From a virus (lineage: Duplodnaviria; Caudoviricetes): a stretch of 64,000 nucleotides of DNA. A program made the translations under genes and the position numbers. The stretch is taken from the IMG/VR virus record IMGVR_UViG_3300042885_001472. The stretch is one strand, 5' to 3'. Under the pieces are notes generated by a model. That model saw only the letters and a list, made by a program, of their open reading frames with translations. It had not been told where the DNA came from and searched no databases. Below are positions 1-64,000 of the stretch, one piece after another; the first letter of the stretch is position 1; every line of letters starts with the position of its first letter.

Positions 1-2
1 AT

Positions 3-710
3 AATTGGGTTTCTAACGATATCTTCAGCGTTTCTAAGTTCTACAACACCAAAACCTTTCTTACCATTAAACTTTTCAATAACAACTTCTAACGAACTCT
101 CTCTTTTATTCTTAATGTCTTTTTGTTTAACATCACCAAGAATAATCATTTTAGAATTTTCACCAATCCTTGTCATTAATGTTCTCATATTATCTAAACT
201 AATATTTTGAGCTTCATCAATAATGATAATTGAATTATCAATACTTCTACCCCTAACATAAGCTATAGGTTTTATTTGGATAAACCCCATTTCTCTTAAT
301 CTATTAGTTATAGGTTCACCAATAATTTTATTAAAATTATCTAAGAATGAATCCATAAATGGTTCCATCTTCTCATCCATTGTACCTTTTAAAAAACCTA
401 TATCTTCATCTTTAAGTGTGGTTACAGATTTAACCAAAATTATTTTTTTAAAGTTAAGATCAGGATTTTTTAATAACTTTAAAGCTTCCGCACAAGCTAA
501 AAATGTTTTACCAGTCCCAGGAAACCCAGAAGCTATAATAATTTCATTCTTATTAATCGCGTCAACTAATTTTTTTTGATTTTCGGTTTTTGGTATTACA
601 TTTATTTTAATACCATTAAATGGATTAGTGAAATTTAATCTTCTATTAGATTTATATTCTTCCACATCATCGTGATTATCTTGAGTTAATTTCTTAGTTT
701 TTCTAGTCAT
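3..710 (-). CDS. phoH: PhoH-family ATPase (3' end runs off the window; not in the ORF track)
   Basis: Manual translation from ATG at 710: MTRKTKK...KTENQKKLVDAI...ASGFPGTGKTFLA (Walker A)...AYVRGRSIDNSIIIIDEAQN (Walker B)...MILGDVKQKD...DIVRNPI. Confidence 0.95.
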   Translation of the reverse strand, partial: MTRKTKKLTQDNHDDVEEYKSNRRLNFTNPFNGIKINVIPKTENQKKLVDAINKNEIIIASGFPGTGKTFLACAEALKLLKNPDLNFKKIILVKSVTTLKDEDIGFLKGTMDEKMEPFMDSFLDNFNKIIGEPITNRLREMGFIQIKPIAYVRGRSIDNSIIIIDEAQNISLDNMRTLMTRIGENSKMIILGDVKQKDIKNKRESSLEVVIEKFNGKKGFGVVELRNAEDIVRNPI

Positions 711-718
711 ATTTATTT

Positions 719-1606
719 TTAGTAGGTTTTAATTATTTCTAAAAGAGTTTTAGATCTTTCAAAGTATGTATGGTTTTGATTTGATCTATTATAACCCGCC
801 AACTCTATTTTTTTTCTTTCGGTTTCATTATTTAAATAATATTTAACTTTTTCATCTAAATCATTAAAATTTTCATAGACAACAATTTCTTCACCTATTT
901 TAAATAATTTTTCTAATCCTAGTGTGTAATTTGTTAAAAGTAATGTTTTACATCCAGTTGTCTCAAAAGTCCTATAATTAATATCATTAGATATGTTTCT
1001 ATTGAAATGTATTTTATATGAATTAATTGATTTAACCATATCATCACCAATAACAAATAAATCTTTTTTAATACCAAATTTATCTAAATGGTGTACATAA
1101 TTACTTCTATTTAAAAGATTACCACAAAATCCGATATCAATAGTTTTATCTATTTCCATAGGAAAAATTAGATCGTCTGGATACGCATTAGGAAACCAAT
1201 AAGATTTTTTAACTAGATTATTAAAATAAGGTATATACGATTCAGTAGAATTTAACAATATATTAATATCTAACATCGTACAAAGTTTTTGGTGTTGGGA
1301 TAATACACAATGACTATCTATACTCCAATATATTTTTAATTTTTTACTCTCTCTTATTTCTTTTACTGGTAACCATTCTGGTGTATAATTCTCAATAACA
1401 AAAATAACATCCGCCCATTCTTCTATTTCTGTGAATGGGGTGGAGAAGTTTGGGTAATTTAAACCCCAAACAATTGCTTCAACACCATCATTTTTTAATA
1501 ACGCTCTTTGTAGATTTAAAGATTCGCGATAATTTTTATTCGCTTCGTGTCTACCACACTCTTGTATTATAACTATTTTCATATTATCCAATATCCTGTT
1601 TTCCAA
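719..1606 (-). CDS. Glycosyltransferase, GT-B/CgeB-like
   Basis: C-terminal KIHFNRNISNDINYRTFETTGCKTLLLT...GEEIVVYENFNDLDEKVKYYLNNETERKKIELAGY is the CgeB/Glyco_trans_1_2 signature. Confidence 0.85.
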   Translation of the reverse strand: MENRILDNMKIVIIQECGRHEANKNYRESLNLQRALLKNDGVEAIVWGLNYPNFSTPFTEIEEWADVIFVIENYTPEWLPVKEIRESKKLKIYWSIDSHCVLSQHQKLCTMLDINILLNSTESYIPYFNNLVKKSYWFPNAYPDDLIFPMEIDKTIDIGFCGNLLNRSNYVHHLDKFGIKKDLFVIGDDMVKSINSYKIHFNRNISNDINYRTFETTGCKTLLLTNYTLGLEKLFKIGEEIVVYENFNDLDEKVKYYLNNETERKKIELAGYNRSNQNHTYFERSKTLLEIIKTY

Positions 1607-2112
1607 TCTTTATGACCATCTTGTTGAAAAATTTCACATTTTTTTTCATTTAAAAGTACATCACTTAACGGCCAATTTTCTAAGTTAACTGTACCTTGTT
1701 TATAGTTATCAATAATTAATATTCCACCATCTTTTAATGATTCTATTGATTGTTTTGTACATTCATCTCTCCATTCAACTGGTTCTCCATCAATGATTAT
1801 ACAATCAAATTTTTCTTCTGAGGTGAATTTTGATGGATACGATATAAATTCATTCTTATCCGTTGTAAAGTGTGACGTACATTTATTAGCCCAATCGCGA
1901 TTAGTATCAATAGAAATTACCTCTCTAACATTTTGCCTCCACCAAAAAGTAGAGTCTCCACATCCATATTCAAAAACTTTCCAGTTCTTAATATCCCAAC
2001 TACATAATTTTTCTAAAAATGGTCTTGTATACCAAGGAAAAATTGAATTAGTTCTTGGGTCTACCATCCTACCACCCACTAATGGTTTTATTTTATTAAA
2101 ATCTATTTCCAT
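1579..2112 (-). CDS. Class I SAM-dependent methyltransferase-like protein
   Basis: VFEYGCGDST (motif I), VISIDT, FDCIIIDG, SLKDGGILIIDN. Confidence 0.8.
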   Translation of the reverse strand: MEIDFNKIKPLVGGRMVDPRTNSIFPWYTRPFLEKLCSWDIKNWKVFEYGCGDSTFWWRQNVREVISIDTNRDWANKCTSHFTTDKNEFISYPSKFTSEEKFDCIIIDGEPVEWRDECTKQSIESLKDGGILIIDNYKQGTVNLENWPLSDVLLNEKKCEIFQQDGHKDWKTGYWII

Positions 2113-2183
2113 TATCTATTAATTATTTGTTTAGTGAATTTTGACTTTTTAATTCAATGATAAAAATAAGAATGATAGAACCC

Positions 2184-2678
2184 TCATTCATTATTTAAAT
2201 GATTAAAAAGTTCAATGTTATTAGTCCATAATGTAGTCCAATTTTTATGGGTTTTAAAATCAATTTTCTTATAATCATTACTAGTTCTAACTCTATTCCA
2301 TCCATAACCACCTTCTTCAGTATCATGTGCAATAATAACTGGACAATTTTTATCCATCATAAAATTAATACATTCTGGTCTAGAATCTCCGTGCCCATCA
2401 ACAAATGAAAAATCTATTTTTTCTGGATAAGATAGTTCTAAAAATTTTTTTGGACCAATACTACAAAAGTATGTCCAATTTTTGTTTTCATTAAATTTAA
2501 TAACAACTTGATTAAACCATTGTTCAGATTGCATTTCAATTGACATTAATTGTTCTGAATTTTTGATTAAAAAATCTGTTGAATAGTTTCCAGTACCAAA
2601 CTCCACTGAGTTTTTTGGTTTTCCAATAAAATTAATAATTTTATCTAAGTGTTCTAAATGTGTTGAATATAAATCCAT
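2184..2678 (-). CDS. Class I SAM-dependent methyltransferase-like protein
   Basis: SVEFGTGNYST, LMSIE, IDFSFVDGH, IIAHDT. Confidence 0.7.
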   Translation of the reverse strand: MDLYSTHLEHLDKIINFIGKPKNSVEFGTGNYSTDFLIKNSEQLMSIEMQSEQWFNQVVIKFNENKNWTYFCSIGPKKFLELSYPEKIDFSFVDGHGDSRPECINFMMDKNCPVIIAHDTEEGGYGWNRVRTSNDYKKIDFKTHKNWTTLWTNNIELFNHLNNE

Positions 2679-2679
2679 T

Positions 2680-3372
2680 TTATTTTAGTAATTTTTCTAT
2701 TTCTTTTTTATTTTTTTGGTACGGCCTTAATAAATGTGAATCTATATAAAAACCAGAATTTAATTTATTAATATCGTAAACCCATTTACCTCTATCAATT
2801 CTTCTTGAAAAATCTCTTGTCTTTATTATAAGATTTTCTTTGAATAATTGAAGTCTATCGTACATAAAATTTTCATCAACATTCCATTTTTCACCATAAA
2901 TAGAAAATAACATTTTACAATATTCTTCAAATGACATATTTTCAATGTTTAAATATTTTTTAAAGTTTGATGAGTGTGATAAAACATAACACATTGGGTA
3001 ATATGGTACATCACCATATGGTTGACCAGAATATAATATCATATTAGTTTCAGTCAATTCTTTTAAATGTTCATTAAAATAATTAGCATTTAAAGGTAAC
3101 ATATCAATATCTGAAGTTAGTAAGTTACCATCAATAAAATTAGCCACAAATAATCTAACTACTTGTGATTGGAATCCTGTAGATACAAAATTTAATGATT
3201 TAATTTTATGGATAATCCCACGCTCAGTTTCAATGATTTCATCTTTATCTGTCACATTAATATAATAAGTTTTAAAACCTAAATCAAACCATTTTTTACT
3301 AACTATCTCATAAAAATCTTTATATAGTGGATTATCGTCAGATGAGATAATTACATAATCAATTTTTTTCAT
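2680..3372 (-). CDS. Putative GT-A-fold glycosyltransferase-like protein
   Basis: DxD motif LLTSDIDMLP, PMCY, C-terminal IDSHLLRP; lies inside the glycosylation cluster. Confidence 0.55.
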   Translation of the reverse strand: MKKIDYVIISSDDNPLYKDFYEIVSKKWFDLGFKTYYINVTDKDEIIETERGIIHKIKSLNFVSTGFQSQVVRLFVANFIDGNLLTSDIDMLPLNANYFNEHLKELTETNMILYSGQPYGDVPYYPMCYVLSHSSNFKKYLNIENMSFEEYCKMLFSIYGEKWNVDENFMYDRLQLFKENLIIKTRDFSRRIDRGKWVYDINKLNSGFYIDSHLLRPYQKNKKEIEKLLK

Positions 3373-4010
3373 TATTTATCAAAATTTTTATTTATCCAAA
3401 CTTCATTGATTCCTATTTCTGAATCAAATTCAAATCCATTTAGTGATAAAATTTTTCTACACTCTTCATCTTTTGTTGGATTATATTTATCCATCTCTAT
3501 TAAAACTATGTGTACTGGTATTTTCCAATCAAATGTTTTTAGTACTTCTAACTCCCCACCTTCAACATCTATAGAAAATAGATCTACTTTTTTAATATTT
3601 AAATTTTCTAAAATTTTATTCATAGGTTTTGATTCTACCACATAACTAGGCGTTTTATCTAACCCCCAACCTTTAATATGTTTTTCGTGCATAGAATTTT
3701 TAATACCACCCAAAGCACCATTACCTAAAAATTCAATATTACCTTCAGTTTCAGATACAGCGTAATTAAAATTATAACATTTTGGTCTATTTCTAATTAA
3801 TTGACTGAATTGTGATGTCGGTTCAATAATTACGCCACCCCAATTTAAATGTCTTTCAAAAAATAAAGTATTTGAATATGTTATTCCATCCATACCACCT
3901 AATTCAATAAAAAAACCATTATGGTAATTTAAATACTTTTCGTATAATATTTTGTCTTCTTGTTGTTGACTATAAAACATAGTTATTATTTTTATTTTAT
4001 ATATTTCCAA
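3372..4010 (-). CDS. FkbM-family methyltransferase (likely true start ATG 3980)
   Basis: FYSQQQED, FFIELGGMDGITYSNT, GVIIEP, NYAVS, VDLFSIDVEGGELEVL. Confidence 0.9.
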   Translation of the reverse strand: MEIYKIKIITMFYSQQQEDKILYEKYLNYHNGFFIELGGMDGITYSNTLFFERHLNWGGVIIEPTSQFSQLIRNRPKCYNFNYAVSETEGNIEFLGNGALGGIKNSMHEKHIKGWGLDKTPSYVVESKPMNKILENLNIKKVDLFSIDVEGGELEVLKTFDWKIPVHIVLIEMDKYNPTKDEECRKILSLNGFEFDSEIGINEVWINKNFDK

Positions 4011-4654
4011 TATTGTGGGTGTCTATTTTCATTATGATCAAATACATCACCGACAAATTCTTTATTTTTTCTTTCCAAAGGAAATGGTTTTTTATCTAAA
4101 TTATAATTATGAAATTCATCATGAATTATTGAATTATCTTTAACTATAGGGTAAATTATTCTAGCTAAAAAATTTTGATCTACCTGCCAAAATTCTCCTT
4201 TAACAAATTCATCAATGAGCTTTTTCATCTCAAGTAAAACACCTTTTTTAACACCCCACATACCCCCTAATATTTCTGTACCATGCCAAGGATGATCTCT
4301 CATAATATGAAATCCTTTATCTGATTCCATCCATTCATCAACCGCAGATTTTTCTCTCATACTTAACCTTGAATCACAATCTCTGGAAATCATAACATCA
4401 ACATTATCTTCAGACGCGGGGTAAAATCTCCAAAACATTCCAGACCAATTACCTTCTTCAGGCATTTCTACAATCTCTACATTTTTAAAGATTTTGAGGG
4501 TATCTATAATATCTTTTGGAACTGATTGTCCGATGTAATATCTACATATCCAACCAGGATATGTTTTTTCGGCAATAACCGCATTTTTTAAAGCACCTAA
4601 AGTATATTTTGGGTTATCCCCCCAAAGAGAAAATGTTATTAATTTTTTACCCAT
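3992..4654 (-). CDS. Conserved viral glycosyltransferase-like protein
   Basis: KLITFSLWG..PKYTLGA, GMFWRF, VMISRDCDSR (DxD), FHIMRDHPWH, ILGGMWG, DQNFL. Confidence 0.6.
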   Translation of the reverse strand: MGKKLITFSLWGDNPKYTLGALKNAVIAEKTYPGWICRYYIGQSVPKDIIDTLKIFKNVEIVEMPEEGNWSGMFWRFYPASEDNVDVMISRDCDSRLSMREKSAVDEWMESDKGFHIMRDHPWHGTEILGGMWGVKKGVLLEMKKLIDEFVKGEFWQVDQNFLARIIYPIVKDNSIIHDEFHNYNLDKKPFPLERKNKEFVGDVFDHNENRHPQYWKYIK

Positions 4655-5339
4655 TTAAATCAAAGTTTTTTTTATGTCTTTTATGGTAAACTATTTCATC
4701 GGACTTCATTAAAGAATCGTTTCTCATATATAATTGATCATATCTTTCACGATTATTACCTATAGAAAAATGTCTGTGTTCTATTATAACTACATCAAAA
4801 TACTTTTGTTTACCTAATCTATTGGCCACATCAGTAAATTCATTATCACAATATAATGATTTGTAATCTGGGTGATAAATATAATTAAATCTATCATAAT
4901 ATTTTTTACCTAATATACATAAAGTGTTAATTCTATTTTTTTGGAATCCATCATTAAACCAAGTTACACCATCAAAATCCGGATAATGTTCATTAAATTT
5001 ATTTCTAATAATATCATCAAACCCTAAACATACTGGTACCATATCATCCGACAATAGTACAATTATGTCCCACTCTTTTTTGAAATCATTTAAGTCCCTA
5101 TTTACAGCGTCAATTTTTGATTCACTTTTACCAAAAAAGTAATTCATATTTGGGTATGATTTTAACTTTTCTATAACAGTTTCATTATTCATAGTTATAT
5201 CATCTTCATCTAATGTTAAAAGAAATGAAAAATTTTCTTTATCATTTAGATTAGTTATTGTCGCGTCTAAAACTTCAAAAACCCTATTAGGTCTAGTTCT
5301 TGATGGTAATTTAAAAAGTATTTTACTATTTGTTTCCAT
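4647..5339 (-). CDS. GT2-like glycosyltransferase
   Basis: LFKLPSRTRP, KIDAVNRD, DIIVLLSDDM, YKSLYCDNEF, IIEHRH. Confidence 0.75.
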   Translation of the reverse strand: METNSKILFKLPSRTRPNRVFEVLDATITNLNDKENFSFLLTLDEDDITMNNETVIEKLKSYPNMNYFFGKSESKIDAVNRDLNDFKKEWDIIVLLSDDMVPVCLGFDDIIRNKFNEHYPDFDGVTWFNDGFQKNRINTLCILGKKYYDRFNYIYHPDYKSLYCDNEFTDVANRLGKQKYFDVVIIEHRHFSIGNNRERYDQLYMRNDSLMKSDEIVYHKRHKKNFDLNG

Positions 5340-6869
5340 TTATCCTCTATTATTATATAATATTTGTAATTGTGATTGTACAGTTTTTTGATCAACTACC
5401 GGTGTTTCTGTTGGATACATACCATGTTTTCTCTTGTAGTATTCAGAACCACTTTTAAAGTTTTTAGTCCATTCTTCACTTCTCGCGATTGTACTATTCT
5501 CTATAGATCCTGGAATTTCTGTTAAATAATCCCAACTTCTATCAATGTCAGCGAAGTACCAAAAACTTGGATGGAATCCTTTTTTATGTGTTTCAAATGT
5601 ATGGTCAACATGTTCCCAAGCGTTTTTAAAATGTGGATCAAATAACCCAGTTTTTTCAATAACCTTTCTATGATAATATGAAAACGCACCTACTGAATTT
5701 GGGTATAAAACGATTTTAACATTCTCCTCATAACCAACAACCATTCTTGGATTAGGATCGCCAGTATTATTAAGTTTAGCTCTTTCTTCTAATGTTGAAA
5801 AACCTCCAGAATTCTTTTTATTGGCCGGACCATGTAAAGCGAAATTTAAATGTTTAACACCACTAATTAAAGAGTGTTTAATATATTCTTCAAAAACATT
5901 TTCATCTTTAATTAAAATATCATCTTCAATAATAAAGATATGTTCACAACCCTTATCCATTAACCACTGAATTGCGTCACTTTTTGATTTACCAACACAT
6001 TCATTTGTTTTATGTTGTATGATAGTAGCTTGTTTAGGATATGATCCCTCATTATAAGGTGTACCATCATTAACTATCACAAAATTTTCTACCCACTCTG
6101 GCACTTTAAACGCACTTTCTTTTATTCTATGTTCAGCGTTATATGTTACCATACCAACACCAATACTAGTTCTATCAAATTTTAATTTTTCTTCAAAAGT
6201 TTTATTTTTAGTTAATCTTACCGGTAACTTATCTTTATACTTTTCCTCAAATTGTTTTTTATTTTCTTCCCACTGATCATTAGTCATACCGATAGAAAGA
6301 TGTGTAACTTTGATATCTGTTACAACACCAACTTTAACACCTAACAAATAATTTGGAAATGAGAAAGAAATGTCATAAAAATGGAATCCTTTAAAATCTT
6401 CATCAAAGTTATGTTTTAATTTATCTTTTTGTACAGCGAAGAATAATCCATCTATTACAACCACATCTTTAATCTTTTCATTTTGATCGTCACTGTACTT
6501 ATTAGTCCATTTCTTACCATCATGTTTATGATTAACAATTCCGGTCATAGATTCTTTAAGAGTCCACCATCTACCATCTAATAGATCAGTAGTACCAGCG
6601 ATACCAATAATACCATACTCTGGATCTTTCTTAAAGTGTTTTAATACTTTTTTACCCCAATTATTAGTATCCCATAAAACATCATCGTGAGTAAAAACCA
6701 CAACGTTATGTTTGGCCATCTGTAAACCTTCATTATAAACTTGTGTTAAAGATTTCTCACCATTATTTATGAATTCTAAAATTTCAACATTAATAAGACC
6801 AATGTTTTTTTGAATTTCTTTTTGGAACTCTGGTTTATGTTCCCTTGTACTATAAACTATTGTAATCAT
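5340..6869 (-). CDS. Two-domain GT2 glycosyltransferase
   Basis: Domain 1: VVFTHDD, VIDGLFFA, FHFYDI. Domain 2: VGMVTYN, VIVNDG, IFIIEDD, WEHVD. Confidence 0.85.
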   Translation of the reverse strand: MITIVYSTREHKPEFQKEIQKNIGLINVEILEFINNGEKSLTQVYNEGLQMAKHNVVVFTHDDVLWDTNNWGKKVLKHFKKDPEYGIIGIAGTTDLLDGRWWTLKESMTGIVNHKHDGKKWTNKYSDDQNEKIKDVVVIDGLFFAVQKDKLKHNFDEDFKGFHFYDISFSFPNYLLGVKVGVVTDIKVTHLSIGMTNDQWEENKKQFEEKYKDKLPVRLTKNKTFEEKLKFDRTSIGVGMVTYNAEHRIKESAFKVPEWVENFVIVNDGTPYNEGSYPKQATIIQHKTNECVGKSKSDAIQWLMDKGCEHIFIIEDDILIKDENVFEEYIKHSLISGVKHLNFALHGPANKKNSGGFSTLEERAKLNNTGDPNPRMVVGYEENVKIVLYPNSVGAFSYYHRKVIEKTGLFDPHFKNAWEHVDHTFETHKKGFHPSFWYFADIDRSWDYLTEIPGSIENSTIARSEEWTKNFKSGSEYYKRKHGMYPTETPVVDQKTVQSQLQILYNNRG

Positions 6870-7026
6870 TCGTTTTTGATATATTAAAAATTTTTAAAAA
6901 TGTTTCCGGTTTTAATTCTTTTTGTTTACTAAAAAATAGTATAGCTTCTTCCTCATTATCACAAGTATAATAACTTATAACTTCTTTTTCAAGATTATTT
7001 TTAAAATAAAAAAAATATTTTTCCAT
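6850..7026 (-). CDS. Small hypothetical protein, 58 aa (not in the ORF track)
   Basis: MEKYFFYFKNNLEKEVISYYTCDNEEEAILFFSKQKELKPETFLKIFNISKTNDYNSL; fills the gap, TAATG overlap with the dut stop. Confidence 0.65.
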   Translation of the reverse strand: MEKYFFYFKNNLEKEVISYYTCDNEEEAILFFSKQKELKPETFLKIFNISKTNDYNSL

Positions 7027-7670
7027 TATTTAACACCGGTACTTCCAAATTTACCATCACCTCTTTCGGATTCTGATAAAGTAAATTTCTTATAAAGATT
7101 TACAGTATTATTTGTCGCTACTGAACTAATAACACCTTGGGCGATTCTATCACCATTTTCAATAACAAAATTATTTTTAGAATGGTTAATTAATATTACT
7201 TGTATTTCACCACGATAACCAGAATCTACTGTACCAGGTGAATTTAATACCGTAACACCATAATTCATAGATAAACCACTTCTAGGTCTTACTTGTAACT
7301 CATAACCTTCAGGAATTTCAAAGTGTAATCCGGTTGGTATAGCTTTCCATTCACCAGGTTTTAAAGTTTCGGTATCTTCTAATAAATTAGCCCTTAAATC
7401 AAAACCAGAATCACCTTTATGTGAATACTTTGGATCTTCATTTTTAGATTTATTAATGAAATTAATATCAACTTTAAAGTTACTAAATTGATTCATTAAT
7501 TCATCAATATTTTTTTTAATAATATTTTCACTCTGTTCAATAGACGCTTTAATATCGTCATCATCAAATAAAGAATCTATAGTACCACCTAACAACCCTT
7601 TTATTTGTTCAATTGATAAATCATTATCATCTATAATATCTTCTGAATCCATTTTATCTATTTTTTTCAT
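7026..7670 (-). CDS. dut: Trimeric dUTPase with acidic N-terminal extension
   Basis: SGFDLRA, QVRPRSGL, NSPGTVDSGYRGEI, GDRIAQ, ERGDGKFGSTG. Confidence 0.97.
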   Translation of the reverse strand: MKKIDKMDSEDIIDDNDLSIEQIKGLLGGTIDSLFDDDDIKASIEQSENIIKKNIDELMNQFSNFKVDINFINKSKNEDPKYSHKGDSGFDLRANLLEDTETLKPGEWKAIPTGLHFEIPEGYELQVRPRSGLSMNYGVTVLNSPGTVDSGYRGEIQVILINHSKNNFVIENGDRIAQGVISSVATNNTVNLYKKFTLSESERGDGKFGSTGVK

Positions 7671-8886
7671 TTATTAATTTTAAGTATAAATCTTTTCTTT
7701 TTTCAGTCACCACATTTATATGATATCTTTCATTAACTGTTTTAAATAATGACTCACCTAATTCTTTAATTTTTTCCGGTTCATTAATTAACCACTTAAT
7801 TGATTTATACCAATCCTTATGATTTTTAACACTATCAACAAGTATTCCATTACCCTCACCAAATCCATTTTCAGAATGATTAGCGTGTTGAATATCAATT
7901 TTATATGGTCCGTAATTTTGTGCGATAATAGCTTTTTTATGGAAACCAGATTCAACAACTTTTAATTGACTTTTAACTTTATTAAAAATGTTTTCTTCAA
8001 TTGGAGCTAATGATATATCAAATAAATTGTAATTGGTGGCGTAACTACTAATTGGTTTTGTCCAAACCCTTCTATAAGGTTCATTTGTAGTATCAAACTC
8101 CTCATCCTTAGTATATCTTAATAAGTATTCTAAATATTTAGGACTAACTGATTTATATTTATTAGTAAAAATTTCTTCATACCTACACCATACAGATTCT
8201 TCCGGTTTAATTGGTCGTTGTGTTTGTTCACCAGTTTTCTGATCAATCATAGTAACAGTACCTCTAGTATCAAACCCACATAAAACGAATTGTATTTTAT
8301 CCATTAACCCATCAGATTGTAATTTAGAAACTAAACCATTTAATAGACTTAAATCGTGGAAATGTGAAGAACCACCTAACCAACCAATTCTAATTCTTTC
8401 ACTTGGTTCTGGGTTAGATTGATATTGTTTTTCTCTAGGATCAATTGCGTTTTCAAGTACAAAAACATTTTTATTATGTTTTCTAATTTCATCCGCGAAT
8501 AATGATGTTGTTGTTATAACGTTTTTAGCTACTTTAATATTATTAAGTATCATCTTATCAATACCCTTTGATTTAATCAAACTATAAGATGGATGATGTG
8601 GACCAGGCTCCCAATAATCATCAAGATCCATAACAGTAACAATACCTAAGTTATCTAATTTTTCTAAAGTTTCTTTAGTTTTAGTATAATCTCCTATAGC
8701 TCTATGGTAATGAATTAAATCATATTGTTTTAAATATTCAACATCATCTAAATTTGGATTATAGTCAATATCCACATGAAATATATCTGAATACATTTCT
8801 TGTAAATGAATGTGTGGTTTTGTGGATCTATAATACCCTACTCCGGTACGATCTGATGGGACTACTAAAATCTTACTTTTCTTCAT
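7654..8886 (-). CDS. GT-B (GT4-like) glycosyltransferase
   Basis: GVGYYR, VMDLDDYW, IGWLGGSSHFHDL, DISLAP...FNKVKSQLKVVE. Confidence 0.85.
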   Translation of the reverse strand: MKKSKILVVPSDRTGVGYYRSTKPHIHLQEMYSDIFHVDIDYNPNLDDVEYLKQYDLIHYHRAIGDYTKTKETLEKLDNLGIVTVMDLDDYWEPGPHHPSYSLIKSKGIDKMILNNIKVAKNVITTTSLFADEIRKHNKNVFVLENAIDPREKQYQSNPEPSERIRIGWLGGSSHFHDLSLLNGLVSKLQSDGLMDKIQFVLCGFDTRGTVTMIDQKTGEQTQRPIKPEESVWCRYEEIFTNKYKSVSPKYLEYLLRYTKDEEFDTTNEPYRRVWTKPISSYATNYNLFDISLAPIEENIFNKVKSQLKVVESGFHKKAIIAQNYGPYKIDIQHANHSENGFGEGNGILVDSVKNHKDWYKSIKWLINEPEKIKELGESLFKTVNERYHINVVTEKRKDLYLKLINEKNR

Positions 8887-8906
8887 ATTTAACTTTTTAA
8901 TTTTAC

Positions 8907-8918
8907 TAAAATATAGTA
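8907..8918 (-). promoter_or_regulatory. Candidate host-type promoter (TACTATATTTTA) for the glycosylation/dut/phoH operon
   Basis: Same TACTATATTT core as upstream of polB (24132-24142) and of 62871; about 20 nt before ATG 8886. Confidence 0.4.
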
Positions 8919-8981
8919 TTGGTTATAACACTAATAATAAAATTAAAAAGAAATAAATAAAGTCTTAAATAAAAAAAATAA

Positions 8982-9611
8982 TTACTTTTTATTTAATTTT
9001 GAAGGAAGGGGTTTTAAATTACCGGAGAATAATGTATCACCAACTTTAACTTGAATTTGCTCACTGATAACTCTTTTATCAAAATATTCCGTAATAACTT
9101 TAGGTAAGATTTTACTAATCTCTTCTTTAACGATTTGTCTTAAATCACCAGTATCTGAAGAAGTATTTTGTTTCTGTTGTGAAGTCTTTTTATATGATTC
9201 AGTTAATCTACTAACTGGCATCGGTTTTTCTTCATAATCATTATCACCAGAATTAACTTCTTTTATTAAAGCTTCGGAAGCCTCAAATGAATGGAAAGGT
9301 GAATCTGGGATATCAATTCTATTATTTACCATCGCATCCACAATTGATTTTGGCATTTTAGTATTACCAATATTTCTATAACCTTGATTATTACCCATAG
9401 GTTGTGTCCTACTAGGTTGATTACTTGGTGGTGTTTGAACCCAATCATCACCATCACCTTCAGACATTAACCTAGAAGGATCAATATTACCCCTACTAAA
9501 ACTATTATCTTCTACTTTATTCATAATGGCCTTTGAACTTTTTAATAAAGTGGCTAATCGACTTTCTGTTAAATTACTCATATTACTGTCTTTTTCTAAA
9601 TTCTTTTTCAA
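8982..9611 (-). CDS. Hypothetical protein (likely start ATG 9581, MSNLTESRL)
   Basis: ORF co-directional with neighbours; contains L-x-E motifs. Confidence 0.75.
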   Translation of the reverse strand: MKKNLEKDSNMSNLTESRLATLLKSSKAIMNKVEDNSFSRGNIDPSRLMSEGDGDDWVQTPPSNQPSRTQPMGNNQGYRNIGNTKMPKSIVDAMVNNRIDIPDSPFHSFEASEALIKEVNSGDNDYEEKPMPVSRLTESYKKTSQQKQNTSSDTGDLRQIVKEEISKILPKVITEYFDKRVISEQIQVKVGDTLFSGNLKPLPSKLNKK

Positions 9612-9972
9612 AATTTGTTATTTTATACACTGATTCCATAGTATCATCACCGTTAGGGTTAAATTTAGGTCTTGGTACATTAAATCTACCACTTAATTTA
9701 TTAAAATTTAACATCCTATCAACTCTAAATAATTTCCACCCAGGTTGTATTGTCTTAGTATCACCACCTATTTGGTAGACTCTAATAACATGGTTACCAG
9801 CTGTAGATTGACCGTAACAATATACTTCAACCCATCTAGTACCCTTTCCTCCCGGATCTTCATTATCATCGTAATTTAAAGAACATATGTTTCTACCATC
9901 CATGACATCAACAATCTGTTCTTTACTTACAATTTCTAATATAAGACTTTTTAACGATTCGTAAAGTTTCAT
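9583..9972 (-). CDS. Stand-alone WYL-domain-like protein
   Basis: ICSLNY...GTRWVEVYCYG...VIRVYQ...GWKLFRVDRM matches the WYL pattern Y...R.VEP......L.A....RTFRLDRI. Confidence 0.7.
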   Translation of the reverse strand: MKLYESLKSLILEIVSKEQIVDVMDGRNICSLNYDDNEDPGGKGTRWVEVYCYGQSTAGNHVIRVYQIGGDTKTIQPGWKLFRVDRMLNFNKLSGRFNVPRPKFNPNGDDTMESVYKITNFEKEFRKRQ

Positions 9973-9984
9973 TGTAAAAAATTT

Positions 9985-10344
9985 TTATCCAGGGTTAACG
10001 TACTGATTTATATTAGCACCAATAATTGGTTGTGTGTATTCATTACCAGAACCATTTTTATATTTATTACCCTTAAGATTATTAATCCTACCAGTACTAA
10101 TGTCCGAGTCATTTCCAAAGATATCTTGATACCCACCAGCACCTGTGATGTTATCTGGATTAGTATCTAAATAAATACCAGTACCTTTACCTTTTAAATC
10201 TCGTGGATCGTCCGATCCGTGATCATGAGCTTTTGAGTTTGGATGTGTAGATGAATAATTTTTAGCATTATCACTACTATTATACACATTCTTAGGGGCT
10301 AATTTATCCCTTTGTTCTTTTCCGATTTCTTCTAATCTTGACAT
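9985..10344 (-). CDS. Hypothetical protein
   Basis: 119-aa ORF in an operon; N/G/D-rich. Confidence 0.7.
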   Translation of the reverse strand: MSRLEEIGKEQRDKLAPKNVYNSSDNAKNYSSTHPNSKAHDHGSDDPRDLKGKGTGIYLDTNPDNITGAGGYQDIFGNDSDISTGRINNLKGNKYKNGSGNEYTQPIIGANINQYVNPG

Positions 10345-10349
10345 TTTAA

Positions 10350-10763
10350 TTAAATTTTACTTTCATATATTATTAGTTTTTTGATTCGTTCTATCTCTTC
10401 ATAAATAGCTTCATCATTAAATATTCTATCAGATGTGTTAGCTACTTTTGTTGGTTTAATACCAGAATTAGTTAAATCAAAATTATTTTTATCTTTACTA
10501 TGTGTTTTCTTAAATCCATTACCTAAACCATACTCACTCTTAATTTTAGATTTTAATTTAATACCACTTCGATCACTTTTTAAATTATTTTCAACAAAAT
10601 TTTTCATACTATCACCACCATACTTTTTACAAGTAGGATCTATTTTTTCATAATGATTTTTAATTTTCTTTAAATACTCATATGAAATATCCTCTGAACC
10701 CATAATTTCACTTAGGTCTTTAGGTAATTTATATTTTTTATTTCTTAGTTTTGAATTCGCCAT
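10350..10763 (-). CDS. Hypothetical protein
   Basis: 137-aa ORF; C-terminal EEIERIKKLIIYE. Confidence 0.7.
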   Translation of the reverse strand: MANSKLRNKKYKLPKDLSEIMGSEDISYEYLKKIKNHYEKIDPTCKKYGGDSMKNFVENNLKSDRSGIKLKSKIKSEYGLGNGFKKTHSKDKNNFDLTNSGIKPTKVANTSDRIFNDEAIYEEIERIKKLIIYESKI

Positions 10764-11376
10764 TACTAATTTTATTTATCAATTCTTCTTTATAGTCATC
10801 TGGTATTTCTACATTTGGGATCATATTCAATAAATGATTTAATATAATCGCTAATTCCTCACCGGTAACAGATTCTTTTTTCATTAAATCACCCAAAAAT
10901 AAAGTTTTTCTCGCTAAGATAGGTTTTTGATGTTTATCTTTTAATTCAGTAAATAATGGTATGTTTTCATTTCTTGATGAAACTTCATAATTATCATAAT
11001 TACTAACAAAATCATTATCATCATAAGAACTTCTTCTCATAATATCTTCAATCATATTTTTTACCTTATTCTCAGCGATAGTATCAAGATCACCCTTTGT
11101 TTTATCTTCAACACTTTCTTTATAAAATTGACGCCCATATCTAGAGTTATAATAAAATCTTGGACCTTGGGATGTTTTTCTTGAAAATTCTCTACTTGTT
11201 TGGGGATTATTCCAACCGGTAGTTATTTTATCTGTACCACTATTTTCATCACCATCTACTAACCCACCATCCTCATCAACTAATTCGTCAATAATTTTTA
11301 CCTTTTTTTTAGTATCATTCACAACCTTTTTGGTGTGAAATTCTTTTTTTAAATCTTTTTTAGTTAAAATTTTCAT
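10738..11376 (-). CDS. Hypothetical protein
   Basis: 212-aa ORF; ATATTTAT on the sense strand 20 nt upstream. Confidence 0.75.
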   Translation of the reverse strand: MKILTKKDLKKEFHTKKVVNDTKKKVKIIDELVDEDGGLVDGDENSGTDKITTGWNNPQTSREFSRKTSQGPRFYYNSRYGRQFYKESVEDKTKGDLDTIAENKVKNMIEDIMRRSSYDDNDFVSNYDNYEVSSRNENIPLFTELKDKHQKPILARKTLFLGDLMKKESVTGEELAIILNHLLNMIPNVEIPDDYKEELINKISNGEFKTKK

Positions 11377-11396
11377 AGGTTCAATACTTATTTATG

Positions 11397-11422
11397 ATAA
11401 ATATGTTGATAAAGATATTTAT
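11397..11422. promoter_or_regulatory. Divergent pair of ATATTTAT elements (candidate late promoters)
   Basis: ATAAATAT at 11397-11404 (minus sense) and ATATTTAT at 11415-11422, each about 20 nt before the divergent ATGs. Confidence 0.55.
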
Positions 11423-11441
11423 TACATAAAGATATATTGAT

Positions 11442-13100
11442 ATGAGTAATTTTAGAACACAAGTTAATTTTTCGTCACAGATAAAAGAATATCCAAATAC
11501 TGATGGTACACTTTCAGGTTCTGTTAATGTCCAACAATATACTATTTTAGGGACAGACTATTTAGACCTACCTTTAGGGTTAGATAATACTAGTACCGGT
11601 ATTACTGCGACTTACGGACCAATAATTAATGGGACTTTCACAGGTACTACCGGTAGTACCACTTTTTATTTTAATGATAGTAATATGGATATTGCCGGAC
11701 CTTATTTATCCGCGATAACGGCTTCTAATAGTGGACTAACTCAACATGTTGACGCTTTTAGTATAACTAATACTATAATCGTTGATGGTAATAGTTTTGA
11801 CATCTATTATAGTGGTGTGTCTTTTGATATGACACCAACAAACCTAGATGAATATTCTCCAGGTGAGTTTTCAGGGGGAACTTTCACTAATGTATTAAAC
11901 TACCTTTCCGGAACAACATACCCTTGGTGGTTTTTAAAGTCTGGTTCAACAACTTGGAATGAAGTTAAGGGTAGAACCCAAACAGATCGTTTAACCATTA
12001 TTGATGGGGCGAATACCGATTACGTCTTAATATCATCTAACTCAAATGGTGACGCTATTTGGCGACCATTGGACTTTGTAATTTCTGGGGGTTGTTTATC
12101 GGATGTTTGTATTAAAGGAATTTTATCTTTGATAAGAGATTTATATATAAAAGGTTTAACATTTGGTACTGGTGGTAGTGATGTCGGCTCAACTGGTACA
12201 ACATATGTGACAAATACAGCTGGAGGTAAGGATGTTTTATTTTATAACTCCACTGGTATTAGAAATACTGGTTTTGGTAGTGAAGTGTTAAGTGCTAATA
12301 CTATAGGTTATTCCAATACTGGTCTTGGTACTTACGCACTTAAAAGTAATAGTACTGGTATTGATAATACTGCCATTGGTACTTATTCATTAGAATCAAA
12401 CACTATAAATGGTGGTAATACGGCCATTGGTTCTGGTTCTTTACAAAGTAATACTATTGGTTATGGTAATACTGGAATAGGTTATAATTCTATACCTAGT
12501 AATATTGATGGTTATGTTAATACTGGGTTAGGGATATATGCGTTACATGATAATGTTAGTGGTTATGAAAATGTTTCTGCTGGTCACTACTCTTTATTCC
12601 AAAATACTACTGGTTATCAAAATACTGGTATAGGGAATCAATCTATAACTTCTAATACCACTGGTAACATAAATACTGGTATTGGTTATGGTGCTTTAGG
12701 TGGTAATACAATAGGTTTAGGTAACACATCAATAGGTTGGGGTTCTGGACTTAGTAACACTACAGGTAATTATAACACTTTTTTAGGTTTAGGTAGTGAT
12801 TGTATCACCACCAACTTAACAAACGCTACCGCTGTAGGTTATAACGCCATTGTTGATCAAAACGATTCAATGGTATTAGGTAATGGTGTTATAAATGTTG
12901 GTATAGGTATAAGTACACCAACCTCAACATTACATTTAATAGGTCTTAGTGGTTTTAGTCAATTAAGATTGGAAATTCAATATACACCAACTGGTACTAC
13001 AGATAGTAATGGTAGTCAAGGTGATACAGCTTGGGATGATAGTTACATATACATCAAAACATCAGTTGGCTGGAAAAGATCTGGTTTATCAACATTCTAA
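11442..13100 (+). CDS. Tail fibre/adhesin with 14-aa NTxxG repeats (YadA-head-like beta-roll)
   Basis: About 13 repeats of NT(A/G)xGxx(A/S)LxxNTxG; VGIGISTP motif; C-terminal WDDSYIYIK...WKR. Confidence 0.75.
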   Translation: MSNFRTQVNFSSQIKEYPNTDGTLSGSVNVQQYTILGTDYLDLPLGLDNTSTGITATYGPIINGTFTGTTGSTTFYFNDSNMDIAGPYLSAITASNSGLTQHVDAFSITNTIIVDGNSFDIYYSGVSFDMTPTNLDEYSPGEFSGGTFTNVLNYLSGTTYPWWFLKSGSTTWNEVKGRTQTDRLTIIDGANTDYVLISSNSNGDAIWRPLDFVISGGCLSDVCIKGILSLIRDLYIKGLTFGTGGSDVGSTGTTYVTNTAGGKDVLFYNSTGIRNTGFGSEVLSANTIGYSNTGLGTYALKSNSTGIDNTAIGTYSLESNTINGGNTAIGSGSLQSNTIGYGNTGIGYNSIPSNIDGYVNTGLGIYALHDNVSGYENVSAGHYSLFQNTTGYQNTGIGNQSITSNTTGNINTGIGYGALGGNTIGLGNTSIGWGSGLSNTTGNYNTFLGLGSDCITTNLTNATAVGYNAIVDQNDSMVLGNGVINVGIGISTPTSTLHLIGLSGFSQLRLEIQYTPTGTTDSNGSQGDTAWDDSYIYIKTSVGWKRSGLSTF

Positions 13101-13123
13101 TAATTAAAAATTAAATTACAAAT

Positions 13124-13369
13124 ATGAAACTAAATCCACTTGAAATAATATTAACAGAAGATGATATACAAAAATTAATATCATCAACATTTGATAGTGT
13201 TAATTTAATCAATAATTTAAATAACATCCCCAATAAAACAGAAAATGATGTTAATAGGATTGTTGATAATAAAAAACATTTAGAAATTATATCAAAAAAA
13301 GATTGGTTTATCGCCAATTTAACACCAAGTCAAAAATCTATAGTTGAATCAATTATTTATTCTATTTAA
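13124..13369 (+). CDS. Small hypothetical protein
   Basis: 81-aa ORF between fibre genes. Confidence 0.65.
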   Translation: MKLNPLEIILTEDDIQKLISSTFDSVNLINNLNNIPNKTENDVNRIVDNKKHLEIISKKDWFIANLTPSQKSIVESIIYSI

Positions 13370-13393
13370 CCATTAAGTTAATATTTATATGGT

Positions 13394-14992
13394 ATGAGTA
13401 TAGTTAACAATTATGCGTTTAAAAATTTAAGGTTAAGATTAACTAATGTTAATTATTGGGATTTAGTATTAAGTTCTGACATGAGAGGGTATGATCATAC
13501 TACACTATACTGTAATAATATAATTTCAGGTGATACACTTTTAGTTTATTTTGATTTTAATGATAGTGATTGTGTTAGTGGTCGCACAATTTATAGTTTA
13601 ACCACATGGAAAGACGCCATTTTACCTAAATCTGGCTTGACATTATGTGATATTGGTTTAACTGGTGTTGATAATGGGTTTGTACCAAATTTAACCGGTG
13701 AAACTTTATACATCACTAGTGGAGATCCTAGATTCTATATGACCCAAGTAACGGGTAGCACATATGAATATCCAATTATATTTACTGGAGATTGTTCTGG
13801 TAATTACAGTCAGTTTAATGGTGGGTTTTATCAAGGGTTTTATAAACTTGAAAATTATCCTATTAAAAAAATAAGTGATAATAAATTTTTAGATTGTATT
13901 CCTCACGATAATGATTGTTTAGATAATGTTTGTACTAATGGTTGTAGTTGTCCACCACCAGAATTACCAAATCCAGTAATTGATTATCAAGTTTTACCTA
14001 ATAAATTTAGTGTTGGTTGGACATCAGAATTTTGGTTAAAAAAAGATTCTAACCCTATAATACCTAACAATATATTAAATAGTATTTACCCTAATAATAA
14101 CGGATTTTTTCATACTATGGGGTTAAGAGCTGAAAATAAATTTTGGGATTTTTTCTCCGGAGAAACTGGTCATACAACTTGTTTAGATAGTGGACATACA
14201 TTAAACCCACCTATTTTACATACAGACGCTATGAGTGGGATGAATCCATTTTTATATTACACTTTAAAAAATTGTGATAATCAAACTTGTGATACTTGTC
14301 AATGTTCTGTTTGTGAATGTACAGATACCGGTTCATATCCATATTATGGTGAAAAGGACTATATCACTGATGTTGTAGACAATATAATAGGGTTTAGAAT
14401 TAGAGATGATGGTAGTATAGGATATCGTAAATTATCTTTTAGTGGTCAATGTTCCGGTTCAACTATTGAATGTTGTAGAACAAGTGGTGGTACTTATGTT
14501 ACCGGTTATACTGTTGAAGAATCATATTCAATGTCAGGTATGGTCTCATCAGATAAATGGGTTCATGTTGTAGTTAGATATGACGCGGATTATATGATAC
14601 CGGAAGATAAATTAGATTGCCCTTGTAGTCCATTAAATCCACAATATTGTTCAAGACCTGGTCAACTATCATTTTATATTGATGGTTATTTGAAATATAG
14701 AGTTAGAGTTGTTAAAGAAATGATACCTAAAGGTTTGGATGATTGGCCAGAAAAACAATTAGGTGTTCCATACACTATGAGTTTAGGTGGTGGTACACAA
14801 GGTTTAATTGAAACAAGAACATTTGGTGGTCCTGACCCAAAAGATTATGATTTACCAATACAAGAAAATTTCGCTGGGAGTTTTATGGGGGGGATTTCTA
14901 AGTTTAGATTTTACTCTGAGCCTTTAGATGTCACCCAATTAAGATGTAATTATAAAACGGAAAAAAATAAATATAACACTAAAATTTGTTAA
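13394..14992 (+). CDS. Virion structural protein, LamG/ConA-like fold with Cys-rich insertions
   Basis: WTSEFW, WVHVVVRY, LSFYIDG, FMGGISKFRFYSEPL; several Cys clusters. Confidence 0.65.
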   Translation: MSIVNNYAFKNLRLRLTNVNYWDLVLSSDMRGYDHTTLYCNNIISGDTLLVYFDFNDSDCVSGRTIYSLTTWKDAILPKSGLTLCDIGLTGVDNGFVPNLTGETLYITSGDPRFYMTQVTGSTYEYPIIFTGDCSGNYSQFNGGFYQGFYKLENYPIKKISDNKFLDCIPHDNDCLDNVCTNGCSCPPPELPNPVIDYQVLPNKFSVGWTSEFWLKKDSNPIIPNNILNSIYPNNNGFFHTMGLRAENKFWDFFSGETGHTTCLDSGHTLNPPILHTDAMSGMNPFLYYTLKNCDNQTCDTCQCSVCECTDTGSYPYYGEKDYITDVVDNIIGFRIRDDGSIGYRKLSFSGQCSGSTIECCRTSGGTYVTGYTVEESYSMSGMVSSDKWVHVVVRYDADYMIPEDKLDCPCSPLNPQYCSRPGQLSFYIDGYLKYRVRVVKEMIPKGLDDWPEKQLGVPYTMSLGGGTQGLIETRTFGGPDPKDYDLPIQENFAGSFMGGISKFRFYSEPLDVTQLRCNYKTEKNKYNTKIC

Positions 14993-15005
14993 ATAAAGAA
15001 AAAAA

Positions 15006-15524
15006 ATGGTAACAAAATACATAATAAATAATTTACCTAGTCAAACGATTACTGGTGATTTAAATATTTCTGAAAAAACAGTGGTAACAAGTTTCCAAAT
15101 GACCTCTGGAGCTACAGATGGTTATGTATTAACTTCTGATGTTGATGGTAATGGAACTTGGCAAGTATTAGCCGGAGGTGGTAATACTATAGATGAGTTT
15201 TATATAGAACCATCAACAACAAGTTTTACTTGGGATATTAGTGGTAATAGTACTAATTATAAAATTATTTTAACTGGTAATACAACAATAGATTTAAATA
15301 ATGTTAGAAATGGTGATTATGGTACATTAATCATTCAACAAGATGTTGTTGGTGGTTATGGAATAACACTTGGTAATTTAAATGGTAGTTCTACAAACCA
15401 TTTAGTTGTAGGTAATGGTTCTGGTACTTTAGGTTTGACTGGAACTCCTAATTCAATTGATATACTATCGTTTGTTTATGATGGTACTAATGTTTATTGG
15501 AATAATGGTTTAAATTATACATAA
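15006..15524 (+). CDS. Short fibre/adhesin-like structural protein
   Basis: GATDGYVLTSDVDGNGTW module, then LTGNTTI.L.NV..G..GTLIIQQD..G, IDILSFVYDG. Confidence 0.6.
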   Translation: MVTKYIINNLPSQTITGDLNISEKTVVTSFQMTSGATDGYVLTSDVDGNGTWQVLAGGGNTIDEFYIEPSTTSFTWDISGNSTNYKIILTGNTTIDLNNVRNGDYGTLIIQQDVVGGYGITLGNLNGSSTNHLVVGNGSGTLGLTGTPNSIDILSFVYDGTNVYWNNGLNYT

Positions 15525-15525
15525 T

Positions 15526-16392
15526 ATGAGTAATAGATATTTTTTTAATTCATTATTATCGTTAGATAGTGTTGGTATTAATCCATTGGATTTAAATCCA
15601 TATACATATTTTCAAACTTATAACCCATTATTTTTAACACCAACAACCCCTAACATTGGTGATTCAATAACAGAAATTTATAAGTACAATGATAGTTTAT
15701 ATATCGCTTCAGGGGATACTGGGTGTGTAGGTACTTGGGAAAATTTGGATGGTAAGAATATGATTTATATACCAGGAATTGATGGTGGTTGTTGGCCACC
15801 TCCTTGTTCTGGTACTTGTTCAACCTACTATACAACCAACCAAAATATTAGTTTTATGTCAATGAGTGGTTATGAGTATACAGTATATTTTGTTGGCAAA
15901 CCTTTATCTGGTAATTCTTTTTCAGATGGTCATATATTTAGTGACATTGAAACATCCGTATTATTTGGTGGTAGATACGTATCTATGTATGTTAAAGATA
16001 ATAAAGATATTTATTTTAGGTCTAAACGTTTAGGTATTAATTCTGATGTCATTGACATACCATTTGAAATAAATATTTCTGAAAATGATTTGGAAACTAA
16101 AAATACTAGAGTTTTTTCACTTAGAACTAAAGATCCATTAAATACCACATCGATAGCAGCAACTTCTTATATTAATGGGGTAGAAACAACCGCTATCACA
16201 CAAACAAATGTGAGTAATGTGACAACAGAAAGTTCTATACCATTTTTAATTGGCGCTGGAGCAACAGATGGACCTTCTTATGAAATGTATCAAGGATATT
16301 TTGGAGAATTAATAATTTTTAACACTTATCACGATTTAACAACCCATAATAGTATCATAGATTTCTTAAAAAATAGATGGGGAATTAATTAA
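15526..16392 (+). CDS. LamG/ConA-like domain protein
   Basis: YTVYFVGK, SYING, FLIGA, FQ/YQGYFGELIIFN...IIDFLKNRWGI. Confidence 0.65.
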   Translation: MSNRYFFNSLLSLDSVGINPLDLNPYTYFQTYNPLFLTPTTPNIGDSITEIYKYNDSLYIASGDTGCVGTWENLDGKNMIYIPGIDGGCWPPPCSGTCSTYYTTNQNISFMSMSGYEYTVYFVGKPLSGNSFSDGHIFSDIETSVLFGGRYVSMYVKDNKDIYFRSKRLGINSDVIDIPFEINISENDLETKNTRVFSLRTKDPLNTTSIAATSYINGVETTAITQTNVSNVTTESSIPFLIGAGATDGPSYEMYQGYFGELIIFNTYHDLTTHNSIIDFLKNRWGIN

Positions 16393-16486
16393 AACTCTTT
16401 AGATTAAATAGGTGGAAAAATAAATTTCACTAATACTATTCTTTAAATATTTATTAATAAATAAATTATAGAATAATAATAAAAAT

Positions 16487-17821
16487 ATGTCATTACCATC
16501 GTGTTTAACGTTAAGAACAGTAAAAGGTTCTGTATTATCTTGGGTTGAGTTAGATAATAACTTCATATGTCTAAATAATTCAATAAATAATGTTGCTAGT
16601 TTAATCCATAATGGTAATATGTGGCACATCCCCTCTGGGAATACTGTCACAATAGAGACCGATTATCAATATTTTATATATGGTGATATGATTATTGAAG
16701 GGACATTACAATTAAGTGGTGGAAGTCAATTAGTTGTATTAAATGGGGATCTAATATTTAGTGGTGGTTCTGTAGTTGGTGATGGTGACATATATAACAT
16801 ATCTTTACCGGAATTTGATACAAAAATCAGTGGTTTAACTTATAGTGGTGACACTTTAACTATATATCAGAATGATGGATCAACATATAGTACAACAATA
16901 GTTAGTTCAACAGATATTACGGTGACTGGTGGTACATACAACCCCACAACCGGTACAGCGACATTTTATGATAATAATGGGGGTAATTTTGATGTTAACG
17001 GATTTTTAACAGGTTATACAGATGTGAAAGTATCTGGGTTAACATATAGTGGTAATACTTTAACTTTAACCCAAACTGATGGTAGTAATTTTAATGTCAC
17101 TATAAATTCTAGTACACCATTTACTGGTAATACATCTGGTGATTGTATTACAGATTTATATGTGACAAATTTAAATTCTTGTTCTCCATTACATATCCAA
17201 CCGGTTAACACTGGGGATGTTTATATATCTGAAAATGGTGGTAATGTCGGTATAGGTAATACATCACCCACAAAAAAATTACACGTAAGTGGTGACGCTT
17301 TATTTTCAAGTTCAACTAACAATGTTGTAACAATCATTGGTTCTGGTTCTTCAATGTCATCACCCCTATTTAACGTTCAAGGATCTTCCGGTCAATTATT
17401 CAGTGTATCTGATAGTTTGATTGGTTCATTATTCTCAGTAAATGACATATCTGGTTTACCAGTAATTGAAGCGTTTTCAGATAATACAATATTAATGGGT
17501 GATTTTAATTCACCCTCTTTAAACACCACTAAAAAAGTTGTGGTGAACTCTGGTGTTACATCAATTTATTCAATCCCTTCAAGTGGTTATACAGGAGCTT
17601 TTTATGATTATACAGTATTAAGTGACCTTGGAGCTAGAAGTGGTAATATAATGTCAATATGGAGTGGTACAAGTATTCAATATAGTGAGACCTCAACAAC
17701 AAGTATTGGTGATACTAGTGGAATAATATTTTCAGTTTCATTATCCGGTAATTCTACGATGTTATCAACATCGGCTAATACCAATTCTTGGACTGTTAAA
17801 ACAATTGTAAGATCAATATAA
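16487..17821 (+). CDS. Tail fibre protein
   Basis: N-terminal LTLRTVKGS.LSW.ELDNNF anchor; DxxVSGLTYSG repeats; GNVGIGNTSP motif. Confidence 0.75.
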   Translation: MSLPSCLTLRTVKGSVLSWVELDNNFICLNNSINNVASLIHNGNMWHIPSGNTVTIETDYQYFIYGDMIIEGTLQLSGGSQLVVLNGDLIFSGGSVVGDGDIYNISLPEFDTKISGLTYSGDTLTIYQNDGSTYSTTIVSSTDITVTGGTYNPTTGTATFYDNNGGNFDVNGFLTGYTDVKVSGLTYSGNTLTLTQTDGSNFNVTINSSTPFTGNTSGDCITDLYVTNLNSCSPLHIQPVNTGDVYISENGGNVGIGNTSPTKKLHVSGDALFSSSTNNVVTIIGSGSSMSSPLFNVQGSSGQLFSVSDSLIGSLFSVNDISGLPVIEAFSDNTILMGDFNSPSLNTTKKVVVNSGVTSIYSIPSSGYTGAFYDYTVLSDLGARSGNIMSIWSGTSIQYSETSTTSIGDTSGIIFSVSLSGNSTMLSTSANTNSWTVKTIVRSI

Positions 17822-17822
17822 G

Positions 17823-18491
17823 ATGAGTTTTCATTTTTCACTAAAAATAGTAACAGATGGATTAGTTCTTTATTTAGATGGAGCTAACCCTAAATCATAT
17901 GTGAGTGGTTCTACTATTTGGAATGATATTAGTAAAAATAGTAATAATGGTACATTAACCAATGGACCAACATTTGATACTAGTAATAGGGGATGTATTA
18001 TATTTGATGGTGTTAATGATTATGTGGGGGTAAATAATTTTATAGGAAATCTTAACACATTTTCTGTTAATCATTTTATTTACTTAAACACATCACAAAA
18101 TGGTAAAACAATTTTTAGTAACTTTGGTAATGATAATAATGGATGGGTTACTGGGATTAGTGATAGTCAAACTAATGTTATTAAGTTTTATTTAGGTAAT
18201 ATTGTTCATTTGTATTCTAATACAGTATTACAAAACTTAATATGGTATAGTATTACAATTACTTATAATAATGGGAACCCTAAAATATATATTAATGGTG
18301 TTGAAGACAATTCTAGTTCTACTGTATTGACACCATCTTCTAGTTATTTTGGGAATGATATCGGTAGACTTGGTGATGGTTCACAACACTTTAATGGGGG
18401 AATATCTAACATTCAAGTCTATAATCGTGCTCTAACACCCTCAGAAGTACTTCAAAATTATAATAGTTTAAAAGGTAGATTTGGTTTATAA
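17823..18491 (+). CDS. LamG/ConA-like lectin domain protein (paralog 1)
   Basis: DGLVLYLDGANPKSY, FDGVNDYV, IYING, FNGGISNIQVYNRALT..EVLQNYN. Confidence 0.85.
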   Translation: MSFHFSLKIVTDGLVLYLDGANPKSYVSGSTIWNDISKNSNNGTLTNGPTFDTSNRGCIIFDGVNDYVGVNNFIGNLNTFSVNHFIYLNTSQNGKTIFSNFGNDNNGWVTGISDSQTNVIKFYLGNIVHLYSNTVLQNLIWYSITITYNNGNPKIYINGVEDNSSSTVLTPSSSYFGNDIGRLGDGSQHFNGGISNIQVYNRALTPSEVLQNYNSLKGRFGL

Positions 18492-19207
18492 TGTCAGGAA
18501 AAGTAAGTTCAAAAATAGTAACAGATAGTTTAGTTTTAAATTTAGATGGGGCTAACCCTAAATCATATGTGAGTGGTTCTACCATTTGGAATGATTTAAC
18601 ATACTATAAAAACGATGGGGTTTTAACTAATAATCCAACATATAATTCAAATAATGGTGGAAGTATTGAATTTGATGGTACTAACGATTATGTTAATTGT
18701 GGAAATTCAAATTCTTTAAAATTTTTTGATGGTGATTCATTTACCATATGTTCGTGGGTTAAACCTAATCCTACAATGTCTGCTGGGGTTATTGTTCAAC
18801 ATGGGGGTGAACCAAATAGTGCCACTGGGTTTGCTCTTTATTTAGCATTTGGATATGTTGAGTTCGCTAAATCTAATGTCGCAAACACTGGACAAAATAT
18901 TACAACAACACCTTTTAATAATAATGAATGGAATCATATTTGTTGTTCAATAAAATATTCTGGTTTATCTGGTCAAATTAAATTCTATGTAAATGGTATT
19001 TTAAAATCAACATTTAATGGTTGGAGTGCTAACCCAAATATATCTGACTACACTAGACCATTAAATGTAGGTAGGTCTGAAACTGACGCCTTTTTCAATA
19101 ACCTTCCATTTAAAGGGAATATATCCAACGTGTCAATATACAATAGAATATTATCATCTCAAGAAGTTCTTCAAAATTATAACGCTTTAAAAAATAGATT
19201 TATTTAA
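18491..19207 (+). CDS. LamG/ConA-like lectin domain protein (paralog 2)
   Basis: FDGTNDYV, FTICSWVK, WNHICC, FYVNG, FKGNISNVSIYNRILS. Confidence 0.85.
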   Translation: MSGKVSSKIVTDSLVLNLDGANPKSYVSGSTIWNDLTYYKNDGVLTNNPTYNSNNGGSIEFDGTNDYVNCGNSNSLKFFDGDSFTICSWVKPNPTMSAGVIVQHGGEPNSATGFALYLAFGYVEFAKSNVANTGQNITTTPFNNNEWNHICCSIKYSGLSGQIKFYVNGILKSTFNGWSANPNISDYTRPLNVGRSETDAFFNNLPFKGNISNVSIYNRILSSQEVLQNYNALKNRFI

Positions 19208-19210
19208 AAC

Positions 19211-19483
19211 ATGGAAACACAAGATTACGAAAACAGAAAATTTATGATATTCAATATGTCAGAATTACCAATGATTGATTTTACACAAGTATGTGAAACA
19301 TCTCAAGATACATTAAGGTTTTCCGTTGACGGAACTAAAACATTTGTTAAATGGGATTCAATAGAAATTCCCTCATCAGTAGATTCCCTAACAACAAAAG
19401 AGGGATTGTACACATATGAAGAAATGTTAACAATATTATCCACACCAGAATGGACTAATCCAAATCCATTTCCAATTATATGA
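19211..19483 (+). CDS. Small conserved-looking phage protein, possible fibre accessory
   Basis: IDFTQVCETSQDTLRFSVDGTKTFVKW...YTYEEMLTIL..PEW. Confidence 0.7.
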   Translation: METQDYENRKFMIFNMSELPMIDFTQVCETSQDTLRFSVDGTKTFVKWDSIEIPSSVDSLTTKEGLYTYEEMLTILSTPEWTNPNPFPII

Positions 19484-20217
19484 GTACAATAGGTAATTGG
19501 CGAGGTCCAAATATAATTAAAGATGGTTTATTTTTATATTTAAATCCAAATTCACCTAATTCATTTTATGATACATCAAGTACTATAATAAAAGATATTA
19601 GTGGTAATGGTAATAATGGTACATTAATAAACGGACCAACATATAATTCAAATAATGGTGGTAGTATAGTATTAGATGGTACTAACGATTACCTTAATAC
19701 TAACATAGGAATTAAACCAACCTCAACCACAATAGAAGTTGTTTGTAGTATAATAAGTAATACTTCAATTAAAACTGGTGGTAATACAGTGGCTCAATAT
19801 ATTGTCTTTAGACAAAATACAAGAACTTCTAATTTTGAGGCTGTTGTTCTTAATTATATACAATCTGGGTTAACAGGGTATTTTGAAGGTACTATGTCTT
19901 CCTCTGGTGGGTTAGCTAAACAAGTGTCAACCCCATTAATAAATCTTAATCAAATTTATTCACTCACAGCTACTTACGATTCAAATAACATTACACTATA
20001 TCTAAACGGACAATTTGTATCACAAACATCAACCGGTTTTCCAATTGATTATAATTTAGTTCACACATATAAATTGGGTAGAGCTGACGCTATAGGTCAA
20101 ACATTTGATGGTTATCTTAACGGAAAAATATATGATGTAAGATTTTACGATAGGACACTTACATCTTCAGAAATCCTTCAAAACTATAATTCAACAAAAT
20201 CAAGATTCGGATTATAA
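19480..20217 (+). CDS. LamG/ConA-like lectin domain protein (paralog 3)
   Basis: DGLFLYL, LDGTNDY, LYLNG, LNGKIYDVRFYDRTLT..EILQNYN. Confidence 0.85.
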   Translation: MSTIGNWRGPNIIKDGLFLYLNPNSPNSFYDTSSTIIKDISGNGNNGTLINGPTYNSNNGGSIVLDGTNDYLNTNIGIKPTSTTIEVVCSIISNTSIKTGGNTVAQYIVFRQNTRTSNFEAVVLNYIQSGLTGYFEGTMSSSGGLAKQVSTPLINLNQIYSLTATYDSNNITLYLNGQFVSQTSTGFPIDYNLVHTYKLGRADAIGQTFDGYLNGKIYDVRFYDRTLTSSEILQNYNSTKSRFGL

Positions 20218-20274
20218 AGTAAAGTAACTACATATTTATATTTAAATAATATTGGAAAGTGAAAATATTTTAAA

Positions 20275-23127
20275 ATGGGAAATGAATTTGTAATTAAAAA
20301 TGGTTTTATATCACAAGGAACATCTTATATAACTAATGAGGGTAAACTTGGTATTGGTACTCCATTACCCTCTGAAAAATTAGAAGTTAGTGGTAAAACA
20401 AAAACAACTAATTTACAAGTAACATATGGTTCTAGTGAAGGTTATATATTAACCGCTTTAGATAATCAAGGTAATGTAGGTTGGTTACCATTTAATAATG
20501 TTAATATCACTGAATTAGCTCCAGTAATATCAATAGTATCCACACCAATAAGTGGTAGTACTGATGGTGATAGATATTTGATAAGTGGGGGTACTGGTAT
20601 ATGGAGTGGAAAAACTAATTATATTGCCGAGTGGTTAAATCCTGATTGGGTATATACCACTGGTACTACAGATAACACAGTTTTTGTTACCGATACATTA
20701 ACAACTTATAGATATGATGGTACTAATTGGGTACCATATAGGGGTACTGTTATTTTACAAAATGGTAATAAATTAAATACCTCTATTAATATAGGTAGTA
20801 ACGATAATCAAGATATTAATTTTAGAGTTAGTGGTAGTACTAAAATGACTATCACAAAAAGTGGTAATGTTGGTATTGGTACTACTACGCCAGTAAGTTT
20901 ATTATCTGTTTATCATACTCGTACATCAACACCGATGGGTTCGACAATTGATGCAATTAATATGGGTGGACAATACTCAAATACTGCTGGACAGAACCCA
21001 AAAATTATAATATATGACGATGGTGGTTCTGTCATGGGATTTGGTGGTTCTGCGGGTCAATTAGATTACATAACCCCAAGCAGTTCTCACAGTCACGTAT
21101 TTTACACTGGTACAGTAAAGAGAGTTGTTTTAGGAGGAGATGGAAATAATGGTTTTAACATAGCATCACCAACAGCAAAAATTCATGTTGTTGGTAGTAG
21201 TTCCACATCTTCAAATTATGCTTTAAAAGTAGAAAATAGCGCAAATGCTAATTTATTTAATGTTAGAAATGATGGTAATTCTACGTTAAATGGATTAAAT
21301 ATTGGAAAAGGTCCATCACAAATAGTTAGTAATGTTGTATTTGGTGTCAATGCTTTAAGTGCTAACACGACGGGGGATAACAATTTTGCTTTTGGGTTTG
21401 AAACTTTATTAAAAAACATAAGTGGTGACAACAACGTAGGGATAGGACATAATGTATTAAGACAAAATATTTTAGGGAATGATAATGTCGGTATTGGTTC
21501 TCAAACCTTATTGGTTTCTTTAGGACATCAAAATACTGCGATAGGTGCATATTCTTTGATGGATTTAACTTCTGGTACACAAAACACCGCTGTTGGTAAT
21601 CAATCTATGCTTGTAATGACTACTGGAACTTTAAACACTTCTTTAGGGTATTATACGTTACGTTCTAATATATCAGGACAAAGAAATGTGGCGGTTGGAT
21701 GGAACGCTTTAAACTCAGCTTTAAATAGTTTTAACGTTGGATTAGGATATAGAGCTGGTGCGAATATTACGATAGGTGAATATAATACAGCCATTGGTAC
21801 AGATACTGCACCAACATTAACATCTGGAAATTATAACACTATTATTGGAAGAGATACAGGAAGAGGTATAACTACAGGTTCTAGAAATACAATCATAGGT
21901 GCATCTACATTGGGCTTGGACTCAGGTTTAAATGATACTATCATATTAGCAAAAGGTGATGGTGTTATTAGATATATTTGTACTTCATCAGGTAATACAG
22001 GGATTGGTACGATATTACCAACAACTAAACTAGATATTCTTTCGGATACAACAAATGATTCGGGTTTACGGCTTAGAAACTTAACAAGTGCTTCACCATC
22101 TACTAACGGTAAACCAATTGGCGTTGATGCTAACGGTAAAGTGGTTGCTATTGAAAATACTTGGCAATCAATTAATGCAGATACCGAAATTTACACAGAA
22201 TCAAATACAGATGTAGTGGCAACAGGCATGACTATTACACCACCCGCAGGAACTTATAAAGTAGATTTTAATGGAGAATACCAAGTGATAGCGGGTAACG
22301 TAGTTGCTTTGGCTCAATTAGATTTACAGACGTTATATTTATACTTAAATAATTTAACACCAACATCATCTCATGGTTTAACTTTTGGTAGTGGAGAAAT
22401 TTTAGGACCAGGAGTTTACACCGTTGCAGGAGCAGGTTCAGTTGCTGGTACATTAACTTTAAACGGTGGCGCCAATGATTTGTTTGTAATAAGAGTAGCA
22501 GGAGCAATTAACACAGGTGCTGCAACTACTATAAGTCTTACAGGAGGAGCAACATCCGCAAATGTATTTTTTGTTGCAACAGGTGGCGCAATTGGTATTG
22601 GAGCAAATAACAATATAGTTGGTAATTATATATCTAACGGTTCAGCTGCTGCATTGGGTGCTAATTGTGTTTTTAATGGCAGATTACTTACTACAGGTGG
22701 AGCATTAGCATTTGAATCAGGAGTACTTACTAAACCAACAACGGCAAGTGTTGTTAATATGGGTATTTTAGAAACTTTTCTTTGTTATACAAACGCTGGA
22801 AATGTTAGCAATACAGCGTTGGCTCAAATCACAGGTGATTTAGGAACATCATCTGGGGCAGTTTCAATATTTGTAAGCAGCACATTTAATGGAAACATTT
22901 ATGACAACTCTCAACAGTTTGGTAACAGTAGTAATTTTAGTTTATACGAAGGAGCAACTATGGTTTCAAATTCAAACAGACTTAAAGAAATAGATGCTTA
23001 CACCAGAGATATTATACTAAGCGGCATTGCAACGGTAGATGGCACACAGGCTATAACTGTTAGGTGGCGCACAAATATTGGAAGAGTATATTTAAATAAC
23101 AGAATATTAACAATAGTAAAATTATAA
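20275..23127 (+). CDS. Multimodular tail fibre: DUF2793-like, GNVGIG repeats, NTAxG beta-roll, C-terminal jelly-roll with inserted DUF3494-like domain
   Basis: DGDRYLI..GTGIWSGK..YIAEW (DUF2793-like); four G(N/K)xGIG motifs; 14-aa repeats; see the domain feature at 22291. Confidence 0.8.
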   Translation: MGNEFVIKNGFISQGTSYITNEGKLGIGTPLPSEKLEVSGKTKTTNLQVTYGSSEGYILTALDNQGNVGWLPFNNVNITELAPVISIVSTPISGSTDGDRYLISGGTGIWSGKTNYIAEWLNPDWVYTTGTTDNTVFVTDTLTTYRYDGTNWVPYRGTVILQNGNKLNTSINIGSNDNQDINFRVSGSTKMTITKSGNVGIGTTTPVSLLSVYHTRTSTPMGSTIDAINMGGQYSNTAGQNPKIIIYDDGGSVMGFGGSAGQLDYITPSSSHSHVFYTGTVKRVVLGGDGNNGFNIASPTAKIHVVGSSSTSSNYALKVENSANANLFNVRNDGNSTLNGLNIGKGPSQIVSNVVFGVNALSANTTGDNNFAFGFETLLKNISGDNNVGIGHNVLRQNILGNDNVGIGSQTLLVSLGHQNTAIGAYSLMDLTSGTQNTAVGNQSMLVMTTGTLNTSLGYYTLRSNISGQRNVAVGWNALNSALNSFNVGLGYRAGANITIGEYNTAIGTDTAPTLTSGNYNTIIGRDTGRGITTGSRNTIIGASTLGLDSGLNDTIILAKGDGVIRYICTSSGNTGIGTILPTTKLDILSDTTNDSGLRLRNLTSASPSTNGKPIGVDANGKVVAIENTWQSINADTEIYTESNTDVVATGMTITPPAGTYKVDFNGEYQVIAGNVVALAQLDLQTLYLYLNNLTPTSSHGLTFGSGEILGPGVYTVAGAGSVAGTLTLNGGANDLFVIRVAGAINTGAATTISLTGGATSANVFFVATGGAIGIGANNNIVGNYISNGSAAALGANCVFNGRLLTTGGALAFESGVLTKPTTASVVNMGILETFLCYTNAGNVSNTALAQITGDLGTSSGAVSIFVSSTFNGNIYDNSQQFGNSSNFSLYEGATMVSNSNRLKEIDAYTRDIILSGIATVDGTQAITVRWRTNIGRVYLNNRILTIVKL
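22291..22905 (+). other. DUF3494 (ice-binding protein family)-like domain, apparently circularly permuted
   Basis: AQLDLQTLYLYL helix; ILGPGVY...TLTLNGG..DLFVIRVAGAINTG...ISLTGGATSANVFF...FNGRLLT...VLTKP; then the segment normally N-terminal: NMG..ETF....AGNVSNT....ITGDLGT. Confidence 0.8.
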
Positions 23128-23131
23128 AATC

Positions 23132-23278
23132 ATGGAACCAATTACTTTAGAACAACTATTTATTTTAGTAGAATCATTAAAAAATGATATTAATGAAATT
23201 AAAACAGAAATTAAAACAACACAAGAACTAATATCTAAAATTCAAACACGTCACTTTAATAAAATTATAAACCCATGA
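23132..23278 (+). CDS. 48-aa coiled-coil protein (not in the ORF track)
   Basis: MEPITLEQLLFLVESLKNDINEIKTEIKTTQELISKIQTRHFNKIINP; heptad pattern; ATGA overlap with the next gene. Confidence 0.6.
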   Translation: MEPITLEQLFILVESLKNDINEIKTEIKTTQELISKIQTRHFNKIINP

Positions 23279-23730
23279 AAATCATTTCAAAAAACACACT
23301 AAACACTCAATTTAATACAACGTTGGCAAATATCACTCAACAAGGTGTAGTTGATGTTAATAATTTATATTCTAATTTATTAGCTCAACCATTAGTTGGT
23401 GGCGCAGTTTCAAATGCTGGCACAAATATTATTGTTGGAGATATTGGCACAAATGCAGGAGCAATTACAGGTTTTGAAAGTGTTACTTTGAGTGGTGTAA
23501 TTTACCCACCAAATCAAGGCTCATCAAACGTTCAAGTTTCAATTTATGTTGATGGAGTAATAGTACCAACATCTACAAGAGAGCACACAAATGTTATCAC
23601 TAAAGAAGATATAGCAATTGCAGATGTGGTTACATTAGCCGTTGGTCAGGTAGTAACAGCAAAGGTGTTAAACTCCATAGGTATTTCAAGATTTTACAAT
23701 AGAATTTTAACTATGAATTTAATAAACTAA
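23275..23730 (+). CDS. Shortened paralog of the fibre tip: DUF3494 helix, one coil, jelly-roll
   Basis: VVDVNNLYSNLLAQP followed directly by GGAVSNAGTNIIVGDIGTNAGAITGF; C-terminal FYNRILTMNL resembles YLNNRILTIVKL. Confidence 0.7.
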   Translation: MKIISKNTLNTQFNTTLANITQQGVVDVNNLYSNLLAQPLVGGAVSNAGTNIIVGDIGTNAGAITGFESVTLSGVIYPPNQGSSNVQVSIYVDGVIVPTSTREHTNVITKEDIAIADVVTLAVGQVVTAKVLNSIGISRFYNRILTMNLIN

Positions 23731-23732
23731 TT

Positions 23733-24098
23733 ATGAATTTTTACATTAAAAAAAATAGTGAATTACCCCTCTTAACAATGGAGTTAATATTTGACGGAAG
23801 AAATGATTTTCGTAATTTTTACGAATTAATTCAAAACGCGGATATCACTTTCTCTATGTTTAACCCTGAAAACAATATAAAAAAGATTTCATGTAGACCA
23901 GCGGAAATTGTTAAAAAAATTATTCCTTGTGAGGATTTAACATCTCGTGAGGAATATTATATTGTATATAAATGGAGAAAAAAGGATACTAAAGAACCTG
24001 GAACATTTATTGGTGAATTTACCATCAATTTTTTAGATGGTATGGGTACATTGGTTACCCCAATACAAGAAAAACTATTTATCCATGTAATAAATTAA
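23733..24098 (+). CDS. Hypothetical protein, BppU-N/Ig-like structural candidate
   Basis: FYIKKNSELP.L.MEL, ITFSM, IVYKWRKKDT.EPGTFIGEFTI.F. Confidence 0.55.
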   Translation: MNFYIKKNSELPLLTMELIFDGRNDFRNFYELIQNADITFSMFNPENNIKKISCRPAEIVKKIIPCEDLTSREEYYIVYKWRKKDTKEPGTFIGEFTINFLDGMGTLVTPIQEKLFIHVIN

Positions 24099-24134
24099 TT
24101 TCTTCCCTTCTTTTTATTTATCAAATTTTTTTAC

Positions 24135-24142
24135 TATATTTG
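24135..24142 (+). promoter_or_regulatory. Bacteroidota-type -7 element TATATTTG upstream of polB
   Basis: Matches TAnnTTTG, 16 nt before ATG 24159. Confidence 0.55.
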
Positions 24143-24158
24143 TGGTAAAGTTATAAAA

Positions 24159-27100
24159 ATGGAATTAAGTAAAGAAGAAATTAAGGATTTTTTGGAGGGT
24201 AGAGACCCACAAAAGTATATTATTGGTATTGAATCAACCTACGATCAAAATTTTGTTAATCTTATTATAAATGATCCCATTACTGGGAAACGTATTGAAA
24301 AACATAAGTTTAAACCATTCCTTTGGATGAAAAGTCCGGATATGGATAAGTTTTTTAAAGGTGATCGTAGACTTATCAAAACTAAGTTAAGAGAACACAT
24401 GATTACAATTACACCCCTTAAATTAGAGGATGAAAATGGTAATATCCACAAACGTTTAGAAAATGGTTTTAAGTTCTTAGTTCAAACCAGAGGTAGTTAT
24501 AGAAATATTACTAACTTTTTTAAAGAATCCGGTATTGATATTCAAAAGGAAGAAAATAGGAAGGGTTTTTTAACCCTTGGCCCTACAGAGCAATTCTTAA
24601 TACAAAGTGGTAAAAGATTATTTAAAGGGTTTGATGATTACGCGGATTTAGTTAGATTTTCTTTTGATATTGAAACCACATCTTTAACACCAGAAACCGG
24701 TAGAATTTTACAAATTGGTATGAAAGATAATCGTGGTTTTGAACACGTATTAGATATTGATAGTGATGATGAAGAACGAAACGCGATTTATACATTTTTT
24801 AATATTATTGATGAATTAAAACCAGATATTATTTGTGGTTATAATTCAGAGAACTTTGACTGGACATATATTTTAGGTCGTTGTGAATTACTTAATTTAG
24901 ATTATAAAAAAATTACTAAGACACTTAAGAATGGTATGCCACTTTATCGTAAACAAGCTACTTTAAAATTAGGTGGTGAGATGGAGTATTATCAACAAAC
25001 TGTATTATGGGGTTATAACGTTATTGATGTGTGGCACGCGGTTAGAAGAGCTAAAGCCATTAATTCAAACATCAAAGAAACTGGTTTGAAGTATATTACA
25101 AAATATTCTAAAATCGCTAAACCTAATCGTGTATATGTTGGTCACGATAAGATCGCTAAAATTTGGGTAGATGAACGTCCTTACTTATTTAACGAATCTG
25201 ATGGTAAGTATATGGTAGTTCCGGAAGATAAAACTGGTTATGAAGGATGGGAAGAAGTGGATGGTAAATTTATAATTAAGAAATATCTAATAGATGATTT
25301 ATGGGAAACAGAACAAGTTGACTACAAATATAATCAAGCGACATTTTTATTGTCTAAATTAGTTCCATCAACATTACAAAGAACCTCTACAATGGGTACA
25401 GCGGCCTTATGGAAAGTATTGATGTGTACTTGGTCATATGAGAATGGTTTAGCTATACCTGATTATCAACCTAAAGAAAAATTTCCTGGTGGATTATCTC
25501 GTTTATTAAGAATTGGTTTCGTACCAAATGTAGTTAAATTAGATTATGGATCACTTTACCCTTCAATACAATTAACTCACGATGTATTCCCAGAAGTTGA
25601 TATTACCGGTGCGTTAAAAGGTATGTTAACTTATTTATTCGCGGAACGAGATTTATATAAGAATCTAATGAAAAAAGCTCAAAGAGAAGGGGACGATAAA
25701 GGGGCTGATATGTTTGATAAGAAACAATTACCAATTAAAATTCTTAATAACTCTAACTTTGGTTCATTATCAGCCCCAGATGTATTTCCTTGGGGTGATA
25801 CTAACATTGGTGCGATGATCACTTGTACTGGTAGACAATATCTACGATTGATGATTAAATTCTTTATGGATAAGGGGTTTGAACCAATAGTAGGTGATAG
25901 TGTGACGTATGACACACCTGTTTATATTAAATATGGTGATGATATATTAGACATTTTACCAATTTCAGATTTATTTGATATAACTGGTACTATTGAAGGT
26001 GATCAATTAAGAGATTACTCAGATAAACCATATAAGATATTAACTAGAAGTGGTTGGAAAGATATTAAGTATGTTTATAGACATGGTACAGAAAAACAAA
26101 TTAAATCAATTTCAATAAAAGATAGGGGTAATGTTGATGTGACGGAAGACCATTCACTTTTTCAAAATGGGGTTGAAATAAAACCTTCATCATTAAAAAT
26201 TGGTGAATATATTGATGTTTATGAAAATGGGGATGTCAGTCAAGGTTTAATCACTAATATATCTGATATTGACAACCCATGTCCAAATAATTTTGTCTAT
26301 GATGTTTCAACAGAAGATGGGACATTTATTATCGGTAAGGGTAAAATAATCGCCCATAATACCGATGGTTTCAACTTTAAGATACCAGAAAACGCTAAAG
26401 AATTAACATACACTGGTTTAGGTACTCACTTAACAGTTGTTAAAGATAAAATATATAATGGTATTGAAGCGGCTTTAGCTGAGTTCAATGAAAAGTATAT
26501 GAGAGGTTTTATGAAGTTAGGTATTGATGAGGTAATTGAATCAACTATTAATTTATCAAGAAAAAATTATGCGGATTTAATTGATGGTGAAGTTAAGTTA
26601 GTTGGTAATACAATTAAATCGGCTAAGATGCCAAAGTACATTGAAGATTTTTTAGATAAAGCGATTAGAATGTTATTAGAAGGTAATGGTAATGAATTCA
26701 TTGAACTTTATTATGAGAATGTTGAAATGATTTATAACCAAGAAATCCCATTACTTAAAATCGCTAGTAAAGGGAAAGTAAAACAAACATTAGAAAGTTA
26801 TAAAGAAAATACTAAAAGGAAGAATAAAGCCGGTAATCCTATGCCACGTCAGGCTCATATGGAACTTTTATTAAAAGAAAATATTAATGTTAACCTTGGT
26901 GACACAATATATTATATTAATACCGGTACTAAAAAATCTCACGCTGATGTTAAAGCTAAAAAGAATAAAGATGGTACTACTGACATTGAATTTAATTCAT
27001 CGTTAATCTTAACTAATCAAATTGAGAATAATCCAGATTTAAAGGGTGAGTATAATGTCACTAAATATTTAGTGGCTTTTAACACTAGGATTGAACCATT

Positions 27101-27368
27101 AATTGTTTGTTTTAGTCCGGAAATTAGAAGTGATATTTTAATTGATAATCCATCAAAAAGACAATATTTTACCAAGAAACAACTTGAACTATGTTCTGGT
27201 TTCCCAACAGATCCTATTGATCAGGATACATTAGATGATGTTTTTGTTATGGAACAAAAAGAAATTGACTTTTGGGAAAAGGTTGGTGCTAATCCGGAAT
27301 ATATGTATATCACGGAAATTGAACCTACTGAAATTATTAATGAACCAACTGATACAGAATACTTTTAG
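24159..27368 (+). CDS. polB: Family B DNA polymerase with intein
   Basis: Exonuclease FDIET, GYNSENFD; motif A LDYGSLYPS; motif B KILNNSNFG; motif C VGD/TDG split by the intein; RKNYA. Confidence 0.97.
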   Translation: MELSKEEIKDFLEGRDPQKYIIGIESTYDQNFVNLIINDPITGKRIEKHKFKPFLWMKSPDMDKFFKGDRRLIKTKLREHMITITPLKLEDENGNIHKRLENGFKFLVQTRGSYRNITNFFKESGIDIQKEENRKGFLTLGPTEQFLIQSGKRLFKGFDDYADLVRFSFDIETTSLTPETGRILQIGMKDNRGFEHVLDIDSDDEERNAIYTFFNIIDELKPDIICGYNSENFDWTYILGRCELLNLDYKKITKTLKNGMPLYRKQATLKLGGEMEYYQQTVLWGYNVIDVWHAVRRAKAINSNIKETGLKYITKYSKIAKPNRVYVGHDKIAKIWVDERPYLFNESDGKYMVVPEDKTGYEGWEEVDGKFIIKKYLIDDLWETEQVDYKYNQATFLLSKLVPSTLQRTSTMGTAALWKVLMCTWSYENGLAIPDYQPKEKFPGGLSRLLRIGFVPNVVKLDYGSLYPSIQLTHDVFPEVDITGALKGMLTYLFAERDLYKNLMKKAQREGDDKGADMFDKKQLPIKILNNSNFGSLSAPDVFPWGDTNIGAMITCTGRQYLRLMIKFFMDKGFEPIVGDSVTYDTPVYIKYGDDILDILPISDLFDITGTIEGDQLRDYSDKPYKILTRSGWKDIKYVYRHGTEKQIKSISIKDRGNVDVTEDHSLFQNGVEIKPSSLKIGEYIDVYENGDVSQGLITNISDIDNPCPNNFVYDVSTEDGTFIIGKGKIIAHNTDGFNFKIPENAKELTYTGLGTHLTVVKDKIYNGIEAALAEFNEKYMRGFMKLGIDEVIESTINLSRKNYADLIDGEVKLVGNTIKSAKMPKYIEDFLDKAIRMLLEGNGNEFIELYYENVEMIYNQEIPLLKIASKGKVKQTLESYKENTKRKNKAGNPMPRQAHMELLLKENINVNLGDTIYYINTGTKKSHADVKAKKNKDGTTDIEFNSSLILTNQIENNPDLKGEYNVTKYLVAFNTRIEPLIVCFSPEIRSDILIDNPSKRQYFTKKQLELCSGFPTDPIDQDTLDDVFVMEQKEIDFWEKVGANPEYMYITEIEPTEIINEPTDTEYF
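25899..26360 (+). mobile_element. Mini-intein (154 aa, no homing endonuclease) in polymerase motif C
   Basis: GD|SVTYDTPVYIK...VDVTEDHSLF (block B)...VYDVSTEDGTF (block F)...IIAHN|TDG. Confidence 0.95.
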
Positions 27369-27371
27369 TAT

Positions 27372-27408
27372 AAACCCCCCTACTTGATTTATTTAGGGGG
27401 GATTTTTT
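27372..27408. terminator. Bidirectional intrinsic terminator between convergent polB and neck genes
   Basis: CCCCCCTA-11 nt-TAGGGGGG stem, followed by a T-run and preceded by an A-run. Confidence 0.8.
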
Positions 27409-28561
27409 ATATTACAATAATAGGTAATGGTCTAAATTTTAATGAGTTATTTAAATGTAAAGCTTCATTAGCTTGTCTTTCTAATTGTTTTTCAGTACCC
27501 AACTTAATTAATCTACCTTCAGGTCCAGTTAATTCATCAGTTAATGTTTTAATTTCTTCTTTACCTTCAGTTAATAGACTTTCATAATCCATTGTAACAT
27601 CACCTTCAGGTACTTTTAACGCACCACTATACTTACCCCTAACTCTTCCAAGGGTAACTTTAGATTTAGCTACTAAATATTGACGAACCCAAATCTTTGT
27701 TGGTTCATTAAAATCACAATAATCTAATTTAGATAATGGAACTTCATTTGGTAATTTAATAATATCTTTATTCGCAGCTCTACAAGCGTCAACATTTTCA
27801 GCTGTAGTATCGTAATAATGATACCATACTTTAGAACCACTTAACCCAATTGATCCACCAGTACCTTGACCAAAACTAAGTTTAGAACCAGGTGTTGACA
27901 TTAAATGTAATAATCTTGTACCATCCGGTCCGGCAGTCACTTTAAATATTAAATCACTTTTAACAATTCTTCGTTTTAAATTAAAATCAGCGGCACGTAA
28001 TAATATGTCATACGCAGGGGCCATATAAAAACCACCAGTACCATATCCACCACCACCACCATCACCATAACCAGTTTGAGCACCCATACCTAAACCTCCA
28101 CCAAAACCAGCACCACCACCAAATCCATAATATGAATATAGGGCGTGATCAATTGAAGGTGGAGTCATCCATAAAACTTCATTGATTTCTCTACCACTAG
28201 GTATTTGATATACTTGTACACCATCTCTAACGGTTACGAAATCTTTTTTTAATTCCCATGGACCCCTAGTTTGATTACCAGTTATTTTAGAATACGCATA
28301 AGTAAATTGATCAACAAAATTTAAAGATCTTGTTGTTAAGGCGAAAGCTACATCCGCGTTACCAACATCAAGACCAACTAATCCAGGCCATTGATTATCA
28401 ATTAACCAGTTTTGAACTAAACGAGTATAATCTTCAATAGATATTTTAAGTAAAATATCCAACATATCGTTAGTTAACTCAATTTTCCTAATAGGTGAAC
28501 CTAACTCAGTTCTAACAATGTCATATAGACAATTTTTTTCTTCATCTGAAATACAGGCCAT
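27407..28561 (-). CDS. Neck protein, T4 gp13-like
   Basis: ELGSPIRKIELT..ML; C-terminal WVRQYLVAKSK..LG.VRGKY.G.L.VP.G.VT.....L..EG.EEI..L. Confidence 0.75.
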   Translation of the reverse strand: MACISDEEKNCLYDIVRTELGSPIRKIELTNDMLDILLKISIEDYTRLVQNWLIDNQWPGLVGLDVGNADVAFALTTRSLNFVDQFTYAYSKITGNQTRGPWELKKDFVTVRDGVQVYQIPSGREINEVLWMTPPSIDHALYSYYGFGGGAGFGGGLGMGAQTGYGDGGGGGYGTGGFYMAPAYDILLRAADFNLKRRIVKSDLIFKVTAGPDGTRLLHLMSTPGSKLSFGQGTGGSIGLSGSKVWYHYYDTTAENVDACRAANKDIIKLPNEVPLSKLDYCDFNEPTKIWVRQYLVAKSKVTLGRVRGKYSGALKVPEGDVTMDYESLLTEGKEEIKTLTDELTGPEGRLIKLGTEKQLERQANEALHLNNSLKFRPLPIIVI

Positions 28562-28602
28562 AATTATTCTTTTTTAATAAATATATGGATATTTATCTTT
28601 TG

Positions 28603-28914
28603 ATGGATATTAAAAAAATTATACGTAAAAATTTAGTTGAACACCACGATCTAATTAGACATGATAGTTCAGTAGATCTATTAAAAAAAGCTACAAGCTC
28701 ATTAGTTGATACGGTTAGATATTTAGAAACATTAACACAACAAGTAGACCAAAAAGAATGTAATGAGACACTAATTAGGGTATTAGATATTATTCGTCAC
28801 CCAATGGGTAGTGTTAGTGATGGTGGTTTCAACCATAAAAATGATGGTAATATTTTAGCACTTTTAGAAATGATTTCTTCTATTATTAGTAGAGAGAATT
28901 ATCCAAGACAATAG
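28603..28914 (+). CDS. Hypothetical protein (start revised from 28585 to 28603)
   Basis: MDIKKIIRKNLVE; the ATATTTAT at 28589-28596 falls inside the longer call. Confidence 0.65.
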   Translation: MDIKKIIRKNLVEHHDLIRHDSSVDLLKKATSSLVDTVRYLETLTQQVDQKECNETLIRVLDIIRHPMGSVSDGGFNHKNDGNILALLEMISSIISRENYPRQ

Positions 28915-28916
28915 AA

Positions 28917-29177
28917 TTAATTAAATATTAAATCGTTAATTTTTTCTACACAACCATCTATTGTTGAAAAATCTTTCTCCGGAATTAGCCAAGTACCACC
29001 AACAGAAACTAAAGGTATTAAATCAGTACCCAGTTCATTAAGTACTTTTTCATATTCATCCTTATAGATATCTATATCTTTATCAATATATTTAATATCA
29101 AGTTCTTTTAATTTTCCTTTTAATGTGGTACAATATCCACAATTTTTCATACTATAAACCAATATTCTTTTTATCAT
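28917..29177 (-). CDS. Glutaredoxin/NrdH-like redoxin
   Basis: VYSMKNCGYC (CxxC), IPLVSVGG. Confidence 0.9.
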   Translation of the reverse strand: MIKRILVYSMKNCGYCTTLKGKLKELDIKYIDKDIDIYKDEYEKVLNELGTDLIPLVSVGGTWLIPEKDFSTIDGCVEKINDLIFN

Positions 29178-30979
29178 AAATCTTCAATTATATTTTCTAT
29201 TATATTTTCATCATCAATATCACCAATTATGGTATTAATAATGGTTTTTTTATTTTTAAGTACACCCCACACCAAAGTATCAACTGTATCATCAAACAAT
29301 GGGTAGTATACAATTACATTTTTTAATTGACCAATTCTATAAGCCCGATCTTCCGCTTGTTCTAAATTACCTGGAACCCAATCCAAGGAGTTTATAATTA
29401 CGACTTCCGCCTTAGTTAATGTTAAACCTACACCAGCGGCCTTTATTTGACCAACAAATACTTTTACTTTTTCATCATTTTGGAAATTATCCACAGCTTT
29501 TTGTCGATCTTTTTCTCTGGTACTACCATCCAGATAGACACCTAATTTACCAAAATGTTCTTTAAAACATTCTAACTCTTCTCTAAAATTTGTAAAAATT
29601 AAAACTTTCTTACCATTTTCAATCGCGTTCTCCGCTATCTCAATGGAATGTTTAACTTTCTCTATGGCGATAAATTTCCTTAATAAAACTAATTCAACTA
29701 AATGTTTCACAACATTACCACCTTTACCTTGTAATTTTCTCCACTCTAAATATTTGTCAAATACTTCATCATACTTAACTCTATTTTCAAGTTCCAGATA
29801 TATTGGTTCAATAATTTTTTCTGGTAAATCTAACACATCTTCCTTCTTCCTTCTTAAAATAGTATTTTTAGTTCTTTCAGATAGTTCAACTAAATTGGAC
29901 GCACCATCACTTAACCAAATAGTTCTCAATACACCTTTAATCTTTGTTTTTATTTGTCTACCACCACAATATCTTCTTATATAATAAGACCAATCTGAAG
30001 CTATAGGTACTTTAATGAGATTAAGTAAATTGTAATAATCACTAGGTCTATTTGCGATTGGAGTCCCAGTAAGTAACCACATATATTTTGGGTTACATTC
30101 CTTAACGATTTCTTGTATAATTTTTCCACGGTTAGATTTTGAATTTTTAATGTAATGTGATTCATCCAATATAATTACATCAAAATTCTCATTAATAAGT
30201 TCTCGACTAATTCTTTTTGGGTTATATTCCTTACCCTTTTGTAAAACGGTATGGAAATTTTTAAGTATATCGTAATTAATAATTGTAAATTTAGCCGGTT
30301 CCCAATTACTACCCCTAATGATACTAACATCTTCTGGTTCAGTATAAATCTCAATCTCTCGTTGCCAATTAATTTTAAGTGAAGATGGACACACAACCAA
30401 TATCCTTTTAGCCCCTGTTTCAAGGGCGGCCATAACAGATGTGGCCGTTTTAGCTAAACCCATATCTAAAGCCAAAATACATTTTTTTCTATCTAATAAG
30501 AATTTAACACCCTCTTTTTGATGATCAAAGTATTTCCTACCCAACTTATCCATTTCTTCATACTTATCAAAATCAATGGTGACATCATCATATTTAGTGT
30601 ATAAATCATCAATTAATTGGGTTTTAGGTAACCAAAATAATTTAATATCCTCTTGGTTTTTATAAAACTTACCTAAAACATGATACGCTTTATCACTTTC
30701 ACCAATAACACTTTCAACCATAATTTTTTCCGGAACTTTTTTTAAATTATATTCCTTTTGAAGTTCATTACCGAAAAATGATGTTATACCTACAATATTA
30801 TTAATTTTAACAATATCTCTGTCATAATTTTTACTAATATATTCTAATTGAGTTTTAGTTAATTGATGATTACTAGAATTTACCTTTTTTTTCAAGTAAA
30901 TAATATATGGGTTAAAACCACTATATAATAGTAATTTATCCGTAATTTTTTTTATTTTAATATCTTCCGCTTGAATCAC
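29174..30979 (-). CDS. SNF2/SMARCAL1-like helicase (probable GTG start 30979, not 31078)
   Basis: DMGLAKT, ILDESHYIKN, LLTGTPIANRP, GVGLTLTKA, QAEDRAYRIGQ; the 31078 start overlaps the divergent gene at 31035. Confidence 0.93.
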   Translation of the reverse strand: MIQAEDIKIKKITDKLLLYSGFNPYIIYLKKKVNSSNHQLTKTQLEYISKNYDRDIVKINNIVGITSFFGNELQKEYNLKKVPEKIMVESVIGESDKAYHVLGKFYKNQEDIKLFWLPKTQLIDDLYTKYDDVTIDFDKYEEMDKLGRKYFDHQKEGVKFLLDRKKCILALDMGLAKTATSVMAALETGAKRILVVCPSSLKINWQREIEIYTEPEDVSIIRGSNWEPAKFTIINYDILKNFHTVLQKGKEYNPKRISRELINENFDVIILDESHYIKNSKSNRGKIIQEIVKECNPKYMWLLTGTPIANRPSDYYNLLNLIKVPIASDWSYYIRRYCGGRQIKTKIKGVLRTIWLSDGASNLVELSERTKNTILRRKKEDVLDLPEKIIEPIYLELENRVKYDEVFDKYLEWRKLQGKGGNVVKHLVELVLLRKFIAIEKVKHSIEIAENAIENGKKVLIFTNFREELECFKEHFGKLGVYLDGSTREKDRQKAVDNFQNDEKVKVFVGQIKAAGVGLTLTKAEVVIINSLDWVPGNLEQAEDRAYRIGQLKNVIVYYPLFDDTVDTLVWGVLKNKKTIINTIIGDIDDENIIENIIEDL

Positions 30980-31034
30980 AATAATAATATGAATTTGATT
31001 GTATAAAACAATATTTATTAATAAATAATATAAT

Positions 31035-31553
31035 ATGTCATTGAACAAAAATAAAGTCCCAATCACTAGATTAAACAAATTTTTTTCACAGGAAGATTTT
31101 GGTTTAGAAATAGATATGGGTAGAGAATACCTTGAAGGTGATTTAAATATGTCAGTAATTTTGTATCGTATTGATCCAATAGCTACTAATGTTGATTCAT
31201 TATATGGTGAAGTTAATTCATCAGAATTAAGATTTTTACCACCGGTAGAGTTAGTTGGTTTAATTAAAATTGAACTTCCTGAGAATAAAACGTGGAGTAA
31301 AGGTGGTCTTAGAAACCTTGAACCTGGTAAATTAACATTTAGTTTATATCAAGAACAATTAGATGAATTGGAAGTGGATGTTAAATATGGTGATTATATA
31401 GCGTATCCAGAAAATGAATTCACAATAAAATATTTTACGGTAGTAAATGATGGTAAAATTATATCTGATAATTCACACACAATTTTAGGTTACAAAGGAT
31501 TTTATAGAACAATTATTTGTACACCAGCTTTATCTAACGAAATCCTACCTTAA
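31035..31553 (+). CDS. Neck/head-closure protein, T4 gp14-like
   Basis: VILYRID...DSLYGE....RFLPPVEL, VKYGDYIAY, YFTV; lies directly before the gp15-like gene. Confidence 0.65.
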   Translation: MSLNKNKVPITRLNKFFSQEDFGLEIDMGREYLEGDLNMSVILYRIDPIATNVDSLYGEVNSSELRFLPPVELVGLIKIELPENKTWSKGGLRNLEPGKLTFSLYQEQLDELEVDVKYGDYIAYPENEFTIKYFTVVNDGKIISDNSHTILGYKGFYRTIICTPALSNEILP

Positions 31554-31582
31554 CATATTTATATAGTAAACAAATAATTAAA

Positions 31583-32611
31583 ATGTCTTTACCTAAAAAA
31601 TTTTTAACAAATATAAATATTAATCCACCTAAAGAAGGGGTTGAAAGAAGACAAGAATGGTTGGATGGTATTTCCGATAATGGAACTTATTTACCAAGAG
31701 GAATTACCCATGAGGATATGGATAAAACATTTAATGATTTTGTTGAAAAAGATTTAGAAATATCTATTGATGGTCAAAAAGTTCCGGTTTATTTAATTGG
31801 TATTCAAAGATGGGTTGAGTTTGTAAGAGATTGGACTAATGTTGATGAATGGAAAAATGTTAAATTACCTTTTGTAACTATTACTAGAAAACCTGACGCC
31901 CAACGTGGTGAAAATCAAGCTGGTTATTGGAATATACCTGGGACACCTACATATACATATATGAAAGTACCAACATTTAATGATGGTGTAAAAGGATTTG
32001 ATATGTATCAAATACCTCAACCAGTACCAATTAATTTAACTTATGAAGTTAGATTTTTTTGTAGTAAAATGAGAGATCTTAACCTTTTGAATAGTAAGAT
32101 AATGAGAACATTTAAATCGTTACAAGCTTACATTAAAGTAAATGGACACCCAATGCCATTGATATTGGAATCAATTGGTGACGAAAGTCAAATTGAAGAT
32201 TTTGAATCAAAAAGATATTATGTTCAACTTTATGAAATTAAATTACAAGGATATCTTTTATGTGAAGATGATTTTAAAGTTATCCCTGCGATAACAAGAA
32301 ATATGAATTTAGTGGAATTAGATGAAAAAGTTAGTAATGTATTACTTAGTAAGAAATTTTTACCAGATGGTGTTTCAATAATGTTAAACATTGTTTTTAG
32401 AACAAATAAGAATAGTGTTAATATAATTTTAAATGAATCCGCTACTTATAACGCGATTTCAACAGTAAATATTAATAGTTACACATTAAGTGTGAATGGT
32501 ACACCAGTCACAGCCCCATTCCCAATAAATGCGGGTGACGAATTAGGTATTCATATAGTACGAAATACTAACTATGAAGCGACAATTACTTTAAATGGAT
32601 TATTAATATGA
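31583..32611 (+). CDS. Tail terminator/sheath stabiliser, T4 gp15-like, with C-terminal extension
   Basis: KLPFVTITR, PVPINLTYEV.F...KMRDLN.L. Confidence 0.7.
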   Translation: MSLPKKFLTNININPPKEGVERRQEWLDGISDNGTYLPRGITHEDMDKTFNDFVEKDLEISIDGQKVPVYLIGIQRWVEFVRDWTNVDEWKNVKLPFVTITRKPDAQRGENQAGYWNIPGTPTYTYMKVPTFNDGVKGFDMYQIPQPVPINLTYEVRFFCSKMRDLNLLNSKIMRTFKSLQAYIKVNGHPMPLILESIGDESQIEDFESKRYYVQLYEIKLQGYLLCEDDFKVIPAITRNMNLVELDEKVSNVLLSKKFLPDGVSIMLNIVFRTNKNSVNIILNESATYNAISTVNINSYTLSVNGTPVTAPFPINAGDELGIHIVRNTNYEATITLNGLLI

Positions 32612-32964
32612 GTAGTAACGGATGTGGTACTAATGGTGAAATAATTAAAACATATATTATTGATGATTACCCATCAGCTTGTGATGTAGTAAATACAGAT
32701 GAAATTAATTCGTGTTCTTTAACTGGTATTACGTTTAGTGACTCATTATTACCCATTAACGATGGTATAATTGATTTAGGTACACCAAGTAGAAGATTTA
32801 GAGATGTTAACACAGCTAGTGGGACAACTACAATATGGACAGCTACTGGGATAATTTATACACCAATTTTAGATTTAGGTTTAGATCTAAGTGGTAATAC
32901 AAGACAAATAACAGCGGAAAATTCAATAATTCAAGACGATATTTTAAATGGCGGTACTTGGTAA
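32608..32964 (+). CDS. Small structural/fibre-associated protein
   Basis: DLGTPSRRFRDV, C-terminal LNGGTW. Confidence 0.6.
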   Translation: MSSNGCGTNGEIIKTYIIDDYPSACDVVNTDEINSCSLTGITFSDSLLPINDGIIDLGTPSRRFRDVNTASGTTTIWTATGIIYTPILDLGLDLSGNTRQITAENSIIQDDILNGGTW

Positions 32965-33000
32965 AAATTAAAAATTAATGATATTTAAATAAAATAAACA

Positions 33001-34551
33001 ATGGCTATAAGGAAAACGACACACATATTAAAAAATACCCAAACAAATAATAAATCATTACCATCAAATGGTATTGAAATGGGTGAACCATTAGTAAATC
33101 TATTTAATGGTATATTATATTTCTCTGGAACAAGTGGTGGGAATTTCACACCAAGTGATAATAATTCAACTTATTTTGAAGTTGGTTCTAATATCAATAA
33201 TTTAGTTATTAGGGATCAAATAACTTCTTATAGTGGTGTTACCAATTTAACCGGTAAATTTTTATCAGGATCAACAAATGGTTTTGTTTTAGCGGATATA
33301 ACATCAATCGCTGGTGTGGATAGTTACGTTACAGGTGTTACGTGGTCACCAAATACATTAACCATTAGTTTAAATAATGGTAAACCAAATGTACCGGTAA
33401 CTCTAAGTGCGTTCACTGATATTGATTTATATGGTAATAATGTTGTTAAAGGTAATTTAAATGTTACTGGTACAACTACACTTGAAAGTTTAAGTTATTA
33501 TAACCCCACAGTTTTAGGAACAAATCCATTAGAAATAACTAATGTTGGTTATTTAACTGGATATGTCAATACAAATGAAATTTATGTAACAGGTGGTACA
33601 GTTTCAGTACCAGCTACAAATAATACAAATTCAGCGACAATTGGATTATATTATAAAAATCTTAATATCCCACACACATTACCATTCCAAAATACCTATA
33701 CAACTGGTGGTACATATAATTCAGGTACATCTTCAATTGATTTTAAAAGAAATGATGGGGTAAATTATAGTGTAGATTTAAGTAATATAGATATAAATGA
33801 TACATATGTTACAGGTTTCACTTATAATGGAACTAATAATTCATTAACTATAAGTAGGAATCAGGGTGAACCAGATTTAACACAATATATAACATCATTT
33901 TCTGGTATATCTATTGGTAATTTAACTTCTGGTCAAGTTGTTTACGCGGGTGTTAGTGGAGAATTAAAAACTGATACTACCGGTGAATTCGCGTATGATG
34001 ATTCAACGAACACATTAACACTTGGAACTACTAGTGGTAACTTAGTTGTTAATAACGGACTTTCTGATGGTCCGGTAAAATTTGGACAAGGTGGTTTAAC
34101 TATTGGTTCAAACGGATCAATTAGTACCCCTGGTATTGGGGACTTAATAGTCCATGGTAATTTTATAGTATTTGGTACTGGTACAACTGTAGCTACAAAT
34201 GAATTATATGTTGAAGACCCACAAATAACATTAAACTATAATCCAACTGGTGACACTTCAATAACATCTTTAGCCTCTGGTATTAGAATTCAAAATGGAG
34301 CTGGATTACTATCCGGTATAACCTCTGGTGACACTTATTTTACTATCACCCAATTAAACACTTTAACTGGTTTAACAGGGACACAAATACCTGATGTTAC
34401 AGAATACACTGGTAGTGAAGGTTATAATAATAGGGGTTGGTTAACACAATTAAATGATATCGTTATTAGAAATACTAATTTTAACAATGGAGCTCCGAAT
34501 GGGGTAAGGGTCTTATGCGAATGGGATCGACTCGATGGGGGAACCTATTAA
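33001..34551 (+). CDS. Tail fibre-like protein
   Basis: N-terminal anchor (GEPLVNLFNGILY), DxYVTGxT repeats, LYVEDPQITLN, C-terminal LDGGTY. Confidence 0.7.
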   Translation: MAIRKTTHILKNTQTNNKSLPSNGIEMGEPLVNLFNGILYFSGTSGGNFTPSDNNSTYFEVGSNINNLVIRDQITSYSGVTNLTGKFLSGSTNGFVLADITSIAGVDSYVTGVTWSPNTLTISLNNGKPNVPVTLSAFTDIDLYGNNVVKGNLNVTGTTTLESLSYYNPTVLGTNPLEITNVGYLTGYVNTNEIYVTGGTVSVPATNNTNSATIGLYYKNLNIPHTLPFQNTYTTGGTYNSGTSSIDFKRNDGVNYSVDLSNIDINDTYVTGFTYNGTNNSLTISRNQGEPDLTQYITSFSGISIGNLTSGQVVYAGVSGELKTDTTGEFAYDDSTNTLTLGTTSGNLVVNNGLSDGPVKFGQGGLTIGSNGSISTPGIGDLIVHGNFIVFGTGTTVATNELYVEDPQITLNYNPTGDTSITSLASGIRIQNGAGLLSGITSGDTYFTITQLNTLTGLTGTQIPDVTEYTGSEGYNNRGWLTQLNDIVIRNTNFNNGAPNGVRVLCEWDRLDGGTY

Positions 34552-34581
34552 TGGTGGATACTATTAACTTTTTATTTTAAT

Positions 34582-34611
34582 AAAAGGATGGGTTATCTCA
34601 TCCTTTTTTTT
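34582..34611. terminator. Intrinsic terminator
   Basis: AAAAGGATGGG-TTAT-CTCATCCTTTT plus T-run. Confidence 0.85.
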
Positions 34612-34632
34612 ATTAAGACATATTTATCTTTA

Positions 34633-34670
34633 GGTTATATAACCATTAAAACATAAACTCTATATAGAGT
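34633..34670. repeat. Two TATATA-centred palindromes upstream of the GIY-YIG gene
   Basis: GGTTATATAACC (34633-34644) and ACTCTATATAGAGT (34657-34670). Confidence 0.8.
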
Positions 34671-34692
34671 AGAATTATTTTAAACCATCAAT

Positions 34693-35400
34693 ATGGCTGA
34701 TAAGATAAAAACACCTGTTATTTATAAAATAACAAATTTAATAACTAATAAAATCTATATTGGTAGTACTAATAATTTCCATCTTAGGAAATATACCCAT
34801 TTAAATCATTTACGGAATAATAAACATTGTAACAAAATATTACAAAATTCTTGGAATAAACATAGTGAAATTAATTTTAATTTTGAAATAATAGAACACA
34901 CTACACAAGATAATTTAATGATCTTAGAACAATATTATTTAGATTTATATAAACCATATAATAAAGATATTGGTTATAATATAGCTAAACTAGCTTGCCC
35001 TAATAATTCCGGTATAAAACATATTACTAAACAAATAGCTTGGAATAAGGGATTAAAATTACCGGCTTCTTGGAATAAAAATAAAAAATTAACTAAAGAA
35101 CATAAAGAAAAGTTGAGTATATCCGCTAAACTAAGGAAGAGATTACCTTGTTCTAATGAAACTAAAATTAAAATTAGTCTAAAACAGATAGGTAAAAATG
35201 GTAATAATTATGGTAAACCTACAAATAGAAAAAAAGTATATAAGTTTGATTTAAATAATAATTTAATTAAAGAATATGATTTTTTAAGTGAAGTAACCAA
35301 AGATGGTTTTAACTTTAAAAAAGTTAGTGCAGTTGCTTTAGGTAAGGGTAAAACACATAAAAATTATAAATGGTCTTACAACATTAACTATGAGTGTTAG
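34693..35400 (+). mobile_element. Free-standing GIY-YIG homing endonuclease (Seg/I-TevI-like) with NUMOD3/NUMOD1-like tail
   Basis: VIYKITN..TNKIYIGST, catalytic R/E/N positions, WNKG repeats, KVYKFDL.NNLIKEY...KWSY. Confidence 0.92.
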
Positions 35401-37771
35401 GAAAAATAAATTATTATTAAAAGGTTCAAATGTACCAGGTAAAGTACCTAGTGATGGTGATTTAGAATTAAAAGAATTGGCACTAAATTTTGCTGATGTT
35501 ATTTTATACGCTTCTGGTACTACCGCAAATTCTATAATACCAATCGGATGGGATCGAGTAGCTAGAACTGGTGATATTATGACTGGCACTCTATACGTAC
35601 CAAGTATATCTGCCACAACAATTTCAGCGACAACTTTCTATGGTGACGGACAATATTTAACAGGTATTAATGATTATTATGTAACAGGTGGAACTTTTAG
35701 TGGGACTACCTTAACATTAAATAGACAAGATGGTTCTATATTAGTAACTGGTTTTACATCTACTTCAGTTGATACATACACAACTGGGTTTACATATTCA
35801 AACAATAATTTAACAATATTACAAAATAATAACCAATCCCCATTAAATGTAAATATATCATTAATGACTGGTTTAACGGTTAATGGGAATTCTAATTTTA
35901 ATGTAGTAACCGCGACATCAGTTAGTAATTTAAATTATATTATTTTTAATACTGGTACAACAAGTGGTACTACCCTACCAGGTACTGTTTATTTTGATAA
36001 TACTGAAAAAGCGTTATCGTATAACACATCAATTAATCAAGGTGTTACGGTAAATTTAGGTCAACAAAATTATATACGAGTTTTTAATAATAGTGGTGTA
36101 GATATACAAAGGGGTAAAGCGTTAGAAATATTATCAGCCTATAATGGTTTACCATCGGTAATCTTAGCGATAAATAAACATGAAGGTTTTAGTATCATAG
36201 GTATGTCCGCTGAAATAATTCCTAATAATACTGAAGGGATTGTTATCACTAGTGGTATTATTAGTAATATAGAATTAACTGGTATGACGGTTGGTTCACT
36301 GATGTACGCTTCAGATAGTATTCCTGGTAATATAGATGAGGCTAGTAAATATTTCACATTTCCTTTAACCGCTAGAACAAATAGTGTTGGTTATGTTATT
36401 CAAACAGGTAGTACTACCGGAAAGTTATTTGTTAATATAGAAAATGAAAATCCTATACTATCTTTTACCGATTTAGAGAGAAATGTATTAGAAGGTAATG
36501 TTATATCTACAGGTGTATTTGAGTTTAAAGGTATTTCAATATCAACCGGTAATACATTTAATGTTGGTAGTGTAGAAGCTTATATAGTAGACAATACATC
36601 AAATCCATTAAAACCAAACGCTTTATATGTACCATTTATCGGTCAAAGTGGTTTAACTACACCCTATCTAACAACTGATACCGAAACATATATTTTATTA
36701 ACAAGTGGTGGGACAATATCATTACAACCAACATTCCCAACACCACAACAAAGAAGATTATCCATTTATTTAGGTAAATTAGGTCATGGTAATAAAACAT
36801 CACTTATTAACGCTTTTAATGAACCAGATTTAGATATTTCACCATTATCACAACTTCGTGATGTGTTCTCACCAATTAAACTTATAAATGATGGGGTTGT
36901 AAGTAGTCCAAATGGTGTTAATTTAAATTTTAACACAAGTGCTGGTTATATTTGGGGGTTAGGTATTAATTTCGTTAACGATGTTTTAAATCCAAGTCGT
37001 TTTACCGTACCTTCTAATAGTCCAACAACATTTCAATATAGAACACGGACTGGAGGAACAGCTTCAAATACAACTCTAGTTATACCAGGTAGTTATGATC
37101 TAAATGGTGTCATTACACCTGTTGGAACGCCCGCAAAACAAGCTACAAACCAAAGGATATTCTTATTACAAAATGGTCAAATTAGGTTACAATATGGTCA
37201 ACAAAAATATATTGATTTACCCACAGCAATAGCTGCCACACAAAATGAAAATTTTACGACATTTGCTAATTTTAGAGATAACGCTATTCTTATAGGTGTT
37301 TTATCATTACGTTCAGACGCAACTAATTTATCAAGTACTAGTCAAGCTTTATTTCACATAGTATCTAAATTTGGTGAACTTGGTGGTGGTACTGCAGGTA
37401 TATCTACAACAACACTTCAACAAGCCTACAATAATTCATCTAACCCAGAGATTATAACAAACCCAACACAAAATAGTGTTCAATTTCGTGGTGGCACTGG
37501 TAATGATACAGATAAAACTATTACACTTGAAAATAACATAGGTACTCCAACAGCTTGGATTTTAGGTGATGGTGGTGCCACGTTTAGTTCAGTTTCAGCG
37601 ACAACTTATTATAATTTACCAACAACTGTTGATACATATACTACTGGATTTACCTATTCAAATAACAATCTAACCATAAGTCAAAATCAAGGTCAATCTC
37701 CATTAACAGTTAATATTTCATCTATAACAAACTCAGCTACAAACTTATTTAACTATTATAATTTTATATAA
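35390..37771 (+). CDS. Tail fibre-like protein, 793 aa
   Basis: N-terminal anchor LKGSNVPGKVP..GDL...ELALN; internal cassette flanked by a 31-aa direct repeat. Confidence 0.7.
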   Translation: MSVRKNKLLLKGSNVPGKVPSDGDLELKELALNFADVILYASGTTANSIIPIGWDRVARTGDIMTGTLYVPSISATTISATTFYGDGQYLTGINDYYVTGGTFSGTTLTLNRQDGSILVTGFTSTSVDTYTTGFTYSNNNLTILQNNNQSPLNVNISLMTGLTVNGNSNFNVVTATSVSNLNYIIFNTGTTSGTTLPGTVYFDNTEKALSYNTSINQGVTVNLGQQNYIRVFNNSGVDIQRGKALEILSAYNGLPSVILAINKHEGFSIIGMSAEIIPNNTEGIVITSGIISNIELTGMTVGSLMYASDSIPGNIDEASKYFTFPLTARTNSVGYVIQTGSTTGKLFVNIENENPILSFTDLERNVLEGNVISTGVFEFKGISISTGNTFNVGSVEAYIVDNTSNPLKPNALYVPFIGQSGLTTPYLTTDTETYILLTSGGTISLQPTFPTPQQRRLSIYLGKLGHGNKTSLINAFNEPDLDISPLSQLRDVFSPIKLINDGVVSSPNGVNLNFNTSAGYIWGLGINFVNDVLNPSRFTVPSNSPTTFQYRTRTGGTASNTTLVIPGSYDLNGVITPVGTPAKQATNQRIFLLQNGQIRLQYGQQKYIDLPTAIAATQNENFTTFANFRDNAILIGVLSLRSDATNLSSTSQALFHIVSKFGELGGGTAGISTTTLQQAYNNSSNPEIITNPTQNSVQFRGGTGNDTDKTITLENNIGTPTAWILGDGGATFSSVSATTYYNLPTTVDTYTTGFTYSNNNLTISQNQGQSPLTVNISSITNSATNLFNYYNFI
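35768..37720 (+). repeat. 93-nt diverged direct repeat (35768-35860 and 37628-37720)
   Basis: VDTYTTGFTYSNNNLTILQNNNQSPLNVNIS vs VDTYTTGFTYSNNNLTISQNQGQSPLTVNIS. Confidence 0.9.
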
Positions 37772-37793
37772 AAATAAAAAAAAACAAAAAAAT

Positions 37794-38051
37794 ATGATGA
37801 CTTACACAGCACCAGACGGAACAATAATAGAATCATTACCATATCCACAAGAGGTAAATTATACCTCAATATGTGAAGGAATAGTTGATGGTATTTATTA
37901 TTCAATGGAAACAACAGGAGCAGCAACTATTATTGGAATCCAACAAATTAAGATTAGAAGATTTGTTGAGAATAACAATATGGACTTATCAATCATAATG
38001 AGCTCTGACGCAGAGTTGATTGAATATCAAAATAATAATAAATTAATATAA
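37794..38051 (+). CDS. Small hypothetical protein
   Basis: 85-aa ORF; GCA-rich codon block. Confidence 0.6.
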   Translation: MMTYTAPDGTIIESLPYPQEVNYTSICEGIVDGIYYSMETTGAATIIGIQQIKIRRFVENNNMDLSIIMSSDAELIEYQNNNKLI

Positions 38052-38057
38052 TATAAC

Positions 38058-38477
38058 ATGGCAGCAAATACAGTCCCTATAATGATTCTTAATGGTAATT
38101 TTATACCTGGTAGAATAGCAGCAGCAAATACAGCTTCAGATGGTTCTGGAGCATTGGTAATAGTAGTAACAGGTGGAACTGAAGGTTCTAGAGTAGATGG
38201 AATAAGATTTACAAACTCATCAACAAGTGCCTCAACAGCAACCGCTAAAGTTTTTAAAATATTTTTATCAGATACTAGTGGAGCCAATTTTAAAATTATT
38301 GGTGAAGTTATAGCAGCAGCTGTAACAAGAAGTAATACGGTGGCTGGTCAAACGGCTATTTATACTTTTGACCAAGCAATTATTATGCAAAGTGGTCAAA
38401 TTATATCTGTATGCCAATCAGTATACACAACAGCAGCAGACCAAACAGATGCTATTGCATTTGCAGGAAATTATTAA
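38058..38477 (+). CDS. Small all-beta structural protein
   Basis: 139-aa A/T/G-rich ORF preceding the spike-like gene. Confidence 0.65.
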   Translation: MAANTVPIMILNGNFIPGRIAAANTASDGSGALVIVVTGGTEGSRVDGIRFTNSSTSASTATAKVFKIFLSDTSGANFKIIGEVIAAAVTRSNTVAGQTAIYTFDQAIIMQSGQIISVCQSVYTTAADQTDAIAFAGNY

Positions 38478-38483
38478 TAGAAT

Positions 38484-40466
38484 ATGGCAGCTAGAACGGT
38501 TAGTATATTAGGTGGAAATTGGAATGCAACAGCAACTTGGGTTGGTGGTGTAGTTCCTCTTGTTGGAGATACAGTTGATTTTACAGCATTATCTGGACCT
38601 CTTGTTGTTAATATAGCAACGGTTATTTTAGCTGGTATAAATTTTACTAATTATGTTAATACAATTACTTTTAATAATATTATCCAATTAAATGGAAGTT
38701 TAAATTTAGGAACAGGTGGTTACACACAAGCTGGAGCAAGTGGATTATGGTTACTTGGTAACACAAGTATAAGTGGAACTACTGTTTGGACTAGAACATT
38801 TACAGTATCTATAGGCTCTGCTGTAACATTTACTTTATCAAATAACTTAAATTTAACTGATTTATCATTAACTGGTAATGGTGGTTTATTAAGTTTTATA
38901 TTAGGTGGAAATGTAGTATCAATATCTAATAATATATCTTTTTTTGGAAATGGTTCATTTACCTTAAATATTCCTAACGATTTACAAATAACCAATCTAT
39001 TACTTGGTGCTAATAATGCTCGTACTTGTGTTATAAATGGTTTTACTTTATCTATATCTGGTAATTTAACTCAAAGTCAAGGCATATTCATAACATCTGG
39101 TACGGCATCAATTTTATTAAATGGTACTGGAACTTGGAGTAATACTAGTACAGGAGCTTTAAGAAACAATTTAACAATTGATACTGCTGGAACAATTACA
39201 ATAAGTGGAACTGTATATTTTAATTCAGCAACAATTACCTATATTCAAGGGAATGTTATAACAACAGGAAGTACCTTGGTTATAGCTGGTATAACTACGT
39301 TAAATTGTGGAAATATGAATGATATAATTACAAATAAATGGAATAATATTGTTTCTGCGTCTGGAGCTTATGTGTTAATTAGTGATTTAAACTGTCAAAA
39401 TTTTACAGGAGGTGGTGGTGCTGTTACTTTTACTAATTCTGGAGGAAATATTTTTATCTCTGGTAATTTATTACATAATAGTAGTGGTGCTATATTAGGT
39501 ACAGCAAGTATTAATTTAATTGGTACAGGAACTTGGACTGATACAACTACAAATGACATAAGAAGTAACTTAAATATTAACACTACAGGAACAATTACTA
39601 TAGTTGGTAATATTGCTTATAGTGTAGGAACTTTAACATATATTTCTGGAACAGTAGTTACTACAAGTTCTACATTAACTCTTGGTAATGGAGCAATTTT
39701 AGATACAAATGGAATTACGTGGAATAATATTATTCCATCTGGGACTGTTACTTTGACAAGTGATTTATATTTTAGTGGTTTATTTGCAAATTCAGCAGCT
39801 AGTGCTTTTAATATAAATGGTTCTAATATTTATTGTATGAGTGGAAAATTACAAGGTTTAGGTAATGGTATTATATTTTCAGGAACTTCTACTTTTATTT
39901 TTAAAGGTGATTCAAGTTTTTTTACACAATATTCAGGATTTAATCTTGCTTTAAATACAATAATAGATTGTAATACACTCACTTTAGCAAGTAATAATAC
40001 AACTCAATTTTCATCATTTAGTACAAAAACATTAACTTATGTTAGCGGTAAAATAAATAAAAGAGCATATTTACAATTACTTTCAAATTGTACATTAATT
40101 AATTTTAATAAATGTATAATAGATAATATTGTAATAACAACTGGACAAATTATAACTATGAATGAGTTTTTTAGTGGTAATCCAAGTAAAATTATAAAAT
40201 TAACATCAACAAGTCTATCAACAAATTATACAATAGCCTTTCAAAATGGTTTTGAAAAAATAGCAAAATTTGTTGATATTAATAATTGTACATTATCAAA
40301 ACCACTACAATTATTGGTTATTACTAATAGTCCAAGAAATTCAACTAATAGAGGTATAAGATACATCAATCAAAGTCCAAATGGGATAGCTAAAAATAAT
40401 CCAAGTATTAATGTTCCTATGACATTTGGTGCAGGGGGATTATTATCTGATCCAAATATGAGGTAA
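38484..40466 (+). CDS. Beta-helix/solenoid tailspike- or adhesin-like protein
   Basis: GGNWNATATWVGGVVP..GD.V.F start; internal repeat (GTGTWSNTSTGALRNNLTIDTAGTITISG / GTGTWTDTTTNDIRSNLNINTTGTITIVG); almost no charged residues. Confidence 0.65.
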   Translation: MAARTVSILGGNWNATATWVGGVVPLVGDTVDFTALSGPLVVNIATVILAGINFTNYVNTITFNNIIQLNGSLNLGTGGYTQAGASGLWLLGNTSISGTTVWTRTFTVSIGSAVTFTLSNNLNLTDLSLTGNGGLLSFILGGNVVSISNNISFFGNGSFTLNIPNDLQITNLLLGANNARTCVINGFTLSISGNLTQSQGIFITSGTASILLNGTGTWSNTSTGALRNNLTIDTAGTITISGTVYFNSATITYIQGNVITTGSTLVIAGITTLNCGNMNDIITNKWNNIVSASGAYVLISDLNCQNFTGGGGAVTFTNSGGNIFISGNLLHNSSGAILGTASINLIGTGTWTDTTTNDIRSNLNINTTGTITIVGNIAYSVGTLTYISGTVVTTSSTLTLGNGAILDTNGITWNNIIPSGTVTLTSDLYFSGLFANSAASAFNINGSNIYCMSGKLQGLGNGIIFSGTSTFIFKGDSSFFTQYSGFNLALNTIIDCNTLTLASNNTTQFSSFSTKTLTYVSGKINKRAYLQLLSNCTLINFNKCIIDNIVITTGQIITMNEFFSGNPSKIIKLTSTSLSTNYTIAFQNGFEKIAKFVDINNCTLSKPLQLLVITNSPRNSTNRGIRYINQSPNGIAKNNPSINVPMTFGAGGLLSDPNMR

Positions 40467-40573
40467 AAGTATCTAATTACAAATAATTCTTTAAATTTTC
40501 AATAAAAAAGTTCTTTCTGTTTACTCTATATATTTATTATTAAAACAATAATATTTAAACAAAAAAATTAATA

Positions 40574-43363
40574 ATGGCAGGAAATAGAGTATTTGTAAGT
40601 CCGGGTGTCTATACATCAGAACTTGATTTAAGTTTTATCGCTAGACAAGTTGGGGTAACAACCCTAGGGATAGTGGGTGAAACACCTAAAGGACCGGCGT
40701 TTGAACCGGTTTTCATAAGTAGTTATGATGAATATCAAACAATTTTCGGTGGTTTAAACCCCGAATTGTTCAGAGCAACTGGTTATCCAAAGTATGAGAC
40801 CAATTATATCGCAAAAGGATATTTAACACAATCAAGTCAATTGTTTGTGACGAGAGTTTTAGGTTTATCTGGTTATGACGCGGGTGACGCTTGGTCAATT
40901 AAAATTGACGCGGCTTTAGATACATCAACCGTAGTTTGTTATTCAACTGGTGTTACTACATCAACTTTTAGTGTAACTACTGGTGGTACTATAAATTCAT
41001 TTGTATTTTCTGGTCATGGTGATACTGAATTAAACGCTGTTTATAATGATGGGTTATTTAACTCTTATTTAGTTGGATTAGAAGATTCAACCATGTTAAC
41101 AACACTTACCGCGAGTACGGAATATGTTAAAACTGGTTCTGTTTATAATGGTGGTAATTTTGATTTATTAGTAACTTCTGTTGGTTCAGATGGTTTAGGT
41201 AATATTACTGGTTCAACTACAGGTACATCTGTTATTTGTAGTGGTACTTCTTACGCGGATGTTGATGGTATGGTTATCGCAACATTACGTTCTGAAGCTA
41301 CTTATGATGTGAATGAATTAATTACATTCTCAGTTGTTAACCCAGGTATCACATTTGATACCTCAGTTACTGACGCTGAATATGATCCTTATGGTACATT
41401 TGTAGTTAGTGGTAACACAACCGCTGGTGATTCAATTTATTTTGAAGCGTCAATGGATAAAACTAAGAAAAATTATTTAATTAGAGTATTAGGTCAAGCA
41501 CCATTCCAAAATCAACAACCTTTATTTGTAGAAGAGATTTATGATAATATGTTCGCATCTCTTGTTGAACAAGGTAAAGTTAAAGGTATACAATTAGGTT
41601 TTGAATATGTAACTAATTTAGATAATTATTTAACTGAATACAGATCAGCTGTAACCCCTTGGGTTGTTTCTGAGGTTAGAGGTAATAAAGTATTTAGATT
41701 ATTTAGATTTATCACGATTTCTGATGGTGATGGAGCTAATAAAGAAATAAAAATTTCTGTACAAAATATTAACCTTGAAGATTTAGAATTTGATATCGTA
41801 ATTAGAGATTTTTATGATACAGACGCGAGTCCTTCTATCTTAGAAAGATTTAGTAAATGTTCAATGGATTCTACTAGTACAAATTATATCGCAAGAAGAA
41901 TTGGTACAAATGATGGGTTCTTCCCATTAAGAAGTAGTCGTGTTATGGTTGAGATGGCTGAAAATCTTGTAGAAGACGCAATTCCGGCTGGATTTGAAGG
42001 ATTCTTAACAAGAGAATACAATACAACATTACCTCCAATTATGACTTACAAAACTGATTACTTAATTACTGAAAAAGTAAGAAAAGTGTATCTTGGTGTT
42101 TCTAACACTGTGGGTATTGATCAGGATATGTTTGATTTCAAAGGTTTACAAAGTAATGTTGGTGGTTCTGAATGGACTGGTGTAACTAAAGGATTCCATA
42201 TGGATGTTAACGCTACTGGTGTTACTGTTGATGGTCAAAGTTCAGCTATTACATTTGATGTTGGATGTTGTCCAATGCAAACACCAGCGTCAGTTGTTAA
42301 TACAGCTTACGAAAAAATACAAGCTAGAAAGTTCACATTCGCACCATTTGGTGGGTTTGATGGATGGGATATCTATAGATCAAGAAGAACGAATAGAGAT
42401 ACTTACAAAGCTACCGGTACTAAAGGTGTGGCTGGAGTAACTTCAGGGATCTTTACAACTAGACCAACAAGTGATGGTCAAAATGGTATCACTTCTGATT
42501 ACTACGCTTATTATGAAGGTATTAAAACTTTCTCTAACCCAGAATCTGTTAACATTAACGTATTCACTACCCCAGGTATCGATACTGTTGATAATAATGA
42601 TTTAGTTGGTGAAGCTATTGATATGGTAGAAACTGAACGTTGTGATTCATTATATATTGTTACTACTCCAGATACTTCTGGAACTGGAACAGATGTTTAC
42701 ACTCCAGAAGATATCGCGGATACATTATATGGTGAATTTGATAGTAATTATACAGCGACTTACTGGCCTTGGTTACAAATGAATGATACGGAGAATAATG
42801 TATATATTTGGTTACCACCAACCGGTGAAGTTGTAAGAAATATCGCTTTAACTGACAATGTAGCTTTCCCTTGGTTTGCGACAGCAGGTCTTAATAGAGG
42901 TGTTACTAACGCGATTAAAGCTCGTTTAAAACTTAAACTTTCTGATAGAGATGGTTTATATGATAATAGAATTAATCCAATGGCGACATTCTCTGAAGAG
43001 GGAGTAGTAATTTGGGGTAATAAAACATTACAAATTAAAGATTCAGCTCTTAACCGAATCAATGTAAGACGTTTATTATTACAAGCTAGAAAATTAATTT
43101 CAGCAGTATCAATTAGATTATTATTTGAACAAAACGATCAGATTGTTAGAAATCAATTCTTAACATTAGTTAACCCAATTCTTGAGAATATCAGAAAAGA
43201 AAGAGGTTTAACAGACTTTAGAGTTCAATTAAATGATACTCCAGAGTCAATTGACAGAAATGAGTTGAATGGTAGAATTTTCTTAAAACCTACACGTTCA
43301 TTAGAATTTATCTTTATAGAATTCGTTGTAACCCCAACAGGAGCTTCTTTTGAAAACTTGTAA
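40574..43363 (+). CDS. Contractile tail sheath protein (gp18-like)
   Basis: FVSPGVYTSE.D, GPAFEP, ATYWPW, PWFA.AGLNRG, INP, WGNKTL, RINVRRLL, LKPTRSLEFI.IEF. Confidence 0.97.
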   Translation: MAGNRVFVSPGVYTSELDLSFIARQVGVTTLGIVGETPKGPAFEPVFISSYDEYQTIFGGLNPELFRATGYPKYETNYIAKGYLTQSSQLFVTRVLGLSGYDAGDAWSIKIDAALDTSTVVCYSTGVTTSTFSVTTGGTINSFVFSGHGDTELNAVYNDGLFNSYLVGLEDSTMLTTLTASTEYVKTGSVYNGGNFDLLVTSVGSDGLGNITGSTTGTSVICSGTSYADVDGMVIATLRSEATYDVNELITFSVVNPGITFDTSVTDAEYDPYGTFVVSGNTTAGDSIYFEASMDKTKKNYLIRVLGQAPFQNQQPLFVEEIYDNMFASLVEQGKVKGIQLGFEYVTNLDNYLTEYRSAVTPWVVSEVRGNKVFRLFRFITISDGDGANKEIKISVQNINLEDLEFDIVIRDFYDTDASPSILERFSKCSMDSTSTNYIARRIGTNDGFFPLRSSRVMVEMAENLVEDAIPAGFEGFLTREYNTTLPPIMTYKTDYLITEKVRKVYLGVSNTVGIDQDMFDFKGLQSNVGGSEWTGVTKGFHMDVNATGVTVDGQSSAITFDVGCCPMQTPASVVNTAYEKIQARKFTFAPFGGFDGWDIYRSRRTNRDTYKATGTKGVAGVTSGIFTTRPTSDGQNGITSDYYAYYEGIKTFSNPESVNINVFTTPGIDTVDNNDLVGEAIDMVETERCDSLYIVTTPDTSGTGTDVYTPEDIADTLYGEFDSNYTATYWPWLQMNDTENNVYIWLPPTGEVVRNIALTDNVAFPWFATAGLNRGVTNAIKARLKLKLSDRDGLYDNRINPMATFSEEGVVIWGNKTLQIKDSALNRINVRRLLLQARKLISAVSIRLLFEQNDQIVRNQFLTLVNPILENIRKERGLTDFRVQLNDTPESIDRNELNGRIFLKPTRSLEFIFIEFVVTPTGASFENL

Positions 43364-43380
43364 GATAATAACACATAAAA

Positions 43381-43417
43381 ATATAAAAGAGATACTCAAA
43401 AGGTATCTCTTTTATAT
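43381..43417. terminator. Intrinsic terminator after the sheath gene
   Basis: Perfect 15-bp inverted repeat ATATAAAAGAGATAC / GTATCTCTTTTATAT with a 7-nt loop. Confidence 0.9.
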
Positions 43418-43444
43418 TTTACACATATTTATTAATAAATTAAA

Positions 43445-44200
43445 ATGATGGAAAAAAGAAATAAATTGGTTGAGACTAAATTACGAAATACAATAAAAAA
43501 AGTTGTACTTAAAGAAAGTAAGGTAATTACCAATGATAGTAAGTTAATAACTGAAGGTAAAAAGATTATTGTAAATTTTCATAAAATAAAAAAACGAAAA
43601 TTAAAAGAGGGTTATAGTAAACAAGAAATTAATGAAGATTTTACTGATTGGTTAAAATCATTATTCACTAGTGATGATGAAGAAACTCCATCAAATGATA
43701 ATAATTCAATGGTTGATGATTCAGAAGATGGTGAAAAAAGTGGTGATATGAAAAAAACTTTAGTTGATACCGCTAGTCAATGGATGATTGGTTATATTTT
43801 AGAACAATTAGGTGTTACTGGTGAGTTAAATAGAATTTTAAAAATAGCTTTATCAGATATTGATATTACAGACTATCCTAAGTTACTAGATCCAGTGGAT
43901 AATTGTAAATGGTTATCTGATGTATTATTTGATGGTATTATGGAATATATCGTACAAGTAGCTTCTGAATCAATGTTAGGTTTAAAAAATAGTGGTGGTA
44001 GTATCGTAAGTACTTCCTTCTCAAAAGCGTTCGCTAATTTAACTTCTAATAGTCAATTTAAGACAGATATGAAACGTTATGTTAGTATGGCCATTTGTGA
44101 CGCTTTAGGTGGTCAATCTGGTGAATTTGAGTTATCTAGTGAACTTGGTCGTTCAGATTTAGATCCGGAAATGGTGAGTGGAATTAGAGAAAAATTATAA
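43445..44200 (+). CDS. Hypothetical protein (possible internal head protein)
   Basis: N-terminus with repeated LVE, LKE, ITE, LKE, INE motifs. Confidence 0.75.
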   Translation: MMEKRNKLVETKLRNTIKKVVLKESKVITNDSKLITEGKKIIVNFHKIKKRKLKEGYSKQEINEDFTDWLKSLFTSDDEETPSNDNNSMVDDSEDGEKSGDMKKTLVDTASQWMIGYILEQLGVTGELNRILKIALSDIDITDYPKLLDPVDNCKWLSDVLFDGIMEYIVQVASESMLGLKNSGGSIVSTSFSKAFANLTSNSQFKTDMKRYVSMAICDALGGQSGEFELSSELGRSDLDPEMVSGIREKL

Positions 44201-44227
44201 TATTTTTTTATATTAAAAAAAACCCCT

Positions 44228-44235
44228 ATATTTGT
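44228..44235 (+). promoter_or_regulatory. Bacteroidota-type -7 element TATATTTG
   Basis: TAnnTTTG match 25 nt before ATG 44261. Confidence 0.5.
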
Positions 44236-44260
44236 TGTATTAATTTAAAATAATATAACA

Positions 44261-45031
44261 ATGGGGTTTAATATAAACTTAGATACTTTCAAGAAAAAAT
44301 TCTTTCTATTAGATTGGGATGATAATATATTAGTTATGCCAACTAAGATTACTTTAGATAAAGTAGTAAAAAATAAATTAATTAAAGTTGATGTTGATTC
44401 TCATCAATTCCGTAGAATAAGAAGTAAAATTGGTTCTACCTATATGGTTAGATCAGATAGTTTCACAAAGTTTGTTAACCCCACCCAATTTAAAGAAGAT
44501 GTTTTATACTCAATCAAAAATAATAATTTTGGTCCGGTATATAATAAATTCATCACAGCGTTAGTTAATGGTCATGATTTCGCCATTATTACCGCCAGAG
44601 GTCATTCCCCTAAAATAATTAAAGATGGGATTAAACTTATTATAAACAATAATTTAACATTAAAACAAAAGAAAGATATTACCATAAATCTTAATGGTGA
44701 AACCATAACCAAATATTTAAACAGACAAAAATATTATACAGTTTCATCCAAGGAGTTTATTAAAGAGTTTAAATTAGATAGTACAACACAGAACCCAGAG
44801 AATGGTAAAAAATTGGCGATAATTGATTATGTTGAGAATGTCGTTAAACTATATGGTAAAAAATTTAAAAACATTAGTATTGGGTTTAGTGATGATGATT
44901 TAGGTAATATTAAAGTGGTGGAAGATATAATTAGATCTGTACTTAAAATTAAGTTTCCAAACATACATTTCGTCATATACGATACATCTAATCCAAAGAA
45001 AATTAAAAAGATTAGAATTTATATGGCTTAA
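44261..45031 (+). CDS. HAD-superfamily hydrolase-like protein
   Basis: LLDWDDNI (motif I), AIITARGH (motif II), K of GKK, IGFSDDD (motif IV). Confidence 0.7.
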   Translation: MGFNINLDTFKKKFFLLDWDDNILVMPTKITLDKVVKNKLIKVDVDSHQFRRIRSKIGSTYMVRSDSFTKFVNPTQFKEDVLYSIKNNNFGPVYNKFITALVNGHDFAIITARGHSPKIIKDGIKLIINNNLTLKQKKDITINLNGETITKYLNRQKYYTVSSKEFIKEFKLDSTTQNPENGKKLAIIDYVENVVKLYGKKFKNISIGFSDDDLGNIKVVEDIIRSVLKIKFPNIHFVIYDTSNPKKIKKIRIYMA

Positions 45032-46653
45032 GTGGTGACATTATTATAACACCATTTCTTACAACCACAATCATATATTCTTAATAACCCCATCTCTTCA
45101 GTTATTTCTCGTTCACTCTTATTCTTATCATACCCCATAGATACTAACACATCCTTTCTATAGTTAAATCTATTAATTCTTTTACCACCTTTAATATAGT
45201 GATAATTGGATTTAGTTTCACCATTAAATGTAAATCCCAATTTTTCATATAAATCTCCGGTAAAGTACCTACTATCTGAAAAGGATATGATATCGGAGGG
45301 TTGATAAGTTTTTAAAAAGTATCTAAATAGTTTTGATCCACCACCAATCACTTTACTATTTTTTAAATTACAGAATCTAACCATTTCATATGATCCATCA
45401 ACACTCTTCATACCGAGGGATTTTCTTAAAGAACCAAATGTCATGACAGATACCAATTTATCATTATAGAATAATCCAATCTTTATTTTTGAATTATGAT
45501 GTCCTTGTATATGATTTTGATCAACAAATTCTTTACACATCTTACTATCAATCTCTTTAATAACACACTTCCTACCATAAATCACCTGATCAAATATATT
45601 GAAGTTTGTATTTAAAATTGATTTAACAATTTCTTTTTTATGTAACCACTCATCCTCAAATATCTGTATGAGTTTAATGTTTTGTTCAGAACATTTTTTA
45701 TATTTTTTAAAATGATAATCATTACTAACCTTATAAGATGAGTGCCAAAACAATCCATTATATTCTATACCAATATTTTTATTTGGTATTAATACATCTA
45801 TCTCCTGGGGGTAAATTACTTTCCTATCTTTCTCTTTAATCTCTTCTAGTGGTAATAGTTCTTTAATATAATTTAACACCTCACTCTCACTATAACTAAT
45901 GGAGTTTGTAACTGGATTACAGAGTGTACAAACTTCTACATCCATACTATTCCTATTGTAGAGTACTGATCGATTAATAATAAAATTATTATGACATTTA
46001 TCACATAAAATTTTAATATCGTCCCCTTCATCTGATAGTATATTAAATCTTTCATACTTTTCTCTAAAAATTTTTCTTTTAGTTTCCAACGATTTGTATT
46101 GAGATTCTTTCGTTAGTAGATTAGAAACTAAACCAATTTTTTTAATATTAGTATCTTTTATTTTATCTGATACACCTTCAACCGCCCATACACCGGGGAC
46201 ATTATATTTTTCTATGAACTTATCTTGTATTAAATCTTTTCGTTTAAAGAAATTATCAACACCAAAATTTTTTAAAGTTGTGTTTTTAATTTTATCATTA
46301 ATACTTTCCGATGATGTACCTTGACCACCATACTTTTTATCATTTGTTTCTTTTACTTTTTTAATATGTTCTTCACATTGATTAGTACATTCTCTTGAAC
46401 AATACACACCATAACCCTCAGAAAGACTACGCTTAAATTTTAATTCCTTATCACATTTTTTACATAAAATTTTTGTATCAACATTATGTATGTAGTGCCA
46501 AATTTTTTCTTTGAATGAAATTTCATTAAGATTTTTTTTATTAAAATGAATTATTTTTTTATGTAAATCATTAAAATTGTCTTTTAAATAAGATTCTTGA
46601 CTTCTTTTACCATTTTTATTTTCAATAATAAAAAACTTTTCCAAATTCACCAT
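45028..46653 (-). CDS. Hef-like endonuclease: Zn-ribbons, KYG repeats, Vsr/DUF559-like nuclease, GNAT-like C-terminus (paralog A)
   Basis: CKKC, CSREC, CDKC, CTLC; EIDVLIP..NIGIEYNGLFWHS; IQIFEDEW; NHIQG; ISFSD.RY..G.LYEKLGF; IYDCG. Confidence 0.8.
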   Translation of the reverse strand: MVNLEKFFIIENKNGKRSQESYLKDNFNDLHKKIIHFNKKNLNEISFKEKIWHYIHNVDTKILCKKCDKELKFKRSLSEGYGVYCSRECTNQCEEHIKKVKETNDKKYGGQGTSSESINDKIKNTTLKNFGVDNFFKRKDLIQDKFIEKYNVPGVWAVEGVSDKIKDTNIKKIGLVSNLLTKESQYKSLETKRKIFREKYERFNILSDEGDDIKILCDKCHNNFIINRSVLYNRNSMDVEVCTLCNPVTNSISYSESEVLNYIKELLPLEEIKEKDRKVIYPQEIDVLIPNKNIGIEYNGLFWHSSYKVSNDYHFKKYKKCSEQNIKLIQIFEDEWLHKKEIVKSILNTNFNIFDQVIYGRKCVIKEIDSKMCKEFVDQNHIQGHHNSKIKIGLFYNDKLVSVMTFGSLRKSLGMKSVDGSYEMVRFCNLKNSKVIGGGSKLFRYFLKTYQPSDIISFSDSRYFTGDLYEKLGFTFNGETKSNYHYIKGGKRINRFNYRKDVLVSMGYDKNKSEREITEEMGLLRIYDCGCKKWCYNNVTT

Positions 46654-46719
46654 ATTTATAATTAAAGTAATATATTTTTATGTTACTAATATAATAATAA
46701 ATATTTTAAAAAACAAAAA

Positions 46720-47211
46720 ATGGCTGATTTATTACTGCGTATGCCTATGCCATACGAACCTAAAAAGAAAAATAGATGGATACTTAGATTTCCAGCTGAA
46801 TTAGGTATTCAAGAATGGTGGTTAGGTTCTGCCGCTAGACCCTCAATTACACAAGCTGAAGTTGTTATACCTTTTCTAAATACTGAAACTTATGTTTTGG
46901 GTAAATATAATTGGAATCCAATTAGTGTGACTTTTAGAGATCCTATTGGTCCATCCGCATCTCAAGCGATTATGGAGTGGGTGCGTTTACATTCAGAATC
47001 TGTAACTGGTAGACAAGGTTATGCCGCTGGGTACAAAAAAGATGTTGAACTTGAAATGTTAGATCCGACCGGAGTTGTAATTGAAAAATGGAGATTAGTT
47101 AACACTTGGTTAAGTGGTGATATTAATTTTGGTGATTTAAGTTACGAAAGTGGTGATTTAGCTGACATCGCGGCTTCATTAAGATTTGATTACGCTGTAT
47201 TATTATTCTAA
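46720..47211 (+). CDS. Tail tube protein (gp19-like)
   Basis: PYEPKKKNRW, ARPSI, WNPISVTFRD, EWV, YKKDVELEMLDPTGVVIEKW, LRFD. Confidence 0.9.
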   Translation: MADLLLRMPMPYEPKKKNRWILRFPAELGIQEWWLGSAARPSITQAEVVIPFLNTETYVLGKYNWNPISVTFRDPIGPSASQAIMEWVRLHSESVTGRQGYAAGYKKDVELEMLDPTGVVIEKWRLVNTWLSGDINFGDLSYESGDLADIAASLRFDYAVLLF

Positions 47212-47258
47212 TTAAATATCCTTGACATCCTACTGAAAAATTCATATATTTATAGTAT

Positions 47259-48926
47259 ATGAATTTTTCTTTTTTCCTTGAGAACAATACCTCTGGCCAT
47301 AAAACCAGAGAAGTTTGGTTTAATAAAAACCATAAAGATGTTTATGATAAAATCATACATCATTCAAAAACATATGATTTAGATAATCATTCATTCAAAG
47401 AAAAAATTTGGAACTATTTCCATAATATTACCACAAAACCAAAGTGTGGTGGTTGTGATAATATTGTAACCTTCACAGATAGATTTGATAGGGGTTACAA
47501 TAAATTTTGTTCATTAGATTGTGCCAACAATAGTGGTAAACTACTTGATTTAGTTAAAATAAAAATGAAGGAAACTTGGGGTGTTGAATACTTTTCACAA
47601 CATAGTACATTCAAAGAAAAAGTTAAAGAAACTAAACTAAAACGATATGGTGATGAAAATTACACTAATTCAGTAAAATCAAAAAAAACTAGATTAAAAA
47701 AATATGGTGATGAAAATTATGTTAATAAAGAAAAAGCGGTTGAAACATCTTTAAAAAAATATGGTGTAAGTAACCCTTCAAAATCTAAAATAATTAAAGA
47801 TAAGATTGTTGAGAACAACTTATCTAAGTGGGGATTTAAATCACCTTCATTACATCCGGATATTATATTAAAAAAAGAAAAGACTACATTACAAAATATT
47901 AAAAACAGATTTAAAGAAAATGAATTTATTTCATACGATACCAACATAAAAGAATTTACATTGTTATGTGATAAATGTAATCAAAATTATAAAATATTTA
48001 GTCCACTTTATAATGAGAGAAGAAGATTGGGTTATGAAACTTGTATTAATTGTAATCCAATAAATTCTTTATCATCACATAGAGAAAAAGAAGTTTACGA
48101 TTACCTTTTAGAATTGGGTATTAGTAATATTGAAAGAAACACAAGAAAAATAATATCACCATTAGAATTAGATTTATACTTACCAGAACATAATATAGGG
48201 ATTGAATTTAATGGGTTATATTATCATAGTGATTTATTTAAATCAGAAAATTATCATTTAAACAAATATAATAGGTGTTTAGAATTGGGAGTTGAATTAA
48301 TTCAGATTTTTGAGGATGAATGGTTATTTAAAAAAGATATTGTAAAATCTATCATAAAAAATCGTTTCGGTATGATTGAAAATAAAATATATGGTAGAAA
48401 ATGTGTTATAAAAGAAATTAGTAAAAAAGTTAGTTCAGAATTTTTACTTAATAATCATATCCAGGGTGATTGTTTGTCAAAGGTCAAATTAGGTTTATAT
48501 CATAATGAGGTTCTAGTTTCAGTTATGACATTTGGCACTAGAAGTGGTGTTGGTAATTATAAAGATGATTTTTCAGAACTATTACGTTTTTCTAATTTAA
48601 TTAATTATAATGTCATTGGTGGTGGATCAAAATTATTCAATTACTATATTAAAAATTATAACCCAAAAATGATTTTAAGTTATTCAGATAATAGATTATT
48701 TGGTGGGGGATTGTATAAAAATCTCGGTTTTGAATACATCCATAAATCAAAACCCAATTATTATTACATTAAAAATGAATTAAGATTTCATCGTTTGAAT
48801 TTTAAGAAAAAAAATCTTATTAAAAGTGGTTTTGATAAAAATAAGACTGAAAAATTAATTATGTCAGAAAGAGGTTTTAATAGAATATATGATTGTGGGG
48901 TAACTCGTTGGGAGTGGAAAATGTAA
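47259..48926 (+). CDS. Hef-like endonuclease (paralog B)
   Basis: CGGC, CSLDC, CDKC, CINC; ELDLYLP..NIGIEFNGLYYHS; IQIFEDEW; NHIQG; LSYSD.RL..GGLYKNLGF; IYDCG. Confidence 0.8.
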   Translation: MNFSFFLENNTSGHKTREVWFNKNHKDVYDKIIHHSKTYDLDNHSFKEKIWNYFHNITTKPKCGGCDNIVTFTDRFDRGYNKFCSLDCANNSGKLLDLVKIKMKETWGVEYFSQHSTFKEKVKETKLKRYGDENYTNSVKSKKTRLKKYGDENYVNKEKAVETSLKKYGVSNPSKSKIIKDKIVENNLSKWGFKSPSLHPDIILKKEKTTLQNIKNRFKENEFISYDTNIKEFTLLCDKCNQNYKIFSPLYNERRRLGYETCINCNPINSLSSHREKEVYDYLLELGISNIERNTRKIISPLELDLYLPEHNIGIEFNGLYYHSDLFKSENYHLNKYNRCLELGVELIQIFEDEWLFKKDIVKSIIKNRFGMIENKIYGRKCVIKEISKKVSSEFLLNNHIQGDCLSKVKLGLYHNEVLVSVMTFGTRSGVGNYKDDFSELLRFSNLINYNVIGGGSKLFNYYIKNYNPKMILSYSDNRLFGGGLYKNLGFEYIHKSKPNYYYIKNELRFHRLNFKKKNLIKSGFDKNKTEKLIMSERGFNRIYDCGVTRWEWKM

Positions 48927-48969
48927 TAAAAATTAATTTTTTTTAGTAATTTCAATATATTTATAATTA

Positions 48970-49350
48970 ATGTTTAAAACTAAAGAAGATCAATATAATA
49001 GAATTTTTCAACTTTTTGAAAGGGTTGAAAATCCATATGAATCACTATTATTAGAAGGTAGTGGTGGACCAAGTGGTTTTGAAGATAAATGGTTTGATAG
49101 TACTACTGGTAAGTTATATGAGGATGTATCAAAAACAACTGAAGTTAAAACTTTCAATATAATCGCTAACGCGAATACTGAAGTTCGTGAACTGTCAAGG
49201 GGTGGTGGTCAACATTTATACTGGAATTATTGGATTGTTGGTTTAAATGAAAAAAAATATGTTTTGGTTGTAGAACCAGATGAAGATGTTAATAATAGAA
49301 AATCTGGTTCTGGTATTGTACGAGATGTTTACTATATCCACGTTAAATAA
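48970..49350 (+). CDS. Hypothetical protein
   Basis: 126-aa ORF; ATATTTAT 5 nt upstream; ...ESLLLEG. Confidence 0.7.
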   Translation: MFKTKEDQYNRIFQLFERVENPYESLLLEGSGGPSGFEDKWFDSTTGKLYEDVSKTTEVKTFNIIANANTEVRELSRGGGQHLYWNYWIVGLNEKKYVLVVEPDEDVNNRKSGSGIVRDVYYIHVK

Positions 49351-50331
49351 ATGGAAGAGATGAAATTACATACTATATTTTTAGAACAAACAATCAATAA
49401 ACCTCAACCGGTTTCTGATCCGTCTACATTAAGAGCTGTACCAACATCCCCATCTAGTGTCGTTCAATTAGATGATCCTAATTATAAGGGTAAAAGAAGG
49501 GGTGATGAAATTTCTAATTTTATTGAGACATTTGATTTAGATACACACGAAGCTTTAGAGGTTGTGGGATTGGTGGCGATTTTTTTCCCACCAATTGGGA
49601 CAGCTATATCTGTAGCCGCTGGTTTAGTTAATGCGGGGTTATACGCTAAAGAGGGTGATAATTATAGTGCTGGATTAAATCTTATGTTTTCAACACTACC
49701 ATTAATTGGACCAATAGTGAATAAAATACCTGGTTTAAAAACATGGTCTAAAAAAGCTCTAATAACTTTAGGGGAAAAAATTAAATTAAAACAAGCCTTA
49801 ACTAAAGGTGAAAAATTACTTGCTGATCAATTAATTTTAAATAAAGATTTTATTAAAACAGAAGTAAACAATTTAATTGTTAAGAGTAAGGATAAAATCC
49901 TAAAATCAGCTTTAGATGGTAGAACAAAACAATTTATAATAAAAACCGCTGAGAAAGGTGGTGATTTAGTTAAAGCTGGCACTAAAATTACCGGTAATGT
50001 TACAACTACTGGTGCTAGTATACTAATCCCTGGTGAAATTATGGTATCAGGATATGATAAATTATATGGTATAGTTCAATCAGATACACCTAGAAGTGTT
50101 GCTGAAAAAATGGGGTATGATTGGGAAGAACTTAAAGATGAATTTGGTAGTTCTAACACACCGGAAGATAATATAAAATTAAAAAACGCATTACTAACTG
50201 GTTGGAATCCAAGTGAGGATGAAGTACCAAAAATTTATAGAACTGAACTTTACGCTGAACGTTTACAAACACCGAAAACACTTAGTAAAGAAGAATTAGA
50301 AAATGAAATTAATAAAGCACTTGATATATAA
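49351..50331 (+). CDS. Hypothetical protein with a pre-toxin-TG-like hydrophobic segment
   Basis: HEALEVVGL...PPIGTAISVAAGLVNAGLYAKEGDNYSAGLNL...LPLIG. Confidence 0.6.
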   Translation: MEEMKLHTIFLEQTINKPQPVSDPSTLRAVPTSPSSVVQLDDPNYKGKRRGDEISNFIETFDLDTHEALEVVGLVAIFFPPIGTAISVAAGLVNAGLYAKEGDNYSAGLNLMFSTLPLIGPIVNKIPGLKTWSKKALITLGEKIKLKQALTKGEKLLADQLILNKDFIKTEVNNLIVKSKDKILKSALDGRTKQFIIKTAEKGGDLVKAGTKITGNVTTTGASILIPGEIMVSGYDKLYGIVQSDTPRSVAEKMGYDWEELKDEFGSSNTPEDNIKLKNALLTGWNPSEDEVPKIYRTELYAERLQTPKTLSKEELENEINKALDI

Positions 50332-50351
50332 TAAAAATAAAGAATAATAGT

Positions 50352-51605
50352 ATGGTCATTAAAATTACAGAATCTCAATTAAAAGTATTAGAAAATTATT
50401 TAAATAATAATATTTTAACAGAAGCACCAATAACGGGTCCTAAAGTTAAAGGTAAAACTAAAGGTAAAACTAAAGGTAAATTTAGTGGTGTTAATTATAA
50501 AAAAATTAAAAAATTTACCACACCAAAATTTTTCGGTAGTGCTACACCAGAAGAACTTATGACTGGTCTTGACCAAGCATTTGAAGGTTTAAAGAAAAAA
50601 TGGCAATTACCAACTATTTTAGAAAAACAAAAAACTTTATTAATAAAAAATGCTTTTGATAAAGGTAAATCTAATTTAGATTATAAAGAAATGACTGATA
50701 GATTAAGTAAATCTATGGACGCTATAGCTAAAGACGCTAAACTAATGGAAAATCCAGAGATTAAAAATTTCTATGGGAAAGTAAAAACTTGGTTAGCTAA
50801 ACCTGGTCGTGAACGTTTGAATACAACCGGTAACCTTATCGTTACAGCTTTACTTGGTAGTGGACTTGACATCTTAATTGAACTCCCTTTTAGAGATAGT
50901 ATTAAAGATGTTACAGTGGCTAAACCATTCCTTAAAACATGGCCTATTGAAAAAAAATTACTTGAGTTATTGAGGACTGAAGGTAGTGAAATAATGATTG
51001 ATGGTACACCAACAACAATAAATTCAGATGACGCTAATAGTAATGCTGAATCAGATATTAAAGTAACAATAACAAAAAGTGGTGAAATTTTTGTTATTGT
51101 TTTAAACCCACCAGCACAAATTGATATGAAACCATTTTCACCATTAAAGTATAATGGTGAAACTTTTTATTATGAAACACCCTCTAATATTAAAATTAAG
51201 ACTTTATTAACCACAGTTGGTAGTAGTATTGAAATTAAAGGTAAAGGTCTACAACAAATAACTGATGAAGATATTAAACATAATAATACTTTAATCCCAA
51301 AAGATATTAATGTCGCTAAAACTATTGTTAAAATAGGAGTTGGGGCTAAAATTAATGGTGTTATTTATAATAATTTTATATGGAATAAAACTACGGAAGA
51401 TTTAACTGCTATAGAAAATAGTAAGTTAACATTTGAAAATACAATAGAAGGTTTTAAAAAATGGCTTATAACACCACAATCTGAAGGTGGTGCTGGTCAA
51501 TCAGAAGATATAGGTAAACCTAGTGGTGAAAAAGATAATTTTATACTTACTTTTAGTGATGGTAAAAAAGAAACTTTTGAATATAAGGATGGTAATTTTA
51601 AATAA
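50352..51605 (+). CDS. Hypothetical protein (possible internal head protein)
   Basis: MVIKITESQLKVLE...ILTE leader. Confidence 0.75.
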   Translation: MVIKITESQLKVLENYLNNNILTEAPITGPKVKGKTKGKTKGKFSGVNYKKIKKFTTPKFFGSATPEELMTGLDQAFEGLKKKWQLPTILEKQKTLLIKNAFDKGKSNLDYKEMTDRLSKSMDAIAKDAKLMENPEIKNFYGKVKTWLAKPGRERLNTTGNLIVTALLGSGLDILIELPFRDSIKDVTVAKPFLKTWPIEKKLLELLRTEGSEIMIDGTPTTINSDDANSNAESDIKVTITKSGEIFVIVLNPPAQIDMKPFSPLKYNGETFYYETPSNIKIKTLLTTVGSSIEIKGKGLQQITDEDIKHNNTLIPKDINVAKTIVKIGVGAKINGVIYNNFIWNKTTEDLTAIENSKLTFENTIEGFKKWLITPQSEGGAGQSEDIGKPSGEKDNFILTFSDGKKETFEYKDGNFK

Positions 51606-51606
51606 T

Positions 51607-51951
51607 ATGGATAAATTATTAGAACAATCAAATACTCTGTCTAAAGAAACATCTGATAAATTTTCTAAACATCAGACTAAAAAACCTTCTACACCTAATG
51701 ATGGGGATAAATTTTCTAAGCATAAGGATAAAAAACCCTCCACCGATAAAACAACTATACCCCCATCACCAGATGGAACGAGTAAGGTAGATCAGAAACC
51801 GACTGTTAAACAGACTCCAAAAACTATGGATGATTATAGACTTTGGATACAATGGTCTCCCACATCTGATGAATTTGAAGATCTTGGTTTCGCAAGAGCA
51901 ATTGAAAAGGCTTATTTTAGTAATGATACTAAACAAGATTATTACAAATAG
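51607..51951 (+). CDS. Hypothetical protein with K/P/T/S tandem repeat (start revised from 51523)
   Basis: MDKLLEQ; DKFSKHQTKKPST / DKFSKHKDKKPST. Confidence 0.65.
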   Translation: MDKLLEQSNTLSKETSDKFSKHQTKKPSTPNDGDKFSKHKDKKPSTDKTTIPPSPDGTSKVDQKPTVKQTPKTMDDYRLWIQWSPTSDEFEDLGFARAIEKAYFSNDTKQDYYK

Positions 51952-52035
51952 GTGTTTTTTTAATATTTACTAAAAAATTTTAATAAGTATATTTATCCTA
52001 CATAATAAATAATATAAAATTAAAGTTTTTAGTAA

Positions 52036-52803
52036 ATGGATCATTTAAAACCAGAAAATCAATTTCAAGAAGAATTAACATCTTATGATGTTATAGAGTT
52101 ACCATCTAATGGTATTCTATATAAAAATAAAATCTCAAAAGCTAAAGTTAGTTATCTTAACGCTTTAGATGAATCAATTCTTACCTCTCCAAATATTATG
52201 AAGAATGGTAAGTTTATTGACATTTTAATCAAACGAAAAGTTAAAGATTTGGGTGGTTTAGATCCATTAGATTTATTATCCGGAGACAGAATGGCCATCA
52301 TTTTATTTTTACGTACAACCGGTTTTGGTCCAATTTATAAAGTTCCAATCACATTAACTGACGGTTCAGATAGAACCGTAATGGGTGAAATTGATTTAAG
52401 TTTAATAAAACCAAAACAATTATTGGCCAAACCAGATGAGAATGGTGAATTTGAATATAAATTACCTATGAGTGGTAAGTTAGTTAAATTTAGACTTTTA
52501 ACCGGTAAAGATGAAAGTGATATTGATTTAAAAGACGAAGCCCATTCAGAGTTTAGTACTGATGGTATTTCTGAAAAATCTAAATTCAGATTAGAATCTA
52601 TGGTTATGGAAATTGATGGTATTAGAGATAAGTTAAAAATTTCTTCTATGTTCCATAAAATACCTTTGGGTGATTCGTTATCCTTAAAAACATATTATAA
52701 TGAAATTGAACCTGGACTAGATTTAAATGTTGAAGTTAGGATTCCCGGGGGTGAGTCCATTAGGAGCTTTCTTCCCATCGGAGCTAATTTTTTCTGGATT
52801 TAA
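52036..52803 (+). CDS. Tail assembly chaperone/baseplate hub assembly protein (gp26-like)
   Basis: VIELPSNG..Y, DESIL, F.Y.LPMSGK.VKFRLLTG.DE, C-terminal NFFW; sits upstream of tape measure. Confidence 0.75.
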   Translation: MDHLKPENQFQEELTSYDVIELPSNGILYKNKISKAKVSYLNALDESILTSPNIMKNGKFIDILIKRKVKDLGGLDPLDLLSGDRMAIILFLRTTGFGPIYKVPITLTDGSDRTVMGEIDLSLIKPKQLLAKPDENGEFEYKLPMSGKLVKFRLLTGKDESDIDLKDEAHSEFSTDGISEKSKFRLESMVMEIDGIRDKLKISSMFHKIPLGDSLSLKTYYNEIEPGLDLNVEVRIPGGESIRSFLPIGANFFWI

Positions 52804-52951
52804 TCTTAATTATCACCAACATTTATTGGATGAAATTTATATGTTGGTAAAACATTGTAATTTTAATTATTCAGATATTTATAAAATGCCTACATATCAA
52901 CGAAAATATTTTTTAGATAAGTTGATTGAGGAACATAATAAAGACGAATAA
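52787..52951 (+). CDS. gp51-like/gpT-like chaperone extension, probably reached by frameshift
   Basis: +1 frame: NYHQHLLDEIYMLVKHCNFNYSDIYKMPTYQRKYFLDKLIEE; no convincing start of its own. Confidence 0.65.
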   Translation: MFSGFNLNYHQHLLDEIYMLVKHCNFNYSDIYKMPTYQRKYFLDKLIEEHNKDE

Positions 52952-52962
52952 ATTTAACACAT

Positions 52963-55047
52963 ATGGCAGCCACACCACCGGGAGGTTCAGCGTTTGACGC
53001 ATTAAGTAAATTAACAGATACTTTGGGGGCCGGAGCTACCGCAGTTGCTGGTACTATATCAACTATGGAAGGTACACTTAAAAAATTAATAGGTGCTGCT
53101 GGGAAATATTATAGTTATTGGGAAAAAGTTAATACGAGTACTTTAAATATCACTAAAAATTTTGGTGGTACTTTAAAAAGTTTTAGTACTGCTAATTCAT
53201 ATACAAGATTATTATCAAGTAACTTACAAGAAGCTGGTAGTGAACTAGAACGAATGGGTTCTAGTATAGCTAAATCCGCAGAAGCTATTGGTAAATTATC
53301 AGATAATAGTGGGACTTTTGTTGGTGTTACAACAGAAGCTATTAAAGGTTTTGCGGCATTAAGTGAAAAAATTGGTGACGCAACAGCTGGTGATTTAGCT
53401 AAAGACTTAATTAGTGTTGGTTATAGCCTAGAAAGTTCTAATGAAGTTGTCGCTCAAATGGTTGATAGTTCCCAAAAAATGGGGTTAAATTCTAAGAAAG
53501 TATCTGAAGCGGTTTCATCCAATTTTAAAGCTTTATCTAGGTATACTTTTAAAGGTGGTGCAACAGAAATGGCATCAATGGCACAAAGTTCTGTTATGTT
53601 AGGGGTTAATATGGGAGAAGCCACAAAAAAACTGAAAGATTTAAGAAGTCCAGAAAAAGCTATTGAATTTGCACAACAGATGCAAATGTATGGTGGTACA
53701 ATAGCTCAAGAATTAGGTGATGCTAATGAAATATTACGAATGAGTCATTCTGGGGCTGAAGGACTTAAAGAATATAATTTAAAATTAGCTAAATCAGCAG
53801 CTTCTTTAATGACAAATGTAGATGGGACTTTTCAACTTATTGGGGGAAATCAAGAAATAATGGATGGTCTTATTGAAAAATCTCAAATGACTGCAGATCA
53901 ATTTCAGGATATGGCTCAAAAAATGGCTAAACTTACTGAATTAAGTGGTAAATACAATTTAAATTTACCGACAGAAGATCTAAATGTATTACAAGGATTT
54001 ATTGATTTTAGTAAAAGTAGTGGTGGAAAAATTCAATTAACTGGCGTTGATAAATTAGACGAGCAATTTAAAAAAGACCGTGGTATAGATTCAAAAGGTA
54101 TGATTGATGCTAATAATATTACATCAGAAAATATGGGTGAATTAGTTAAAGCGTTAAAAGAATCCACTAAAGAAAAAGAAAGTAAAGAACCTAAAGACGC
54201 TGTACAAGGAATTAAAGATCAGGTTACAGCGTCAATTAACTTGACAGATCAATTAAGTCGTTTGGGTGGTCAAATTATAGCTTTAACACCAAATGTTGCA
54301 ACCCTAGCTAATAACTCCAAAGTCAATACTGATATAAAAGAAGGTATGAGTTCAATTAAAAAAATTCTTGAAGATACTAAATCTAAAGAAGCCGCCACAG
54401 GACTTATAGATAAAGGTATTAAAGGATTTGAAACAGTAACCACTACTCTAAACACAAGTCTTTCAATAATTGCCGAAAAAATCGCTACCGGTGGTTTTAC
54501 TTTTACAACCGCAGTGACCGCGATGGAAAAAATAGTGACTAAATTTTTAGATATTAAAGCTAAAGGTGGTATGGTTGAATATGGTGATGGAGGTCTTTTT
54601 AATGGTCCCTCCCATAAACAAGGTGGTATTCCGGTAACAACTAAAGGTTCTGGTAACATGTTTGAAGTTGAAGGTGGTGAAGCCATAATCAATAAAAAAT
54701 CCACATCAATGTTTAAACCCCTATTATCTTCAATTAATGAATTAGGTGGTGGAGTTAAATTCGCTAATGGTGGGATATCTTCACCAATGGCCTCCAGAAG
54801 TACCCAAATGGGCTCTAATGGGACTTCTAACATAAATGTAGGTTCTAGTACCCCAATCAATATAAATGTTAATGTAAATGGATCTGTGGCGATTGATGGT
54901 AAAAATTTTAATATTTCTGACGAAGAGAAAGAAAAATTATCAATTAGTATAAAAAATACTTTTATGAGTGAAGTTTTCAGTAATATCACCAAAGGAGAAG
55001 CTTTTACCGGTAAAAAAACTAAACCAAATTACATTTTTAACTCTTAA
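52963..55047 (+). CDS. Tape measure protein
   Basis: Helical, A/S/K-rich; position after the chaperones; C-terminal GGLFNGPSHKQGG...EVEGGEAII...FANGG. Confidence 0.85.
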   Translation: MAATPPGGSAFDALSKLTDTLGAGATAVAGTISTMEGTLKKLIGAAGKYYSYWEKVNTSTLNITKNFGGTLKSFSTANSYTRLLSSNLQEAGSELERMGSSIAKSAEAIGKLSDNSGTFVGVTTEAIKGFAALSEKIGDATAGDLAKDLISVGYSLESSNEVVAQMVDSSQKMGLNSKKVSEAVSSNFKALSRYTFKGGATEMASMAQSSVMLGVNMGEATKKLKDLRSPEKAIEFAQQMQMYGGTIAQELGDANEILRMSHSGAEGLKEYNLKLAKSAASLMTNVDGTFQLIGGNQEIMDGLIEKSQMTADQFQDMAQKMAKLTELSGKYNLNLPTEDLNVLQGFIDFSKSSGGKIQLTGVDKLDEQFKKDRGIDSKGMIDANNITSENMGELVKALKESTKEKESKEPKDAVQGIKDQVTASINLTDQLSRLGGQIIALTPNVATLANNSKVNTDIKEGMSSIKKILEDTKSKEAATGLIDKGIKGFETVTTTLNTSLSIIAEKIATGGFTFTTAVTAMEKIVTKFLDIKAKGGMVEYGDGGLFNGPSHKQGGIPVTTKGSGNMFEVEGGEAIINKKSTSMFKPLLSSINELGGGVKFANGGISSPMASRSTQMGSNGTSNINVGSSTPININVNVNGSVAIDGKNFNISDEEKEKLSISIKNTFMSEVFSNITKGEAFTGKKTKPNYIFNS

Positions 55048-55112
55048 TTTAAAAATTTATTTTTCAAATAGACTTTACTTAGGGTTTTTTGAATTTATAT
55101 ATGGTAAGTGGG

Positions 55113-55200
55113 TTATATAATATAATATTAAATATAATATTAAATGAAACTTTAAAATTAAATATATAATATTAAATGTAATATATAATATAATATGAAA
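55113..55200. repeat. Nearly pure-AT intergenic tract with TATAATATTAAAT repeats
   Basis: Copies at 55121, 55133, 55165 and a degenerate copy at 55183. Confidence 0.8.
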
Positions 55201-55238
55201 TTTTAAGGTCTTATATATTTATTATTAAATAATAAGAT

Positions 55239-57665
55239 ATGTCATTAAGTTTTTTAGATAGTTCAACAATAAAAGATATTCGGAAGAATATTTTAAAACT
55301 TAACTTAGGTGTTACATTTGACGCCTCTCAAATTGGTTTTGGACAATCTGTTTTTACAGATAGGAGTAAATTTACAACGGTTAATACATTAGATCCAAAT
55401 GTTGTTGATGAACCGAGGGCTCTCGATGATCAAGTTCCATTCAGTTTAAATTTATTAAGAAATAATAAATATCAATCTACTGTTGATGGTTATCGATTAG
55501 TTGATTTAAATTCAAATCCAATTGTTCCATTAGGTAATGAAGGTAAAATTGAATATACTGAATTAGTAGAACCCTATGTTGGAACTACAAATATATTTAA
55601 TGTTAAATCTTTAATTTTAAATAGTAAAATTGGTAGTTACAGAGATACACCAATTGGTTTAATTGGTATTACAGCTTTAGATGGATTATTAAAAGAAAAT
55701 ATCGCTAGTAACATTAATTCATCAACTATCGGTAGATATAATAAAGATCCACTTTCATTATTAAAGGGAAATAGTTTAATAATTCCAGATAGAACAATTA
55801 GTAAATTAGACCCTTCAATTAGTAATATGTTTAACCCCACAAATTTTTTACAGGCTGGGACTGAACTTGTTAATGAGTATTTAGGATATACATCTCCGGT
55901 TAGTACTATACCTAGATCAGCGATTGGTTGGAATGAATGGGTGGCTAAAAAAAGAAGAATTAAAGAACGTGGTAATAGTAAATTCGCCAATTTTTTAGAA
56001 GGTGTTGAAAAAACGACTAATAAATTTAAAGACGTGTTAAATAAACTCGGTGGTAATACTATAGTAAATCTTAGTACGGAAGCCAGAATGGAAGAGTTAT
56101 TGAAATATACTGGACAAGGACAAAAAGAGATTATATTTGAAAATTTATCTCAAAATATGTACCAACCAGGGTATTCATATAGACAATCACTTTTAAAAAA
56201 TAAAACTCTTTCTAATTTCCAGGCCAATAGTATTAAATCTAATTTAATTAATAGAGGTAAAAATGGAGATTCACCAGTATATGGTTTATTAGAAAATAAT
56301 GAACGTTATACTAAGTTTGGAATAAATGGTCTTAATCCAATAACGGATAATGATACTAAATCTGTTTTAAAATCTAATGGGATGGTTAGAATAGCCCCCA
56401 ATAAAGATAAACAAAGTTTAAAAAATTATATGTTTTCTATTGAAAACTTAGCGTGGGCGGATGTACCTGACGCCTTTATGTCCGAAGGGGAAAAAGGTAA
56501 TGGTGACCCAGCTACTGGGTTAAGAGGTAAGATGATGTGGTTTCCACCATATGAATTAAGTATCAGTGAAGATAGTTCAGCGTCTTGGGAACCTCAAGAT
56601 TTTATTGGTAGACCAGAACCAGTGTATAGTTATAACAATACAACTAGGGGTGGTTCATTATCATTTAAAATACTTGTGGATCATCCGTCAATTATTAATC
56701 TTGTTAGAGGGACTCAAGATGATATTTTAGAAAAATATTTTAGTGGTGAAATTGATTATACAACTTTTGATCCCTCAAAAGTTGATGGTTTAACTGAAGA
56801 TCAAAAAAGAAAGGGTCTTAAGGGTATATTTGGTGGTTTAAAAAGACCAAAACTTAATATGGATACACCAACCACTGGAAATGTTGGATTAGATTTCCAG
56901 ATAAATCAGGTCGCTAATTTAACTAAGACATTAGATAACTTAAATAAAAATAAAGCTAAAACAGAAACTAAACCAACGACTTTTTGGAGTGATGTTGAAA
57001 ATAAGTGGTTTAGTGAATTATCCCCTGATCAAAGTATAGCTTTTAAATATTTATCTGAAAAAATACAATATTTTCATCCAGCGTTTCATTCAACATCACC
57101 AGAAGGTTTTAATAGTAGGTTAACATTCTTACAACAATGTGTACGACAAGGACCATCTATAACGGAAAATTCAAGTAATAGTGGTAATTTAGCTTTTGGT
57201 AGACCACCAGTTTGTATATTACGAATAGGTGATTTTTATAATACTAAAATAATTATTGATAGTTTAGGTATTAAATATGATAATGATACTTGGGATTTAA
57301 ATCCGGATGGTATTGGGGTACAACCTATGTTAGCTACAATAACTCTTGGTATTAAATTTATTGGTGGTTCATCACTTACTGGCCCAATTAATAAATTACA
57401 AAACGCGGTTTCATTTAACTTCTTCGCTAACACTGAAGTTTATGAATCAAGATCTAATTTTTGGGCGGATCGTCCACCAGTTTCCGGAGATAAAAAAGCG
57501 GATAGTACCAAAATTTTAAAAAATAGTTTAAGTAATACTGACATAAACAAAGTGGAAATACCTAAAGCTAAATTGGGTGATTCACTTAAAGGTACATTCA
57601 CTGGGAATCAGACCGCACAATCTGACGCAAATTCAATAGCTAATTCTGGGGGTCAACTTTCATAA
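55239..57665 (+). CDS. Baseplate/tube-initiator-like structural protein
   Basis: WFPPYELSISE.SSASW....FIGRPEPVYSY; GRPPVCILRIGDFY.TK.II.SL...Y. Confidence 0.65.
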   Translation: MSLSFLDSSTIKDIRKNILKLNLGVTFDASQIGFGQSVFTDRSKFTTVNTLDPNVVDEPRALDDQVPFSLNLLRNNKYQSTVDGYRLVDLNSNPIVPLGNEGKIEYTELVEPYVGTTNIFNVKSLILNSKIGSYRDTPIGLIGITALDGLLKENIASNINSSTIGRYNKDPLSLLKGNSLIIPDRTISKLDPSISNMFNPTNFLQAGTELVNEYLGYTSPVSTIPRSAIGWNEWVAKKRRIKERGNSKFANFLEGVEKTTNKFKDVLNKLGGNTIVNLSTEARMEELLKYTGQGQKEIIFENLSQNMYQPGYSYRQSLLKNKTLSNFQANSIKSNLINRGKNGDSPVYGLLENNERYTKFGINGLNPITDNDTKSVLKSNGMVRIAPNKDKQSLKNYMFSIENLAWADVPDAFMSEGEKGNGDPATGLRGKMMWFPPYELSISEDSSASWEPQDFIGRPEPVYSYNNTTRGGSLSFKILVDHPSIINLVRGTQDDILEKYFSGEIDYTTFDPSKVDGLTEDQKRKGLKGIFGGLKRPKLNMDTPTTGNVGLDFQINQVANLTKTLDNLNKNKAKTETKPTTFWSDVENKWFSELSPDQSIAFKYLSEKIQYFHPAFHSTSPEGFNSRLTFLQQCVRQGPSITENSSNSGNLAFGRPPVCILRIGDFYNTKIIIDSLGIKYDNDTWDLNPDGIGVQPMLATITLGIKFIGGSSLTGPINKLQNAVSFNFFANTEVYESRSNFWADRPPVSGDKKADSTKILKNSLSNTDINKVEIPKAKLGDSLKGTFTGNQTAQSDANSIANSGGQLS

Positions 57666-57685
57666 AAAAATAAAAATAAATTTAA

Positions 57686-58006
57686 ATGGCTGAATATTAC
57701 GATAGATATAATAATTTTAAAATAAATGGTGAGGTAAAACCTTTACCATTCATTAAAATACAACCTAAAAGTACCGATAAAATAATTCCTTTCTTAAAAA
57801 ATAGAGATAGGATGGACAAATTGAGTTTAGCGTATTATAATAACCCATATTATGGTTGGTTAATTATGTCAGCTAACCCTACCTTTGGTGGGTTAGAATT
57901 TGACATACCAAATACTGAATTTATTAGGATACCATTTCCTTTGAATACTAGTATCCAACAATATACGGAACAAATTAATAATTATAAAAGATTAACAGGA
58001 ATTTAG
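57686..58006 (+). CDS. LysM-like baseplate wedge protein (gp53/gpX-like)
   Basis: RDRMDKLSLAYYNNPYYGWLIMSANP...IP....IRIP. Confidence 0.75.
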   Translation: MAEYYDRYNNFKINGEVKPLPFIKIQPKSTDKIIPFLKNRDRMDKLSLAYYNNPYYGWLIMSANPTFGGLEFDIPNTEFIRIPFPLNTSIQQYTEQINNYKRLTGI

Positions 58007-58009
58007 TGA

Positions 58010-61000
58010 ATGGTTGAAGCTAGTAAAATAGGGGTTAGTAATGGTGCGTCAATAACAGTAGTTGATCCAAATCCAAGTGGAAGTGGGATTATACCTATGG
58101 AGGATTTATTCATTTACGTTAGTTTACGAATAAAACCAAAAAGTAGAAGTGTTTTAGAAGTTACTGGGAGAGTTAATGATATTAATAATGAAGAGGGTGT
58201 TGTTTTAAATCTTATTGGTACTAAAACTGATGATCCACTAAAAAATGAGTATATGACAACGGATTGGTCTAATACTGGTGGACCACTTGGGGGTAGAAAA
58301 AATAATGAAACATTTGGTATTAAAAGTATTAGTATTAGTTATGGTGCTGATTTATTACCAGTTGTTAATATGACATTTATTGATGTTAAAGGAGCTTCAT
58401 TTTTTGATGGTTTTGAAAAAACTAGTACTACCGGTATTAAATCAAATAATTCTGATTTTTCATCATTTTTTAAAATCCCATACCCAATATTTGAACTAAC
58501 AGTTAAAGGTTATTATGGCAAAGCTGTTAAATATTATCTTAATATGACTAAATGGACAGCCGCTTTTTCTGAAGGAAACTTTGAAATTAAGGCTAGCTTC
58601 CTTGGATATAGTACATCATTCTTTTCAGATATATTAATGGATCATGTTAGAGCTATTGTTGAAACAGATAGTGGACGAATTGAATTAAAAAAAGTTTTTA
58701 AAAATAAAGATGTTGTTACAATAAATGAAATGTTGAGAAACATTGGTAATGTTGGTAAATACCTTGAAGATATAAAAGCTAAAAATAATAAACAAAATGA
58801 CCAAGGGTATGGTGAATTAATTAATTTAAATGAAACCTTAAGTAGTTTATCAAACATTAGAAATAAAATTGGGATACCAATACAAAAGTTAACATCAAGT
58901 GATGTAGATTATTTTAAATTGGAAGGACCATATATTAGTTATGATGGGTTATCCCCAAGAAGTAATATATTCGCTTTTAGAGATATAATACTAATACCAA
59001 ATGGTAATGGTAAAACTTTAGAAACATATAATAAATTTAGGGATGATATTGTATCACAAATGAAAAAATATGATGAAAGTTTACAATTAATTGGTGGTGG
59101 TAAATATACTGATAGTTATGGTATATCAAAAAATAGCGGTAAAAAAATTGATGAAATTTTTCCTATTTTAAAAGAAAGTAATGAAGATGTTAAAACTGTT
59201 GTAACATCTATTAATAAAATTTTAGTTGAAGGTACTAATGGTAGACCAAAAGATGAGGGTTATATTAAAAGTGAAGAGTATTCAAAACCACCATTTGAAT
59301 TTACAGGAGTAACTGATACAATAAAAATTGACGAAAAAGCTAACATGTATGATTTTTATAAAATTAGAGATGTAGTTAACCAAATTTATAATAATTTAAT
59401 TGAAAAAAGGAAGAATTTTGCTGATGAGGTTACTGAGAAAATAAATAAAGAAATCAGTAAAAAAATTGGTTTCAATCCTTCTGTTGGGGATGTTTTTGAA
59501 ATTCTATGTAATAATGTTGAAGCTTATATAAATACAATTTATACTGTTTCTTTAAATGCTGAAAATAAAAATGATGGTAGGGTTGCTGCTTTTAATGGTA
59601 TTGAAAGTGATACTACTAGTAAAAGTGATAAAAACAATAAGGATAAAAGGATATATCCTTGGCCAATGGTTTATGTAGATGATGTTGAAAAATATATTGG
59701 TGATGTTAAAAATATTAGTTCTAAAGAAGAAGCCTTCCCAGAAATAATGTTTGTTGAAGAAATAATCGCCGCTCAAATAAAAGAAAATGATAAAACTAAT
59801 GAGATTGTAATACCATTACCTAATAGTAAAAGATCATTTCCAATTAATCCAGCGGATTTTGCGAATACGTTAGATCCATACCCATTTAATGTGTCAAATG
59901 CTAATCCAAGAGTTTTAGATAATTTATTATCAAGTATAATTAATAGAGCCGTAATTAGTTATGATTATAGTTGTTTAAAAGATAATATTAATGATATTGC
60001 TAAATTAGAAGCTGCAGCTCTATTTAGTAGTATTTTTGATAATATTGATAGAAATGCTATTAACAGATATTTGGAAAATAATAAATTGAATTATTTTGGA
60101 ATACCAACTGTTAAAAAAAATCTATCAATAACTAAAACTGGTTCAACATATTATTTTGGTGAAACATTAGATTTAAATGATACTTATAAAAATATTTCAA
60201 GTACAATTATAGATTCAAAAACTATATTTTTTGATACATCAATTAGTATTTCACCATTAACTAGTAGATTTTTAAATCAAAATAATTATGATTTAATAAC
60301 TAATGTTAAAAATAGTTTAGGTGAAAAAAATGTTAGTGATGTATTTACACCAAAAAAAGGTGACATGGAGTTTAATACAACTTATTATAGTGTTGAACAA
60401 AATTTAACAAAAATGTGTTGGGATGATTCTGTATTGGGTGGTAAATCATATCCCCAAACAGATAAACTTTTAGAATATGTTGGTAAAGTTAAAGATGGTA
60501 TAACACAAAAAATTTATAATTTATCTCAGTCACCTTCTTATTTAAACTATTCTTCAACTACAGTGACACAAACACTATATAATGATTTACCTGAAAATCA
60601 ATTTAAGGGTATGATGATATTATCAACTTACCCATTTAAAGGAATCGATAAATTAGTAGAAAATTTAACTGATATAAGTAAGGTTGTTAACGTACCATTC
60701 CCATATTTAGCGTGGATTGGGGCTCAAATGAAACGACAAGAATTATTTATTAAGAATAATGATGTTGATTTAATTAAGTCATGGTTTAATGTAAATAATG
60801 AGTTCTCCCCGGACCAAATAGGTGATAAAAACGATTATTTATGGTTAAGTAGTAAAACAAATAATAAAGGTAAATTACCAACACCATTTAATGATTATAC
60901 TTTATTTAACCCTAATATAAATCAAGTCTTTATTACTGTTTTTGAAAATTGGTGTACTTTAGCCAATGAGTGTGGTCTTATTGATTATTATGATGGTCCA

Positions 61001-62833
61001 ATATCTGTTACTGAACTTGGATCACAAACAGAACTGACTAAAATATTAAATTCAATTAATTATTTTTATACAAATGAATTGATAGAATTAGTATCCTATA
61101 CACCAAATTTTTGGAATTTAAAAACGGATAGTCAATTTAAAATTGAAGAAGAAGTTTTAAATAATTATTTAAATGTTTTTACTGAAAAATATAGTCAATT
61201 AAATAGTGTAACTGTTACAACAACATCAAATTATTTAACACCTAGAAAATTAGATGATAAAGATATTAAATTAGCTACATATAAAACAGTAAAAAATTTA
61301 TATGATAAATGGATAGGTGGTACATTAGATGGAAAACCATTTAATGTTGGTGTAAATACCAGTAAATCAAATCAGAATCCATCATTATATTCTAGTTTTA
61401 GATTTATTGATCAAGATTATAATGACATATCTAGTGACGCTAAAATTAATTTAAAATCTGTATTATCTATTTTAGATAATCCAAATATGAATTTTTTATC
61501 ACTTATATCTAAAATATTAACTGATAATAATTTTTTATTACATAAACTACCAGTTTATGTTGATTATTCAGATATTGAAAGTGTTAAAGATATTTTTAGA
61601 GTATTCCCATCTATCACAAATGTTAATAGTGGTGTGTCTTATATAGCGATGTATGGAACTGGAAATTCAAAGTTATTAGATATACAAACTGGTTTTGATT
61701 ATAAAGGTGATGGATATGATTTTATAAATAGTAATACCGATTCTTCAGCGTTACCAGGTAACGTAACAAAAGATGGTAAAGGTAAAAATTTAGTTGCCTT
61801 TAGAGTTGGATTTGGTGATGAAAATCAAAGTATATTTAAAAATATTAGAATAAGTCAAGAAGAAATGTCCGATACGGCAGAGTATTTTAAAGCGTTAAAC
61901 GATTTAACAAGTGAAAAGGGTGCGACAAATAGAGTGTTAAAAGGGGTTGATTTATATCATTTAAATTCTATTAGATCATATAATGTTAATATGGATATGA
62001 TGGGTAATGCTATGATACAACCATTAATGTATTTACAATTAGATAATATACCAATGTTCCATGGGGCTTATAGTGTGATTAATATTAATCATGAGATTAC
62101 CCCCAATAAAATGAATACAACAATTAGAGCTGTAAAACAATCTAAATATAGGACACCAATTGTTACTGAATCAACCACATTTGTACCACTTGACTTGAGT
62201 AAAGGATTAAATTTAAACTCTGGGTTTAATATTGCCACTGTAACTAATATTCAGAGTGATGTTTTAAGTACTAATACTATAGATTCTTTTACCCCACCGG
62301 TTGATGGTGAAGTAAAAATAACTAGTAAGAAGGGACTTAGAAATGGTAAACAACATAATGGTATTGATATTGGTGTTGCCGTTGGGACACCAATTAAAGC
62401 GTCATGGGATGGTAAAGTAAATAAATTTCTTCAAGGACCTAACGGAACTGAGGGTTATGGTTTATATGCGATAATTGACCATTCACTTGATGGTAGACCT
62501 TTTGATGATGGGTTTTATTATTATACATTATATGGACATTTAAATCAATGTAATTTATCAACTAATACAATAGTAAAAGGTAAACAAGCTTTTAGTCTTT
62601 CTGGTGGTGAAAAGGGTGAAAATAATAGCGGTAATTCAGGGGGACCCCATTTACATTTTGAAATAAGACGTAGTAGTGAAAAATTAATTGATATACGAAA
62701 TGGTTATGGTAGATTATCCGGTTCAAATATTTTAAACCCTGAGGATTTTATTAAAAAATCTGATCAAAAAATTGTGAGTGGAGCACCTAATCATGGTCAA
62801 TTAGGTAGTACATCTAGTGGGGTTATAGCCTAA
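58010..62833 (+). CDS. Large baseplate hub protein with C-terminal M23 peptidase
   Basis: FGIKSISI...LPVV.M.FIDVKG, GNAMIQPLMY.QL.NIPMF.GAY.V..I.HEI (hub-like); HNGID, GYG, YTLYGHL, GNSGGPHLHFE (M23). Confidence 0.8.
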   Translation: MVEASKIGVSNGASITVVDPNPSGSGIIPMEDLFIYVSLRIKPKSRSVLEVTGRVNDINNEEGVVLNLIGTKTDDPLKNEYMTTDWSNTGGPLGGRKNNETFGIKSISISYGADLLPVVNMTFIDVKGASFFDGFEKTSTTGIKSNNSDFSSFFKIPYPIFELTVKGYYGKAVKYYLNMTKWTAAFSEGNFEIKASFLGYSTSFFSDILMDHVRAIVETDSGRIELKKVFKNKDVVTINEMLRNIGNVGKYLEDIKAKNNKQNDQGYGELINLNETLSSLSNIRNKIGIPIQKLTSSDVDYFKLEGPYISYDGLSPRSNIFAFRDIILIPNGNGKTLETYNKFRDDIVSQMKKYDESLQLIGGGKYTDSYGISKNSGKKIDEIFPILKESNEDVKTVVTSINKILVEGTNGRPKDEGYIKSEEYSKPPFEFTGVTDTIKIDEKANMYDFYKIRDVVNQIYNNLIEKRKNFADEVTEKINKEISKKIGFNPSVGDVFEILCNNVEAYINTIYTVSLNAENKNDGRVAAFNGIESDTTSKSDKNNKDKRIYPWPMVYVDDVEKYIGDVKNISSKEEAFPEIMFVEEIIAAQIKENDKTNEIVIPLPNSKRSFPINPADFANTLDPYPFNVSNANPRVLDNLLSSIINRAVISYDYSCLKDNINDIAKLEAAALFSSIFDNIDRNAINRYLENNKLNYFGIPTVKKNLSITKTGSTYYFGETLDLNDTYKNISSTIIDSKTIFFDTSISISPLTSRFLNQNNYDLITNVKNSLGEKNVSDVFTPKKGDMEFNTTYYSVEQNLTKMCWDDSVLGGKSYPQTDKLLEYVGKVKDGITQKIYNLSQSPSYLNYSSTTVTQTLYNDLPENQFKGMMILSTYPFKGIDKLVENLTDISKVVNVPFPYLAWIGAQMKRQELFIKNNDVDLIKSWFNVNNEFSPDQIGDKNDYLWLSSKTNNKGKLPTPFNDYTLFNPNINQVFITVFENWCTLANECGLIDYYDGPISVTELGSQTELTKILNSINYFYTNELIELVSYTPNFWNLKTDSQFKIEEEVLNNYLNVFTEKYSQLNSVTVTTTSNYLTPRKLDDKDIKLATYKTVKNLYDKWIGGTLDGKPFNVGVNTSKSNQNPSLYSSFRFIDQDYNDISSDAKINLKSVLSILDNPNMNFLSLISKILTDNNFLLHKLPVYVDYSDIESVKDIFRVFPSITNVNSGVSYIAMYGTGNSKLLDIQTGFDYKGDGYDFINSNTDSSALPGNVTKDGKGKNLVAFRVGFGDENQSIFKNIRISQEEMSDTAEYFKALNDLTSEKGATNRVLKGVDLYHLNSIRSYNVNMDMMGNAMIQPLMYLQLDNIPMFHGAYSVININHEITPNKMNTTIRAVKQSKYRTPIVTESTTFVPLDLSKGLNLNSGFNIATVTNIQSDVLSTNTIDSFTPPVDGEVKITSKKGLRNGKQHNGIDIGVAVGTPIKASWDGKVNKFLQGPNGTEGYGLYAIIDHSLDGRPFDDGFYYYTLYGHLNQCNLSTNTIVKGKQAFSLSGGEKGENNSGNSGGPHLHFEIRRSSEKLIDIRNGYGRLSGSNILNPEDFIKKSDQKIVSGAPNHGQLGSTSSGVIA

Positions 62834-62855
62834 GGTTGTTATTATAAAAAATAAT

Positions 62856-62867
62856 TACTATATTTAG
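62856..62867 (+). promoter_or_regulatory. Candidate host-type promoter TACTATATTTAG
   Basis: Same core as the polB element, just upstream of ATG 62871. Confidence 0.35.
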
Positions 62868-62870
62868 TGT

Positions 62871-63488
62871 ATGGTATTAGGTTATATTATTTCAGAGGAA
62901 AAGATAGAAGTTGAAAATTTTGTCAATTTAAATTCATTAATTGATATTGATGATGAATTACCAAGATTAATTGTTGGTAGAGAATTTAGTAAAACTTTAG
63001 GTTTGAAACCATCTATTTTAAATAAAAAGATGAGTAAGTATAGTTACTGGACATATTCCTCTACCGAGAAGAAGTCTGAATATACTGATGATTTAGAGTT
63101 ATTTAAAAAAATATCTATAGATTTATTTCTAAGTAAAGTAAAATATTTTTACATAGATCCATTCAATTTAACCTTAACACAAATAAAACGATTGATAACC
63201 AAAGTTAATGGTGTTACCAATGGTTTAATTTATTATGATACAAAAATGTGTTATGTTTTTTATGATGGTATGACTTATGGTATTAATTGGGATGTTATGG
63301 AGTATTTAGGGTTGGGGAAACAAAGGTTAATAAATTACTTAAAAGATAAAAATTTTAAGATTTTACATAAAGATGAAATATTTAATAAGTGTATGTTTGA
63401 GACTAATAATATTAAGGTTTTACCGTACTTACACTATTTAAAAACATATGAACAACAAGATCTTATTAGCGTCCTTCATCACAGTTAA
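62871..63488 (+). CDS. Hypothetical protein
   Basis: 205-aa ORF; no motif recognised. Confidence 0.75.
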   Translation: MVLGYIISEEKIEVENFVNLNSLIDIDDELPRLIVGREFSKTLGLKPSILNKKMSKYSYWTYSSTEKKSEYTDDLELFKKISIDLFLSKVKYFYIDPFNLTLTQIKRLITKVNGVTNGLIYYDTKMCYVFYDGMTYGINWDVMEYLGLGKQRLINYLKDKNFKILHKDEIFNKCMFETNNIKVLPYLHYLKTYEQQDLISVLHHS

Positions 63489-63843
63489 ACAATCTGACGA
63501 TTTCTTTAATAAATTAGACACTTTATTTTCAATAAAAAAAGATAAGACATTCATTTTTAGTTTAGGTGAAAATTTAATGGTCACTTTTAAATTAACCTCA
63601 ACAAATGATTTAAAAGAAGTTATTAAGACTAAATTAAAAAACACGATACAAATCCACAAAAAGAGTAATAGTTTTTACACAATAAACGCTTTGAATAAAT
63701 TAATCCAAAGAGATTTTAATTTGGTGGATGGTAATATAGATTATAAATCTTATTCCATTGATTGGGATAAATACCAAGATAAGTTATTTTTACTAAAAGA
63801 GGGTGAATTACTAATTCAAGATATAAAAAAAGTAATTTTATGA
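63448..63843 (+). CDS. Hypothetical protein
   Basis: 131-aa ORF; IHKKSNSFYTINALN. Confidence 0.75.
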   Translation: MNNKILLASFITVKQSDDFFNKLDTLFSIKKDKTFIFSLGENLMVTFKLTSTNDLKEVIKTKLKNTIQIHKKSNSFYTINALNKLIQRDFNLVDGNIDYKSYSIDWDKYQDKLFLLKEGELLIQDIKKVIL

Positions 63844-63889
63844 TTTAACAGATATTTATAATGAAATAAGATTACTAATATATAAAAAT

Positions 63890-64000
63890 ATGGATAATAA
63901 TAAAAAAAATGTTGATGAAAAAGGGATTGTTAACACCCTTGAAAACTTCTTATCTAATGATAAAAGTGATAAAAATGTTGAATGTACTGGTGACGTTTGT
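63890..64000 (+). CDS. Partial ORF running off the window end
   Basis: MDNNKKNVDEKGIVNTLENFL...VECTGDVC; ATATTTAT at 63852-63859. Confidence 0.55.
   Translation, partial: MDNNKKNVDEKGIVNTLENFLSNDKSDKNVECTGDVC

What the first reader, a model, noticed from the sequence alone, without database searches (positions are those of the whole stretch)
22291..22905. Phage tail-fibre tip carries a circularly permuted ice-binding (DUF3494-type) domain
Seen: the fibre C-terminus reads helix (AQLDLQTLYLYLNNLTP), then solenoid (GPGVY..TLTLNGG..LFVIRVAG..LTGGATSANVFF..NGRLLT..VLTKP), a short linker (TTASVV, about 22738-22755), then NMGILETFLCYTNAGNVSNTALAQITGDLGTSSGAVSIF..NGNIY. Established: DUF3494 ice-binding proteins begin with that last segment (xLGxAxxFAIL...ISNTG.T.ITGDIG), then the helix, and end at ...GRLL...V.KP. 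In solved structures the N-terminal coil stacks beside the C-terminal coil. Inference: the order here is a circular permutation that makes the coil order sequential and puts both termini near the helix, so the domain can be inserted into a jelly-roll (TWQSINAD...YKVDFNGEY | insert | SNFSLYEG...RILTIVKL). It could derive from a tandem bacterial DUF3494 gene. A virion that adsorbs to ice, or binds a host or surface ligand with this fold, would be unusual; I know of no described example, but I could not search.
Basis: partly seen in the sequence, partly recalled or inferred. Interest (0 to 1): 0.88.

Follow-up and report, generated by a model that had tools for sequence, protein, structure and literature searches.

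The report
Rearranged ice-binding fold on phage fibre tip
A large freshwater phage ends one tail fibre in a three-fold knob from which a rearranged "ice-binding protein" domain projects; the same swappable tip occurs on many other phage fibres and on secreted Bacteroidota proteins, and whether it grips host cells or ice is untested.

Summary
Observation confirmed; interpretation supported for structure and evolution, while function remains open.

- **The gene.** ORF 20275-23127 (950 aa) is a tail-fibre protein. Its last 330 aa form one conserved module.
- **The module.** A TNF/C1q-like jelly roll (aa 626-673 plus 880-950) is interrupted by a DUF3494 (PF11999, 71.7 bits) domain.
- **The permutation.** The usual N-terminal coil (aa 830-879) follows the helix and solenoid (aa 674-823). 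The insert aligns without a break across the domain boundary of tandem DUF3494 proteins (IBPv, PDB 5UYT, E 4e-34; about 40% identity to Bacteroidota T9SS proteins).
- **Structure.** An AlphaFold model (pLDDT 91) matches solved ice-binding proteins (Z 17-21) and TNF-like lectins (Z 15.7). A predicted trimer uses only jelly-roll contacts.
- **Insertion.** Fibres with the same knob but no insert exist.
- **Spread.** The module ends 77 of 79 proteins found, on unrelated shafts. It also occurs in signal-peptide proteins on Bacteroidota chromosomes, one from a MAG labelled sea ice.
- **Ligand.** The small-residue row of the IBPv ice-binding face is conserved. My odds are host surface about 0.5 and ice about 0.2.

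I found no paper describing the permutation or a fibre-borne DUF3494. The scan has noted this module before on other phage DNA (e1-3458178, e1-5321587).

The parts
20275..23127 (+). Tail-fibre gene, 950 aa (P0001)
   Evidence: Single ORF. PHROG tail spike, tail fibre and virion structural families match. tblastn hits annotated tail fibres over aa 158-580.
20536..20733 (+). N-terminal DUF2793 / tail-fibre anchor-type domain (aa 88-153)
   Evidence: PF10983, 30.8 bits against a cut-off of 27. phrog_7049 tail fiber protein and phrog_5363 cover aa 87-166.
21085..22014 (+). Central repeat-rich shaft (aa ~271-580)
   Evidence: phrog_6002, phrog_4636 and phrog_23837 match. It is 30-39% identical to tail fibre or spike genes of Roseobacter, Pelagibacter, cyanobacterial and Bacillus phages. 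It is 35% identical to window ORF 11442..13100.
22150..22293 (+). Jelly-roll N-terminal half (aa 626-673; strands A, A', B, C; motif TITPPAGTY)
   Evidence: Together with aa 880-950 it superposes on whole TNF-like lectin, C1q and BclA domains: Z 15.7, rmsd 1.7 A, 113 aa. Residues 10-17 and 43-49 of the module lie in the predicted trimer interface.
22294..22353 (+). DUF3494 long alpha-helix (aa 674-693), first element of the insert
   Evidence: The model has a helix at module 57-73. It aligns to the helix of solved IBPs, starting at model residue 55.
22354..22743 (+). DUF3494 beta-solenoid coils (aa 694-823), ending ...NGRLLT...VLTKPTT
   Evidence: PF11999 profile 55-203 matches. VIA-align gives Z 17-21, rmsd 1.2 A over ~145 aa, running to the C-terminus of canonical IBPs, for example 7bwy 54-203 of 203.
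22744..22761 (+). Linker (aa 824-829), equivalent to the inter-domain linker of tandem DUF3494 proteins
   Evidence: It falls within the unbroken alignment to 5UYT positions 198-217 and to the bacterial tandem proteins.
22762..22911 (+). Relocated coil (aa 830-879), homologous to the canonical N-terminal coil (xLGxAxxF...SNTG.T.ITGDxGT)
   Evidence: It aligns to 5UYT 6-43 and 218-268. It aligns to the N-terminal coils of both repeats of bacterial tandems at E to 1e-12. The paralogous coils of P0002 and P0047 hit PF11999 profile 4-61 and 5-38. pLDDT is 92-95.
22912..23124 (+). Jelly-roll C-terminal half (aa 880-950; strands D-H; ...NNRILTIVKL)
   Evidence: Structural match as for the N-terminal half. 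Interface residues are 279-299 and 323-331. It is shared with insert-free fibre knobs L020 and L024.
23275..23730 (+). 151-aa remnant of a second tip gene (P0002): helix start, relocated coil and jelly-roll C-half, with the solenoid deleted
   Evidence: It is 65% identical over 105 aa and 57% over its first 44 aa to P0047. P0047 is an intact 355-aa second module gene lying just after the fibre gene in related phage contigs L007 and L008. P0047 residues 101-247 and 1-56 are missing.

Best explanation
The last ~330 aa of this tail fibre form its far-end adhesive knob.

Shown by sequence and predicted structure:
- A TNF/C1q-like jelly roll carries, in the loop between strands C and D, a complete DUF3494 (IBP-1 fold) beta-solenoid.
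- The solenoid is circularly permuted. It runs helix, then coils 2-6, then a short linker, then the coil that is N-terminal in every described family member.
- The new ends therefore lie at the old coil-1/helix junction, side by side. This lets the domain sit in a loop.

Predicted:
- The knob trimerises through the jelly-roll inner sheet only, so three solenoids are left free.

Inferred:
- The C-D loop lies at the end of the jelly roll opposite the chain termini, so the solenoids point away from the shaft.
- The knob is an exchangeable cassette shared by many phage fibres and by secreted Bacteroidota proteins. The permutation most simply arose from a tandem DUF3494 gene by loss of the first coil and the last helix-solenoid.

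Function (inferred):
- The flat face built on a conserved alanine row and a Ser/Thr/Gly row is the binding surface.
- On a virion its most likely ligand is a repetitive surface polysaccharide or similar envelope structure of a Bacteroidota host. This would give adsorption in the manner of other fibre tips.
- Ice is a live alternative ligand.
For: **Identity and order**
- PF11999 scores 71.7 bits.
- 5UYT matches at E 4e-34, with one alignment spanning helix and solenoid of domain A, the linker and the N-coil of domain B.
- The same pattern appears at ~40% identity in 12 or more T9SS tandem proteins.

**Fold**
- The AF2 model has pLDDT 91.
- Model residues 55-204 match canonical IBPs from the helix to their C-terminus, Z 17-21, rmsd 1.2 A.
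- Model residues 7-54 plus 261-331 match whole TNF-like lectins, BclA and C1q, Z 12-15.7.

**Insertion**
- Fibre ends L020 and L024 share TITPPAGTY...NRxLxIxR but lack about 205 aa.

**Trimer**
- ipSAE is 0.84 in three runs; the best of 3 controls is 0.00.
- That mark was reached by 20 of 30 proteins solved as pairs of one chain and by 1 of 23 solved as single chains.
- Runs agree in at least 82% of contacts, and the partner's pLDDT is at least 86.
- All confident contacts lie in module residues 10-17, 43-49, 279-299 and 323-331.
- TNF-like trimers are solved, so this pass may reflect likeness. My own alignment and three copies differ from the calibration.

**Cassette**
- 79 of 193 proteins held carry the whole module, and 77 of these end within 11 aa of the C-terminus. 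Their N-terminal parts range from 12 to 1400 aa.
- Homology to the closest relatives starts at aa 566-633 only.

**Fibre context**
- PHROG tail families match.

**Host clue**
- The nearest non-module relatives carry Por_Secre_tail.
- 5 of 7 GTDB genomes with the module are Bacteroidota MAGs.

**Binding face**
- The positions equivalent to the IBPv row Ala41/212/193/Leu174/Ala147 are Asn843, Ala810, Ala791, Ala772 and Ala744 in P0001.
- Across the 26 module proteins these are Ala in 15, 26, 26, 23 and 21.
- The +2 row is almost wholly Ser/Thr/Gly/Ala.
Against: - No ligand was tested, so the host-receptor reading rests on where fibre tips usually act.
- The same knob sits on signal-peptide proteins encoded on bacterial chromosomes. 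These have no 'host' to bind, so the ancestral ligand may be environmental.
- The putative ice-binding rows are conserved across modules recovered from freshwater and marine samples. A receptor face that tracks different hosts would be expected to vary more.
- That the relocated coil stacks on the last solenoid coil is inferred from homology and high pLDDT. I could not read coordinates.
- The alanine row may be conserved for folding alone.
- The tree does not show a tandem donor.
Confidence: 0.55

Rival explanations
1. Ice is the selected ligand. The three exposed solenoids attach the virion to ice (lake ice cover, frazil ice, sea-ice brine channel walls), holding it where ice-associated Bacteroidota hosts live. 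This would parallel bacterial DUF3494 ice adhesins and phage adherence to mucus through capsid Ig-like domains.
For: - The nearest solved relative is IBPv, a proven antifreeze protein (PMC5673226).
- Four of its five small-residue row positions are Ala here. The rows are conserved across the family whatever the habitat.
- A secreted bacterial copy lies in a Crocinitomicaceae MAG whose record name contains 'HBSea_ice'.
- A distant phage member occurs in runs labelled brine metagenome as well as marine ones.
- This phage has several other fibre-like genes that could serve host recognition.
Against: - The window's stretch was recovered from 24 lake or freshwater plankton runs spanning 2016-2024. 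Nothing ties these to ice.
- Bacterial DUF3494 proteins occur in icy and ice-free habitats, and their original substrate is unclear (PMC11645318).
- Ice-binding faces have no sequence signature (PMC5673226).
- The row-1 residue of the relocated coil is Asn, not Ala, and IBPv loses activity when bulkier residues are placed in this row.
- I could not check what kind of brine the 'brine' runs sampled.
Confidence: 0.2
2. The tip binds a non-host, non-ice environmental substrate, such as algal or bacterial exopolymer or particle surfaces. It would be inherited unchanged from secreted Bacteroidota fibre adhesins.
For: - The same module occurs on secreted bacterial proteins, beside T9SS-CTD genes at the loci checked in three MAGs or metagenomes.
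- One such protein has an N-terminus matching the Bdellovibrio mosaic adhesive trimer fibre family, NF053851.
- Pfam's Ice_binding domain is listed among adhesive domains of fibrillar adhesins (PMC8286594).
Against: No substrate is indicated by any result. Fibre tips of tailed phages normally recognise the host.
Confidence: 0.15
3. It is a cryoprotective auxiliary gene product, released to protect the infected host from ice. This is how viral PF11999 genes were read in Arctic viromes.
For: PMC11515562 reports three viral PF11999 genes and proposes host cryoprotection.
Against: - The domain is fused in frame to a 620-aa fibre with tail-fibre N-terminal and shaft families. It has no signal peptide and lies in a block of fibre-like genes.
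- It is nested inside a trimerising knob.
Confidence: 0.04
4. There is no true permutation. Either a canonical domain has been misread, or the C-terminal 'coil' resembles the N-terminal coil by chance.
For: Pfam's HMM does not report the isolated coil of P0001 or of seven relatives.
Against: - Nothing upstream of the helix matches the N-terminal ~55 profile positions. That space is filled by jelly-roll strands.
- The coil aligns to the N-coils of 5UYT and of 12 tandem proteins.
- Paralogous coils do hit PF11999 profile 4-61 and 5-38.
- The arrangement is conserved in 79 proteins.
Confidence: 0.02

Closest known systems
IBPv, the two-domain DUF3494 antifreeze protein of Flavobacteriaceae isolate 3519-10 (PDB 5UYT; PMC5673226)
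   Same: It is the best sequence and structure match: E 4e-34; Z 21, rmsd 1.2 A. Helix, solenoid, linker and next N-terminal coil are collinear with the phage insert. The alanine row of the ice-binding face is largely retained.
   Different: IBPv is a free secreted protein with two complete domains in canonical order. The phage unit equals one domain-length window shifted by about 55 residues, nested in a jelly roll, and predicted to be displayed three-fold on a fibre. Its ice activity is unknown.
Canonical single-domain DUF3494 / IBP-1 fold proteins (FfIBP 4NU2, AnpIBP 7BWY, ColAFP 3WP9, TisAFP 3VN3, LeIBP 3UYU) and the non-canonical DUF3494s of PMC11645318
   Same: All share the triangular right-handed beta-solenoid with a flanking long helix. 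Z is 17-19 over ~145 aa.
   Different: Every described canonical and non-canonical member keeps the discontinuous order: first coil, helix, reverse stack. Here the first coil is moved to the end, so sequence order equals stacking order.
SfIBP_1 of Shewanella frigidimarina (PDB 6BG8), a DUF3494 domain carried with Ig-like domains
   Same: A DUF3494 domain is held at the end of an extended multi-domain stalk. Z is 17.0, and the molecule name is 'Ig domain protein, group 2'. From my own knowledge it is regarded as an ice adhesin.
   Different: It is monomeric, in canonical order, on a bacterial cell rather than a virion, and not nested in another domain.
TNF/C1q-like trimeric knobs: lectins BC2L-C-Nt (2WQ4) and PLTL (9IB7), BclA (1WCK), C1q heads, phage Sf6 needle knob (3RWN), phi812 central spike knob (9EUL)
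   Same: The two jelly-roll halves superpose on whole domains: Z 11.7-15.7 for the lectin, BclA, C1q and phi812 entries, and a weaker Foldseek match to 3RWN. The predicted trimer uses the same inner-sheet strands A, C, F and H. Some family members have collagen-like stalks, as BclA and C1q do.
   Different: No Pfam C1q or TNF match was found. The C-D loop holds a 206-aa foreign domain, which I did not see in any listed structure.
Virus-encoded PF11999 'ice-binding-like' genes of Arctic viromes (PMC11515562) and giant-virus DUF3494 proteins (Hyperionvirus, BFVD)
   Same: These are DUF3494-family genes on viral genomes.
   Different: Those were read as host-cryoprotection auxiliary genes or are uncharacterised, and neither a fibre location nor a permutation was reported. 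Here the domain is part of a virion fibre tip.
Bdellovibrio mosaic adhesive trimer (MAT) chimeric fibres (NCBIfam NF053851)
   Same: The bacterial module protein P0008 has an N-terminus matching this family. The concept of trimeric fibres with interchangeable adhesive tips matches the cassette behaviour seen here.
   Different: The match is below the family cut-off (36 against 60 bits) and lies in a bacterial relative, not in the window's protein. Tips of MAT fibres described so far are not DUF3494, as far as I know.

Membership tests
DUF3494 / Pfam PF11999 Ice_binding (IBP-1 fold) | HMM match above the curated gathering score | tested here: met
   71.7 bits (79.9 for aa 620-950 alone) against a cut-off of 28.7.
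DUF3494 / Pfam PF11999 Ice_binding (IBP-1 fold) | Triangular right-handed beta-solenoid with a long alpha-helix alongside | tested here: met
   The predicted model (pLDDT 91) superposes on 25 solved IBP entries at Z 16.5-21, rmsd 1.2-1.7 A. This is a prediction, not an experiment.
DUF3494 / Pfam PF11999 Ice_binding (IBP-1 fold) | Canonical segment order: N-terminal coil, helix, remaining coils (discontinuous stack) | tested here: not met
   The order here is helix, coils, linker, then the N-terminal-type coil. It is a circular permutant of the family fold.
DUF3494 / Pfam PF11999 Ice_binding (IBP-1 fold) | Flat face with an aligned row of small residues and a row of Thr/Ser (IBPv ice-binding site) | tested here: inconclusive
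   By alignment, row 1 is N843-A810-A791-A772-A744 and row 2 is S-A-A-G-N. Both are conserved in the family. Flatness was not measured, and no sequence rule predicts activity.
DUF3494 / Pfam PF11999 Ice_binding (IBP-1 fold) | Ice-binding activity (thermal hysteresis, recrystallisation inhibition, ice shaping) | not testable with these tools
   This needs recombinant protein.
NCBIfam NF045625 IBP_CFB (equivalog of the Flavobacterium-type ice-binding protein) | Score above the equivalog cut-off of 400 bits | tested here: not met
   41.7 bits, covering aa 663-807 only.
TNF/C1q-like trimeric jelly-roll knob | Complete ten-strand jelly roll superposable on TNF-like or C1q domains | tested here: met
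   Model residues 7-54 plus 261-331 against PLTL, BC2L-C-Nt, BclA and C1q: Z 11.7-15.7, 107-117 aa aligned, rmsd 1.7-2.6 A.
TNF/C1q-like trimeric jelly-roll knob | Homotrimer through the inner sheet | tested here: met
   Prediction only. ipSAE is 0.84 against a best control of 0.00, and contacts are confined to strands A, C, E/F and H. The result may reflect likeness to solved trimers.
TNF/C1q-like trimeric jelly-roll knob | Sequence membership of Pfam C1q or TNF families | tested here: not met
   No such Pfam hit at E<=1. An Atlas cluster with the same architecture carries PF26696 PTL_trimer (Pfam 38.1), which is not in the Pfam copy I could search.
Phage tail fibre / receptor-binding protein | Homology of N-terminal and shaft parts to known tail-fibre families, in a block of structural genes | tested here: met
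   phrog_4636, phrog_7049, phrog_6002 and DUF2793 match. tblastn hits annotated tail fibres. Neighbouring ORFs match virion structural PHROGs.
Phage tail fibre / receptor-binding protein | Presence in the virion and a role in adsorption | not testable with these tools
   This needs an isolate or virion proteomics. The genome is known only from metagenomes.
Circular permutation by duplication and truncation | Both segments homologous to the canonical domain, swapped in order, and collinear with a natural tandem repeat | tested here: met
   In addition, 94 representative proteins have a stretch running from the helix into the next N-coil.
Circular permutation by duplication and truncation | Phylogenetic derivation from an identified tandem ancestor | tested here: inconclusive
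   The module cores form 3-4 supported clades in a polytomy with a clade holding both repeats of the sampled bacterial tandems.

The most novel reading that the evidence does not exclude
Tailed phages of cold fresh and marine waters use a trimeric, circularly permuted DUF3494 tip to stick the virion itself to ice, a 'phage adherence to ice' strategy. They would share this tip with secreted ice adhesins of their Bacteroidota hosts. The fold's rearrangement would then be an adaptation for three-fold display at a fibre tip.
Probability: 0.2. Interest if true: 0.9.

Novelty: new variant of a known kind. Interest (0 to 1): 0.62.

Why it matters
DUF3494 is the most widespread microbial ice-binding fold. 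The 2024 survey of canonical and non-canonical members that I read (PMC11645318) describes one odd feature as kept by all of them: coils that are out of order in the sequence. That survey also calls the fold's original substrate unclear.

- **A natural permutant.** Here the coils are in order, nested in a trimerising knob, and recur in dozens of sequence clusters. This is a new structural variant and a ready test of how the fold tolerates rewiring.
- **A handle on the substrate question.** Because the knob sits on phage fibres, its ligand can be found with ordinary phage-host and ice assays. A host-glycan ligand would give the fold a proven non-ice function. An ice ligand would be the first virion known to adsorb to ice.
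- **A caution for annotation.** Viral 'ice-binding-like' hits read as cryoprotective auxiliary genes may in some cases be fibre tips.
- **A new exchangeable tip class.** For phage biology, this tip is shared with bacterial surface fibres.

Tried and rejected
- **GenBank phage searches.** Megablast of 24 kb of the window found no match. tblastn of the tip module and of a bacterial tandem DUF3494 also found none. BLAST's low-complexity filter may hide these Ala/Gly/Thr-rich sequences.
- **Own genome.** None is held for this window.
- **Pfam on the isolated relocated coil.** No hit for P0001 or seven relatives. The piece is too short for HMMER's filters. Only the P0047 and P0002 coils hit.
- **Synechococcus phage S-SKS1.** PMC11515562 names it as the main viral relative, but I found no PF11999 match. 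The tool's control genomes also gave none, so this is weak.
- **Tree of solenoid cores.** It did not resolve a donor or the monophyly of the module.
- **AlphaFold DB clusters.** No entry covers the whole module; the best TM by query is 0.43.
- **PF26696 PTL_trimer.** It is absent from the local Pfam copy, and no paper was found.
- **Habitat look-ups.** JGI sample numbers appear in no paper. The brine-virome paper lists no sample ids. I could not establish whether the 'brine' runs are sea-ice brine.
- **Cluster look-up.** It gave no source names.
- **Literature.** I found no paper combining DUF3494 with circular permutation, or Ice_binding with phage fibres. The eCIS tail-fibre catalogue mentions ice binding only in a reference.
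- **Not attempted.** I could not read model coordinates to measure coil stacking or the flatness of the face.


Full report
**1. The gene**

The finding lies in ORF 20275..23127 (+), a 950-aa protein.
- Its N-terminal part carries DUF2793 and matches PHROG tail-fibre families. Its middle matches tail-spike and virion structural PHROGs.
- tblastn finds annotated tail fibres and spikes of marine and Bacillus phages over aa 158-580 only.
- Neighbouring ORFs are further fibre-like and LamG-type virion proteins, followed by a family-B DNA polymerase.
- The window has about 29% G+C. It matches no GenBank phage at the DNA level, and no whole genome is held.
- The 3.5-kb stretch recurs almost letter for letter in 24 freshwater or lake-water metagenome runs from 2016 to 2024. 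This is an uncultured freshwater phage.

**2.

Coordinates 22291-22905 are aa 673-877, and the quoted strings are there in the stated order.
- PF11999 Ice_binding matches at E 9e-20, 71.7 bits against a cut-off of 28.7. The match covers only profile positions 38/55-203, that is, the helix and later coils.
- Against PDB sequences the best hit is the two-domain antifreeze protein IBPv (5UYT), E 4e-34.
- Numbering the last 331 aa (P0001 620-950) as module residues 1-331, residues 57-260 align in one piece to chain positions 56-268. That stretch runs through the helix and solenoid of domain A, the inter-domain linker, and the N-terminal coil of domain B. It stops just before domain B's helix.
- The same coil also aligns to domain A's N-terminal coil.
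- Twelve or more Bacteroidota proteins with tandem DUF3494 repeats and a T9SS sorting domain show the same unbroken alignment at about 40% identity.
- The 58-aa coil piece alone finds the N-terminal coils of both their repeats, at E down to 1e-12.
- The segment order is therefore swapped relative to one canonical domain, and collinear with a window across two. This is the classical signature of a circular permutation.
- The canonical order, and the adjacency of first and last coils, are stated in PMC11645318. They also follow from the order of the IBPv ice-binding row (PMC5673226).

**3. Structure**

I modelled the last 331 aa with an alignment of 26 homologues.
- The AlphaFold model has mean pLDDT 91.
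- Model residues 55-204 superpose on solved ice-binding proteins from the start of their helix to their last residue. Z is 17-21, rmsd 1.2 A over about 145 aa; for example, 7BWY residues 54-203 of 203.
- Model residues 7-54 together with 261-331 superpose on entire TNF-like lectins (PLTL, BC2L-C-Nt), BclA, C1q heads and a phage spike knob. Z is 11.7-15.7 (Foldseek gives the same families).
- The DUF3494 unit is therefore inserted between jelly-roll strands C and D.
- Two viral contigs carry fibres ending in the same knob (TITPPAGTY ... NRxLxIxR) with a roughly ten-residue loop in place of the ~205-aa insert. This is the 'empty site'.
- A three-copy prediction scored ipSAE 0.84 in all three runs, against 0.00 for the best of three controls.
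  - That mark was reached by 20 of 30 proteins solved as pairs of one chain and by 1 of 23 solved as single chains.
  - Runs agree in at least 82% of contacts, and the partner's pLDDT is at least 86.
  - All confident contacts are jelly-roll residues and none lies in the insert.
  - Since TNF-like trimers are solved, the pass may reflect likeness. My own alignment and three copies also differ from the calibration.
- By the alternation of loops in a jelly roll, the C-D loop lies opposite the chain termini. The three solenoids should therefore point away from the shaft. This step is inference.

**4. A family, not a singleton, and not only in phages**

A profile of the module searched against 1.84 billion representatives found 12,830 DUF3494-type proteins.
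- Of the 193 proteins I then held, 79 contain the whole module. In 77 of them it ends within 11 residues of the C-terminus, behind N-terminal parts of 12 to 1400 aa.
- IMG/VR holds about 14 viral contigs with the full module. The contexts I examined are phage-like.
- Homology between this fibre and its closest relatives (62-64% identity) starts only at aa 566-633 in four of the five (338 in the fifth, which also shares the shaft repeats). The tip is a cassette on unrelated shafts.
- The module also occurs on bacterial chromosomes.
  - In MAGs labelled Chitinophagaceae, Crocinitomicaceae ('HBSea_ice') and Bacteroidota, it ends proteins flanked by housekeeping genes.
  - Of these bacterial proteins, the two I translated carry Sec signal peptides. 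A T9SS-CTD gene lies alongside in the Chitinophagaceae and Crocinitomicaceae MAGs and in two syntenic metagenome contigs.
  - One such protein has an N-terminus resembling Bdellovibrio mosaic adhesive trimer fibres.
- ESM Atlas clusters with the same architecture are labelled viral (57 members) or mostly Bacteroidota (100 members). The latter carry a Pfam 38.1 family, PF26696 PTL_trimer, that I could not inspect.
- AlphaFold DB clusters and BFVD hold no entry that covers the whole module. The only viral DUF3494 folds in BFVD come from a giant virus.

**5. Origin**

Tandem DUF3494 proteins are abundant: 94 of the held proteins have a stretch running from a helix into the next N-terminal coil. 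The intermediate needed for permutation by duplication and truncation is therefore common.
- A maximum-likelihood tree of the solenoid cores gives three or four well-supported module clades in a polytomy. The polytomy also includes a clade that unites both repeats of the sampled bacterial tandems.
- Those tandems are therefore not the direct donors. Neither the direction of transfer between bacteria and phages nor a single origin is resolved.

**6. Function**

Nothing here measures binding. Four observations bear on it.
- (a) The domain is the exposed far end of a fibre, where tailed phages carry receptor-binding domains.
- (b) By alignment to IBPv, the small-residue row of its mutagenesis-defined ice-binding site corresponds to Asn843, Ala810, Ala791, Ala772 and Ala744. 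Across the 26 family members these columns are Ala in 15, 26, 26, 23 and 21. The neighbouring row is almost entirely Ser/Thr/Gly/Ala.
- (c) The family spans freshwater, marine and 'brine' samples, and includes a MAG labelled sea ice.
- (d) Bacterial DUF3494 proteins also occur in ice-free habitats, their original substrate is called unclear, and ice-binding faces have no sequence signature.

I therefore commit to an adhesive tip that uses the flat Ala and Ser/Thr face. My rough odds are:
- 0.5 for a host envelope polysaccharide or similar;
- 0.2 for ice;
- 0.15 for another environmental substrate.

A cryoprotective auxiliary-gene role, as proposed for viral PF11999 genes in Arctic viromes, does not fit a domain fused into a fibre knob.

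**7. The companion ORF**

ORF 23275..23730 (151 aa) is a remnant of a second tip gene.
- In related contigs L007 and L008 a 355-aa gene with a complete permuted module directly follows the fibre gene.
- The window's copy is 57-65% identical to it but lacks its first 56 residues and the whole solenoid, residues 101-247.
- It lacks jelly-roll strands A and B and part of strand C, so it cannot form the knob on its own.

**8. Novelty and prior notice**

In the searchable literature I found no description of a permuted DUF3494, of a DUF3494 nested in a TNF-like knob, or of one on a phage fibre.
- Within this scan, the same kind of tip has been noted on other phage DNA. Entry e1-3458178 has a follow-up reading that agrees with mine. 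Entries e1-5321587 and e1-5321579 also describe it.
- A canonical-order DUF3494 was noted in a soil phage's tail hub (e1-5327236).
- These are not independent evidence.
- I class the finding as a new variant of a known kind.

Noticed in passing
window 23275-23730 (and 23132-23278): The 151-aa ORF is a truncated, internally deleted copy of a second permuted-module gene that is intact (355 aa) in related phage contigs L007 and L008. The 48-aa ORF in front of it has no family match and replaces the missing N-terminus.
   Followed up: yes
window 24159-27368: The family-B DNA polymerase (1069 aa) appears to carry a mini-intein inside its DTD motif. The sequence reads ...IVGD|SVTYDT...IIAHN|TDGFNF. 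Pfam Intein_splicing gives a weak hit at aa 631-689 (E 0.004, below cut-off).
   Followed up: partly
L027 5513-8409, L029 5513-8133, L030 2115-4738, L035 4431-7699: On bacterial chromosomes the module protein lacks a T9SS sorting domain of its own (a Sec signal peptide was seen in the L035 and L034 proteins). At the loci listed here it lies directly beside a gene that has one (160-aa or 537-aa Por_Secre_tail proteins). This may be a carrier or anchor partner.
   Followed up: no
L020 4429-6387, L024 5134-6396: These phage fibres end in the same TNF-like knob without any insert. They could serve as natural controls for what the DUF3494 insert adds.
   Followed up: partly
window 11442-13100 and 17823-20217: A second fibre-like ORF shares the central repeat region with the studied fibre (35% identity over ~250 aa). 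The first and third of three adjacent ~220-245-aa ORFs, which share their N-terminal sequence, match virion structural PHROGs. The phage therefore has several candidate host-recognition proteins.
   Followed up: partly
ESM Atlas cluster (427-aa representative) matched to P0001 623-943: A 100-member cluster, mostly Bacteroidota, has the same architecture and carries Pfam 38.1 family PF26696 'PTL_trimer'. This family is absent from the Pfam copy available here, and I could not learn what it describes.
   Followed up: partly
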